A stretch of DNA of 63,714 nucleotides, counting the filler, from Rhabdomonas costata (taxonomy: Eukaryota), in the NCBI GenBank assembly GCA_019059605.1. It is 45 parts of 45 records of this genome, joined end to end, with 100 filler letters (N's around TTAATTAATTAA, not from the genome) between each part and the next. Parts side by side here need not be neighbours in the genome. Positions count along the whole stretch, not along the records: positions 22,685 to 24,003 come from JAHMHO010019568.1; 44 more parts are not named here. One strand, given 5' to 3'. This document shows positions 1 through 63,714 of this stretch, one piece after another (positions within the stretch are counted from its first letter, which is position 1; each line of letters opens with the position of its first letter). The notes beneath the pieces are model-generated. The model saw nothing but the letters and a program-made list of their open reading frames with translations, was not told where the DNA came from and did not search any database. The translations under genes and the position numbers were made by a program.

Positions 1-262
1 GGTGGGGGTGGTGAGCTGTGTAAACTTTAATCCCTTCGTAAGTGAATGTGAAAGGCTCCTCGTTTGTTTGGGGCAGCGGTGAAAGAAGTTGGATTCTGAA
101 CAGGATGGGAGTAAGTCCAATGCCAGCGAAATATTGAAATCTCTGACTTATGGATTGACTTCACGTTGTTCCAAGGGTTCCGATAATACGAAAATGTACG
201 TCTGGTTTTATCTTATCGGGGTGATGGTTGTGCCACCTTCGGTTGTTTTTTTCTGTGCACAG

Positions 263-1203
263 ATTCAAGGTGGAGATCCCACGGGGACGGGAACCGGGGG
301 TGAGTCCATCTTCGATGGGCCATTTGCGGATGAGTTCTATGACAAAACGCTGACCCATCAAGTATTGCATTGGTTTTACTTTCTTTTTCGTTGCACAGGG
401 TTTTGTTTTCGTTGGGCGCCATGCTGCTCGGACCCCGATTTTTTGTAATTCAGGGCAAAGGCATTGTCTCTATGGCCAACAGTGGACCGAACTCCAACAA
501 GTCCCAATTGTATGCGCCTTGCACTTTACTTCTCGGCACCGATGTGTCTCCTTATTTGCTTTGAACTGTATTTTTTTCTTTTACTGCAGCTTTATCACGT
601 ACAAGTCGGCAAAGCACCTGGATGGGAAACACACAAGTGCGTGTGTGCAATACTGTTGCGTGAAGTGAATGGAAGTTGTTTTGTTAATTTCCACATTGCA
701 CTTTCCAAGATTTCATCGTCCTTTTTCTTGGGTGCAGTTTTCGGAAAAGTGGTCGGTGGCCTGGAGACCTTGGCAAAGATGGAGCAGATCAAGACTGACG
801 ACGATCGCCCTCTGGTTTCTCGAATGCTTTATCGGCGCACTTTGGCTGTTTTGTGATCGCTTGCCTATTTGCTATTGGTATGCTGTGGAACAGCAATAAA
901 CAAACCGATCGCGATGGCAACCATTTGTTTTCTTCGGATAGTTTACTTACCAGCGGCGCCCGCTTCCAATCATCCGCTGCCGTTTGTCTCACCCGTGTCC
1001 TTGTTCGGCCCTTCGCCCTCCCTCGCATGCGCTTCCCTTGCCTCCGTTCTGCTCGGGCGTTGTCTGTTCTCTTTGGCCTGCCAGGAGAAGATTGTCTTTC
1101 TGCGTGCGGAAGTCTACGTGGACTCCGTTTCGGACGTGATTCGGGAAGTGGCCGACGAGCTCACCAAGGCTCCTCCCACTCCTGAGGAGTTGGAGAAAAG
1201 GAG
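263..1203 (+). CDS. Cyclophilin-type peptidyl-prolyl isomerase, PPIL2/Cyp60-like (partial, 5 exons)
   Basis: GT-AG exons 263-361, 454-509, 590-636, 738-814 and 1085-1203 splice in phase to [66 protein letters not shown]..DRPL, which are cyclophilin core motifs. Confidence 0.93.
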
Positions 1204-1319
1204 GTGCCTTCAAGCTTGTGATACAACTCACATAAACAAGAGTTTTCTCTATTCCACCATGCCGATGTGGGCACGTTTTAACTTCAAGTTTTCTGTTGCT
1301 GTCCCTCCCCCCACACAAC

Positions 1320-1419
1320 NNNNNNNNNNNNNNNNNNNNNNNNNNNNNNNNNNNNNNNNNNNNTTAATTAATTAANNNNNNNNNNNNNNNNNNNNNNNNN
1401 NNNNNNNNNNNNNNNNNNN
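1320..1419. other. Artificial contig spacer N44-TTAATTAATTAA-N44 (first of 44; recurs every ~1.42 kb)
   Basis: The same 100-nt spacer with six-frame stops separates ~1.3 kb contigs throughout the window. ORFs ending in XXXX/LIN are artefacts of it. Confidence 0.99.
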
Positions 1420-1578
1420 GGTTTTATCGACAGCACCCACAGTACTTTATAAAACCACCCACTCCGAACGGGTTGCCTGGCTCTTGGCCGCCTGCATCCG
1501 ACAATGTACCCTATTGTGTTCTCTCTGTGTGTCATTCAGTAGGGGTGCTTGCTTTAAGGGTCCTCCTCCTTCCTGCAG

Positions 1579-1744
1579 GACTTATCGAGGCTCCTTCCAG
1601 CCCAACCGCTTTGGGATCCGCCCCGGCCACCGCTGGGACGGCGTGGACCGAAGCAACGGCTTTGAGAAGGACCTCTTCCAGAGCCGCTCTGCGAATGCCG
1701 AGCGTCGCCAGGAAACCTTTGCGGACAGCATTGCTCACATGTGA
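1579..1744 (+). CDS. BUD13: BUD13/CWC26 RES-complex splicing factor, last exon
   Basis: Acceptor ctgcag, then [23 protein letters not shown]...IAHM*, the conserved Bud13 C-terminal signature. Confidence 0.92.
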
Positions 1745-2305
1745 AAAAGGCTGGCTTCTGCCTTCCCAATTTTGCAAAAGTCCAACTGCTATGCTCCATT
1801 TCTTTTCACGGCACTGGGTGGTGGAAGAGGAGGCTCTGTGTATACAATAGAAAAATGTCTTGCTTATATTTCTCTTGCCGCGCAAGCACCTTAAGTAGGA
1901 AAATACAACCAAATCTAATCTGGTCATAAACCCTGCACTGTCTGCAAGTGCATGCAAGTATTACCATGTATTCTGTGCAGGACCCATCCTTCTTATATGT
2001 GATGATGGTGAGTTTCAATTCGGCAGCTTTAACGTTTTGGGCAGATAGATATCTGATGGCTTGAAAAAGACTGGCTGAATGGACTTCGCATTTTTTACGG
2101 GGACAAGGAGGACGAGTGCGCCTGGCGAGGGCAGATTTCAGCGGCAATGTATGTGGTGGCTAGGTTCTCGATTGGTCCCTCAATGGCGACTGCAAAACCG
2201 AAGCATTGGTTTTGATTTTTCATCTCGAACATGCACTTGGTACTGTTTTTACGCACTTCCTTAGAGTGGTGTCGCAGTTGTTATTCTTATTTTCCGCTGC
2301 TCCGC

Positions 2306-2737
2306 ATGGAGTATCCACCTCCTCTCGGCGTATGGGTTCTCCCAGCAGCCCCTTCCTCGGACACCGCCTTCTCCGAGTTCCCCCGCCGCATCCTGCAAAC
2401 CATTCGCTCGGTGTGTACCTCCCCCTCGGTAACAGTGGTAGTCCCTTGCCACACCATCGGGCCCAGTGCAGAGCGTTCCCCAGAGCACGCCCCCACCACC
2501 GCTGTGGTCCGGCCTTCTCCTTCCGAGAAACGTCACAGGGACCCTGCGGAGGGGGAGCCAAGTTCCCCCGCAGAAGCCCCTTCGCTGCAGCGCCGCAAGC
2601 GGTGCCGTCCCAACCCCAGCGTTGCACCTGAGAGTGCTTTTCCTACTCCACCGCCTCAGCACGGAGATGCGGGGGGCCCCAGCGAAGACTCCTCCTCCTC
2701 TTCTCCGTTTGCTCCTCATCGTACTTCACCCCAAACC
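2306..2737 (+). CDS. Hypothetical Pro/Ser-rich protein fragment
   Basis: GC-rich open frame from ATG to the contig end, with an NLS-like RRKR. No recognised domain. Confidence 0.3.
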
Positions 2738-3597
2738 NNNNNNNNNNNNNNNNNNNNNNNNNNNNNNNNNNNNNNNNNNNNTTAATTAATTAANNNNNNN
2801 NNNNNNNNNNNNNNNNNNNNNNNNNNNNNNNNNNNNNCCGCTTGTTCGCTGAGCTCCGTGTTCTTGCGGCGAGATTTTGTTTGTCTCGCATGTTGTCGTT
2901 TCTGTTTCTCGTTTCTCTCTTGGCTTTCACACAGACGCCCTATTCAACCCACACTGGGAAACAGCAATCAAAAGACAACGGGTGTCAAAAGGGATGTCAA
3001 AAAGACCTGGACAGTTTGGGGTGGCAAGGCAACAACGTCACTGGAAACTGAAGAACTGCGACGATCGTCAGAACACAGAAGCTAGTACCAGAAAAGGAGC
3101 AGTTCCTTATGCTTCCTTATGCTCAATGAGGCGTCACGTGTGTCGGCGTCTGTGGGTGAACACTTATGGATAACGGATGGTAAATCTTGCTCTGGCGTTA
3201 TGTGTGAAAGCACAACAAAATGGTCTTTTGAATTTCTCTTCTTTCTTCAGCGCACAAGTCCCGGGAATATTGCAATGGCGTGAAATGCCTCAGGGCACAT
3301 CCAAACCTCTAAATTTCTCAGTTAGGGGAAAGCCACCGCCATTGCACCTTTCCCACCTGGTCTCCCGGGGCTTCCTTCCCCGCATGGCCTACCAAAGCAA
3401 AGCAAACGGCGTGCACGACGCACTGCAAGTGCAGAAGCTCTGCCAACGATGCGAACTGTCAATGTCAAAATGTCAACAAAAAAGCCCCTCGGTGCAAACA
3501 TGCTCCCGCCGCGAACGTCGCATGGGCAAAGCCAGATGCGGCGGTAAGAACTAAGTGCACCTGCCTGCCCGAACTCCAGCGGAAGAGATGACTTTCT

Positions 3598-3959
3598 TCA
3601 GTCTTCTGCAGCAGGTTTGGGCACACCTGAGAATGAAAAGGATTCATCAGATAAAATGTTCGAACACATGTTCACAGTGAGTCCTGAGCCTTTTCCGGAA
3701 CATACGCTGCTTTTGTGTGAGGTAGTGGAACTTTTGTCTGGGTTTCACCTTGACTCCGTAGGCGTGGTCGTTACTTGAGGTGTGAACACCCTGAGCGCAG
3801 AGGAAAGCGAAAAAAAAATGCTTCAATCTCTGTGAGTTAAAGACTGAAAGTTCACTCACTAACCTTGCTTGAACAGAACCCTGTCATCCCCATCACCGCC
3901 ATGACTTGGGCAGACTCGGGATCAAGAGGAATGGGAGGCTCCGGCTCCTTCTCCTTTTT
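3598..3959 (-). CDS. SNRNP27: U4/U6.U5 tri-snRNP 27K-like protein, 3' exons
   Basis: Minus-strand exons 3959-3864, 3790-3706 and 3626-3598 splice in phase (GT-AG) to ...ESAQVMAVMGMTGFCSSKGVHTSSNDHAYGVKVKPRQKFHYLTQKQRVPKPAAED*. This matches the MMxxMGFxxFxSTKG...AYAV pattern of the family. Confidence 0.75.
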
Positions 3960-4910
3960 CTAAAACAAAAAAGCAAAGGCATTGCTGTGGAAACTATTGC
4001 AGAGGCAATTGCGGTAAAGAAAGGAAGGCACTGCAACCCTCTGCTTGGCCCGTTGCTCAGCTTTGTGCTTTTGGTTTTGCGGCTGTGCGAAAAACAAAAC
4101 AAAACGAATGGACACTGCAACCAGCCGAGTCGCAGTGCCCAAACACACAAAACCNNNNNNNNNNNNNNNNNNNNNNNNNNNNNNNNNNNNNNNNNNNNTT
4201 AATTAATTAANNNNNNNNNNNNNNNNNNNNNNNNNNNNNNNNNNNNNNNNNNNNTGTTGGGGTGGGACATAGTCCTCCACAACAGCGGTGGATGTAAAAG
4301 CAACATTTGGGATGCAGTGTGGTGGTTTAGCATCGATTACCTGATGGCTTAATGGAACTGAACAGGAACTGAACATTCCCCGTGCGGATCTGTCGTGGAT
4401 AATGCAGGCAGTGAATGGCGCAGCAGATGTTTAGATTTGCTGGTCACTGAGTGTGCTAAACAGACATTCCCCCCACCCTCCCCAATTGCCGGACACCGTT
4501 TTTATGCGCTTTGGCATTTGGGCATCCCTTTATTCAAGTCTCTTCGTTCTCCTCTGTCCGCATCAGCAACCATTATCCCTTGGGAGGGAAACGGCAAAGA
4601 GCAAATATGCTGCGGTTCTCGGTGCTGCGAAGAAGCGTGCCTTTGTGACCGCTCGTTTTTCCATTTTGTGCCTGGGCACGCGGACCTTTCGCTCACTGCG
4701 GAAGGGCTCGAAAAAGGTCCTCTTCGGGTTGTGTGGCATTGCGTATTTGTCAGGGTTGGCGAAGTTGTGCCCATCGGGATTGTTTCACAGCAGTGCGTGT
4801 CGTTGATGTTACCCGGTGAGAATATGGCTTCCTTATGGCTAAGGGCTAAGGAGATTTCGATTCTTTGGGTGCAACACCCCCGCTGCAGATGTTTTTTCAA
4901 GTGCGACCAC

Positions 4911-5271
4911 CGGACTAAAATGGGAGTGGAGAAGAAGATAATAGTTACCACTGGTAACCAGTACCGGTGGTAACAGAAAACCAGATTAAACTTTTGCTAA
5001 AGTAACTTTAGAATGGTCAAGTAAAACATGAGCCGGAAGTGACTGGCCTGGGGTGCAAGGACCAGCGCGCAGCCGTTTCGGTAAAACATGCCAACACTCT
5101 CGAAATGACTTCTGGTGAAAGAGGTTAAGGTGATAAGGTGAACTTTACCAGTGCTCCCAGATGAGTGCTACGCTCACCCGTAGGAAAATAGGAAAATTGC
5201 CCCCCCCCAATGTCAATTACACCAAAAGCGGTTACCAGTGGTAACTGTCACCCCCACACACCTCCAGAGCC
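4911..5271 (+). mobile_element. MITE family copy 1 (degenerate)
   Basis: GTTACCACTGGTAAC near the left end and GGTTACCAGTGGTAAC near the right end. Internal blocks (ggtaacagaaaac, catgccaacactctcgaaatg, agtgctccc) are shared with the copy at 10113. Confidence 0.7.
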
Positions 5272-5412
5272 CGTCACAACCATGGACGACGACTACGTAC
5301 GTTGATCTCGGCTTTTTTGCTAGTTAGCGTTTTAGTCAAAGAAAATCGCATACGAGTTCATGTGCCAAATTCGCTGACCATTTTTCATGTTACGTTGTTC
5401 TTTGTTGTTGTT

Positions 5413-5570
5413 TGTTCGTGAAAAGTTATGATCAGGCTTTGGTGCCACCTCCCGCGCGCTTGGGTCAACTGTTCTCCCATTTTTTAGGTACTTCTCTTCT
5501 CAAGCCCTATTCCGCCTGGCTAAGCGCGCGGGAGGTGGCACCAAAGCCTGATCATAACTTTTCACGAACA
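5413..5570. repeat. Perfect 49-bp inverted repeat with 60-nt spacer, at contig end
   Basis: 5413-5461 is the exact reverse complement of 5522-5570. Confidence 0.95.
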
Positions 5571-7123
5571 CACNNNNNNNNNNNNNNNNNNNNNNNNNNN
5601 NNNNNNNNNNNNNNNNNTTAATTAATTAANNNNNNNNNNNNNNNNNNNNNNNNNNNNNNNNNNNNNNNNNNNNTTGTTGTGTTGTATCCTTTCTTCCGTT
5701 CTACCAAAACGTTACACCAAAGAGATGGCTCACCAAAAAGAAGACAGAACCTTTTTTCTGGCTTCCTGGGCAGCGGGAGGAACCGCGGTCGGGGACTTGT
5801 AGCGTCCTGGAGGCGCGAGGCGAACAGCAGAGATTTTTTTCATCGTTCCACTTTCCATTTGCGAACGGAAGAAAGGATGCAACAGAATCGCAGCCGGCTT
5901 TTTGGGCGTGCGCGAACGAGATCCCAACTCATCTAAAGATAAAGACATCAAGTTTGAAGAAGAACCCACAGAAGGGCAGGGACGCAGTCCAACCTTTCTC
6001 GAAGGCCGAGACCTCGAGGCCTTTCTCAAAGTCTCGGTCTCTGCACAGAAAAAAGAAAGAATGTGCACAGTTAGACGTTACCCAACTCCTCCGTTACCTT
6101 TACTTTGGAATGGAGCTGAGCGAGGAGTGAGACCAACAGGGATCCACAGGGTGATGATGGCAACAGTAAGAGTGCAAGCAATAGTGGATGTTTCCAAAAG
6201 TTGAAGTTGACTTGCTGATGATGTTTGTAGCCGCCGTTTGAACTTCAGTGGATTCTGATTACAGAGTTGGGATGAGGGATGACATATGGCAAGAAAACAC
6301 CGAGGCAGATGATTCGCAGCAGACTACAATCCCCCCGCCCAACATACATCGAGTCTGTCCCGTCACCCTCGTCCTGGTCCTCTTTGGCGGAGTGGTGCTC
6401 CTCATCCTCCCATTTTTCGCTGTAGCTGTCACTGGGGCGCGAGCTGGTCGACACCGCCGGGCTGGCAGCCACTAAGTACCCAGCACGCAGAAAAACAGGC
6501 AGGCATGCAGACAGACATACAAACAGACAGGTAACTCTTTCCATCCTCCGCGCATTTGCCTTGTGTGGACGCGCACTTGCATCCGTACACGTCGCATTTC
6601 ACCTCTGCAGCGTTCACCCTTGCAGACCATTCTCTTTGCCCTTGCCCGTGTATCATCGCTGAACCCGCACTCGCCTCCAGAACTATCTGGACGCCACTCC
6701 CCGTGTTGCCTGTCCCTGTGCCTGTGCCTGTGCCTTGCCGTGCTTTGATTATTCACCAGGTTGCTGGCGGAAAGGAGGACAGGAGAACTAATATATATCA
6801 ACCTTGCAGTTGTGCAGTGCCAACTTGCTCTTGTTCACTGTTCCTCCCTCCCTCCTGAGGCTGAACTGGAAGGCGTGCCTTCCTGCCAAACCGTTGTTTA
6901 ACTGTACTTCCTTACCTCTGCAGCTACCGTATTACCCATTCAGACCCTTTCCCTTACCGTGTCTCACATACCTTTCCTCCCCCCCCCACCACNNNNNNNN
7001 NNNNNNNNNNNNNNNNNNNNNNNNNNNNNNNNNNNNTTAATTAATTAANNNNNNNNNNNNNNNNNNNNNNNNNNNNNNNNNNNNNNNNNNNNGGGGGTGT
7101 GGGCAGAGATGGGAGGGCGTTAC

Positions 7124-8406
7124 TTCGCGGTGGGCAGCAGCAGAGTGTAGTCCGTCATGGACACGAACCGGCTGCCCCGGAGGTCGTACTGCAGCGCAAG
7201 GGACTCCGCAATGTCAGAGAAGTTCGCCAGGATAGTGTCCCCAGAAAAACCCAGAAGGTCGAAGCTCTTAAACCGCAGCGACTCGGTGTAGATCATGGTC
7301 TCCGTGGGCTGCACCAGCTCCATGAACGCGCTGCGGGTGCTGCGCATCATGGAGGCCCGCAGGGAGACTGTCACCCCCTGCGCGGCAAAAGACACCGGAA
7401 AATGGAACATGCAAAAAACCTGGGGTCTGTACTGTGTGCGTGTGTCTGTGGTACCCTGTGGTTGCTCTCCTTCGTTGTTCTCCGCCTTACCCTTCTCTCG
7501 CACCCTTCTCCCTAACACTTTCCTTCTCTGGCCGATTATCTCGTATACCTTCACCCATACTCTCGTCACCCATGCCCACAGCCGAACGCCCTCCTATTCG
7601 TTGGTCGCCAGAACCCATGTGTCACATCTCCTCCGAAGTCAAGAGGTATTTGTATGTTATCAATGCCACTCCTACTTCCTGGAATCCCCTCTCCCTTTCT
7701 TTGTACTCTGTTTGATGTTTGCTGTTAGTTGCTTGATGTTTGCACGTGAACCTTATGGAAAAATGCCGAAACGCACCTGATAGCACCTTCGTACAACTGG
7801 TACCCGTTAAAAGCAAAAAAAAAAAGTGATAGGTATGCAGGCATTAAATATCTAGGAACGAATCATCGTCGCTTCTATCATTGGAACCAAGCTTCACCCT
7901 CTAAGGAGGGCTCACGCATATGAGCACCCAGTGAGTCTTTGCAATGTGATGCGCCGTGCTCTCCCCGCAAAACAGCTCCGCTTTACAGACTGCACATCAT
8001 GCCCCGGGAATTTTCAGCAGAGTGAGGGAAGGGTGCTGGAGCGCCAAGGCGTGACGCCCTTCCAAAAGGGTCCCGAAAATTTCGGGGGCCATTCTTTCCT
8101 GGGTTTCCCATCTCATACCCCGCAACTATTTCCAGAACGAGAAAGACAGAATGGGCTATGGGCTGTGGGCTATGGTCATTCCATTCCATTTAGATGACTG
8201 TGCGTGTGAAAGCACTGCGCCGTTCCGCCATCCATCTGAGTGTTGCACCGAACCTCCACAGAGCTCTGGCCCTGGCTGTGGATGCTGTTGACGCCATTGT
8301 TGCCCGCCTGCCACGACACCATCCACAGCGCGATGGCGGGCCCAACCGTGAAAATGCACATCGCAGCAACCACCACCACCCGCAGTGGCAGCCTGAGCAG
8401 CCCCAA
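7124..8406 (-). CDS. Receptor-like membrane protein N-terminus (TM plus helical extracellular region), possibly a receptor nucleotide cyclase
   Basis: Exon ~8406-8254 (LRVVVVAAMCIFTVGPAIALWMVSW TM) splices in phase 0 to exon 7377-7124. It is homologous to the exon at 33471-33215. Confidence 0.6.
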
Positions 8407-9195
8407 CCCACNNNNNNNNNNNNNNNNNNNNNNNNNNNNNNNNNNNNNNNNNNNNTTAATTAATTAANNNNNNNNNNNNNNNNNNNNNNNNNNNNNNNNN
8501 NNNNNNNNNNNTGTTTTGTTTCCTGTGATTAAAAATTATCGAACCGTGTTGCGTACAACGCTCCGAATTTTCGCTTTCGGTCCGCTGTGTTGTGCAAAAT
8601 ACCTTCAGCAAGATTTCAGACGAAGTCGCCCCCATCCTCTCGCCTGCCTTGCTCGGCCCCTCCAAGACACATAATGGGCGACTTTTGCGATAGTAACACT
8701 TGAACTTCGCCATGCTTCCTGACTTTCGCTCGGTTCCCACGGTTTGAGTAGTCAGCTGCCCCGACCGCCTTTCTCGTTTGTCTGCCGCCTGACGCTCCTC
8801 ATCCCGCTTTGGGCAGTGGAAGTGTTTGTGCGCTTTCGGAAACTCTCAGGAAACCAGGAGATGCAGTGTATCCTTCCCACCTACGTGTCGAAACTAGGAG
8901 CTCTTAGAGCCCAATCACAAGACTGTTGGGACAAGAGGTCTGAGCCCTGAGGGGGAGAACGTTGAAACCTGGGCGCGCAAGGTCGGTCGTGGCTGGGCCG
9001 GGTGCGCAACCCCTTCTCCACACACACACATGGTAACGAATCCATGGAGCTCCGCGGGTGTGCACCCCCTTCTCCATCCCGCGCGGGCATGTGTTAACTA
9101 ATTATCGGGTTGGGGTGTTTCCACTGTGCTGCTGCTCGATACTACAACTGCGCTACCCCTATGAGCTCAACATTGTCACTCCCTGTCCCTCAAAG

Positions 9196-9531
9196 GAGGA
9201 GGCCAAGAAGAAGGTTCGCCAGCAGCGCCGGCAGGCATCCTCGGCTCGTCCTCCCTCTGGCCCTCGTGTACTTGTCGTGGACAGTATCCGGACTGGCGCC
9301 CGGGTCTGCACCGTGAGCTTCCGGGAGTTCTGGCCAGGATGCTTCCCTTCCGCTCCTCCAGCAGCGCGCTGTCCTGAGGCTTCTTCAGGGGGCCCGTCCG
9401 TGAGCGATGGGCCTGAGAAGGGCCCTACGAGCTCCGGAGGGAGTGAAGCCGCTGCCCCTGTTGCTCCCAAGAAAGGCTGCTGCTGCATCACAGGGAGGCC
9501 TGCTCCGTACTGCGACCCTCTTAGTGGGCAG
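9196..9531 (+). CDS. VPS72: Vps72/YL1 (SWR1 complex) C-terminal exon
   Basis: 336-nt AG..GT exon: GPRVLVVDS..RVCTVSF..FP..CCITGRPAPYCDPLSGQ. The last part is the YL1_C motif CxITGxPAxYxDP. Confidence 0.72.
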
Positions 9532-9584
9532 GTGCGTGGCCGTACTTGTGGAGGGGAAGAGAATGGGAAGTAAAAAATCGGACT

Positions 9585-9813
9585 CAGTTGAGGCGGGTGA
9601 CGGTTCTCTTTTCCGTCATCACTCGGAACCGATACCAGTGGTAACAAAAAACTGGCTAGAAACCTAAATCAACTTGAAAAGGTGAACTATGCCAGGATCC
9701 TCGAAATCGTCTTGTTAGTTAAACGTTGGGTTTAGTTAAACGCGTTGCGAGTGCTCCCTGGATGAGTGTATTTACATAGCACCTGAAAACTGCTGCTGCG
9801 GCTAAAATATGGG
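9585..9813 (+). mobile_element. MITE family copy 2 (truncated by contig end; lies 3' of the VPS72 donor)
   Basis: gataccagtggtaacaaaaaactggctag, ctatgccaggatcctcgaaatcgtc, agtgctccc and gaaaactgctgc are colinear with the copy at 10113. Confidence 0.7.
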
Positions 9814-10112
9814 TNNNNNNNNNNNNNNNNNNNNNNNNNNNNNNNNNNNNNNNNNNNNTTAATTAATTAANNNNNNNNNNNNNNNNNNNNNNNNNNNNNN
9901 NNNNNNNNNNNNNNCGACATTATGGGTGCGACATCTCCGACACTTGGGCCGCGGGGCTCACTGTTCGAGTGGATACCAAGATATTAGCGCAGAGGCGGAG
10001 AGTGTGGTGCACCACACAAAGAAGTGAATGAAAGGAGAGCTGCGCAAAGATAGACAACAGGGATTCGTGACGTGGGTAATCGCTAACAGTGGTTTTCGTG
10101 AGATTGACGTTT

Positions 10113-10518
10113 GGCCCAATGGAAGTTGGGGAAAGTAGGGGAGTGGTAACGGTTACCAATGGTAACAGAAAACTAGCTTAGATTTTGCTAAGTTGACCAT
10201 TAGAAAGAACGGTCACGTAAAATATGCCACCACCCTCGAAATGTCTTTATTTTTGTGTAACGGGGTTAGGTAAACTTTGTCAGTGCCCCCTAAATTGATT
10301 GTTTTTGCTTTGTTGAAAGCTACTGCTAAAGCTACTGCTAGCTGAGGACTCACCAATGACTGGGATGTGGCCCGGACGAGGACAGCATTAGTTTAGGGGC
10401 GAATGCGAGTCCGCGCCGGGGGCTGGTGTGGGGGACGTGACCTGAAATAGGCTCCCATTTAAAAAATTGTTGCCAGTAACAATGGTTACCACTCCCCCGC
10501 CCCAACTTCCATGGCACC
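10113..10518 (+). mobile_element. MITE family copy 3: complete, 406 bp, imperfect TIRs and target-site duplication
   Basis: Left end GGcccaatggaagttgggg..gagtggtaacggttacc, right end ggttaccactcc..ccccaacttccatggcaCC. Flanking direct repeat TGACGTTT at 10105-10112 and 10519-10526. Confidence 0.85.
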
Positions 10519-10836
10519 TGACGTTTGGACAGGGGGATGTTTTTATTTACTTTCAGCGGCAAACATTTTTCATTGCCCCCTTGTCTCCCTCTGTTTCAGA
10601 AGACGGTTTTTTGTGCAATGAAAAGAAACCCCTTTGCAGTGTTTGACACGCCCCCCTATCAGGGGGTTTTCCCATGCTCTCCCTGCGACCAGCAAAGTCC
10701 CGAGAAGGTCCTGCCTGCGCGCACCAACCCCTCCACGGCCGCCTTGGCCTCGGTTTCAGCTGGGGGCAGTGCCTGGATTCGGGGGAGGTGGTACACACTA
10801 TGCAGATTATGGCAGTGCGCCATCCTTGACACACAG

Positions 10837-10866
10837 ATGGTAATGGTAATGGTAATGGTAATGGTA
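10837..10866. repeat. (ATGGTA)5 microsatellite
   Basis: Read directly from the sequence. Confidence 0.9.
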
Positions 10867-11934
10867 TTGTCAGGCAATGGTAGCGGGAGGCCGTGACCTT
10901 CAATCTCTGAATGTCTCTGTTATCCTCGAGCTGTAGGGACATAAATTGGCTTGCTGTCTGGCTGTCCCAACTCCAGGGTCAGTCGCTGTGTAATTGCAGG
11001 AAGCAGATGTTGCCGGTTCCAATTCCTTTCCGACCTAACAAAAACTGACGACGTCCCTTTTTGCTCTCTTGTTTTCATTTGCGTGCGGCGTTTGAGTGAA
11101 AACTCGAGAGTGACCACCACTTAAAAAATCCTGTCCGTGTCCCCGCGGAACCCGAACTTCTGTTTCCTGCCCTGCGAAAGGGTGCCCCTCCAGCCCCACC
11201 CCTCCACGCTCACCTGCCCTCGGCCTTCCAAAANNNNNNNNNNNNNNNNNNNNNNNNNNNNNNNNNNNNNNNNNNNNTTAATTAATTAANNNNNNNNNNN
11301 NNNNNNNNNNNNNNNNNNNNNNNNNNNNNNNNNGGGGTGGGTGTAATTGAGTGGTGTGCCGAGTTGGAGGCAGTTCGATTCGAGTTGGTTGGTGTTGGAT
11401 CCATTCTCCTACACAGGGATGCCAAGACTAGTAACAACTACGCCACTGGAGCGGAAATCTCGCAATACCTCAGCAAAGTATCTCCTCCCCACACACACGA
11501 CCCCATGAGCAAGTTGATGCTCTGGATGATTACGATCCCTTTAGTCTTTTCACCTTTCACTCGCCTTATGGTGCGGGTGAGTAGGACGAGAGAGCAGCCG
11601 CCACGGAGAAGAAGTGGTGTGAAGTCGTGGAGGCGCTCGTTGCCAGGTTTCCTCCGATGTTGTGTAAATGTTGTCCTGGGGACTGTGGACGTGGTACGTG
11701 TTCCCTGGGATTCAAACTAAATATATTCTGTGCTAGATGGTGCGATACTCTTTTTCTGAGAGGATTTGCTTTGCGTTTGTTGCAGGCGCGCATTATTGTT
11801 ACACGCGTATTTCATCCGTCTTATGGTTTGAACGTATTCTCGGGATTCTGGCGGTGCGTCCGTGAGATAGAATCTTGCGTAGCCGCACATTACCTCTCTC
11901 ATCCAGGACAATGCCACAGCTTGAGAACCAGCAG

Positions 11935-11992
11935 CAGTGCAGTGCAGTGCAGTGCAGTGCAGTGCAGTGCAGTGCAGTGCAGTGCAGTGCAG
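11935..11992. repeat. (CAGTG)n microsatellite, ~11 units
   Basis: Read directly. It produces the spurious AVQCS/LHCTA ORFs. Confidence 0.95.
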
Positions 11993-13312
11993 CGAACACA
12001 AGGAAAGAATGCCACAGGCATAAAGACGTAAAGAAGCCAGCAAGAGCGATGCCAATTGAGATGTATTCGTGGCATCGCTAGGGTATCAGTCTTGCCAAAC
12101 GAGCGAGCACAGCCCCTGAATAGGAGTACATTGCCGAAAAGAAAGAAGCGCTTTATTCAAATTCATTGGCTTCTCTTTATGGGGTGCCCTCGTTTGTGGA
12201 AAGGACGATTTTGTGGTGATCAAGCTCACTGCGAAGAGCTTCTTCGAGGTGGGGTTCGCTGTCTCCGCGTTTCTAGTACATCATGGCCGCGGCGCGGACT
12301 TTATGCTAACCTCAGCGATCTTCCACAGCGACAGCGACCTGTAATATGGAATTTTTGAGCGCAGAACATCGATCAGGTGGGCTTGCCAGTCCTGGTGTAG
12401 TACGCATGTTCCCAGTTTGTGTGTATGGCTTTGAACCTTCTGTGCAACTTGCAGTTATGCTGTTCGTGTTGTGGACACCTTGCCTTCCGCGGTTCCTCCG
12501 GTGTGCCGCGCTGTCGTGGTTAGATTGGGTGGAGGTGGGGTGTTACGAAGACGCTCTTTGCCGGACCCAACCGAACCGTGTTCGAGGAAGCAGCTGAAAC
12601 TCATTCACGGGTTAGGGAAGACTCACACCCAACCACCAACCACACCCAACACNNNNNNNNNNNNNNNNNNNNNNNNNNNNNNNNNNNNNNNNNNNNTTAA
12701 TTAATTAANNNNNNNNNNNNNNNNNNNNNNNNNNNNNNNNNNNNNNNNNNNNCGTGAGCCCTCCAGCAGCGGCTGCGCCTTCCCCCAGACAGCTTGCCAT
12801 CCGCGTTCCCGAAGGCGGGCCGCCATGGACCGCTGCCCCACCTCACCAAGCCGGGTCTCCTGGAGCACCAGCACGGACCCCGGGAAGTCCACCCAGCGAG
12901 GTGACGTTGGCCGACACCACGTCCAGACTCCCCGCCGCGGGGCCGGGGGCCCACTCCCCCGATGATGACTTGGAGTCGTCATCTTCCATGGAGTCTCGCC
13001 TGACGGAGCCACCTTCCTGAGAAGGCGCCGGGTTCGGGGAGGGGGGGTCTCGGCTCGGACATCTCTGCTTATTAGGCAAGATCTTTACAAAGCCCTTGTT
13101 CTCGGACAGAAAACAAAAATGCACCAGTAAAGCGTGTCCGGTGTCCGCATCGTAACACAGACAGCTGTGAATCATCGTTTCCGAGTGGCATAACCTGATG
13201 GTGAAATCCTCGTGAAGGAGACAGGAGTTCACAGTGTAAAATGGCGCTTTCGACACCATCACCAGGGGTGGGGGAGTGTACTTAAGTCTCACTGATCACA
13301 TTTCCTTTGCAG

Positions 13313-14071
13313 GACGATGTCTTTGATCTGAAAGACAGCAGCAGCTCCGACCCTCTTCCCGAGAAAGATTTGATTGATAAACTGAGGCGCCTTACTGCAA
13401 AGGTTCGCCTTCGTGCTTTATTTTCAACTTTGTGTGTGTGTAAGTGTGTGTTTTCTCCCAAACGGAAATTTTTGGGCTCATCACAGGATCAAGCTGAGGA
13501 AGACCTTCCACTGCTCGAGGCACTGCGAGTCTTTTTCGAGAATGATTTTGCTACTGCGGAGCATATCTTTGCCAAAAGAAAAGCACAGGACCCGCTGGCA
13601 TCTGCGGCCTACAGCTCCTTGGGCTTCATGGTTCCAACTTTCTGCACATTTGTTTTCATTTTCGGTGAATATATGATCCCTTTTCGGAAGGCCAAACCCG
13701 CTGGCTCTCTTCTTCTTTCACCGTCTCTCCACACCCTCAATCAACTCCCAAATGCGTATCCCGCTGCTGGAGATTTGTTTGGCACTCCTTCAGCAGTGTA
13801 CCTTTTTACTTGATGGAGCACATTCGCGATGCACACTTGGTATCGTTTTCTTGATCTTGCGTGGGGTTAGGAAGCTACGCACGTGTCCCTAAATAAGGTA
13901 CACTGCTGAAGGTATGCCATTTGTTTTCCCAGAGTTGTGGTTTAGCAACCGTGCAGACCGAATTTGTTTTGTTGTTCAGAAAGCCGCCATGTCGTTTCAG
14001 AAGGATGACCTTGACGCCGCCATGGAGAGGCTGGCTGCTGCTGAAAAGCTTGCCACAGCCGTTATCCCACA
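13313..14071 (+). CDS. TTC39/IML2 family TPR protein (partial)
   Basis: Phase-0 exons 13313-13402, 13487-13630 and 13980-14071 give LEALRVFFENDFATAEHIF..LASAAYSSLGFMKAAMSFQKDDLDAAMERL, which resembles the TTC39 N-terminus. Confidence 0.75.
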
Positions 14072-15590
14072 NNNNNNNNNNNNNNNNNNNNNNNNNNNNN
14101 NNNNNNNNNNNNNNNTTAATTAATTAANNNNNNNNNNNNNNNNNNNNNNNNNNNNNNNNNNNNNNNNNNNNTTTTTGTTGGGACTTTTGAAAAGGGTAGA
14201 GGCGCATTTGTGTGTGTGCGTGTGTATGTACGGAGGTCAAGGAGGACTCAAAAGTACCATTTCCCAGCCTCTGACGAAATGGTAAAACCATTTACAGGGC
14301 CACTGGGCGGCGTCACAGCCAGGTGGGAACGGGTCAAAACTTACCGCACAGGCATTAGACCCTGAACTGCGCAAGTACCTAACACCCCAAACTAACCGTG
14401 GCCCAAGTTTTCGCGGAAGCGACGTGTCACTGAATCACCACTCTTGCAGGTGAGCAACTTTGAGGAACGAAAAACAAAACGAAAAAGACCCGACTAAAGC
14501 CGCTTAACCTGGTGCTCCGTGTGAGGGTGCCTGGCTTCACAGTGGCGGGCGAGCTCTGCAGCGACCTCCCCAAGCGTGGTGGCCACCAAGGGTGGGGCTC
14601 GGTTGGCCATCTTTGGAGCCAAGCTCTCCAAACAGAAAGTGTGACGAACGGGAGAGCAAAACGAATACCTCTTCTTCAACCTAACGAAGACACGCTTTCA
14701 GCGAAAATAGCAGAAAGCAGGGAAGAATGACGAAACGTGCCCCCCACCCCGCACCAACCCTAATAGTGCCCTCGTCGTCAGCGTCTTCCCTACTAAGCCC
14801 CCACACAAGTGTCAAGCGGTCCCCAAGGGCTTCATGCGGCCTCCCTGGCTGTTTTTCTCCAAATAAAAAACACGTGCAAATCTCACTCCTTAGTCACGCC
14901 TCCACCCTCACACCAAACCCTAATAACGACGCTATACCCCATTCCAGCGGGGGGGGGTTTCCAAAAGCCCCAGCACGAATGCGCAAATCTTACCGAAGGC
15001 CCGAGCGCCTCAATATCACAGGGAATTGAATGAGATACAATTGAGAGCACCTTGCCATGAATTGCCGGTGGGTTCTACTGCTTGAGTTTTTAATGTTTAT
15101 GTCGCCGACCACATTGGGTCACTTTCAATGAGGTGCAAACAAGGGAAAGTGCGTTCTTGTTTGGACTTACAAGCAGAAACAACCCTGTAGACTAGCTGGT
15201 TTCATAATAAAAGACCACGTATTCCCATATCAGACAGAAACGCGTTGACCATGCCATCTTTGTTGGCAGAGTAGCACAAAACCGAAACCGATCCGATTTC
15301 TAATTTCAAAAACCATGAACCATCAAACACGAACGAACCAGGCAATTAGCAGATGAAACAAAGCAACAATACAACGGCACACAATCGGATATAACATCCA
15401 CACCACACAGTAAAGTTCTAAATGAGAAACTGTGTCAGCGTGGCTGCATACGGATACATAGTCATGCTGCACCAACGGTCCACAAACACCNNNNNNNNNN
15501 NNNNNNNNNNNNNNNNNNNNNNNNNNNNNNNNNNTTAATTAATTAANNNNNNNNNNNNNNNNNNNNNNNNNNNNNNNNNNNNNNNNNNNN

Positions 15591-16000
15591 GTGTGGGTGT
15601 GTCCTACCTTCTTCCCCAGTTCGATCTCACCAAGTGGCTGAAAGACAGAGGAGTCACTCCACACCATTCCTCATCCGCCGCCGCCGTGCCGACCGCGATG
15701 GTGGCGCCTGTGGCGGCAGCTGCCCCCACCGCTGCCCGCTCATCCTCATCGCAGCTGCAGAATCCAGACCAGCAGCAGAACCCTGTGCCCACCACTGGCT
15801 TGCGGGCGGGGTGCTCCTCGCTGGGCTCGAAGTGCTCCCCTCTCTCCGACGAGGCGCCATCCTCCGCGGATGTGTTCCACGCTCCGGCGCCTCCCTCGCA
15901 CACCGCTGTCACTGTGCAGGCATCACACGCGGAGACCCCAACCTCCCTGTCGTCGGACCAGAATTTCGGCTCCCCTTTGGAGCCCCAGATCCGCCAGTGA
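15591..16000 (+). CDS. Hypothetical low-complexity Ala/Ser/Pro-rich exon
   Basis: GC-rich open frame with coding-like codon usage. No recognised domain. Confidence 0.35.
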
Positions 16001-17438
16001 GCAGTGGTTATGGTGCCCCTTCATTGTCGCCGTGTTGTTGTTTGTTGTCGGCTCCTCTCAGTGCACACGTTTTGCATTGTACAACCAATTTGTGTTCTGT
16101 TTTCCTGGCTGACATTGCTCGCAGTGCTGTGCTCACACTGAGTTTTTAAGAGTTTTGCGGGCTTGATCCACTCCAACGTCGCAAACACACCTTTTATTTT
16201 CGTTACTCCTTGGATCTCCATTGCGCCATTTAAGTTCCGCGCAGCCCATGTTGGTGTGCCATTTCAAGTCGGGAACCGAAGCACTGCAACGGATCAGCTC
16301 ATGTGGGCAGCTGACTTCGAGGCATGGAAGCGCCACTTGCTCAACCTGGTGGAAGACCACCTGAAGCATTTCAAGGATGAAGGTTGGATTGCCCGAGGCT
16401 GCCTATCCAAAGAAGGTAAGGAGGCTTTGAAAAGCCTCCATGAAACCATGGTGGCCTCCCAAGTAGACAAGCCGCAGCACAACATGATGTGTGATGAGTA
16501 GGGGCTGCTGATGGACATGACTTTTTCAAGGAATAAATCTTCCACAATAGGAAAGCGCATGTTACAGTTTGCCAGGGTTCAAGGCAGTACGCAGCAGCGG
16601 TTGCACAGAAGCACAAAAGGGCCGAATCTAAGAGAGGGGGCTTCTAGGAGAGCGCGCGGGCAGACGAAGAAACAGGCGCACGGAGGCGCAGGGAAGGGGT
16701 CTTTTCTAGGGGTGCCTCCGGTTTTGCTACCTTGACGCGTGACGCTTTATCATTTATGCATGGGTAGTGCTTAGGTTAATAACATTCCTGACTTGAGGGG
16801 TTCTCAAAAGCACAAAGTTGGATCCCACCCGCTCTTCAAAAAGATAAGCTACCAAGTAGTAAATACGAAGGGCACGCAGCTCAATACATGACGTGAAAAT
16901 AAAAGCANNNNNNNNNNNNNNNNNNNNNNNNNNNNNNNNNNNNNNNNNNNNTTAATTAATTAANNNNNNNNNNNNNNNNNNNNNNNNNNNNNNNNNNNNN
17001 NNNNNNNTCGGCAACGGAGCAGCCTGAACTCGTGCTCATTCCCCGCCCCCTTGATGGATTCCACCACCACCGCCTCCTCCACCGCCACCTCCTCCTCGCG
17101 TAACCTCCAAGCCTTGCCAGCTTCGTTTGGAGTGGTGTGTGCGTGCGCGTGTGTGATACTCGCATCCACAGTTACATCCGTCCACACAACTCAGTTTGCG
17201 TTGTTTGCTTAGACAAGATTTATGCTTTTTGACGCACTTTTCGCCAAATGTTACCCCTGGAAGTGGTTTGTTGGGTATCCTTCTTTTGGGGGGCTAATAA
17301 TAATGACCACATCTTGGGGCGATTGCGTCGGTTTGGACAATCGTTGAAATCTGTGGGTGTACTATGCTCGTGTGCGATAAAATCATTTGCGAATTCAGAT
17401 ATGTTAGCGATAGCATATCAAGTTTAAATGTAGTTCCA

Positions 17439-17835
17439 ATGGAAGATGAACTGTGGGATCGCGAACAAGTCGAAGCTTGGGCTTCCATACCGGGCCAGGG
17501 GAATCGAGCTGCGGAAATCTACGGTAACCTCCACTACACACGCTCGCGTTCCTGCCAATAGGCGCCCATTCCTTCACGGTGTTCCCACAAACCCCACCGC
17601 AACCAGCGCAAGCCTACATTGCGCGGCGTCACCCACAATTTTTTCTGCAATGCTTTGCATGAGAATCTCGGTGGCGCAAACGTCAGGCAGGGTTCACGCT
17701 GTTTTCGTGGATTTGTGGTGGGTTGGCCTTCGTCAGGCAGGTGGAAACTCCCGCTCTCGGCTGGGCCAGCTGGTTTCCAGTCTGTACTCCAAAAAGCAGG
17801 CGTGCCCTCAGTGCGGCCAGCGCTTCGACACAATG
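17439..17835 (+). CDS. Zinc-finger protein, PCF11-like motif
   Basis: Exons 17439-17523 and 17741-17835 join in phase 1. LVSSLYSKKQACPQCGQRF resembles the PCF11 pattern hIxxLY...QCxxCGxRF. Confidence 0.45.
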
Positions 17836-18535
17836 GTGTGCTGAGTGATGTCCCAGGGCGTCGAGTTTTTTTTTCAGCGGATGTTCGAGCATTTCTGAAG
17901 CAATCGAATGTGATTGAATGATTTTGCAGAAAGCTTGATTCAGTGTGAAAGAGCGGGATGTGCTGTCGCTGCCAACTTCGGAATTTAGAATCAAGCAAGC
18001 GATATTTTAGATATAGCCAACGACGAGCAAGGCGTCAAAGAACATTTCGATGGCAAGTAGTGCCGTGCTACCTGGTGCCACGGTCTCTTTCGTTTTGTTC
18101 TCATTGTTTCTTTTGCCTCACAAAGTATGAACATTTGACGGGTGGGACCAAAACGGTGCCTAGTAGGTATGAGCAGAGTTTGGTGAAAGAGCTGTTGTCG
18201 GCCGTCCCCAGGCGTGTGTGTGCGGAACGTGTGGTAGCAGGGGTTGGTGTCTGGTTTTGCTGTGGCGGTTGCCTCTTACACCAAACTCTGCTCATACCTA
18301 CTAGGCACCGTTTTGGCCCCACCACANNNNNNNNNNNNNNNNNNNNNNNNNNNNNNNNNNNNNNNNNNNNTTAATTAATTAANNNNNNNNNNNNNNNNNN
18401 NNNNNNNNNNNNNNNNNNNNNNNNNNGTGGTGGGTGTGTTTGGGGTTTGTGGGGATCCTGCAAAGCATGACGGGGTCATGTTGGGGTCATCCTGAGTCCA
18501 CTCTTGGCGCTCATTCGCCCTAAATGATCCCTCCT

Positions 18536-18957
18536 CTATGCGCTCCGCGCAGATCTGCAGATACGCTTCACTTGACGTGCCTTTGTCGTGGCCTGCTTCC
18601 TCACCGAATGCATCAGCTTCTCCACCTCAAGCATCCTCCGGTCCACGCGCCTTGCCACTGCGGTGGACTCCTTCGTCAGCTTCTCAGTGGTATCCATCAT
18701 CGATCCCGTGGACGCGAAGTGCTGGCGGTTCTTGAACACCGACAGCCCGATGCTGTCGTAGGCCTCTCCAGGCCGCACGTACCGCAGCGGGGTCTCCGGG
18801 CCAACGGGGAGACGGGGCTTCCCCGACTTTGCCTTGGCCGAGCCCTTGGGGGACGTCTCCGCGCGAGGGCCAGGGGCGGGAAGGATCCCCGTGGGCGGCT
18901 TCTTGGGGAGCAGGGGGGCAGACGCCTTGCGAGACTCTTTGTGAGGAAGGAAGAAAG
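18536..18957 (-). CDS. Hypothetical protein exons (helical/coiled-coil)
   Basis: GC3-rich minus-strand frame YDSIGLSVFKNRQHFASTGSMMDTTEKL..LEVEKLMHS. Exon boundaries are uncertain. Confidence 0.4.
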
Positions 18958-19848
18958 CTGACAGTGGTCATCAAATGAAATGAGAAAAGATTTACAGGAG
19001 AAAGTCCACAGCAGTAAAGAAAAAATTGTGACCGCTTTGAGTCTCACAAGGTTGGTGCTGTAAAGTTGTGTCTCAGTATGTCGGCGGGTGTGTACTCCTA
19101 CAGAATCAACTTTTTCCTGGTGTGCGCACATCACCTTCTCACCCGATGTTTTGTTGACCCCACCTAAAAAGGACAGGAGCAGACAACCGCCAAAATCCAG
19201 CGTTTGTTGTTGACATCCTGTCGAACTGAGGAATGGCGGACGGCGGGCCGATATTAAAAAGAAAGCCTGCACACTTCAAAGACCTGCCCAGGCAGTTTGC
19301 CAGCACATGAGAGGATTACCACACCATGCAGTGTGCTAGTCAAAAAGAAAAAAAATTACCGGGTGCGGCGTCCCTGGCTGTTCTCACAGACTCCCGCATC
19401 GCGAGCAGTTTTGACGCCGAGACTCGAGCAGGCACACTGAGCAAAGAGAAAAAAGCGAGGTGAAACTGACCTCAAGATGCTGAAACAAGGAAAGCAGCCA
19501 AAAACGCTGTTGTGGGACACCCAAAACGAAGACCATCGCTCTCACTTGCCAATGTGAAGGCCGCAAAGAAAAGCTTAGAGCAACACGGGCCTCAACATGA
19601 CTGACCAACACTTTGGGTTTGCCCAAACACACAAAAAAAAGAAAAGAAAACGTTGGGTAAGTCAGGCCCACCTGCTGGTGGATCGGTTATTGACATCCGT
19701 GGAGGACGAAATCCACGTGAAGTCCATAACCGATCCACCAACACANNNNNNNNNNNNNNNNNNNNNNNNNNNNNNNNNNNNNNNNNNNNTTAATTAATTA
19801 ANNNNNNNNNNNNNNNNNNNNNNNNNNNNNNNNNNNNNNNNNNNNGGG

Positions 19849-19908
19849 GGGGTCCTGCTGAGGGTGAACCCCTTAGACCCCCAAAACGTTCACCCTCAGC
19901 AGGACCCC
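19849..19908. repeat. Perfect 21-bp inverted repeat with 18-nt loop, at contig start
   Basis: ggggtcctgctgagggtgaac pairs with gttcaccctcagcaggacccc. Confidence 0.92.
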
Positions 19909-21264
19909 TCCCCGTCCTAGTCGGGACAGGAATGTCGTCTTTATGATCCTTACCATTCTCCTGCCAACATTCCCAGAAGCATGACAATGGGAGAGTTGAA
20001 CTCCCACCACCACTCCCAAGTTTCACATGTCTTATCCGACATAATGTTTGTTTGAAACATGCTGCGTGTCATTGTCAAGGATCGTTTTCCGCAGATCTCA
20101 AGAAGACATTTTGAGAAATCATGCAACGATGCGCTTGCTGCAAGGCATGGACAGAATGCATAGCAAATCTGATCAGAGTTGCAACGGGGACCGTAGCCTT
20201 ACAGACACTTGTGCTGGCGTCACTTGTTCGTGATGAACTGCATAGTGAGAAACTGCAAGACGGAACACAGCATTATACTGTCTTCGTGTTTCTTTGAAGA
20301 GTATCGCTCTGGAAGATTCACTGATGATTCACAGCATTTATTTAAAGCGGAATCACAAACTCAAAGACAAAATTGTTGCTTGAAGGAGTGGTTGATTGTA
20401 AAAAAAAAAGAAATGAAGGCCACGTGATCTTGTTCGTGAAAGACAAATCGTTTGAACGGTTCGTATTGATTAGTGGCATCGTTGAGATGTGGGGCCCCAC
20501 GATGGGGGGTTAGCGCGTTGCCCCGGACAACTTAACCGGCCTAGGAGTGCAACAGCTGTGGAACTGAAGCAGTAAGTTGCGCTGATGCTGATGACCAATA
20601 AACGAGAGGAGTTGGTCAGGATTACAAGCAAGACCAAACCGGCCAGAACGACAACCGACACCCAGTCGTCTGCAATGTTTTCTCGGGACATGTTCGGAGT
20701 GAACGTAACCAAAACGCGTCCGCGACTGTCGGCCCCACGACCATGCACATGACCGTTCCCACCGACTGCACGTCTAAAGCGCCACCGACCACTTTTGTCC
20801 CACCCGCAGTTGCAACAGTGAAGCAGTGCTATACTTCAACCCCGGTTCCGGGTTGGAGCAAATCCGTCGCTTCGAATGAGCGCTTTCGCACGAGATGAGA
20901 AGGGGTGAGAACAGACGTCCTTAGTTAAGCACCAACTTGGGAGAAAGACCCAGGTTCACGAAGAGAACAACGTCGTCCGAAGAAGGAGAGGAGAGTTGGC
21001 TCGATTCCATATTTACCGTCTAACGCGCTGGTCTCGCTCAGGCGGGATGGTGAAGTCCCCTGTGGAAACTGCGGGCATAAGTTGCTTGAAGAATGATCAG
21101 AGTCTCGAGCAGTCCCTCGAAAAAGGTCTGAATTCGTCCCACAAACACGCACACACAAACACCCNNNNNNNNNNNNNNNNNNNNNNNNNNNNNNNNNNNN
21201 NNNNNNNNTTAATTAATTAANNNNNNNNNNNNNNNNNNNNNNNNNNNNNNNNNNNNNNNNNNNN

Positions 21265-22584
21265 ACCCCAGTGACTCCTGTCTTGGGTTTCATCCACCAC
21301 ACAATGCACACTTCACGCTCATAAACCTCAGTATTCTAGGTATTCTGGGATGCATACATCGCACAAAACATGACCTTCAAAGTAGTCCCTCCCTTTTGAT
21401 ACCTATCTACTTCAGCATTTTGTAATTGTGTGTAGGTCTGAGTACCTGTGGGTACACGTGAGTTTACACCAAGATTGCCTCGTGTGCGTTTGCTTTGCAA
21501 CCTTCAACTTTCATTTGGTGAGGGTGAGTTTTGTGCTTTTCCATCTTGGGGTAGCGTGCATTCTTGAGCAACCAAAATTTAGAGCAGGGTGTTGAAAAGC
21601 GTCAAATTCAATGCAGAAGCATCACTTGAAGCTGCTTTTTTGGGGCACGTTCCTACCAAGTCACCCATATTGCGAAGGTCGTGGACAATTACCGTTACTG
21701 CCACTGTACGCAGTCTTGTCCGCAACTCAACCTGTTGAACATACTTTGGCCCGGTCAGGTTCCCGTGGTTCGGATTAAGCCCCATCCACAAGTTCCATGG
21801 CCAAGGCTCGACAGCACAAGGACAAGAGGACACCTACTCCAACGGAGCAAGACAAGAGCTTCTTATCAGCGTCGCTACCAAACCTGTTTCTTTGCACTGT
21901 CTTACCTTTTTGCTGCGTGGGCGTGTTTTTGCCCCCGCTAAACCCCACCAAATTTGGAAAGCCTTGCGTGCCAGACGCAAAGAACTAAAGCCCGTCAGAG
22001 AGTCAGGTGATCCATTTTATAATACGTCCGACTTTTTCTCATCAAAAATAAAATACTTTTTTTAAAGTATTCCGTCCTGTAGAACAGTTCGAGCTTGAAA
22101 GTGCCTTGGCCTACCCCGCGAAGTCAAATAACTTTGGTGGCAGGTAAAAAGACTGAAGATTCGGGGTGTAATTGGTGCATTGGGACGCGCCAGCGGCGTA
22201 TTTCATGATGGCCGTGGAATTCAAGGATAAAAGAAACAAGATCAAGAACATCACATCGGGGCAAGTCGGGAAAAACTACAACTGAAGGGTGCGACAAAGG
22301 AACACAAACAAAGCGACCACCCAAGTCAGAGAAACGATTGGTTGACAGACTAGTATTTTGACCCAGCTGGAACTTTATCAACCTTCTGCTACCACCTCTC
22401 CTCCGTGTTCCTTCCCGACAAAACTTTCGCTTTGTGAGCGCTGGCAACTTACCTAGGTGAGGAGACTTTCTTTCCCCCGAGTTGGCCTCGCTTTCTCCGA
22501 AGGCCTGGTAGAGCCTGGCCTCCTCTCCTGCGATACCCCAGTGACTCCTGTCTTGGGTTTCATCCACCACACAATGCACACTTC
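21265..22584. repeat. Terminally redundant contig: 1270-bp circular or tandem unit
   Basis: The first 50 nt (21265-21314) are identical to the last 50 nt (22535-22584). Confidence 0.9.
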
Positions 22585-23346
22585 NNNNNNNNNNNNNNNN
22601 NNNNNNNNNNNNNNNNNNNNNNNNNNNNTTAATTAATTAANNNNNNNNNNNNNNNNNNNNNNNNNNNNNNNNNNNNNNNNNNNNGGGGTGGTGTGGCAAG
22701 TGCGATTTCGGGTGTTAGGGTTGCCATTGTTTCGGCAGAAACTCCTTTTCCTGCGTTTGCTTAAATTGACTCAAGCCAGCGGAGGGATCCACGAGCGCGG
22801 TCCAGTTTTTTTTGGAAATCGGAGTATGAGAAATCGGAACTGATAATGTATGTGCAATTGAATAAGGCGAACTCTTACCCTACTGAGCTTGCAGAGAACT
22901 GACGTATGGTATTGTGGCTCCTCGAAGAGGCAGCGTGTTTTGTTCATTTGCTTCCCTCTCCCTTTGACAGTTTCCTCCCTATTGAGCTAAGCTGCAGACG
23001 GACCTTTCAATGGGTACCTTGCCGACAGCGGCATTGCTGCTGCTGTTTCTGAGTCAGGGGTGTCACACTCTTCTTCACCACCGAAGCCCCGTGGAAGGGT
23101 TTCACTCGAGCACACTCGGGGAGACGGATGAGGTTTTCCTGCTTCTTCTTCCTTGAGATTCAGATTCAGATTCTTTCTTTCCGCGTGTATGTGCTCAGGT
23201 GGAACTATTCCGCCGTTGTTTTGCTTACCCGGTGAGCTTACATAGCTGTTCCTTGCTAGAATATCGGAACCCCAAAACTTCCCGTCCAGACACATGTGCG
23301 GACACGCGACGGTCGCCCTCGGCTCCTCGGCAAGTCTTCCATTAGC

Positions 23347-23950
23347 AGGCCACACTATAAATCAAGTCTTTACAATCAAGTGTGAGGGAAACGTTGGTAA
23401 CAAACAAAATGTTGAAGTAAGACCTTACAGGAGCTTGCAGCACATGATTGTCTTAAGTGCCTCCTTCCTTGCATTAGTTTGGAGGTAAAGGGATGCTTTT
23501 CTGCTACTGTTCTGCACCTACTCGTGTGCGCAGCTTCGAGTTGTCCTCCAGGAGCAGCCGTCGACGGGTTATGAATGGGAACCCCTCTTTGATGACCAAG
23601 TGATTACCTTGAAGCAGGTCTCCCACCATTGTCCCCAAAATACCAGTCGCCGCCTTGTGGGACAGCCCTGTGATGTGGAGATGTGGTTTGTCGGGGTGTC
23701 CGAGGAGCGCAGCACCCCCGTGCAGTTCCAGTACCGCCGGCTGTGGGAGACCAGCCCGCCTCTTCGAACCATCTCCACCGCCGTGACTTCACTGAAGCCG
23801 TACCGTGGGCCCCGGCAGTTCTCCACCCTCGTTCTAGACGAGCCTCCGCACAGCCTGCCGCACTCCCGTCATCGTGCTCAGGGCACGGGCAACCTCCCTT
23901 TGGTGTACGATCCCCGAGTCCTGCCAGGCTTTCCTTCGCCAAAAGACCAG
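23347..23950 (+). CDS. Chagasin (I42) inhibitor domain followed by the start of a papain-like C1A domain
   Basis: An exon ending at 23416 (5' boundary uncertain) joins exon 23534-23950: VGNKQNVELRVVLQEQPSTGYEW..RRLVGQP..VQFQYRRLWE (the three chagasin loops), then LPLVYDPR..SPKDQ|gt. Confidence 0.7.
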
Positions 23951-24103
23951 GTTCGCGTACCTTGCGCAGAGGGGCCCTGAGTGTTTCGGTGTGGGCTCGG
24001 CTGNNNNNNNNNNNNNNNNNNNNNNNNNNNNNNNNNNNNNNNNNNNNTTAATTAATTAANNNNNNNNNNNNNNNNNNNNNNNNNNNNNNNNNNNNNNNNN
24101 NNN

Positions 24104-24498
24104 GTGGTTGGGTAGTACCACCGCGGCTGGGGGGGCTGGCTGAGAACGTCCAGCATTTGCCACCAACGGCAGTACAGAGCAAAAGGAACAGGCACGGTCT
24201 GATTTTTGGCTTTCTCGCACGAAAACCCTCGTGGGAGAAGGTCTGCCGTCACCGCAAACAGGTATCTCTGGTAGGAAACATTGAAACCCACGGCGGAGAT
24301 GGTGGAGATTGTCTGGGGTACCATTTGGGAAGCAGAGCTAACGCCCGCTTCCCTTGGTAGACTGATGCTGCTGTTGCGAGAGTCGATAGCTCCAGAGGCC
24401 AGTGTGAGCGCTCGGGGTTTCTTGTGCCACAAGAAAAGCCCACACGGAAGGACCACGAACATCACAAGCAAACTCCACCTCCACACAGACGGGGACAT
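24104..24498 (-). CDS. Type II membrane protein N-terminus (signal anchor plus S-rich stem; glycosyltransferase-like topology)
   Basis: ATG at 24498, hydrophobic WSLLVMFVVLPCGLFLW, frame open to the contig edge. Confidence 0.45.
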
Positions 24499-24919
24499 AA
24501 AAGATACAAACTCAGAAAAAGGTGACTTTAAAACCGCATTAAAATGAACAATAGGGTCCTTTCGGTGCGGGGGGCGAGTATTATTTGTCGGGCAAGTTGC
24601 AGTCCAAGTTGGGTCACCCCCACACCCCTCGAAAAAACCTCTATCCTTTCCCATGTGAAAATCGGCACTCCAAGTGATACCTGCCAAGAAAATCGCTCAG
24701 ATCGCTCAGCAGACCGACCGTCCCTATATCCAACCTCACAGAATCACTCTCGAACCTCACTTGTGGATGCCCCTCCCCCATGAAACGCCCAGGGAGATAT
24801 AAGCACATACTCCTTCCTCCCGCGGAGAAACCAAATTCGGCCCTTTTCAAAAACCCATCATCCGTGATTATTGGACTTGCTGCCAGTCTCTAGAAACCAC
24901 AAACCACAATTGTCAAACT

Positions 24920-25387
24920 TTGACCACTGCATTTTCGGATAATCTCATTGACGGACCCTCCCTGCTGGCCCTCACCTCGAAGGACCTGAAGGATGAGCTT
25001 CACATCCATTCCCTTGCTCACCGCAAGGCTCTTCTCTCTGCGATCGCGGAGCTCGCTGCCGGCGAGGGCGAGCCGACGCAGCACCGCTCGCGGGAGCTGC
25101 CCCCTATGCCGAGTCCTATCCCGCCGATGCAGTCACTTTCCCTGCCGCACCGCCCGCTGACCGCACCCTCAGAGACTTCTTCGTCCGGAGAGTGGCTTAC
25201 GCACCGAGGCCTATCCAGCTCGGCATCGTTTCCTTCTGGTCTCGGCGCGTCTGCTCACCCACATACTACGCGCGCCAAAACTAATGGAACCCCAATGAAA
25301 GAGAAGGCTAAGCGCTACGACGCAGGCTCATCTGCAGCAGCTGGAACCTTTGAAACGAGACGCTGGTATTTTGGCGCCATAATATAG
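24920..25387 (+). CDS. SAM domain-containing protein exon
   Basis: AFSDNLIDGPSLLALTSKDLKDELHIHSLAHRKALLSAIAEL is the C-terminal two-thirds of a SAM domain. Exon boundaries are uncertain. Confidence 0.8.
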   Translation: MTTAFSDNLIDGPSLLALTSKDLKDELHIHSLAHRKALLSAIAELAAGEGEPTQHRSRELPPMPSPIPPMQSLSLPHRPLTAPSETSSSGEWLTHRGLSSSASFPSGLGASAHPHTTRAKTNGTPMKEKAKRYDAGSSAAAGTFETRRWYFGAII

Positions 25388-26941
25388 CCGGTGCACCGCA
25401 CACACACGCATGACACAACCACNNNNNNNNNNNNNNNNNNNNNNNNNNNNNNNNNNNNNNNNNNNNTTAATTAATTAANNNNNNNNNNNNNNNNNNNNNN
25501 NNNNNNNNNNNNNNNNNNNNNNTGGCTTGTACACGTGTTGCTATGGGGGTAGAGGTGTGAGAAGAATGAGGCGGGCGTGAGGAAGAAATAAAACAGTAGG
25601 GTGCTCGGGAAGAGAGGTGATGGTGCATCAGACTGGAGGGGACGGATGGGGTGAAGAGGTTTCGAGCTTTTCTTTCTCTGATGCATGAGGAAATATGCTG
25701 GGGAGGACGGCGAAAGGCACTGGTTTGGAGAGAACCGCGGAAAAAGCCGTTGGTGAGCCCCCTCCCTCCATGTCCAACAAGTTTGGGGTGTGTTTGTTGC
25801 ACATACACTGTGCACTGCAGCTTGACTTGATATCCTCCCCAAGCAGAAGCAGGGTTTCCCCCCAAAAAAATACTATGCCATTCGGACTCACACGGGGAGG
25901 AATGTTGGAGGAATGAAGGACTCACACGGGAGGGATTGGTATTTGCTGCATTGCCTGCGTGTGTCCGTGGTTGCAGTTCTGCATGCGAAATGAATCGTGC
26001 CATGTGCAGGGCTCACCCCCCACCCACACATGCACACACACCCGGGATTGAATTTAATGGCCCCCAATGTGAGAGGGGGGGGGCTGGGATTGCAGTGTGC
26101 TGAGACCTCCACCATGCCCAATGTGGGGTACAACGACAGTGCCACGTGCGCTATTCATGGCCGCACAAGAAAGCTCGTGCACCTTTCCTTCGACCCTGCC
26201 ACTCAGGTGTGCCCACGCGTTCATCTGTGGGTGGCCAGAACAAGGTTGAGGTGAGAAGTGGAGTTGCGAATGCAGAGATTGACTTGGGGAGGATTCCGAC
26301 AAGCGACCGGAAGAATGTAAATCGGAATGTGCAAGTGGAAGCAGCGGAAACCAACAAATCAGCGCAAAGGTCCCGGGCGAGCGCAGAAAGTTGGTGCTCC
26401 TGAAATTTCTCGAGGACCTCCGCCCATCAGTGGGGTAATCCGCCGTTCCCCAAAAAAGCAAATTGTTCCTTCCGCTTCGAAAGTGACGATTGGTCACAAG
26501 CGGTTGAACCTGTGTCTTGAAGAGCATTTCTGGCGAGCAAGGACCTGGATTCGCACCAGGGAAGTGATATCAAGGGCCACAGCAGACTGCAGGCTGCAGA
26601 CAAGCGGCCAAGAAGCGGGAGAAAGTTCGAAAGCTCTCTGGAAGCATAAAGACCTCCTCCGGAACAATGTTTCATGCACGCCGAATGACCGGGTTGTTGT
26701 GTGGAGGGTGTCTTGGTTGTAAAAGGATGTCACACCAGCGATGGCCTTTAGCCTCGAACTTTTTGCCTTTGGCCTGGAAGGAATGTCGCCGGCGAACGAA
26801 TTTGCTTGCTGTGGCGTTTTCTGCCTTTTCAGTCAATTGTCNNNNNNNNNNNNNNNNNNNNNNNNNNNNNNNNNNNNNNNNNNNNTTAATTAATTAANNN
26901 NNNNNNNNNNNNNNNNNNNNNNNNNNNNNNNNNNNNNNNNN

Positions 26942-28146
26942 CTCGGGGACCAGTTCCCCGTCATGGTCGAGCTCACCTTCCCGGACGCTGGCAGAGACGG
27001 TGACGAAGAGCCCTGAGAAGAGCCGGAGTGTGACACTGAGCGAAAGCGCCTCCCGAGGGTTCTCTTTGTCTCGATCTTTGACTAAGAGCATCTCTGAGAC
27101 ACGCTCAATGAGCCCATCCACTCTTATGTCACCAACAGCGACGTTTTCTGCCCGGACGTTTCATTTTATGCTGGAGTCTTTTGCACCGTGGTCACAAACT
27201 GGTTTTGTTTTGAATGGTGCAGCCTATGAGACTATCATTACTGGAACGGGGTTCGCTCAACTCTCCTTGAACATCAGTCTCTCTGGTGTGCATGTGCACC
27301 CGCCTATTGCTTCGATTTGCTTTGATTTTTTGATGTTCGTTCTTTTCGTCATTTGGTTTGCAGGCCCCGCGATTTTGGTGGTGAATTCATGGAGTCCCAA
27401 GTTTGCTCGCTGCCTGGTTTCCAGTGCTATGCAAGTGACGTGCTCACGAAAAGAGGTGGACGATTTCAAGTGGCAGTCGTTAGCCGTGAATGTTTCGCTC
27501 CAAGTTTGGCAGAACATTTCGAGCACCGTCTCTGACGCCCCAGTAGTGGCTCTGACTTCAATGATGTACGCAAGGAGAAGCACGGACACTGGTTTGCACT
27601 TCGTTTGTGGCTCGTGCCCTTTTATTTCAGGCTCCTTGACATTTGGTCAGGTTCTTAACTTGTTGTGTGGGAAAAGGGTCTCGTTTTGTATCGCACCAGG
27701 GTATGGACGGGGGACAGAAACCCCTAACCCCGCTCTGGTTTGTAGGTTCTATTCTGGTGGGGAACTTCACCTTTGCTTTCTTGTTTTTTCAGTTGTGCAC
27801 GCGCTTGAGTAGAAACGAGAAAGTGACCACCTAAGAAAGGGGGGGGGGTTCAATCTCACCAAATCGCATAAACTGTGAAAATCCCTTTTCTCCGTTTTTC
27901 TGAATGTGTTTTGCTCGCCAGACCTGGTTTTGGTCCGTGAGGGTACTGCCGCAGCCCCCGTGCAGGCCCCGGGGCTGCAGACGGGGGTCACGGTGGAGTT
28001 GGCCCGAGATTCTGGGAACACCTCGCGGTTCCAGGCGTGCTCTCCGCTGCTGTGCTGCTGCGCCAGCACGACGGCGCCGTGGGTTGTGCGGGTGGTGCTG
28101 GACAACCCCACCCCAGGGTGGGGCCTGGGAACGCGGCTGAGGCTCG
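26942..28146 (+). CDS. Mucin-like S/T-rich extracellular protein (several exons)
   Basis: TxSxSxS-rich stretch followed by beta-rich exons with NxS/T sequons. Confidence 0.5.
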
Positions 28147-28409
28147 GTAGCACTCCTCCGGGAAGCCTGCCGCTGGGGGGGCCCTTTCCCTCGCTGTGGT
28201 GGCAGAGTCGAGCTTCTGGGTCTTTCTCCTTTGCCTTTGCCTTTTTTACTACACAAACCCNNNNNNNNNNNNNNNNNNNNNNNNNNNNNNNNNNNNNNNN
28301 NNNNTTAATTAATTAANNNNNNNNNNNNNNNNNNNNNNNNNNNNNNNNNNNNNNNNNNNNCACACACACACACACACGCTCGCGCGCGTGTGGCTTATTT
28401 GTGAAAAAA

Positions 28410-29678
28410 ATGATTTGTGGGGGTAGTGATTTCTCCCTGGCGGTGTCAGATGACGGCCTGTGCACATGGGGAAATAATGAGGACGGCCAGCTTGGCCATG
28501 GTGACGGCGAAAGGGGTGACAATAGCAGTGAAGAAAGCGACGAGGAGGAGGAGGAGGCGACCGAAGATGAGGAAGACGAGGATGAGGACGTGGATGGTGA
28601 AGATGGTCATGGGGGCGAAGGTGGCGAAGAAGAAGAGAAAACCTGCCTGTTCCATCCAAAAGTGGTGGCAAGTCTGCAGGGCAAAAGGATCCTGGTGGTT
28701 AGTGCAACTGCCACTCCATGGCGTTGACCACAGAGGGGTTATATACCTGGGGAAATGGGGACGATGGTCCTTGGCCACGGAGCCACCACTAGCCTGGCAC
28801 GTCCAAAGGTGGTTGCCAGCCTCAGTGGCAAGCAGGTCGGGATGATCAGCGCTGGGTGGTTTCATTCGATGGCCCTGACCGACGAAGGGTTGTTTACGTG
28901 GGGCTCTGATACCGGGTTCTTCCTCGTTCATGTAGACGCCCAGAAGCAGGTCCTTCCAAAGCGCGTGGATGGCCTACAGGGGAAGCAGATTTATCAGATC
29001 AGTGGAGGTAAGTACTACTGTATGGCGTCAACCAAAGATGGCTTGTACACATGGGGATGGGGTGACGATGGTTGCCTTGGCCACGGCAACTTGACAAACC
29101 AGGAGGTGCCCAAGCTGGTGCAGGAGCTGCAGGGAAAGGAGATTATTGGCATCTGTGCCTGTGGTGACCATGCCCTTGCTCTGACCACGGAAGGCCTCTA
29201 TTCTTGGGGGACGGGTAGTTCTGGATCTTTGGGTCATGGAGATTACAAACCTCAGCTCCTGCCGAAAAAGGTGGAGGGCCTGCAGGGCAAAGAAGTGGTT
29301 ATGGTGTGTGGGGGTGAATTTCATTCCATGGCTTTGACGAAAGAGGGCCTCGTGTATTCATGGGGAAAGGGAGACAACGGACGATTAGGTCATGGAGAGA
29401 TGATGGCACCCCTTTGCAGGCCCAAGCTCATTGCCGGGTTGCAATTCAAACGAGTGCTCGCGATTTGCGCTGGCGAGGATCACTCCATGGCCCTGACAGC
29501 AGATGGACTTTTTTTCGTGGGGAAAAGGAGAGGATGGACGCCTGGGTCACGGAGATGCCGCAGACCAAGCTTTGCCGAAGCAAGTGGATTCCTACCGCCC
29601 TTCTTCCGTCAGTGCTCCTTTTCCCTCAGTGCGGATGGGAGAAGACCCGACAAGGGCCCTGCAGGACCTTCGGAGACA
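28410..29678 (+). pseudogene. RCC1/UVR8-like repeat protein, intronless, with 3 frameshifts
   Basis: Repeated hxxGxxHShAL..GLYxWGxGxxGxLGHG..PKxV blades. Frame breaks at ~28705, ~28769 and in the T7 run at 29509-29515. Confidence 0.8.
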
Positions 29679-30503
29679 NNNNNNNNNNNNNNNNNNNNNN
29701 NNNNNNNNNNNNNNNNNNNNNNTTAATTAATTAANNNNNNNNNNNNNNNNNNNNNNNNNNNNNNNNNNNNNNNNNNNNGGGTGGTTTTTTGTTGGCCGTT
29801 TGAGTTTACAGGTGGTAGGTGGTAGGTGGTAGGTTGTGGGTTGTGGGTTGTAGGTTTGGGAAAGGTGGCGATGTTATCTGGAGTTTTATTTCACAGTGGA
29901 TACTGGAAAATTGCACGATTGCAGGAGTATGCCAATATACTCAAACAAACAAGATCCCAGTCCAGTTTGGCCAGAAAATTTGTGATATGTCGCAATTCTT
30001 TCTTTTTCGTCTTGTCCAGGAAAAGGGAGACCAGAGGTTAATAACGTGGGGTCACCTCAAAAAAAAAAGCCTCGCTGACCCGTTGCAGGACGCTTACAAC
30101 CAAACTCTGAGAGCACACACCGGTGCTTCAAGACATGTGACCTCCGACCCCTTCCCAGTTCGCAGGACCCCCACTGCAACAATCCGACCCCGTTGTACAT
30201 ATCATGGCATTCTGAAATAACACGTGCCGTGCCCCTCCCCGTTCGCAAAAGCCCTGTGAGCGTTGCCTTTCGGCTGAGCTGCACTTTCGTGTCCGTGGTT
30301 GTTTCTTTCTTGCCCCTGAGCAAAGCCTAAGTTGTCGGATAAAAACATAAAAAAAAATAATAGCGCAAAGCTGAGCAGACAAAGAGCAATTTTTCCCTCC
30401 GAGACTTGATTATAACCAACCAAGTTTTTTGTTAGAGCCCTGGTATTATATAGTCTAATTCAAGTCGTCATCAAAATGGCTTCGCCAATGGCTTCGCTTT
30501 TCC

Positions 30504-31071
30504 TTAGTCCACAAAATGCAAACCGTTTGCATGCTCCTCTTCCTGAGCCTGAGCGGCCAGGGCATCCTCACGGTCAAGCTCCTTGTCGATCACCGCAAGG
30601 AAGGCGGAGTCAGGTATATTCACGGGAATTTCGGAGTCATACACCCCCTGCAAGGTAACACGCGACGAGTTTTTACTGAGACAAACCAAGGGCGACGCTA
30701 TTGACTTTGCATGCAATCTGAAGCAATTTGAGTAAAACTCTTGTAGGAGGCGAGCACAGCACTTCCACACAAAAGGGCAAAAGAGTAAAAGTTCAGGGCG
30801 CTCCGCGAGTTTCCTGCTATGCACCTTTTTCCAGCCTAGCGCTACACATGCACCCTTTTTCCTGATGTGTCCTGCTGGTATTCAATTTTCCTTTCAAAAA
30901 GTGAATAAACAGAGACTGTAAACAAAGAAAAGAAAAAGTACCGTTCGAAGTCGATTGAGAAGCTCCTTTTCAATGCTCTGATCCAAAAGGGCAATCCTTT
31001 CAGCCTTCACCTCACGCGCGTTGAGCATCTTTTCCTCCTTGGACTTCACAGTCACTAACTTGGACGTGGCC
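30504..31071 (-). CDS. MAK16: MAK16 ribosome biogenesis protein (partial)
   Basis: Exons 31071-30942 and 30647-~30504 splice in phase 0 to REVKAERIALLDQSIEKELLNRLRTGVYDSEIPVNIPDSAF, the conserved Mak16 IEKELLxRL..GxY motif. Confidence 0.88.
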
Positions 31072-31315
31072 CTGAACCATCATTCCAAACTAACACGNNN
31101 NNNNNNNNNNNNNNNNNNNNNNNNNNNNNNNNNNNNNNNNNTTAATTAATTAANNNNNNNNNNNNNNNNNNNNNNNNNNNNNNNNNNNNNNNNNNNNGTG
31201 GGGTGGTGCAGAAGGGAGGTTTCTGTTGTGCAGGCAAGCGTTGCGGGTCGGATGATTAAGCTGAACACCTCTCTCGCGCTCTCTATCTCTCTCATATGGC
31301 TCTCTCATTTGTTAG

Positions 31316-31544
31316 GTACATTGGCAAGCACTGTGAGATCTACTACAAGAGCGCTGTGTCCATCCTTCTGGCCACGCTGGGCGTGGCCGTGGTGGTCTGT
31401 GTGGTGGCCCTCATGGGGCGGGTGTTGTCGCGGTACTGCGCCGCTGGTGCCCCAGACGATGCCGCGGCGGAGACCGAGAGGCTCCGCGTGGTCTCCACCA
31501 CCGCCGCGGCGACCTCCCCAACCACTCCCAGCTACGGAACGTGA
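31316..31544 (+). CDS. Single-pass membrane protein last exon (end of EGF-like module, TM, short tail)
   Basis: YIGKHCE (EGF-type YxGxxC), then a hydrophobic helix, then TGA. Confidence 0.6.
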
Positions 31545-32615
31545 GCGGCCGCACAATGACAGTGACAGTGTGAGTGAGCGAAAATGGCAGAAAGGTGGCA
31601 CCTTTGCTTTCTCGGGGATGAGCCCCCGTTCTATCTATGGGGTGCCGGAACCCCCTCGCCATATGATATTGATGTATTGAGTGGAGGGGTGTGTGTATAC
31701 GTGCGGGCGTCGTATCGATTGTAAATTCTGTGTTAATTCTTTCGGTCGTTGAGATGGCAGAGGTGTATCGAGATGCCCTCCCTCAGAAAGAACCAATCAC
31801 CGCTGCAATTGGGGTTGGTGGTCAGAACTGGATTCGTTTGCTCCGCATTTCCCCTTTTTTGCCATAGATAGTATGGGCTGATATCCGTGGGGTTTGGTTC
31901 CTGGCACTGCACTTTACTGCCAAGATCCTCCGCCTCCTCAGAATGGTTTAGCGGTTCTCCCCGAAGTATTGCCATCTATTGGATGTACCTTTCCCTTCAT
32001 TAAAGGTCATTCCAAGAGATCGGCACCGAATCCGTCCAAAGCGCCGAAAATACAACTTCAAAGCATCCCCCCCCACACACACACCCTCTTGACTTCACTG
32101 CCTCTACCTGCGTTCTGTCTCTTGTCCTATCACCAGTGGCTGTTTTGCTTACTGTTTGTTGTGGTTTATTCACGTGCACACACTGGTTTTCAGCCCCCAC
32201 CTGCTGTATGATTCTCCTGCTTCGGAGCAGGAGATGAGGCAGGGGCTGGGTGAGAGGAACCCTGGGTGAAGGTGAGGGCCAGAGACCAGGGGCAAGGCAG
32301 GGCCCTGTGGTTGTTTAACTTGAGTTTACGATGGACGCCAGCCGGGGGGCAACCCCGTGTGGGTGGAACACCAGCCCGCCCGGCACTCCGCTGGGGCGGG
32401 TGAGTGGCAGTGGCAGGACCCTGCCGCGGTGGAAGCACCTCCTGAACCCCGAGCTGCGGAGTGAGGCCAGCGCCCTCGAGATGGTCTCTGGCTTTGCTTT
32501 TTTTCCCACAACAACNNNNNNNNNNNNNNNNNNNNNNNNNNNNNNNNNNNNNNNNNNNNTTAATTAATTAANNNNNNNNNNNNNNNNNNNNNNNNNNNNN
32601 NNNNNNNNNNNNNNN

Positions 32616-33471
32616 GTGGTGGGTGTGGTTGGTGGTTTTGGTTCAACATGTTGACGGTGAGGTAGTTGGTGCTGAGGTCATGGGAAAGGCCGCTGAGGAC
32701 CTCGTAGTAGACCTCCTGGGAGGCCTGGGTGAGGTAGTTGACATTCATCCGGAAGACAAAGGCGGCCTCAGCCACGGCGCTGACGGTTTGGCCACTTGGC
32801 CTGAGAGGGGATCACAGCAGAGCTTTTCAGACGATAGTGAATTCGCGGTAAGGCAGGGGTAGAATTACAATATCTCCGGCTGTTTATGTCCACGCGGCGG
32901 CGGACGAGCTCCTGGCCACACCCTCGGCCATTGAGTAGGCATGGGTTACGCTAAGCAAATGTTCTCCCAACCCCACCAACCCCACGTGCGCTGCTCTGTT
33001 CACTGTTAGCAGTTCGTCATACTCCACGTCCACGTCCCCTATCCCCTGTTAGCGCAAAGCCCTACTTTGTAGTGTGGCACTCCAAAATTGCGCTCTTGTG
33101 CCCACGTGCAGGAAGTGTCTAACCTGACAAAGTTGCGAGCCAACAGGTTCCTGAGAGTCCGCTTCTTTCTGGAGCTGACACTCATAGGGTTAGGGTATAC
33201 ACACTCAAACGCACGTCGTGGGGTCCAGGCCGGTGAAGCGGTTGAGCTGGGCCATAAACAGCCAGTTGTAGCCCCGCATCATGCTGAACATGGTGCTTCG
33301 GTATGGCAGCAGGGCGCTGAGATTGGTGGAGTTGCCGCTGCCCTGCACCGTGCCGTCGACCATCAGGCGGATTCGGGTGACGTTTGCGGTCTGCTCGGCG
33401 TCCCGCACCATGTCCCCCAGAGCGGTGGTCGCGCTGGACTTCAGCGAGGTCCGAAGCTGGTCAGAAACCAC
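32616..33471 (-). CDS. Receptor-like protein extracellular region; paralog of 7124-8406
   Basis: Exons 33471-33215 and 32800-32616 join in phase 2. The first aligns without gaps to exon 7377-7124 over its first ~47 aa. Confidence 0.6.
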
Positions 33472-34034
33472 CTGCGGCAAAAGTTGACTCCCGGAAAAAC
33501 AAGGCATTGCAAAATACTCCCCGCGAAGCATCCCCAGGTTCCCTCTTCAAAGATCTCACATTCTCTCAGGTTGTCTCAATAAAACTGTCGGAAATGCAAC
33601 ACATGGCATGCAACACAACTAACACACCTACGTAGAAAATATACACGCACAGGTCGAAGCTAGGGGCTTCCGTATCTGGCCCCTAGGAGAATCGAGCCTC
33701 GGAGAAACCCCACCACCACCCACGCGCCCCCCTGCGAGTCCCAGTACTATGCAACACCATACCACTTTATAGTATGCAGTTCGCTATCGCACAGTCGCCC
33801 TATAGGCAGTCTGTAAGGCCACGTAGGTATTCAAGTGGCCCGCGCTCGCGCAGCCCCATACCCGCACCATCGTACAGCCCTCCGGCACTTGTGGGGGTCC
33901 CCCCCCCCACAACTTCCTGCCATGGCATGAAGGNNNNNNNNNNNNNNNNNNNNNNNNNNNNNNNNNNNNNNNNNNNNTTAATTAATTAANNNNNNNNNNN
34001 NNNNNNNNNNNNNNNNNNNNNNNNNNNNNNNNNG

Positions 34035-34374
34035 TTTGGTAATGCTAGGTCTGTGGTCGTTTTGTGCCTGTTTTTGGTTGATTCCTGGGAGAAGTGAGGT
34101 TATTTAACCGGTGCAACAATGTAACCATAGCGCGCTATCTGTTTCCTGGCTGACAGTTGCCAGACAGGCTGTTGCTCACCGCTACTGACTGAGTAGGGCG
34201 TGGCGGCTCACCTTGCGAATATGTGTGTGTATGTGTATGTGCGCCCATAAACTCACAAACCGTTTGTACCAGCAATTGCAATGGTTACATTGTTGCACCG
34301 GTTAAATAACCTCACTTCTTCCAGGAATCAACCAAAAACAGGCACAAAACGACCACAGACCTAGCATTACCAAA
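34035..34374. repeat. 94-bp inverted repeat (1 mismatch) with 152-nt spacer, at contig start
   Basis: 34035-34128 versus the reverse complement of 34281-34374. Confidence 0.95.
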
Positions 34375-36197
34375 TCCGAAACGGGGGTTACTCGTTTCGG
34401 AACACACGGAAGACATGCCGTGGATCACGAGTGGGCCTCAAGAGACCAAAGGAAATGGAAATGGATATGTGAACTCACCTTATCCCCACCAACACCACCG
34501 CCCGCCTCCTCCTCGGGTGGAGGAACGGCGGTCATCGCGTGAACGCCCGAGGACTCAGACATGCAACCACATCAGCCGAAGGTCAGATAAGGAAAAGGAC
34601 CAAGCCAAACGCCTAGTCAATATTGGGCATGGAAACAACCAGAACAGCTGGTGGCAAAGGCGAGAACGAAAGCACCGCATCACGGAGTGCTGTACGCGGA
34701 TGACCCATGCAAATGCCCAAGTCAATTCGTTTTCTGACCCCTATAATTTTCAATTTTGCTGGATTGCTGGATTGCTGCGGAGTTGGCACGAGCAGTACAA
34801 AGACGAGCTCGGCAAGGTCATCCTCCGCCTGTGCCAGGCCCGTGTATGTGTGTGTGCGTGTGTGCGCGCGCACGTTGGGTACTGCTTCTCTCCCCTCCAC
34901 CTCACGTCACCTCACTCATTTTTCTCATCATCGCCCAGCTTCTTCCTTTGCCTTCTGCCATTGAGGAGTGACGTATTTACAGTGAAATTGGGGGGGGGGG
35001 GAAGGTGCATTGCTATTCTTGTTTTTCCAAAAAAGCAACTGGCCACGGAACCCCGGGCACGGTTGAAGCTGATCAAACATCCCCCACAAGAGTCCGGCTG
35101 CGTCGCAAAATACAGCAGTCACAACGCAAAGTGGACGCAAAGCACAGCACAGCACAGCACAGCACGCGAACAGAAGAGCAGGCGTCGTCGAAACGGATCG
35201 AAACGGCGCGTTGGCAAGCAGTGGCACTCGGGCCCTCTCCTCCGCCCTTCCTCTGTACTCGGCCATGCAGGCAAAGCGCCGCCGCCATTGAGAAGGCAAT
35301 AAAACCCATTACTTTGAGTACAGCTGGCACGATAGCAAAAAAAAACAAAACNNNNNNNNNNNNNNNNNNNNNNNNNNNNNNNNNNNNNNNNNNNNTTAAT
35401 TAATTAANNNNNNNNNNNNNNNNNNNNNNNNNNNNNNNNNNNNNNNNNNNNGTGTGGTGTGTTTGGGTGTTGTGGTGAACGTGCTGGACGGATTGGGATT
35501 TAATTGGAGGTCCAAATTCCTGCACCAGTTGTCATACTACCAAGACAGAGCGGCCACGGTGACAGTGAAAGAGGCATTTCCAAGGTGGCAGACACCATGA
35601 CATGTCTTGTGGTGGAGAAAATAGTGATGAAAGGCAATGGAGATGAAGCGCAGCTACACTACCGAGTCCAGACAGAAAGTCAAGCGATCTGGTCTGGGGG
35701 GCGTTAAACTGTACAACGGCGGTTGATAAATAAAAAGGCTTCTGTACCCTTCCGGTTCTTTCACAGCGGTTATTATTGTTGGTGGAAACTCATATCCTGA
35801 GGGGCTTTAGCCAACAAGCGGGATGGTTAGTTATGGGGGTGGAGGTCATTCGGCGCGCTGTCAGAGCCTTCAGAGACAAGTGGCGATGCAAACCGGTGCC
35901 TATGGTTTCCATTAATGTCGTTACACCCCCTCCCCCCCCTCACTAGAACGGGCCCAATCGGCCGAAAATGACATTCTTCCAGGAGGGGAACTTTTTATTT
36001 TTCTGATGCCCAACATCCTATCTGCTGGAGGTGGGGGCATTGGGCATGTGGCCAAGAGAGGTTATTTCACCTTGCAGGGGGTTAGGTGGCGATGTGCTCA
36101 AAAGGTGACACAGATGCAGGGGGACAGCCCCTCCTGGACGAAAGTCATGTTCAACGGATGCAAGGGCCAGGCCCCAGGTCCCGAAATGTAAGCAAAC

Positions 36198-36769
36198 CAG
36201 CATAAGGTATGGTTCTGAAGATGCGTGAATCTCCTGAACTGCCATGCCCAACAGTCATTTAGCAAATACTGGAGAACTGTATCGGTCTGAAACTGTGGTG
36301 AAGTAATGGTATGGCATCCAGAAATCGATCCTTCCCATGGCAGAACATATCCACCACAGATGTGCCAATGAGAGAGGGGTCAAAGAGGCTGCACACAGGT
36401 TGAGGTCACAAACAAGCAACGCAGTGACCCAAGTGCAAGCACAATGCAGCGAAATACCAGAGTGAAGCGGTTCTCCGCTCGGACTTCCTCCTTCGGGGAC
36501 CGGATGTTCACAGGCACGGCGCACCCCAGCACCATCTTGTCCGGGTTCAACCCCTGGTCCTTGAAGTACCTTCGGAAGGCCCCGCCCACCATCCCCACCA
36601 GCACGTCGTTGATGGTGTACCGGCGCTCTGTGAGGCAAAAATAACACCTTCCCTCAATAGAGGCAAAATAAAGCATACCGGCGCCCTGCCGTGAAAGAAT
36701 TTCCTCAGGGATGCGAAAGCCCTTAGCAAATTCCTCGTCTTCGAATCTCACTGGGACGATGGCCGACAC
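36198..36769 (-). CDS. Wax ester synthase/diacylglycerol acyltransferase (WS/DGAT), C-terminal part
   Basis: Exons 36769-36679 and 36627-36458 give YTINDVLVGMVGGAFRRYF..AVPVNIR..ENRFTL (family motifs TxNDV..GAxRRY, PVNxR, NxF). Downstream QEIHASSEPYLML. Confidence 0.85.
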
Positions 36770-38342
36770 NNNNNNNNNNNNNNNNNNNNNNNNNNNNNNN
36801 NNNNNNNNNNNNNTTAATTAATTAANNNNNNNNNNNNNNNNNNNNNNNNNNNNNNNNNNNNNNNNNNNNTGTTGGGGGTTGAAAGCGAAACTGCATTCTT
36901 TTATATCATTGCTCCAAGCCGCTTTGAGGCGCTGCGTCAAGTCACTCCAACAACAACTTCAGCCTTTTTCTAACGCAACCCCAACCCGTTGTTGATTCGT
37001 GATGCACGAGGGGAATGGAAACATGACCCCGTCCTCCACCATCCGTGCCATATCTGCTTCCTTGAAATAACTTGACAGATACTTCGCGATGCAGGCAACT
37101 TTGACATCCTACCGATGCACCTTCTCCTGTGGAGGGAGGGAGGGGGTTCGAACGGGGAGGGGGCAGCCTTGAGTTACAAACTGAAGCAATTAACGCTCGA
37201 AAGATTAGAGGATCTTTCGAAACGAGTGCCGCTATGTGGAGTTTTCTTCGATGACTTTTGACCGCCGTGCATTTGTAGCGCTGGTTTGCTGTTGTGTTGA
37301 GTTACTTCTTTACAATGTAACCTGCTTTACTTTCACCCCTTCCACCCATAGCCAAGCCCACTGCATAAAACCGAAATAGGTCCCGGGAGATGGTGCAGTC
37401 CGTGCCGCGGTTCTTTCGCCGCGCGGACCGCTTCACGGTGTACCACCAACCCGCCACCCCAGCCGCACTAGCCGACGGCAACCGCTTGCTGGCACAGGGT
37501 ACCCGTATCCCCCCCCTCCCTCACAGGCGTTTGCTGGTTTTCCCTGTGCAAGGCAGTCTCCGTTGGTATGACCTTAAGCCCCGTCCGCCCGCCCGAACAT
37601 GTGCTGGCAGCTTCTGAAAGCAGTCTGATTCAACTGGTGGAGCACCGATTTTTGTGCGGTGTACCGCATATGTTGTTGTATGTGTTTGTCCGGGTCACCT
37701 CAAAAGGCACAACCGAAAAAAGTGCACTCTAAATCAAGCATTTTCGGACTTAGAAGCTAAAAAGCGGGGTGAAGAAAACTGATTTTGACCTGGAGGTATG
37801 TTGCCTCTTTTCGGCTTGTTTTTTGTGTGATCTTCTCTCTCTCTCTCTCTCTCTCTTTTATGAAGAACTGATTCCGGGTCATGCCGCTGGACCAGAGCCA
37901 TGGAAACTGTTAAGTTCAAGTCCAAGGTCCTGAAGTGTGCATGGTGGTGGAGACCTCTTGTCACTGGCAACATTAGCGAAGGTAACAAAGCTTACCCTGT
38001 GAACTCTACGATTATGATTCGTCATTGCAGCCCCAGTTTAAATCGTTTGTGAATGTTGCCGTTGGTAACGATTATGCACATCAGTGACCCATACCTGTAG
38101 TGATGGCCCCCCAATGGGAACCTTAACACTGTAACGTGGTTCCTCCTTTCCTTGGACCTGTAGTTGCGCAAAAGAGAGAAGCGTGGANNNNNNNNNNNNN
38201 NNNNNNNNNNNNNNNNNNNNNNNNNNNNNNNTTAATTAATTAANNNNNNNNNNNNNNNNNNNNNNNNNNNNNNNNNNNNNNNNNNNNGTGTTTTTTTGAA
38301 ACCTATTAATTTTTCTGAATTCTATGGGAATGTAGAATTCAG

Positions 38343-38735
38343 AGTTCTGGGTGGAATTGGGGGGGGGGAGGTTACGGTTATCACTGGTAACCGGAAATGA
38401 TGGTTTTACTATGGAAGTGGATATTATATCTAATCGTTACCAGCCCCCAGGTCACGTTCCCGCCCCAGCCCGCTCCGGCCGCGGCACGGACGGACTGGCC
38501 GCCGCGCCTGGTTCCTAAACTAATGCTCTCCTACTCGTCCGGCCATATCCCAGCCATAACCTAGTTCTTAGCCGGCAGTAGTTTCCAGCTGCTAAGCAAA
38601 AACAATCATTTTAGGGGGCGCTGGCAATGCTTTGCTTACCTCTTACACAGAAATAATAAGGTCATTTTGAGGGTGCCGGCATATTTTACGCGACCGCTGG
38701 TAACCGTTACCTCCCTCCCCAGCTTCCATTGGGCC
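38343..38735 (-). mobile_element. MITE family copy 4 (near complete, inverted orientation)
   Basis: Its reverse complement aligns along the copy at 10113: ggcccaatggaag, ggtaacggttacc, gtaaaatatgcc, ccccctaaa-tgattgtttttgc, agcattagtttagg, acgtgacctg. Confidence 0.85.
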
Positions 38736-38851
38736 GTTTGCAGTTTATTCAGGCACCCGGACCCCTTCTTTGCTCTCCTGGGTGCCTCACTTGGGTACCT
38801 TTTTTCTTGCCTCCTTCGCTTTGGATTCGTTCCCTTCCCCTGTCCACATAG

Positions 38852-39054
38852 GGACAACGGGGAGTGACATTACCCCCCAATTCGGGTCTTCGGGGCCTGC
38901 AGCGATGTCCGCCATGGGTCCCTCCTGCCTGGACGCCGTCCCTGTGCCGTGCACAATGGCGCCCGGGGGGATGCCGTACCCCAACAACGGCGCTGGTGCT
39001 GGTGGCTGGGGAGGCCCAAGCCTTTCACTGAACGGAGGAGGATACCCCACAGGA
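38852..39054 (+). CDS. Hypothetical Gly/Pro/Met-rich exon
   Basis: AG..GT-bounded GC-rich frame TPQFGSSGPAAMSAMGPS..PGGMPYP. Confidence 0.4.
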
Positions 39055-40061
39055 GGTGACCTTTTATTGGGGGAAATGGGAGCAGCTGAGTGGGAACGGA
39101 TTACAGTAGGTTTCAGCCCTTGGGGGAAGCTTTTCTGTTGCAGGTTCTTGCAATATGAATGTGGAAAGTACTGTTTCACTGTCATGACCACACAAACACC
39201 GACCGGAACGCCTGGAGGTTTCTGGATTCTCGCTCGGCAAATCTCTGTCCGGCGTTGGCATCTCTTTTGAAGCTCCTTTCTGCACACGAATATACACGAG
39301 GAGCATGGCTGTTGGAGAACGACAGGTGTGGTTAAACGCACTGAACGTGTACACCAAAGCAGTGCTCCGTAGCTGCTCTTCCCAATTTTTTCAAGCACCA
39401 CCCTGCGACCTGCGACGCATCGAAGCATTGTGGAGTTTTGGATCCAACCTGACCGAAGAGATGGTTGCCCCTACCAGATCAGTGCGTGGGGTTTCATTGG
39501 GAATTCTTTTAAACCCCACCTGTTCTTTCAGTGGCCCCCCAGTTCGCGTCTTCGGGGTCCGAAGAACGGGGTCCGAAGAACACCGATACCCGCCATGGGT
39601 CCCTCNNNNNNNNNNNNNNNNNNNNNNNNNNNNNNNNNNNNNNNNNNNNTTAATTAATTAANNNNNNNNNNNNNNNNNNNNNNNNNNNNNNNNNNNNNNN
39701 NNNNNGGTTGTGGGGTAATGTACTTTTGCTGTATTCATTTCCCTTTCTTCAGGATGTGAACTGAAGCTTTTAGGCGCCGGTTAGAGATTAGATATGTCAG
39801 TCCCAGCTTTTAAGACCCAGCATTGGATCTTCAAAGCTGTTCCTAACCGACCTGGACAGTAAAACTCCTCGAAAGTCCATGTGATGTTCCAAAAACAAAC
39901 AGAATGCACGGTAGATTCACGTCCGCACAGGATACAACATGCAGCACGGAAGCACGGCAACAGAAATTAGGCCTTTCACGAGTTGGTTAGTAATCTTCCA
40001 GGTGGGTGGCACTTCCCTCTAATTTCTTCTGGGTCAGTGTGCGCGCGTATTCTCGGCCCGG

Positions 40062-40343
40062 TTAGCGGGAGTGTTGCGGGTTCCTTGGGTTCCCCGCACA
40101 CCCGTGTGGGGGCGGCTCCAGAAGATGTGCCCGCCAGCCCTCGTCCGAGTCCACCACCTTGGCGCGGCACAAGGGGCACCGGGCGTATTCAGTACCCAGC
40201 GGGGGTGCCGAGCACGGGACTTCGCCGTGGTCATCAAGGCGATCTGGAGGAATCACCTCCCCGCAGCTAGAGCACTGCATCACTGTGTCCGCCGCGGAGC
40301 AGTCGGAGATCATGTGTGCAGAGAGCTGCCCCACCTCAATAAT
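40062..40343 (-). CDS. CEP104: CEP104-like centrosomal/ciliary protein, C-terminal zinc fingers (last exon)
   Basis: IIEVGQLSAHMISDC..QCSSCGEVI..RCPLCRAKV..EGWRAHLL..GCAGNPR matches the CEP104 C2HC array. Confidence 0.85.
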   Translation of the reverse strand: MIEVGQLSAHMISDCSAADTVMQCSSCGEVIPPDRLDDHGEVPCSAPPLGTEYARCPLCRAKVVDSDEGWRAHLLEPPPHGCAGNPRNPQHSR

Positions 40344-41409
40344 CTGAGCGAGAGTCACATTCACCCGGAAAACGATGCGCTCAGACAAGAAGGTTTTGCA
40401 GGTAGCGAAAGTGGGGGCGGGTGTCTAATGTATACCCCCGAGTTTTGCGCCGAGTCGAACGACTTTATTTTATTTGCATGTGCGGGGATGCTCGGATGGC
40501 GGGAAGGAGAGACAGCAACAGGACGCACACGGAAAGTGGAAGGACGTGTTTGTATCTCAGCGTAGGTGCTTCCCTTTGCCTTTGCGTGTGCGTGTGTGTC
40601 TGTGTGTGTCTGTATGTGTGACAACAGGTGTGCATGACAGCGACAGGAGCAATATTTGGCATTTATTGTGAGGCACAGTCGCGGAAAGCACCAACTTTGC
40701 ATACAAAAGTCCCCTGCATTAAAACGATGGAAGAAAAAGGAGGGAAGGAGTGCAATGAAAGGGAGGCGGACTGAAATAACTCGGCTGCGTTTTATTGGAC
40801 ACACACTCTTTTTCAGAAACCAATTAAAAAGCTATTTTCGGCTGGACTGTGGTAGAAGCGGCGAAAACCAGGGAAGCCACTGCAGAAGAATATGCATCTA
40901 CTTATTCTGCAGGGTTCGAGAACCACGCATGGATGCATGCTTTACACCTTTCATGTCCTATTTTCTCATGGAGTCCGAATGGAGTCCGAAATTTTTCAAT
41001 CGCATCCACCCCCCCCCAAAAAANNNNNNNNNNNNNNNNNNNNNNNNNNNNNNNNNNNNNNNNNNNNTTAATTAATTAANNNNNNNNNNNNNNNNNNNNN
41101 NNNNNNNNNNNNNNNNNNNNNNNCGGCAGCCTCTCGAACTTTTACAAAGTTAAGGAGCGTAATTGCCGTAATTGCTGCGTCTCCGACGTCCTTGCCATCG
41201 ATCTTTGAGCGGCAAACGATGTCTTTTGGTTTCCCCATGTAGTGGGCGCTAAGAGATTTCCCTGGCAGCATTGCGGCAATTCAGCCGGGAAGAGTTGGAA
41301 GCCGAAAACCAAAGGTTGCTAAAAAGTCATTTGGCAGAGCATGCACATGTGTAGAGAGAAGGAGAGTGGCTACAGGATCAAAGATGGGGGTCTTTCGTAC
41401 GTCTCGCAG

Positions 41410-42190
41410 GGAACGGGAAAAACCACCACGATTCTTGCATGCGCGAGGATGCTGTACGGCGACAACTTCCAGAATTTCACCATGGAGGTTCTCCTGGGGG
41501 AGTTTTTATATTGTTTTCGTACTGTTGAGCACGCAAACACCTGCGAGGTGATATTCCAGTGAGAAAAAGAAAACCACAAAACACTTGTATCCTTTGCTGT
41601 GCATCAACCTTACTCTGGATGAACGCTGCCATCGATGGCGTCCTTGCTTTGGGTTCCTATGCAGCGGCGAGCATCCGTCCTTTTTCATAACAGTTTACCA
41701 CTTTCTGTTTGCTTCCGTAGCTGAATGCTTCGGATGACCGCGGGATTGGCATTGTGCGGAACCAGATCAAGGACTTCGCCAGCACCAAGCAAATATTTAG
41801 GCATGTGTTTTTGTTCACCACATCGTGAAGGGCGTGTCTTTCTGCGCCAGAACCCATGGTCGCGGAAGAAGAACATCGCCTTGGAGTGGAGTGTTTGCGT
41901 GATCTCACTCACTCACTCACTTCATCTTTCGTTCCTGATCCAGTTCCCTCGGAGCACTTTGGGGTATGTTTGGATGCTGGGTCCTGTTTCGTTTGTGAAT
42001 TCGGATGTATTTTGAGGACGGTACTCTGCCTTGTGTGTGGTGGGGGTTGATTTCGAACTCAGCTTGACACTGCTGAGAAGAATTCACTTTCTTTCGGGGG
42101 GAGGGGTTCCCAGCTCTGTCCCGTTCAAGCTGATTATCTTGGACGAGGCTGACCAGATGACCCACGACGCACAAGCCGCGCTACGCCGAG
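41410..42190 (+). CDS. RFC5: Replication factor C small subunit (human RFC5/yeast Rfc3 type), partial
   Basis: Exons 41410-41487, 41721-41800 and 42114-42190 give GTGKTTTILACA..ELNASDDRGI..FASTKQIF..FKLIILDEADQMTHDAQAALRR. Confidence 0.92.
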
Positions 42191-42650
42191 GTGGCTGTGG
42201 CGCTCTACTCTTTTTTGCATTTTTCCTCTTCGGTGAAAGAGAGGTCCGTGGTTAGCCGGCGATATGGCGTGCATGCCGTTGTGCGTTGCTCGCCCATCTG
42301 ACCTCTCGTCCAATTTCAAAAATGAAACAATTCAGTATCTGGCTCGGAAGTGCGTGTGTGTGTGATTCCATCAGAGCTCTAATGCCAATATCGCTGTCTG
42401 TACACCAACCAAGAAGCTCTCAAATCTCTTTACTATAGTGTNNNNNNNNNNNNNNNNNNNNNNNNNNNNNNNNNNNNNNNNNNNNTTAATTAATTAANNN
42501 NNNNNNNNNNNNNNNNNNNNNNNNNNNNNNNNNNNNNNNNNGGGTTGTTATGGTTTAGTTTGCTGCTGTGCTCGCATCGCACTCCATGAAGCGGGACTCT
42601 TTCCCCACGTTTCCGAAGGACGTTATTTTTGCATATGATGGGGGACCCCC

Positions 42651-43010
42651 CTAGGAACCAGACTTGCTGGGGTGAGTCCACGAAGCGGGGAAGCCATGCC
42701 TTGCTGGGAATGGCCCTTTGGGCTTGACCAGGCCAGCGACGTCCAGGCTCATCTCCTTCTTTGCGAGGAGCTCCCTGCCCTGTTCTGGGGTCACCAGGAA
42801 CAGCACGGTGTGGTAGGAGGGTGTGGGGGTGGTGGAGGCCGTCGGGTGGGCGGCCATGCTGAGCCCCACAGCTAGAGCCTCAGGCCACAACCCCACCACA
42901 AGCACTTGCATCGGATCCTGCAAGGGAAACATATGCTGGCCCAGAAGCCACACCCGGATAGCGTAGAGAGGAGAATGGATCGGAGGGAGTACGAGGACGA
43001 CGGTGACCAC
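42651..43010 (-). CDS. Hypothetical protein exon
   Basis: GC3-rich open frame. No recognised motif. Confidence 0.35.
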   Translation of the reverse strand: MVTVVLVLPPIHSPLYAIRVWLLGQHMFPLQDPMQVLVVGLWPEALAVGLSMAAHPTASTTPTPSYHTVLFLVTPEQGRELLAKKEMSLDVAGLVKPKGPFPARHGFPASWTHPSKSGS

Positions 43011-44053
43011 CGGTGGCGAGGTTCGCTTTTATTTTGCAAATGTAGGATATAGGAAAACAACTTTGCCGTTGTGAACACCTGCACCTGAAATCCAATTTCC
43101 AAGAGAAAAAGCAATATAATCTGGCTTGTAAAAAGCACACGTTCTATGACGCATCACAACAAGGAGGGCTGTGGGTGCAGCTGTGCACAAACACAACGAT
43201 GCATATTAACCAAATCCGGTAAAACGCAAGACATTCGAGCAGCCAGGAGCACACATACACACGCACACCTTAGGGCCCAGGGGCCCTCCAATAGCCTCTC
43301 GCTCTGAGGGACAAAAAGTGTGGGAGAGGCCCCATTCATGCACGCAGTTCCATCAGAACCCTCCTTACACGAATTATGATGAACATATGACAGAAAAGCG
43401 GAAAGGCAAAGTCCAACTCTCCAAACCATTCAGAGACTCTGCGCGATGTATTGGTCCCTGTACCTATCCCCTGTTATAAGGCGATGCACAAGTCTCCCAG
43501 CGTTTCTCCAGGATGTCTTGGGGTTCCAAGCGCATCTCAATTTTCTTTACTGGGGAGTTCAGTTACTCTCTCACCCCCCATCCCACCCCCAGTGTTTGTC
43601 TCACGTCTGGGCTTCTGCGCCCATTTCTGGTTCACGGGACACGTTCGGATCTCCACGGGCCATACACACAGACACGCATGAGACTGGTTTCTGGGGTGTA
43701 GCAAAGAAGGCTATGTCACGCACGTGTGTGCGTCGGCACGCTCGACGCATGAATCAGCCGCAAATGCGGCAGCTCCAGCCAGCCTGCCAGAGCAAACATC
43801 CCAGTGCCCTGAGCTGGGCCTTCAGATCAGAGTCGATTTTGAAACACACACACAACCCCNNNNNNNNNNNNNNNNNNNNNNNNNNNNNNNNNNNNNNNNN
43901 NNNTTAATTAATTAANNNNNNNNNNNNNNNNNNNNNNNNNNNNNNNNNNNNNNNNNNNNGGTTGTTTTTGTTTTCTTCCACGCGCAGCGCACCGGCAGCG
44001 GGATGGAAACTTTGGTATTGGGGTGCGCGTTTCTCTTTTCTGTGTGGTCACAG

Positions 44054-44846
44054 GTTCTTGGGGTTTGCGGGCTGTACAAAATGCCAGAGGACTACGACGA
44101 GGCCGTGTGGGGTGGGTGGCTTGGGGTCGATCCCAACTGCCGAGGCACCGGAATCGGCCATCGTATCGTGCACCACGTTCTGGAGAAGGTATTTGTTGTT
44201 ACTCGCCAACCATATGTTGCAGTGTCGTTGCAGGCTCTGCACTGTGGCTGGCTCTATAAATCCCTGCAAGCCGATGGGATTTGCCTCGGCCGAGGGGCGA
44301 GGGGCCTCTTTTCCTTCGCCCTCTCCAAAGAGGCCCCCTCCCGCCTGAGATCTGTGCCCCCTCTCCCCTCCGACGACTTCTCCTCTTTGGGTTTCTATTG
44401 CATGCAGTCGGGTATTTCATGGCGTGCTGATAGATTCCGTGGCAAGCAACGGGCGAGCAACGCGACGTCAGTACCCACATTGGGGAGGAAGGAACACGGT
44501 GACGGTCTCGTGTACTCATCGCAGTCCTGCACGCATATATCTCGATGTTGCGGTGGCCGTCGTTTTAACCGGGTAAGGGCGGATACATCTCTCTCACATC
44601 TCTCCACGCAAACCAAACAAAAGGCCAAGCAGAAGGGGGTGAGCTTCGTGCGGGTGTACTCCAGCAACCACAGCAACGAGGCCATCGCCAACGCCATGTA
44701 CCGCCAGATAGGCGCCAAGTTGCTTGCGGACCGGACCGTCGTCTCCTCGGTTTTCGAGACGCCGAACTCCCCTGAGCCCCTGAAGCTTATCTTCTATGAG
44801 CTGCCGGTTTACAAGGGCGAGCCGGCGGCGGAGAATGCGAAAGCAG
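44054..44846 (+). CDS. GNAT-family N-acetyltransferase (2 exons)
   Basis: Exons 44054-44188 and 44624-44846. WLGVDPNCRGTGIG is motif A and ANAMYRQIG is motif B. Confidence 0.85.
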
Positions 44847-45180
44847 GTACATGGGGGCGGTGGGGAACGGATTTACCGTGCGCCCGTTGCCTCTCTGCGG
44901 TTCTTCGCCTCAATGCTGATGGAACCTTGACAACCGCCACAAGTGTGCGTGTCTTTTTTTTTTTTTGCGAGAGAACAGACATGAACGGTTAAATTTTGTA
45001 TAGTGATGGAGGGTGGGTGAGGACGACGGGATTACTAGCTTCGACAATGTGCAGGGTAGGCCCTTTACAATTGAAAACGAATGGCGGGGAAAAAAGAAAG
45101 AAACGCTTTTGGTACGTCCGCATACCGGCACATTTTAGAAGTGCAAAAAGAAAAAAAAAGACGAAAAGACATTGGATTTT

Positions 45181-45275
45181 TTTTTGAAACATTGTTCGTT
45201 GTTGCATAAGACACGGGCCTCGGACTGCTCTAAGGCCCGTGTCTTATGCAACAACGAACAATATGTTTCAAAAAA
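45181..45275. repeat. Hairpin at contig end: perfect 30-bp arms (~40 bp allowing a 2-nt indel), 12-nt loop
   Basis: 45191-45220 is the reverse complement of 45233-45262. Confidence 0.93.
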
Positions 45276-47292
45276 NNNNNNNNNNNNNNNNNNNNNNNNN
45301 NNNNNNNNNNNNNNNNNNNTTAATTAATTAANNNNNNNNNNNNNNNNNNNNNNNNNNNNNNNNNNNNNNNNNNNNGGGTTGTGGTGAGGATCGAGGTGGC
45401 CCCGGAGTCGCCCTTAGAAGGGAAAAGGAAGGGCTGTGTGAACGATGGATCAGTAGCAAAAGAGAAGAGCTTTACCAAAATTGCCCTTGGGATGGCCCGT
45501 GTTCCACGTCTGGGTGGATATCAGAAGCGAACGTACGCTCCTGGTGGGACTAAGTGTGCACGAAGCCAGTGGACGACGGAGCGTTGTCACCCGAGAGTCA
45601 CAGGTTACGAAAGCTGAGTCCTCCGAGGAGCCAAAAAGAAAGAAAGAGCCCCTGTTCTGAGAGATGACCTGAGAGCTGAGAAATGCGACAAAAAGTGCAC
45701 AAACGTTTGTTCCGTGCTTGCGTGTTTGGGGATGCCCTCACAAGAAACCCTGCGTCTCATCATCCACAAAGTCTGCCCGCAGCTATGAAAGGGAAAAGGG
45801 ATGGGAGAAGCGGCCCACCACATCTTGCAAAAAAAAAAAGCCACACGGATGCACGCACCGCGCGAATAAGGACGCGGATGGGCACGTTGGGGGGTGTCAG
45901 TCCAGGGTTCAGTGTGGCAACGGCCGGATCACTCCATCTCGTCACATTGCCTGAGAGGAGGGACACACAAATACACAACTGTGAGATGGACACACACAAC
46001 ACCGTGCAGGCCGCAACGCAGGACGGTTTCCACCTGAACCTGAACAAAAGGTCAGTACAAGCATACCACTTCAAAGGGACATGATTACATGGCTCATATG
46101 GTACATACATGGACTATCTTAATGCATTTCCCATCGTTCGGCGCTTCCAACAACTATCGTAACCTCAGATCTGGGCGTATTTTACTGCGACAAAGACTTG
46201 TGCGGTTCGGAGTGTTCGCAGACGAAGGCAGAAAACAACAACGACAAGCAAGGATGGAGTGAAGGAGGTTCGTGTACCCAAGAATGCTGCGGGTATACTT
46301 GGGGGTTGAGCCGTGCCGGTAGCAATATCTGCCGACATTTCAGCGGAGTTACGCGATGAACTGCCTGATCCTCGATTCCTGCTTTCCTGGTGGGCCCATT
46401 TTAATCCCGAGGGACCCTGCAGCTTGGAGGAGGAGGGGGAGGGGAAGGCGATTACACACCCGCCCAGATGCTCGCCAGAAGCTCCGGAGAAAGCACCAGG
46501 GAGCCCACCGCGTTGGGCAAGTTGTACCCAATCACCTGACCCAAGCGCCCCCCACGAAGCAAATCCCCCCGCTTGGTTACGAAATGACTTCTCAAACACA
46601 GCCACGTTGTACACTTAGCAGCATTTGGTTTGATACTCATGATCAGCTGCTAAATGCAGTGCTGCACGTCACAGGCGAATTCCCAACAAAAAANNNNNNN
46701 NNNNNNNNNNNNNNNNNNNNNNNNNNNNNNNNNNNNNTTAATTAATTAANNNNNNNNNNNNNNNNNNNNNNNNNNNNNNNNNNNNNNNNNNNNGGGGTTT
46801 GCTCAGTCAAAAAATCCCTGGATGTGGTTGCATGTGGGTTGTGGACTGTGGGAAGTGGACTAGGACGAAGTTAGTCTGACTCCACAAGAAGAATAGTGTT
46901 TTTTGTTTGGGCCAGCTCCCTGGGCAGTGTGGGCACCCGTGCTCTGATCTCCTTGCGAAGCTGAGCTTATCAGCTTCACTCCATAGAACTGTGGTGAAAT
47001 GCGCCATTTAGGTTTCCAAGAACCTCCGCCCAGCAGTGATTTGCAACTCCGAGAAGCGGCCAGGCAGCGGGAGAGAATTAGAAAGCCCGCTGGAGGCAGA
47101 AAAGACCTCCACCAATGCCTTGTGGGCATTGTGTGTGTGTGTGTGCGTGTGTGTTTGGGGCATGTTAGAACGTACCAGTATTTTTCCTTCACAACTAGCT
47201 CTCTCTGTGTGTGTGTGTGTTAGGAGGGGGGGAGGGCAAGGACAAACTGGTGTGAAAGAAAAGGTTTCCCTTTGATTCTTGTTTCCGCATAG

Positions 47293-47687
47293 CTGAGATG
47301 GACTCCTTGGTGGGCACGAAGCGAGCGGAACTGATGACCCTGCGAGAGGTGCACGACGGCCTTGTCCGCCGCATTGCCGCTCTGGAATGTGAAGTCTCCC
47401 GTCACACAGAGCTTTTGGACGACCTCACCAGTGACTACGCCCGCTCTGCGGGTCAAAGGGCGGAGCAGCTGCGCTCCCTCGAAGAACAGCTGAGGAAGCT
47501 TTGCGAGGAAAGAGTTGTGGCACAGTCGCAAAGCAGGGCCTGCGTGGCCCGGTACACCCAGGCGGTGGAGCAGGCTATCGAGATGCTGGCTCAGCTGGAA
47601 CGGGAAGCTGGACGTTGGGAAAGCGACGCAGGGGCATCACCAGCCCACGACGAGGACTACAGTCGGTGTGCCAAAGTTTTTTTTTGA
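47293..47687 (+). CDS. Coiled-coil protein exon
   Basis: Heptad-like LVRRIAALECEV..LRSLEEQLRKL after acceptor catag. Confidence 0.6.
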
Positions 47688-48320
47688 ACAAAAATCTGCG
47701 CGGCACGGCACAGCACGGCACGGCATCACCATTGTTCAGTGAAAAGGCCACTTGCAAGCAGCAAACAAAAAAAGCAAGTAAGGAACAATATAGAAATGAG
47801 ATTACCGGAACTGATACAGGAAATGCATGCGGCGGCGCAGTGCTGCATGGAGACACTTGAAGGGTAAACAGAGCTAAGAGGCAGAAGAAAGGGAGGAGCG
47901 TGATATGAACAGCGCTTCATATTCACAATATGGACGGCAAGGGAACTTTGCTTCTCCTGTTGTAATCGCGCGAAATCATTTGCAAGAACTCCGACCTGCA
48001 ACTACTTCTAAATACATGTTATTATGGTCAGTACCCCGATTAGAAGGTAATACAAAACACGAACGGTTTCCTTTTTCTTTCATGCGTGCAGCCGAGAAAA
48101 ACAAACAACACNNNNNNNNNNNNNNNNNNNNNNNNNNNNNNNNNNNNNNNNNNNNTTAATTAATTAANNNNNNNNNNNNNNNNNNNNNNNNNNNNNNNNN
48201 NNNNNNNNNNNGGTTTGTGTGGAATGCCATTCAGCGGTTCTTCTCAAAAATTGGCGGTGGCGCTCCGACACAACGCATTCGCAATATGTTTGGGATAAGC
48301 TCTAATCAGGGTTTTTGAAG

Positions 48321-49110
48321 GACTCTGTATTATGGGCAGTTTCTCTGGTGATCTGGGGGTTGGTGGACGTTGTGGTCCCCCCGCACACCTTTTGGTACAT
48401 CTGGGATGCTGACCACATGGTGGACGCCAACCTGTCCTGTGCGAACCTCATCCTTGTGATGTGCGCCTTGGCCCAGCATCCCGCCCGAATACTGGTGTGA
48501 GACTGTTTTAGCGGTGCACTTGATTCGGTCGGTTTGGTCAGGAAGAGTCAAGGTTGTGAGGGCATTGGAAGGGCTGTCCAATGGTGCAGTGGTGCGAGGG
48601 CATTGGAAGGGCTGTCCAATGGTGCAATGGTGCGGTATGTGTCTGTGCATGCTAGTCTGGTAGTCTGGTTAGCACGTTGACAGATCCCCTCCTTAAAGTT
48701 TATTGGCATACTGTGTGGGTGGAAATGGTGGTGCAGAGTGGCGGAACGGGGAACATTGTTTCGGGAGGGGCGCGTGTGTTGTGGTGGTTCCCCGAGGTTC
48801 GGCTCGATTTCCGCTGGACGTCCGCTTTGGGCCGTGTTTGCAGGACACGAGGTACCTGTGGAAGGGTCAGGGCAAGCAGCTGCTGAAGCGCTACCGCTGG
48901 TATGCTCCCACGCGGCGCACGCTGCTGTGGGTGCTGCTGCTGACCCTGCACGCGGCCTGCGTGGTGGAGTACGTCGCCAGCATCATCCTGTGGCTCACCC
49001 CGCGCAGCAGCTCTGCCAACAACACCGTGTTTGTGCTCTGGGGAGTCCACCTGGTGCTGCAAATCGTGCCCTCCATTATCAGCCGTGTTCTCGCCCTGCG
49101 CGCCAACAAG
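48321..49110 (+). CDS. Multi-pass membrane protein (2 exons)
   Basis: Phase-0 exons 48321-48494 and 48844-49110 contain four hydrophobic helices. Confidence 0.65.
48558..48633. repeat. Intronic 38-bp tandem duplication
   Basis: gagggcattggaagggctgtccaatggtgcaRtggtgc occurs twice in tandem. Confidence 0.9.
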
Positions 49111-49191
49111 GTTTTTTATGTGTGTGTGGACCTGTCGACATTGTGCTGCTTTTTGGTGGTTTGGTGAAATTCTTCCCACTTACTATCCCAA

Positions 49192-49193
<2 letters not shown>

Positions 49194-49227
<34 letters not shown>
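49194..49227. repeat. (GT)n microsatellite
   Basis: Read directly from the sequence. Confidence 0.95.
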
Positions 49228-49228
<1 letters not shown>

Positions 49229-51054
49229 GCTTACATCATGCGGTATAGCCTTTTGAGTGTTTGTGCATCTTCGTGTTTCTTTGGCGGTTCTTTGGCTCCG
49301 CCTTCAGTCTTTTCTACACCCTAATTACGACGCTCGACGCTCACGGAGGGAACTTTTCAAACCCATTTTTAGTGAAAAATGTATAGCATTGTTAAAAACG
49401 TGGTGTGCACCGCCCCGTAACCCCCTGCGAGATCAAATAAACTCACCTCGGGGACCCCTTTCGGAGATTACAAGGACTAAAATGCACTGGCACCTTGGAC
49501 CGCTCCGCTGTGTCCTTTCCGAACCTGCAAAAAAACNNNNNNNNNNNNNNNNNNNNNNNNNNNNNNNNNNNNNNNNNNNNTTAATTAATTAANNNNNNNN
49601 NNNNNNNNNNNNNNNNNNNNNNNNNNNNNNNNNNNNGTGGCTCATTAGCCAGAATGAGAACTCGTGGCTCACAAACCAGAACGAGTATAATTGCACATGT
49701 GTAGGCCAAAGTTTGCAGATATTGGTCAAGCTAATGCTGGTCACCACTAACTTCCGTGGTTTAAATTGATGGAAAAGTTGACTATTAGAAGTGCTGAGTT
49801 GATGGGAGAGTATATCTCTAATAACAGGAAATTTGAGACCGAGGACGGCAGCAGCAAAGAGTGAGATCGCCTCTCTGGACTACTGTGCCTTTCGGAGGCA
49901 GTGTGCGCGAGTGCGTTCCACACATCTGTGTTAGCAAATGAGAATCAATAAAAGTGGAAGATTTCAGCCTCCTTTTGGGCTTCTTTAGATCTCTAAGAGA
50001 GCACTTCTATTGAATAAAAAATGCGCCAGGAGAGTAATCAGGGAATGTTGCCCGACACACACAGGACGCCGGGAGCTTCCAGTAAATATAAAAAGCCTCG
50101 AGTTTCACAAGAAAGTCAACCAAAAACGTGCCAGTAGCCGCCTGTGGTCACACACCATGCCCATCGTTCACTCAACTCTAATTCTCTAATTCCACACCAC
50201 ACCATGCCAACCCCACTAAAACAGTCTATTGCAAAGGCCTTCCAATCCAATCCATCATCCAATTTTCACCAAGACTCGAACAAGTTGCAGGGTCAACATC
50301 AATTGGAATACCCACTATATGGCCAAGTACATTTGGATTTCATGGTGGCACCCTGTTCAATGTATCTTTGGGTGCTGATCGTCCTTGTCACGAACCGGCT
50401 TTTGGTAACCGGCTACCGGGATGGCTTCTCCGCCCGGAAACCCGGAAACTAAGACCGAGGGATGCGGGCCGCTGATCGGTCCAATCCTCAACAAGGGATC
50501 GGGATAAAATCCCCATAGCGTCGCCATTGGGAGGAATCCGCTCTTCATTCCCGGAGACCGCCAAAGAGCAAAATGCAAGCAGGGAGAAAAAGGGCCGCAG
50601 CAAGCCTGTCGGGCACAAGGTGCCCTAGGTATGGAATGCCAAGCCACTTGGGGCAAAGGATTCCGGCCCACCGGGGTATGGTTGGACAGGCGCGGGAATT
50701 TCAATGTCAAAGTGGTTCCCTCTTAATCGCTGGCTGTGCTGTTGCTTGCCTTCGTGCTCTGTGGTACGCTGTGAACCCTTTTGATGGTCACCCAGTTTGT
50801 TGCCTTCGACTTTGTCTTTTCCAAGGCCCCGGCCCCGAATGAGCTAGAGGGAAGGAGAAACACGGGGCAAAGCAAGAAAATTGGGTTTTATTTTATACTT
50901 CTTGTGGGTTCTAAACAGAGTGTGTGTGGGTTGATCTGTCCTGAAACCAAAACCNNNNNNNNNNNNNNNNNNNNNNNNNNNNNNNNNNNNNNNNNNNNTT
51001 AATTAATTAANNNNNNNNNNNNNNNNNNNNNNNNNNNNNNNNNNNNNNNNNNNN

Positions 51055-52346
51055 TTTTGTGTGTCCACCCCCGGTGCAGTTTGGCGCGCCTGTGGAGGCC
51101 GTCGCCGTGGCCGGGAAGGCCCCGAAGTGGAAGGCTGTTCTTGCACTGGATAGATCCCACACAAGATCCCCGGTGAGGGCGTCGGTGTCGATCCCCAGCA
51201 GCTGCCCATCAGAGGTGCCGTAGTAGAGACTGGTGGGCCCGTGGCCTGCAAGCGCCGTCATCGAGAAGCTGATCACTTTGCGCAAGTCTTGAGGAGTGGG
51301 GTCAGCTGACAGAAAGAGCAAACCATTGGAGTGACGAACACGGAACTTCAGACACACCTGAGAAGACGATCCACGGTCTGAGGCGGGTATTGGGAGACGT
51401 GTTGAACGGTTTCTTAATTAATGAAATGTGTTCACTATATAAGAATCCTTTTTTTTGAGGCTGCATAAACAATGCCCTATCCAGTGTCCAAAATCCAGCA
51501 GAGCAGCAGCGCAGACAATTTGAGAACCTTCTTTTGATTCTGTACACAATAACCAACATCACAATACAACATCAGTGTCCAAAGTCCGGCACAACACCGA
51601 AGAAGAGTGGAGAGTAGAAGAATTGGGAAAAATGAAGCAGAGGGAAGAGCAGCAACAACCAACATGACATCCAATGACAATCAAAAGCTGACAATCCCCA
51701 TGGGGTGGGAGTGTATGTCTCCTTACAATGCGCTCACTTGAAGTATTCCGTTTGTTTGCTCTTGAGCTCTTTTGCTGACATCTGGAACTCACGAGGCAAG
51801 AAACTCCTAATCAAAACTATTACACCCTTCCCGTATCCCGAAGCACTCCAAAGACCCGCATAACCGTCCCTTCTCCCCATCGCCTTTCCATAAAGAGAAG
51901 GATTAGAGATAATTAGATGATTAGAGATAATAAAGGAGTTTCATTGCATGGATAGCATCGCAAGCAGACTCGTTCATGCCAAGGCTGAAATTTGACGCCG
52001 AAATAAACTCCGCCAGCTGGGAGGTTGCCGCGGTCAGCGTGCTCAGATAGCTCACCACCTCGTTCTCCACCACCGTGCAGGCCAGGTTGCGGTGGCTCTT
52101 GCCCACCCGGCTCAAGGCCTCTTCGGCGTTGGCTCGGGTCAGAACGAACGACACCGCCCCCACTGCTGCCAAGGAAAGCACGGTCAGGGCCAACGGTAGC
52201 ACTTGGATTGGGATTCTTGGAAAGCAACGCGCATCGGAGGAGTCTGCAGTTTCAGAGGGAGAACGATACGAAGGCTGAGGGATGGAGACAGACCGAGCTC
52301 CATTCCGTCTAGATGAGACCACAGGGAAGGATGTCACTGGCTCCAT
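51055..52346 (-). CDS. Receptor-like protein with TM and Cache-like sensor domain (cyclase/kinase receptor type)
   Basis: Exon 52346-51980 holds the ATG, TM LALTVLSLAAVGAVSFVL and a long amphipathic helix. Exon 51305-51055 has SLYYGTSDGQLLGI, a Cache-like beta hairpin. Confidence 0.6.
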
Positions 52347-52716
52347 TAAAAAAACATGCACACCAACCAACNNNNNNNNNNNNNNNNNNNNNNNNNNNNN
52401 NNNNNNNNNNNNNNNTTAATTAATTAANNNNNNNNNNNNNNNNNNNNNNNNNNNNNNNNNNNNNNNNNNNNTTGTGTTTTGTTGGGTGGGTGTGAGCGTT
52501 GTCGCAATCAACGAGGGTAAGCGCTGCTCCAGCCAGGCTTACTCCAGCGACAGAGGCATGTACCTCAAGTGCTGAAGACCTGGAAATCAGCTCCACCTCA
52601 GCCAGCGTGCCCTACGCTCAACACACGGTCAATCTCAGCTACAGCAATCATCATCATACCGCGGGCAGCGAAAACTCGGAAGGATGACCGTTGCTGTTTG
52701 TGCCTCGCTGGAGTGA

Positions 52717-52790
52717 GTGGAACGGAAGTTGGGATCGAGGAGTGGTAACGGTTACTAGTGGTAACAATTTTTTATACGGGAGCATATTTT
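52717..52790 (-). mobile_element. MITE family copy 5 (solo right end)
   Basis: ggaagttggg..gagtggtaacggttactagtggtaacaattttttatacgggagcatatt matches the reverse complement of 10446-10510. Confidence 0.75.
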
Positions 52791-54210
52791 GGAAATTCCT
52801 GTTCCCCGTGTATTCTTTGCAGGTTTCTCGTCTGGTTTGTGGGGTGTACGGGGAGCACTGCGGCGGAGCTCCCTTCTACTACCCCTCGCTGCGTGTGCAG
52901 CAGCTCCGCGCACTGCGCCTGGAGGCCGTGGGGGAGCCCGAGCTTCTGCTGGAATGTCTTGCCTTTCCAGCCTTCTGACTGCCTTGCCTCCTTTGCTTGC
53001 GTAGGGCGAGGGCGCCGTTAGTCTTGTGAATCTTCATACGAACGGTAACTGCTCAATAATGGTTTCGGTTGTGGCATGTGTATTCACATGCGCGTTTTCG
53101 TATGAGGTGGGTTTGGCGAGTGACCATTTTCTCCCTTGCCGTTGTATACGCCGTCCCTCTATACCCTCGTGTGAGCCGCATTCATTGCAATCGCTTTAGA
53201 TTGAACTTCCTGCCTATCTTTTAGGGTGTATCGTTCGTCACTCCCCTTCCACTTCGCCACTCGCTCCGGAGACATCGGACTCCTGTTTTTGTGTTTATAT
53301 ATAAAGAATCTCCACGGCAAAAAATGTGTGCATGTGACACTCTTTCCGATCCGCAGTGAATGTTTTTTTGTTTTGGGTCACTTCCTCGAACAGCACGCTT
53401 GCTCCTGATCGACACTTCTTCTTCTCGGAAAAGGCTGGAATAGAACGGAACCTACCGGCTTGAAGTCCGTAGCACCTTTTGTCGAAGGCAAAACCCTATA
53501 CCTTCAGCTCTGGTTGCACTTGTTTGTGTGTGCGGGTTTGCATTTCGATATACTTCCAGGCCTGCCGGCCCACCGATGCCATCCTTCTGGGCCTCGACGT
53601 CCTGGTGGGAGTGGTCTCTTCCATTGCCCACTTGCTGTGCCCGCCCTACCTCCCCGAGGATGTCACTGCCTCTTTGACCAAACTCGACCCTGCTGCCCCA
53701 GTTCGCACAGGCTCAACTGTGGACTGCACTCCCCGCCGTAGGGGCTCATGCAGCCCAGTGGCCGCACGCTCCCCCGTCCCCAAACAANNNNNNNNNNNNN
53801 NNNNNNNNNNNNNNNNNNNNNNNNNNNNNNNTTAATTAATTAANNNNNNNNNNNNNNNNNNNNNNNNNNNNNNNNNNNNNNNNNNNNTGGTGGTAAAGTA
53901 CGTTGTGGGTGCTGTCGTAAACTCTCCCCTGCGTGGGGCAAGAAACGGCGCAAAAGGGCTACGAAAGAGCCGCCAAGGGGCACCACCACCGGCGAGGGTG
54001 AAAGGTCGGGACTCTCCTGACCCCAAGGACCGGCCACGCAGCGTTTCGGGAGGCCTGCTGTATATACAAAGGACCCCAGGCCTGCTTCGGCTTAGCCCTC
54101 TCCTGAAAAAATCAATTTAATTTATAATGAGCATTTTTTTGCTGGCTGCTGACTAAATACTTTTCTCTCAAATGATGCATTTATGTCAGTGCACTTGCAC
54201 AAATGCTTCC

Positions 54211-54619
54211 GGTAAGGAGCAAGGGAACTGCCTGGTTCATGTGCTTGATGGACCGTCCCTTTCGTCGGTAGATTTTTCAGTGGTCCTTCCTGCAACCTTC
54301 AGCAGATTTAGCGGACGTGCACCCCGGAAAGTTGGCCGCCGCAGTGGGGCGCGGCAAGCATCGCGAAAACGGACCGTTCTGCAAGGGCGAGTGCTGGACC
54401 TGCCACCCTTTCGTCGTCGAAGCCATGGGCGCCTGGGGAGGGGAGGCTCGCTCCCTTCTGCATCGGTTGGCAAGAGCCTGGACATGGAAGCGTGGCCACT
54501 GGAAGGCCGAAGCCATTCGGAAATGTCAGAACCCCATTGGTGTGGCCTTTCCCCAGTCGCCGGCTGTCAACAGACAGCACGTGCATCCTAATACAGCTGA
54601 AGATTTCCTTCACTCCTAG
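54211..54619 (+). mobile_element. Decayed non-LTR retrotransposon, restriction-like endonuclease domain (CRE/SLACS-like)
   Basis: VDFSVV.P, then a frameshift near 54320, then GKLAAAV..K...C...CHPFVVEAMGAWGGEARSLLHRLA..IGVA. This is the RLE pattern hDhTV..K..KY..PhxhExxGxWG. Confidence 0.8.
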
Positions 54620-56862
54620 CTCACACGGAGGAGGTCGCCCCATTTGTTCTATGTCTGACGCAATGCGATCTGTGTGTTTTCGCTTTGTACGCGCGCCTCC
54701 CTCCTTCGCAGATTTCCGTCCGGGTCTACGTTGTGCTTTCGTTTTTTGTCTGCTTGAACGCCTTGGCGGGTTCCTCACCTTTCCCGTTAATGGCACAGTT
54801 AATTTGTTTTCAACGAGCTCGCAGCGATTAAGGGCCGAGGTGCGACGACCAAAGTGATGTTTCAAAAAAATAAGCCCCCATGAAAATTTTATTCAAATTT
54901 CATTCGAAAAAGAATTACTCCAAAACCGCAAACCACAGTAGAGGCAATAGCGTCCCAGGCAGCTCTTCCGAGTTACACCTCACCAAATCCATGTAATTTA
55001 CAGGTGGCGGGATTAAGGTACACCTTGCCCAAAAATCAAAAAAAAAATGCTGCTGCATCATATTCAGACTAAAGTAAAAGATTTCAAAAAAATGCAATGA
55101 ATTTACTATTCAATCAAAACTTATGACAATGTTGCACCTTTCCCCTTTCCCCTTTCCCTTTTCCCCACCTTTCCCTTAAGGTAACTAGGAAAGTTACACA
55201 AACAACNNNNNNNNNNNNNNNNNNNNNNNNNNNNNNNNNNNNNNNNNNNNTTAATTAATTAANNNNNNNNNNNNNNNNNNNNNNNNNNNNNNNNNNNNNN
55301 NNNNNNTGTGTTGGGGTCCTGGGTTGTGGGTGGGAGGTGGGAGGTGATAGGGGTGAGGTGAGTTGGAGTGGGGTGTCAGAGTTGGGGCTGTGTTTCTTCG
55401 CGTCGGTCTTTGCATTAGTTTCTTTTTTCATTTATTTCACAGATGTCCCAAGGGATATCCATCGTTGGAAGGCCAACATCGCCCACCGAACCAAGGGCAA
55501 AAGCTACTCCAGGGAAAACAGCCTGTAAGGTACAACAATGATACGCATGGACGAATCTACGACGAATGACTCGCATGACCAGTACCACACGTGACATATC
55601 CCGATGTGCGAAGTTGTATCATTGGCGTCATATCCGAAGAAGACAATCAGCGATTCTGGCACCAACGTCTAACCGTACCACGAGTGCACATGCGATACCT
55701 GACGTAGGTGGGCGTCAGATGAAAGACCTAGTGATGGATGCTATGGCGTACACCAGCCCCATGATGAGGCAAGGGGCAAGGTGACGGGTGATGCAAAGTC
55801 ACTCAAGCCATGCAGCTGAGCTCGATCATGGCGAGGGAGGTGAGCTGACTGTCTAGCCTGGTACACACTGGGCACTGGATTTCAGCCTCTCAGAGTCTGG
55901 CGCTCGCATAGTTCGTGGTGAAGGATACGGCTATGCGTAAATTCGGGGAGTAGGGTGACACCAACGCTACGGTCATGCTATGCACTACTCTATACGTGTT
56001 GGGTGACACCAACCTAAAGAAGTAGGCAAGACATACGCGTAGAAGACCCACCACTACCACGAGAAGGATGATGCCGCTGGGTGTCAGAGTGAGGTTGAGA
56101 ACCTGTCGTAGGGTATGTCATCGCTCCCTCTCACTTACCACCTAATCAACCACAGTACCACCTACGCATCAACCCACCACCACAGAAGGGACAGAGGTAA
56201 GGATGGGTGTTGAGCGAGTGTTGGATGTGGGATGTGGCCGCTGCAGTCAGAGCGTACCCGCACCACTGAGTTACCCTGACGCAATGCCTTACCGTGAGAG
56301 AGGAGCAGCGGCCACCGGTGATGAGAGTGAGAGTTGGGATGCCAGCTGAGGTGACGTGAAGGTGCCTTCTGGTCGCTCATGGTCCCTGATGCCATGACCC
56401 AATCGCTCCCCCTCCAATCCCACCGCTAGATCCTACCTGTCGTACCCGATGCATAACCTGATGCTATCCCTACAGTTAGATTCACCCACCCTACGCATTG
56501 AGGTGACAAGATGCAATGGTGGTGCGGGTGATGCTGGGGGCTGATGTTGGCAGAGGCTAACTCAAACCCAAGTGATAGAATGTGCAAAGTGGAGGCCGCA
56601 GCAGGCCGACCCCTCAACACAACANNNNNNNNNNNNNNNNNNNNNNNNNNNNNNNNNNNNNNNNNNNNTTAATTAATTAANNNNNNNNNNNNNNNNNNNN
56701 NNNNNNNNNNNNNNNNNNNNNNNNTGTGGGGGGTTTTTCTTCACATTTGGTAAAGTATGCCAGTGGCAAATGACAACCACAAGTAGCACAGGTCACCTTC
56801 TCCCAAGGTGAGCAGATAAGAAAAGAAAAGAAAAGGAAGTCAAGGCAGGTGGACGACTGTAC

Positions 56863-57834
56863 CTCAAGCGGGCCATGACAATTCCCTTCCTGGTGGTCAC
56901 CTGCTGGTCTCGGGTAAACACCAAGTTCGACAAGGGCTCGAACTCGTACCTGTGATCCAAGCCACCCTCCCACCGTCAACAGTGTGAAAAAGCAGCATCA
57001 CACACACAATGCCGCACATATGCTTCCCTGCAAATAATTGCAACCAAGTCAGATTCATACACTGTTGCACTCATGCAATGGGAAGACCATAGTTGGGTCC
57101 TTGCACAGTCCACTACAATTACCCAAAGTAAGGGGCTTGTTGCAACTCAAATGCAGACAGGGCAGGCACACAGCGCACAGAAGAGAAAGCCAGTAATAAA
57201 AAGACAGCGAACAGGCAACGGGCAGGAGGGCCGGGAGGAACGGGCGATGACACAGACACATGCCGTGCAATGAAGCCAGTGTCTCTGTGGCTGCAGCGGA
57301 TGGTCACTGTGGGCCGAGTCAGCACAATGTCGACGAGCTGGTCCGCGGAAATTGCAGAAAGCACCTGCAGGCATTTTTCATCGTCCTTGAAATGCCGTAC
57401 CCAAAAAATAGCAGGCTGGCAAATGTTCAGTTAAAAGGGAGAAGGCACGCACAAAGGCTTCTGACAATGGCTGTTGAGCCTGTGTTGAAGCTCTCAATGC
57501 AATCAGTGTAATCAGATGCGGTGCAGTTGAGTTGGGATTCCTTTTCACATGCAGTCGTGCAGATAGCAGTTAACTTCCACTAAAACTCCCACCTCCCCAT
57601 TCACTCCATCTCACTCACCCATTACCCATCACATCCACTCCGCGTCATACGCGTTCATACCGACGCCTTGTACTCGTCGCTGGCGTAGTACGTGCTGGAC
57701 GAGGCCCTGGGCGAACTTTCCCCGTCGTTGTGGTCAAACACGTACGTCAGGGAGCGCGCCGCGAGATCTTCAAGCTGCACTCGGAGTTTCACACTGTCTC
57801 CGATGTCCGCCAAAACCTCCCGCACATCCATCAC
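56863..57834 (-). CDS. Hypothetical protein, 3 exons
   Basis: Exons 57834-57661, 57364-57264 and 56949-56863 are phase-compatible and GC3-rich. The second intron has a GC donor. Confidence 0.6.
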
Positions 57835-58741
57835 CTAATATAACGCACAAGCACGAGATTGGTGTCTGGGTGGACTCAGCGGAGGACCCATTGTGTCCAA
57901 GGATCCGACCCACACGCCATTGCCAGCCGACATGCATGGTTCCTGCTGGTGTTGATAAAAAAACTTACAACCAACAATAGCAATGACCTGGGATTCTGAC
58001 CTGCTCCTTTTCAGCCCAAACCCCCCCAAATACACCCAAAACNNNNNNNNNNNNNNNNNNNNNNNNNNNNNNNNNNNNNNNNNNNNTTAATTAATTAANN
58101 NNNNNNNNNNNNNNNNNNNNNNNNNNNNNNNNNNNNNNNNNNGTTGGTATGTTCACGTGTGTGGGCCGGGTTCGGGTATTTCTGCGAACTTGTAGGTTGA
58201 CCACTATTATGCATCAGTGAGGATGGTCGTGTGTGTGTTTGTGTGTGCATAGATCTGTGGAGGGCATTGGAAGTTCTACTCCGCGCGGTCGTTTTTTCGT
58301 CCACATTGTTTGTTTTTACCTTGTGCTCGTGCTTGTGCTAGTACTTACGCTTAGTGATCTAATGGTGGTTCGAAGCCGCTCTGTATGTTTTGGAATGACC
58401 ACTATTCCTGCAGTTAGTGTTCGTGGCCCTACCCCTCTTTAGTGTGTCCAAATGCCCTTTGGTTTCCAGCTCTCACATGTCGTTATAGTTGATGCGTGTG
58501 AAGATGTGGAAGTGGTTTCTGTTGTCGTCGAATTGCATACTGCAGTGGACGAGATCTCTCGCGGAAGAAAACTTAAGAACGTGTGCACTCGCCAGGCGGA
58601 AGAAAACGCCGTAGAACTGAGAGGGAATTGGGAGTGAAAAAAGATGGAGGAATCTCTGCACGCCCGCATTTTATGATTATTCTTCTTCTCCAAGACCCTT
58701 TGCGGTATTGCGAGGATGACTTGGTCGTATGGGGGCTCCAG

Positions 58742-59036
58742 GCGGATCCCCTCCCGGGAGGCGACAGACGAAGAGCTGCTGCAGGCCCACTCCGCGGAGC
58801 ACCTGTCGCACCTGCAAACCGCCGCTGCCGCTGCGCAGCCCTCGGGCTCGTCCTCCACCTCCCCGCCCACCGGCCTGCCCTCGGACGTGTACCTTGGGGA
58901 GCACTCCATGGTCGCCGCCAGGCTAGCCGCCGGGGCGGTGGTGGATCTGGCGCTTGCAGTGCTCTCCGGGGAGCTCTGCAATGGCTTTGCCTTGGTGCGG
59001 CCCCCGGGGCACCATGCGGAGAGGGACGAGGCCAAG
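58742..59036 (+). CDS. Class II histone deacetylase (HDA1/HDAC6-like) exon
   Basis: [37 protein letters not shown] contains the catalytic His pair. Confidence 0.93.
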
Positions 59037-61346
59037 GTTGCCCCTCCCCTCTCGTCAATGGATAGCCATCATTCCTTGACTTTGGCTGCGGAAACAGCTG
59101 CTTCTGTAGAGCTGGACTCCTCCGCTTCCCATGCCAAAAGTGAAGACATGTCTCAAGTCAAGAGCTGGCGCAGCAGCAGTCAGAAAGGCTTTAGAGGCGT
59201 CTGCAGGCCGTGAACTATATTCAATCAACGCTAAGGTGGAGAAATGGGCTTGATAGATAGTGCGGAGACACTGGCTGAAGATGATGCCCTTTGTCATTTG
59301 ACACTCACCGTCGCACAGGTACTTTTCGCATTTTTTGTGTAAAACTACCGCGTTGACTCGGCAGCATCGCAGCTATCGGGAAAATGAAAACGTGCATTGG
59401 CACGCCACTGCAGGTGCAGGTGCATGCATTCTGGCGGGGCAGGATAACGGTTGCCACCCCNNNNNNNNNNNNNNNNNNNNNNNNNNNNNNNNNNNNNNNN
59501 NNNNTTAATTAATTAANNNNNNNNNNNNNNNNNNNNNNNNNNNNNNNNNNNNNNNNNNNNGGGGTGTGGGAAGGGAAGGCCAGGGAGAGACAGAAGGAGA
59601 GAGCCTAGCGATTAGTGATTGGTACCAAACTCTGTGCGGTCACCATTCTCCTGTCTTTCCCAATTGTTGTGGGAATGGTGCGTGCCGTTCTCGGTTGGGC
59701 AGCGGGAAGCGGGTACCCCCAACGTCCTCCCCCCATGCCTCGTGTGCATGGGTGGACTACAGAGTGTGAGGGTGAAAGGGGGTGAACTTTGAGCTGAGCA
59801 GCTGACTGATATAATCTGCTGTAGTGGAATGACTGACGTTTCGACCCCCCGAGGCGGAGTAAGTTGGGCCATTATGAGCAAGGCACCATCTCCTGCCAGC
59901 CTTGGAAGCTCTTCGTGGAGGGGCTCTTTGCAACTGCCGGGGTTCATGTCGACTTTTCATGGATCCTTCCCATGGGAAATGAGGAAGGGTCAGATTTTAC
60001 GGGCATTGAGATGGGATTGAGCGAGGAGGAGGTGAACAGGGGCTCTGGTTGAGGAGGGGGGATGAGAGACAGGGAAGTGAGGAAGCCGCTGCGTTGGCAA
60101 TTAAGACGGCCTACATCGGCGCCCCCTGCTCTATTCTGGCACAACACTGTCAACACTCTCCTTCGATTCCTTTTATCAGCAAAAAAAGGTGTTGGTGGGG
60201 GGAAGAAAGAATTTCCGGAATCGCAGGGCATCTTCTGAAATTTCCCTTCTCGCGCGGACATACATAACTTGTTACAATCGCTGGCCACGGCGTATAGCAG
60301 ATTACATTAAATTAAGAGCGTATGGTAAAAAGAGGATATGCAACACCGAAAAAAGCCCGTGGTTGGAAGCCACCGTGCAAAAATCCATGCCGCAATTTGT
60401 TGCATGCTTTTCTCTTACTTTTCTTCTCACTTGCGTTAAAAAAATGGCTCAACCTGCACTCCTTCTGGAAGCATTTGCAAGTATAGCTAGATTTTGGTTA
60501 AGGATCAAGGTAATGAGGGTTAACCGGACATAGGTTCAGAGTTCGGTTACGTCCCTGACCTGTGGAGAAAGAGGTGGACCGGTAATCAGGGCAGTCAGTA
60601 TGTCGCCTCATGTTTGGCGTTAAAGGTGCACGCTCGCAGCTCGTTTCCATACGGTATCTTGCCTCCCAGGCCAAACGGCATAAAAACAGGGTAAACAGAC
60701 TTCTGCTCGGAATGTTACAGACTAATCTTTCAGTTTCCCAGTGAAGCTAGACTTAGATTATTATTGGTAACAACTTGTCGCGCGCCTTGCGAGCGTGCAC
60801 CCTTCGGAAATATGGCCCGAGTCACCACAAAAGCAAGAGCTGGCAGAGCAAGGTCAATAATCAGCTTTACAAACAACCNNNNNNNNNNNNNNNNNNNNNN
60901 NNNNNNNNNNNNNNNNNNNNNNTTAATTAATTAANNNNNNNNNNNNNNNNNNNNNNNNNNNNNNNNNNNNNNNNNNNNGGGTTGTTGGGGTGGCGCTGCA
61001 TTCATCAGATTCGTTTGCTGTGCGGGGCCGCCTGAAAGGGAGGTGCTCGAATTTTGCTTCCTGCTTCCGGTTCCGAATAATTTGCCCATTGTGTTCCTGT
61101 GAGGTGAGTGTGACAGTTGACAAGTGAATTTTGGTATCCACGGCTCCTTGTTCACCAACACGTTTTTGTATTCGTTCGCATTGTCTGACCTATGTGCCAC
61201 CGTGTTAACCACATCAGCCTTCCAACCCTCATGGAAAAACTAAAAAAGGCATCAGCGCTGGAATTCTTTTCACCCTCGAGTTTTCCACTGCACAACTATG
61301 CTACAGTGCACTTCCACGTGTGTGTGTGGGGGGGTACTCTGCTCAG

Positions 61347-62282
<936 letters not shown>

Positions 62283-63098
62283 TAAAACCCAAAAACNNNN
62301 NNNNNNNNNNNNNNNNNNNNNNNNNNNNNNNNNNNNNNNNTTAATTAATTAANNNNNNNNNNNNNNNNNNNNNNNNNNNNNNNNNNNNNNNNNNNNGTTG
62401 GTTTTGACCTTAATGAATATCTTTGCAAACAGGCGGAACGCCCGGCAGTCATCGTACCACGCGGCGGTGGAAAGCCGCTCCCCTCAATGGTAATAACCAA
62501 CCGCGGCAACCGGGTCTTTCGTGCAGGAAACAAATAAGCATGAATGCCGTTACCTGACAGAACCATTGCGCCAAGCGCAACACCAAACGTGTGTCGGATG
62601 GGAAACGATGGGACGGGAAGCACGTTCAGGCCGCAATTTCACCAGGACCGCCCATACCTTATGATGCAGGTGGCTAGGGTTTAGGAACCAATAATTGACG
62701 AGGTAACAAGCAAGCGCACAGACCGCTAAATACTTGCCTAACACGAGGTGCGTGGTGCGGGTGAAATGAGCTTTGCAACCATCTACACGTACATATTTCC
62801 ACGCTTAATTTGGCATCCAGAAAAAACCAACGCCAGATTCCTCCCTTCGTCGACGCCAGCAGTGAAGAGCCACAGCTCTCCATAGCAAAGGTCGGCAATG
62901 GCAAGCACTCCGTAGAGTGTAATGCACCAACGAAACGGGGAAGTGAGTGGAGGGCCAGAGGGCGAGCAGGAGCAGCCACTGACTCAGCAACCAAAAGCCC
63001 GAACACCGATGACGCAAAAAGGACCCACCCCCTCGGAATAATGCACAAAAAACCGTCCCCGAAAGGTGACTGCGGAAATGAAAAATCTTGAGCCTTAC

Positions 63099-63390
63099 AT
63101 CTCACAGGAGCCGTAGCCTCTGTACTGAAGGAATTTGGTCAGGCTGTGGGACTTAAAATACCCACACTTGGTGCAGCGGAAGCGTTGAGTAACCTCGTAA
63201 AGGTGGGCGGTGATCTCCGCAGGAATGGTGTCCTCGCGGACGTACCACTCAATAGGCTGGAGCGCGACTCTTTGAGAGAACCACTGACCAACGACTTCAA
63301 CCTCTACAGTATCCCCGCATTGGTGAGCAGGAGCGGCGGGGACCTGCGCCAGCAGCTCTTCTTCAAGGGTAGCAGGGCACCCACTGGAGA
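63099..63390 (-). CDS. Hypothetical exon with CxxC (resembles Cys-rich tails of some LRR proteins)
   Basis: PATLEEELL..IPAEITAHL..RCTKCG, ending at donor gtaagg. Confidence 0.35.
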
Positions 63391-63714
63391 TGCTGCCCTT
63401 CTTACTAATTTCCGGAAGCTTCGCAGGGCGCCCGCAGGTTTCGCGGCCTCCAATGGGAGTTAGAGTTAGGGAGAAAGAGCTAAAAACCATTGTTGGAGCA
63501 ATCACCGACAGAAGCGAAAGGCACTATGAAAAACAAGAAGCTGTCCATACGACTGAAACCGTCAGTGGATAATTGGACAGTGATCGTGGTGCCTGAAAGC
63601 ACTGTTTGCGACGTATTTTGGTTGTTGGGAGTCTCCGCACTCGAAAGATACAGCGCTTTTCGAGGCAAGGGGTTGAGACAGGCTGGGAAATGCAAAAAGT
63701 GCAACAAAAAAACC

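Follow-up and report, generated by a model that had tools for sequence, protein, structure and literature searches.

Latency imposed by an I29 propeptide, an alpha-helical segment which lies in the cleft in reverse orientation, is known in textbook form from the papain-family (C1) proteases. The locus described here from the euglenid Rhabdomonas costata raises the question of whether a chagasin-type (I42) inhibitor can stand in frame at the place of that propeptide in a eukaryotic protease and, if so, where such a fusion came from. A preliminary description of the DNA had proposed a self-inhibited protease of this kind and, from a similar architecture in some prokaryotes, its possible horizontal acquisition.

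Gene Structure and Expression

The window, meaning the whole stretch of DNA analysed (63,714 nucleotides, filler included), consists of 45 pieces of 1303–1325 bp each with 44 artificial TTAATTAATTAA linkers, flanked by N runs, between them. The contig which bears the gene (22685..24003, 1319 bp) is followed by one of these linkers, and the adjoining stretches are other, unlinked contigs. Translation of exon 1 (23010..23132, plus strand) from its start codon gives exactly residues 1–41 of P0002, the transcript-derived R. costata protein RCo037668 (181 aa). They start with a hydrophobic, signal-like N-terminus (MGTLPTAALLLLFLSQG...) and run into the opening strands of the I42 domain (...STLGETDE). 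Intron 1 (23133..23533, plus strand) is a GT...AG intron of 401 nt in phase 0, and P0002 passes straight from 23132 to 23534. Exon 2 (23534..23950, plus strand) comprises 139 codons, translated without a stop, for the I42 core, a linker and the 20 residues that open the C1 peptidase domain, and is followed by GT at 23951–23952.

Exons 1 and 2 together are identical to P0002 over 180/180 residues, and the next residue of P0002, with which the protein ends, is G. The first 53 bases of intron 2 (GTTCGC..., 23951..24003, plus strand) read GTT (Val) in the genome, with a stop 12 codons later, whereas the transcript-derived protein has Gly. As P0002 joins the two exons and then reads Gly where the genome reads GTT, both splice sites are transcript-backed. 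The RCo proteins were predicted from the R. costata transcriptome (PMC8219788), and the contig carries the 5' portion of a nuclear gene that is expressed. The contig ends at 24003, 53 bases past exon 2 and ahead of the exon for the catalytic Cys, as the preliminary description had recognized; the His and Asn of this gene would likewise lie past its edge. That description had placed the feature at 23347–23950; the exon at 23534–23950 is uninterrupted and carries the motifs, linker, C1 start and GT donor reported for it, in agreement with both the translation and P0002, whereas the 187 bases at 23347–23533 are intron. The gene start at 23010 with its hydrophobic signal-like N-terminus was missing from it.

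The N-terminus of the exon 1 product is a putative signal peptide, so named from hydrophobicity only; in the AlphaFold2 (AF2) model of P0002 a helix is placed at residues 5–15 and a strand at residues 22–26. A possible upstream exon at 23348–23416 (GHTINQVFTIKCEGNVGNKQNVE, same frame) was rejected, since in P0002 position 23132 is spliced directly to 23534 and DEL(R/H)V spans the junction in the paralogues. Matches to the pattern CG(x)CW at 28087 and 56523, found over the whole window, are attributed to chance, both being in unrelated frames and one having an in-frame stop. When eight family proteins were compared with the whole window by tblastn, no match was obtained outside 23052–23950 and no C1 exon was found elsewhere.

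The Chagasin-Type Domain

Exon 2 was found to encode the segments LQEQPSTGYEW, RRLVGQP, VQFQYRRLWE and NLPLVYDPRVLPGFPSPKDQ, the first three of which belong to its N-terminal part. This part is a chagasin-family (I42) domain. The Pfam profile Inhibitor_I42 (PF09394) matched the window fragment P0001 at E 1.1e-10 (42.1 bits, the curated cut-off being 27.2), and with exon 1 included, as in P0002, the match extends back to profile position 5 at 43.9 bits. The AF2 model has a mean pLDDT of 82.6, with block means of 83–97 over residues 31–140, and contains eight strands in the immunoglobulin-like beta-sandwich fold of the solved I42 members. The ten best Foldseek matches to this model in the PDB are all of the chagasin family (target-normalised TM 0.70–0.86), the best being EhICP2 (3m86_A, E 2.5e-11, target-normalised TM 0.85). 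Given the Pfam E-value and these structural matches, the I42 similarity is not due to chance; an N-terminal part with neither an I42 profile match nor a structural one had been named beforehand as the result that would speak against the fusion. A phmmer search of the PDB returned amoebiasin-2 at E 4e-4, in an alignment spanning all three I42 loops.

The canonical chagasin loops are NPTTG(Y/F)xW in loop 2, a Gly-containing loop 4 and RPW in loop 6. The loop 2 motif QPSTGYEW (23555..23578, plus strand) aligns with PSTGYaW of EhICP2, and its G53 and W56 (P0002 numbering) are invariant in 40/40 aligned fusion proteins. The loop 4 motif LVGQPC (23654..23671, plus strand) aligns with mVGfP of EhICP2 and has an equally invariant glycine (G84, 40/40); the Cys which follows it is found in all five R. 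costata paralogues and in the bacterial protein P0057. The loop 6 motif YRRLWE (23732..23749, plus strand) aligns with YsRPWE, again with an invariant residue (W112, 40/40). The three binding loops of the I42 family are thus present as QPSTGYEW, LVGQP and RRLW, with two departures from the canonical form (N to Q in loop 2 and P to L in loop 6), and the loop motifs of RCo037668 are the most divergent among the R. costata family. T52 and W112 of P0002 are the equivalents of T31 and W93 of chagasin, two residues reported to be important for affinity (PMC2607524).

The domain shares its fold with Trypanosoma cruzi chagasin (TM 0.73), EhICP2/amoebiasin-2 (TM 0.85 for EhICP2) and Pseudomonas aeruginosa ICP, and it has the three loops (PSTGY, VGxP, RxW) in common with the free inhibitors, with an identity of only 16–24%. 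The free chagasins and ICPs are stand-alone proteins of ~110 residues which act in trans, whereas the R. costata domain is the N-terminal part of a protease itself. Falstatin/PbICP (MEROPS I71) likewise has a chagasin-like domain within a larger protein and gives a weak fold match (3pnr_B, TM 0.50); however, its inhibitor domain is C-terminal and no protease domain is present.

Linker and Start of the Papain-Family Domain

In P0002 the I42 domain ends near residue 125 and the C1 domain begins with LP at 162–163. In exon 2, ~46 linker residues lie between the I42 domain and the first 20 C1 residues. Directly behind the I42 domain stands the fusion-specific motif KPYRGPRQF (23795..23821, plus strand), which occurs as (P/E)Y(R/A)GxRxF in the 4 R. 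costata sequences reaching that point and in the ENA fragment P0009. Bacterial fusions have GP(F/Y)xG at this position, for example AAGPYRGLV in P0071, with GPFTGA, GPYRGL and GSFSGA also found. It is followed by a variable linker (23822..23890, plus strand) predicted to be mostly disordered, with pLDDT below 50 at residues 150–158 of P0002 and also at the matching residues 162–179 of P0016. This linker is the likeliest place of an activation cut, if the protein is cleaved as a zymogen would be.

The papain-family domain starts with NLPLVYDPRVLPGFPSPKDQ (23891..23950, plus strand), which aligns with residues 188–207 of P0051, inside the match of that protein to PF00112. In the papain family a Gln with a role in the oxyanion hole is conserved six residues ahead of the catalytic Cys, and it is present here as Q180, the last codon of exon 2 (23948–23950). 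The alignment columns of P163 and Q180, directly before CGxCWAF, are conserved in at least 90% of 40 fusion proteins. PF00112 gave no match to the window fragment at E <= 10, the fragment holding only ~20 residues of the domain. The expected continuation of KDQ as GxCGxCWAF is borne out for this gene as far as the G which follows KDQ in P0002, and the full motif is seen in three longer paralogues.

Paralogues in R. costata

The family has at least five R. costata paralogues with identities of 36–52%. Three longer, transcript-derived members (P0016, P0051, and P0031) carry both domains in one reading frame, align over all 139 residues of exon 2 and continue with QG(T/S)CG(A/S)CWAF, the Gln, Cys, His, and Asn being conserved (C213, H355, and N375 in P0051; C211, H350, and N370 in P0016). 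Their PF00112 scores are 108–126 bits, and the long paralogues end in Cys-rich and Ser/Thr-rich C-terminal extensions. A further related protein, P0003, is a fragment of 109 aa. The I29 propeptide profile (PF08246) matched none of P0002, P0016, P0051, and P0031 at E <= 0.001 and failed to match P0001 even at E <= 10, which agrees with the earlier proposal that I42 stands in place of the usual prodomain. Pfam I42 itself was not detected in P0051 or P0031 at E <= 0.001, and these two proteins are linked to I42 by alignment and jackhmmer only (33.9 and 28.9 bits). Annotation should be read with care, since Peptidase_C1 is the sole Pfam domain detected in two of the three full-length paralogues.

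Bacterial Relatives and Scope of the Searches

The only close relatives found for the R. costata family are I42-C1 fusions from bacteria and metagenomes, which agree with it in domain order, in spacing and in the linker motif. Among the best 59 non-self matches to residues 30–440 of P0051, 46 carry both PF09394 and PF00112 (E 2.7e-45 to 1.2e-26), so that the prokaryotic counterpart mentioned in the preliminary description does exist. The examples (P0057, P0068, and P0070–P0126) bear the source labels 'C1 family peptidase' or 'C1A family cysteine protease/predicted secreted protein' and come, for instance, from Chloroflexi and Anaerolineae MAGs. I42 lies directly upstream of C1 in 50/50 fusion proteins, with a gap of 24–65 residues (33–35 in R. 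costata). In C1-domain bit scores to P0051 the bacterial fusions reach 105–164 and I29-bearing enzymes 62–88. RCo037668 fits the bacterial type of fusion, having one I42 domain directly upstream of C1, a short spacer and the shared post-I42 motif (KPYRGPR).

The bacterial proteins resemble those of R. costata in their signal-like N-terminus, in the single I42 domain directly upstream of C1 with GP(Y/F)xG after it, and in the C1 motifs LSxQYLxSCN and GGxxAHxYH; the fusion proteins scanned for I29, namely bacterial P0057 and the three long R. costata paralogues, gave no match to it. Several features set R. costata apart. Its gene is a eukaryotic nuclear one with GT-AG introns, the mature domain starts with YDP rather than FNW, the Cys pair which bacterial fusions have in NWCDxGGC is missing, two family-specific Cys occur within the I42 domain, and its long paralogues have the C-terminal extensions described above.

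When 1.84 billion representatives were searched exhaustively with HMMER, 66 matches were obtained, and those aligned beyond the I42 domain were only four R. costata proteins and one 69-residue fragment. A word-indexed search with P0001 found no longer relatives, and a word-indexed profile search recovered only 2 relatives and missed the family's own member P0051, while the search with P0051 missed the paralogue P0031. Since known paralogues were missed, the word-indexed searches say nothing on absence from other eukaryotes. Relatives were sampled by their similarity to the query. A single-protein scan of metagenome contigs yielded 416 pattern matches, none of them a relative, and scores in the ESM Atlas were all <= 0.83, too low to be informative. 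In a profile search against the PDB the best 60 of 200 matches all aligned through the C1 part only, cathepsin C chains included, and no solved I42-C1 chain was among the matches listed. No study of the I42-C1 prodomain arrangement was found in the literature searched. The I42-C1 fusion is known in the sense that it is abundant in bacterial sequence data and common among uncultured bacteria, and the intron-bearing eukaryotic case in R. costata is new.

Origin of the Family

A bacterial origin of the R. costata family is likely. The horizontal acquisition suggested in the preliminary description fits the architecture and the distribution, and on placement the trees differ. In these the R. costata rows form one clade (98–100) outside the I29-type clade, which separates at 99–100. 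In a careful 45-row tree the R. costata clade is sister to 27 bacterial rows (74/84) and lies inside P0138 only at 75/49, and in quick mixture-model trees it stands next to P0057 and P0069, with support of 76–95. In a 90-row C1 tree and a 45-row LG+G4 tree it adjoins the branch to the I29 enzymes, with bipartition support of 49 and 67, values that neither establish this position nor reject it.

A bacterial source of the contig itself, as contamination of the assembly, has next to no probability, even though the closest relatives outside R. costata are bacterial and bacterial DNA is reported in one sample of the R. costata study (PMC8219788). The I42 domain is divided by a GT-AG intron of 401 nt, of which the transcript-derived protein shows no trace, and the gene is therefore marked as eukaryotic; a second GT donor follows KDQ, and the protein set was decontaminated by its authors (PMC8219788). 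It is also quite unlikely that the family is no bacterial import and descends from an old eukaryotic or euglenozoan C1 lineage which kept, or independently built, an I42 prodomain. Such a descent would account for the place beside the I29-enzyme branch in two trees and for the weak nesting among bacteria in the careful tree (75/49); it would suit the introns, the five diverged paralogues and the eukaryote-style C-terminal extensions, and chagasin is present in kinetoplastids, which are also Euglenozoa. However, the order, spacing and post-I42 motif are collinear with those of the bacterial fusions, which makes independent assembly unlikely. Moreover, T. cruzi chagasin is more distant from the I42 domain than the inhibitors of Entamoeba and Pseudomonas are (phmmer at E <= 1 retrieves only the latter two, and Foldseek identity is 16% vs. 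24%), the exhaustive HMMER pass extended beyond I42 in R. costata proteins and one fragment only, and a basal place beside a long outgroup branch under LG+G4 is a typical product of long-branch attraction. The same two trees (49, 67) bear on a further reading to which we attach a very low probability, namely that the euglenid enzymes are a surviving branch near the stem of the eukaryotic cathepsin radiation, with the chagasin-type prodomain as the earlier means of latency, later replaced by I29; that position was rejected by no test.

Proposed Mode of Latency

Taken with the probable transfer, the data are read as follows: RCo037668 is probably a secretory-pathway C1 protease with an I42 prodomain in cis, the module most likely having been taken whole from a bacterium before introns and duplication followed. 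The parts would be ordered as a signal-like N-terminus, the I42 beta-sandwich, the (P)Y(R)G motif, a predicted disordered linker of ~25 residues and the catalytic domain, with no I29. By means of its three loops (PSTGY, VGQP, RRLW) the I42 domain may occupy the active-site cleft of the catalytic domain to which it is joined, much as free chagasins bind in trans, and the protease would thereby stay latent while it is exported. Cleavage of the exposed linker would then release a mature enzyme starting near LPLVYDP. I29 zymogens of the cathepsin L-like and papain-like types also pass through the secretory pathway with an N-terminal inhibitory module before the C1 domain, and the expected logic of latency followed by cleavage is the same; however, I29 propeptides form a Pfam family of their own (PF08246), and the R. 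costata catalytic domains lie outside the I29-type clade.

It is unlikely that the I42 domain is no removable latency device and either stays on the mature enzyme, reshaping the cleft in the manner of cathepsin C, or is shed as a free inhibitor of C1 peptidases of other organisms or of other cellular ones. Free chagasins bind with Ki values from pM to 100 nM (PMC7863939), so that a cleaved I42 domain would not leave easily. The single-chain AF2 model of P0016 (pTM 0.54) did not place I42 confidently against the catalytic domain, and many bacterial proteins consist of arrays of 2–10 I42 repeats, able to act only in trans. [quoted passage not shown] Against both variants, I42 occupies the exact propeptide position in 50/50 fusions with a short linker next to it, this linker is predicted to be disordered in both R. 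costata proteins modelled, neither I29 nor another prodomain is present to give latency, and the loop residues needed for binding in the C1 cleft are invariant. There is a slender chance that the paralogue at this locus is truncated or decaying and that no working catalytic domain is encoded downstream. In its favour, the transcript-derived protein ends one residue past exon 2, the related P0003 is also a fragment, and no other member of the family has loop motifs as divergent (Q for N, L for P). Against it, exon 2 is open for 139 codons, spliced and expressed, it retains both the I42 residues that are invariant and the LP...Q conserved where C1 begins, and short RCo proteins are expected of a fragmented transcriptome assembly (PMC8219788).

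On the preferred reading, a chagasin-type inhibitor wired in as a prodomain would be a second solution to protease latency, one that is abundant in bacterial sequence data. The R. costata family would represent the whole I42-C1 module at work in a eukaryotic secretory pathway, with introns gained and at least five expressed paralogues, and may offer a tractable eukaryotic system in which to ask how an inhibitor of a pM-to-nM class, tethered in cis, becomes releasable. R. costata lives by absorbing dissolved nutrients, and a further question is whether gene transfer of a secreted protease may have contributed to its osmotrophic feeding.

Window layout

Within runs of N, the sequence TTAATTAATTAA is found 44 times in the 63,714-base window, and splitting at these joints gives 45 pieces of 1303–1325 bp which are apparently sorted by length. 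The window is thus not a single locus, and the pieces to the left and right of 22685–24003, the piece carrying the gene, are physically unlinked to it. As the pieces form an artificial chain, readings of a "neighbourhood" across the joints are meaningless. The neighbouring contig has an open frame on the plus strand (24944–25060; ...DNLIDGPSLLALTSKDLKDELHIHSLAHRKALLSAIAELAAGE) which by eye is SAM (sterile alpha motif)-like and is unrelated to the I42-C1 gene.

Gene model

The exon at 23534–23950 was found to encode 139 residues free of stop codons and is followed by GT at 23951–23952. The preliminary description had placed a chagasin (I42) inhibitor, fused in frame upstream of a papain-family (C1) protease, at 23347–23950, and all of the motifs it quoted are present in the translation of this exon. 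When 1.84 billion representative proteins were searched exhaustively with HMMER, 66 matched at E ≤ 0.001, the top match being P0002 with 100% identity to the query across the matched stretch. Its EukProt entry is Rhabdomonas costata RCo037668; RCo proteins are described as predicted from the transcriptome, the genome being too fragmented for gene prediction (PMC8219788). Joined translation of the exons at 23010–23132 and 23534–23950 reproduces residues 1–180 of P0002 exactly; P0002 then has Gly as residue 181, where the genome continues past 23950 with GTT. Intron 1 (23133–23533; 401 nt, GT..AG) and the donor after KDQ are therefore backed by the transcript-derived P0002. The range originally proposed begins inside this intron, and its start is not coding, as P0002 joins the exons across 23133–23533. 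An in-frame, exon-like stretch at 23348–23416 is not used as an exon in the P0002 transcript.

The start codon and the first I42 strands lie in exon 1 (23010–23132), as does a hydrophobic N-terminus, MGTLPTAALLLLFLSQG, which is helical in the structural model. Judging from its hydrophobicity, this N-terminus is probably a signal peptide. An acceptor-like sequence (...CTGCAG/ACGG...) was seen at 22995–23009, 10–15 bases upstream of the start codon; euglenid mRNAs are expected to carry a spliced leader, and this may be where it is added. Only 53 bases of the contig follow the exon at 23534–23950.

Identity of the I42 domain

Pfam Inhibitor_I42 (PF09394) matched the exon translation with an E-value of 1.1e-10 (42.1 bits; cut-off 27.2), residues 2–77 aligning with profile positions 9–83 of 91. 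For the AlphaFold2 model of P0002 (181 residues), 40 aligned fusion proteins served as input; the model has a mean pLDDT of 82.6 and eight strands. Foldseek against the PDB gave only chagasin-family inhibitors among its ten best matches to this model, led by EhICP2 (3m86_A; E 2.5e-11, target-normalised TM 0.85, rmsd 2.6), with T. cruzi chagasin at TM 0.73, including chains from its complexes with falcipain-2 and cathepsin L. Phmmer against the PDB found amoebiasin-2 (E 4e-4) and Pseudomonas ICP (E 0.028), and in these alignments PSTGY, VGxP and RxWE of the window protein lie opposite the same loops of both inhibitors. Taken with the Pfam and Foldseek matches, this confirms the I42 domain, far beyond chance.

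Two cysteines within the domain, C74 and C87 of P0002 (23630–23632 and 23669–23671), recur in every one of the five R. costata paralogues, and the second is also found in the bacterial relative P0057 (GAPCD). A disulfide specific to the family, close to loop 4, may link them. The best match to the window domain outside Rhabdomonas is P0004 (666 residues, five I42 repeats), which is annotated as a hypothetical protein from Piromyces sp. E2, an anaerobic fungus; this is a further eukaryote with bacterial-style I42 architecture.

Fusion to the protease domain in the paralogues

Only the first 20 residues of the C1 part lie in the window, and this fragment alone gave no match to PF00112 in Pfam. 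Four further R. costata paralogues were identified, namely P0003 (109 aa, a fragment), P0016 (380 aa), P0051 (745 aa) and P0031 (786 aa). The last three align along the full length of the window exon, linker included, continue after it as ...DQG(T/S)CG(A/S)CWAF, and match Pfam Peptidase_C1 with 108–126 bits; no I29 propeptide match was obtained for them in the Pfam scan. Gln, Cys, His and Asn each occupy a conserved column when the paralogues are aligned with bacterial relatives, and Q180, the last codon of the window exon, falls in the Gln column directly before CGxCWAF. As the paralogue proteins are transcript-derived, the fusion is one mRNA reading frame and not an artefact of gene prediction. 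A contrary result is that, at E ≤ 0.001, Pfam did not detect I42 in P0051 or P0031, whose link to the family comes from alignment and from jackhmmer with the window I42 domain (33.9 and 28.9 bits, respectively).

P0051 (~440–745) and P0031 (~460–786) have a common Cys-rich extension of ~300 residues C-terminal to the protease domain, for which no Pfam match was found. The C-terminus of P0051 is a hydrophobic tail that may be a membrane or GPI anchor, and that of P0031 is a Ser/Thr-rich tract. These sequence features suggest cell-surface display.

Bacterial relatives and phylogeny

A search with residues 30–440 of P0051 found 303 proteins at E ≤ 0.001 among 8000 candidates, 120 of which were listed. 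Both PF09394 and PF00112 are present in 46 of the 59 best non-self matches listed (E 2.7e-45 to 1.2e-26). Among the matches listed, the few named fusions are from Chloroflexi/Anaerolineae MAGs or carry JGI labels such as "C1A family cysteine protease/predicted secreted protein". C1-domain bit scores against P0051 were 105–164 for fusions and 62–88 for I29-bearing enzymes. These relatives were sampled by similarity to the query, and word-indexed searches missed known R. costata paralogues.

I42 lies directly upstream of C1 in all 50 fusion proteins examined (3 from R. costata, 47 others), with a gap of 24–65 residues (33–35 in R. costata). The N-terminal modules of R. costata and the bacterial fusions are collinear throughout the alignment, in the order NPSTGYxW, LLGAPx, YRRPWE, GP(Y/F)xG, a variable linker and LPxx(F/Y)(N/D) at the start of C1. 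The GP(Y/F)xG motif just after I42 appears as KPYRGPR in the window and AAGPYRGLV in P0071, a relative of P0057. This common order, spacing and linker motif argue for a single origin of the I42-C1 module. P0009, a 69-residue ENA fragment, has 53% identity over the linker, so a relative exists elsewhere.

Of 123 proteins with a C1 match, 90 rows entered the C1-domain tree; those omitted were 29 I29-type rows that were redundant and 4 multi-domain or odd C1-only rows. In this tree the I29-type enzymes form a clade (support 99) and so do the three R. costata rows (98), the latter on a long branch with the base of the tree unresolved; a bipartition joining R. costata and the I29 clade had a support of 49, which neither establishes nor rejects it. 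In a quick mixture-model tree of the whole module (91 rows), the window protein and its paralogues join at 99, and their clade groups with P0057, P0069 and the long-branched P0131 at 95. With LG+G4 on a 45-row subset, the R. costata clade takes a basal position, 27 bacterial rows form a clade (94) that excludes it, and the bipartition with the I29 group has a support of 67. A careful mixture-model search on the same 45 rows gave the R. costata clade at 100/99, its split from the I29 group at 100/100 and a sister position to the 27 bacterial rows (74/84), bacterial P0138 falling outside both clades at only 75/49.

By these trees, the R. costata family can firmly be set apart from I29-type cathepsins. 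The trees fix neither donor nor transfer direction; the case for a bacterial origin is based on shared architecture, on a broad bacterial family vs. a single eukaryotic species in the similarity-chosen sample, and on the fact that phmmer and Foldseek show no particular resemblance to kinetoplastid chagasin.

Possible mechanism and novelty

A chagasin fold with intact binding loops occupies the usual propeptide position, with no other prodomain. Free chagasins are reported to use three loops to block the cleft of papain-like enzymes, binding at pM to 100 nM (PMC7863939), and T31 and W93 of chagasin to matter for affinity (PMC2607524). During export, the I42 domain would dock onto its own catalytic domain and give latency, and a cut in the linker would then free the mature enzyme. 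I42 is followed by a short conserved motif and then by predicted disorder with pLDDT < 50 (P0002 150–158; P0016 162–179). The docking gains no support from the single-chain AlphaFold2 model of P0016, which has a pTM of 0.54. The main rival is that the I42 domain remains attached or acts in trans. As regards release by a linker cut, loop 6 is relaxed in the R. costata alignment (RRLW, RRHW and RRRW beside RPW), which might, speculatively, lower affinity enough.

The I42-C1 fusion is abundant in public bacterial sequence data. No study of it was found in the literature searched, largely at title and abstract level, including PMC2784779, which mentions a stefin-chagasin gene fusion in Bacteroides fragilis, and the preprint 10.64898/2026.06.02.729523; no chain among the 60 PDB matches listed spans both I42 and C1. 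The fusion itself is best described as known in bacteria but unstudied, with R. costata as a eukaryotic addition. An intron-bearing, expressed, five-member I42-C1 family in a free-living euglenid is, to our knowledge, new.
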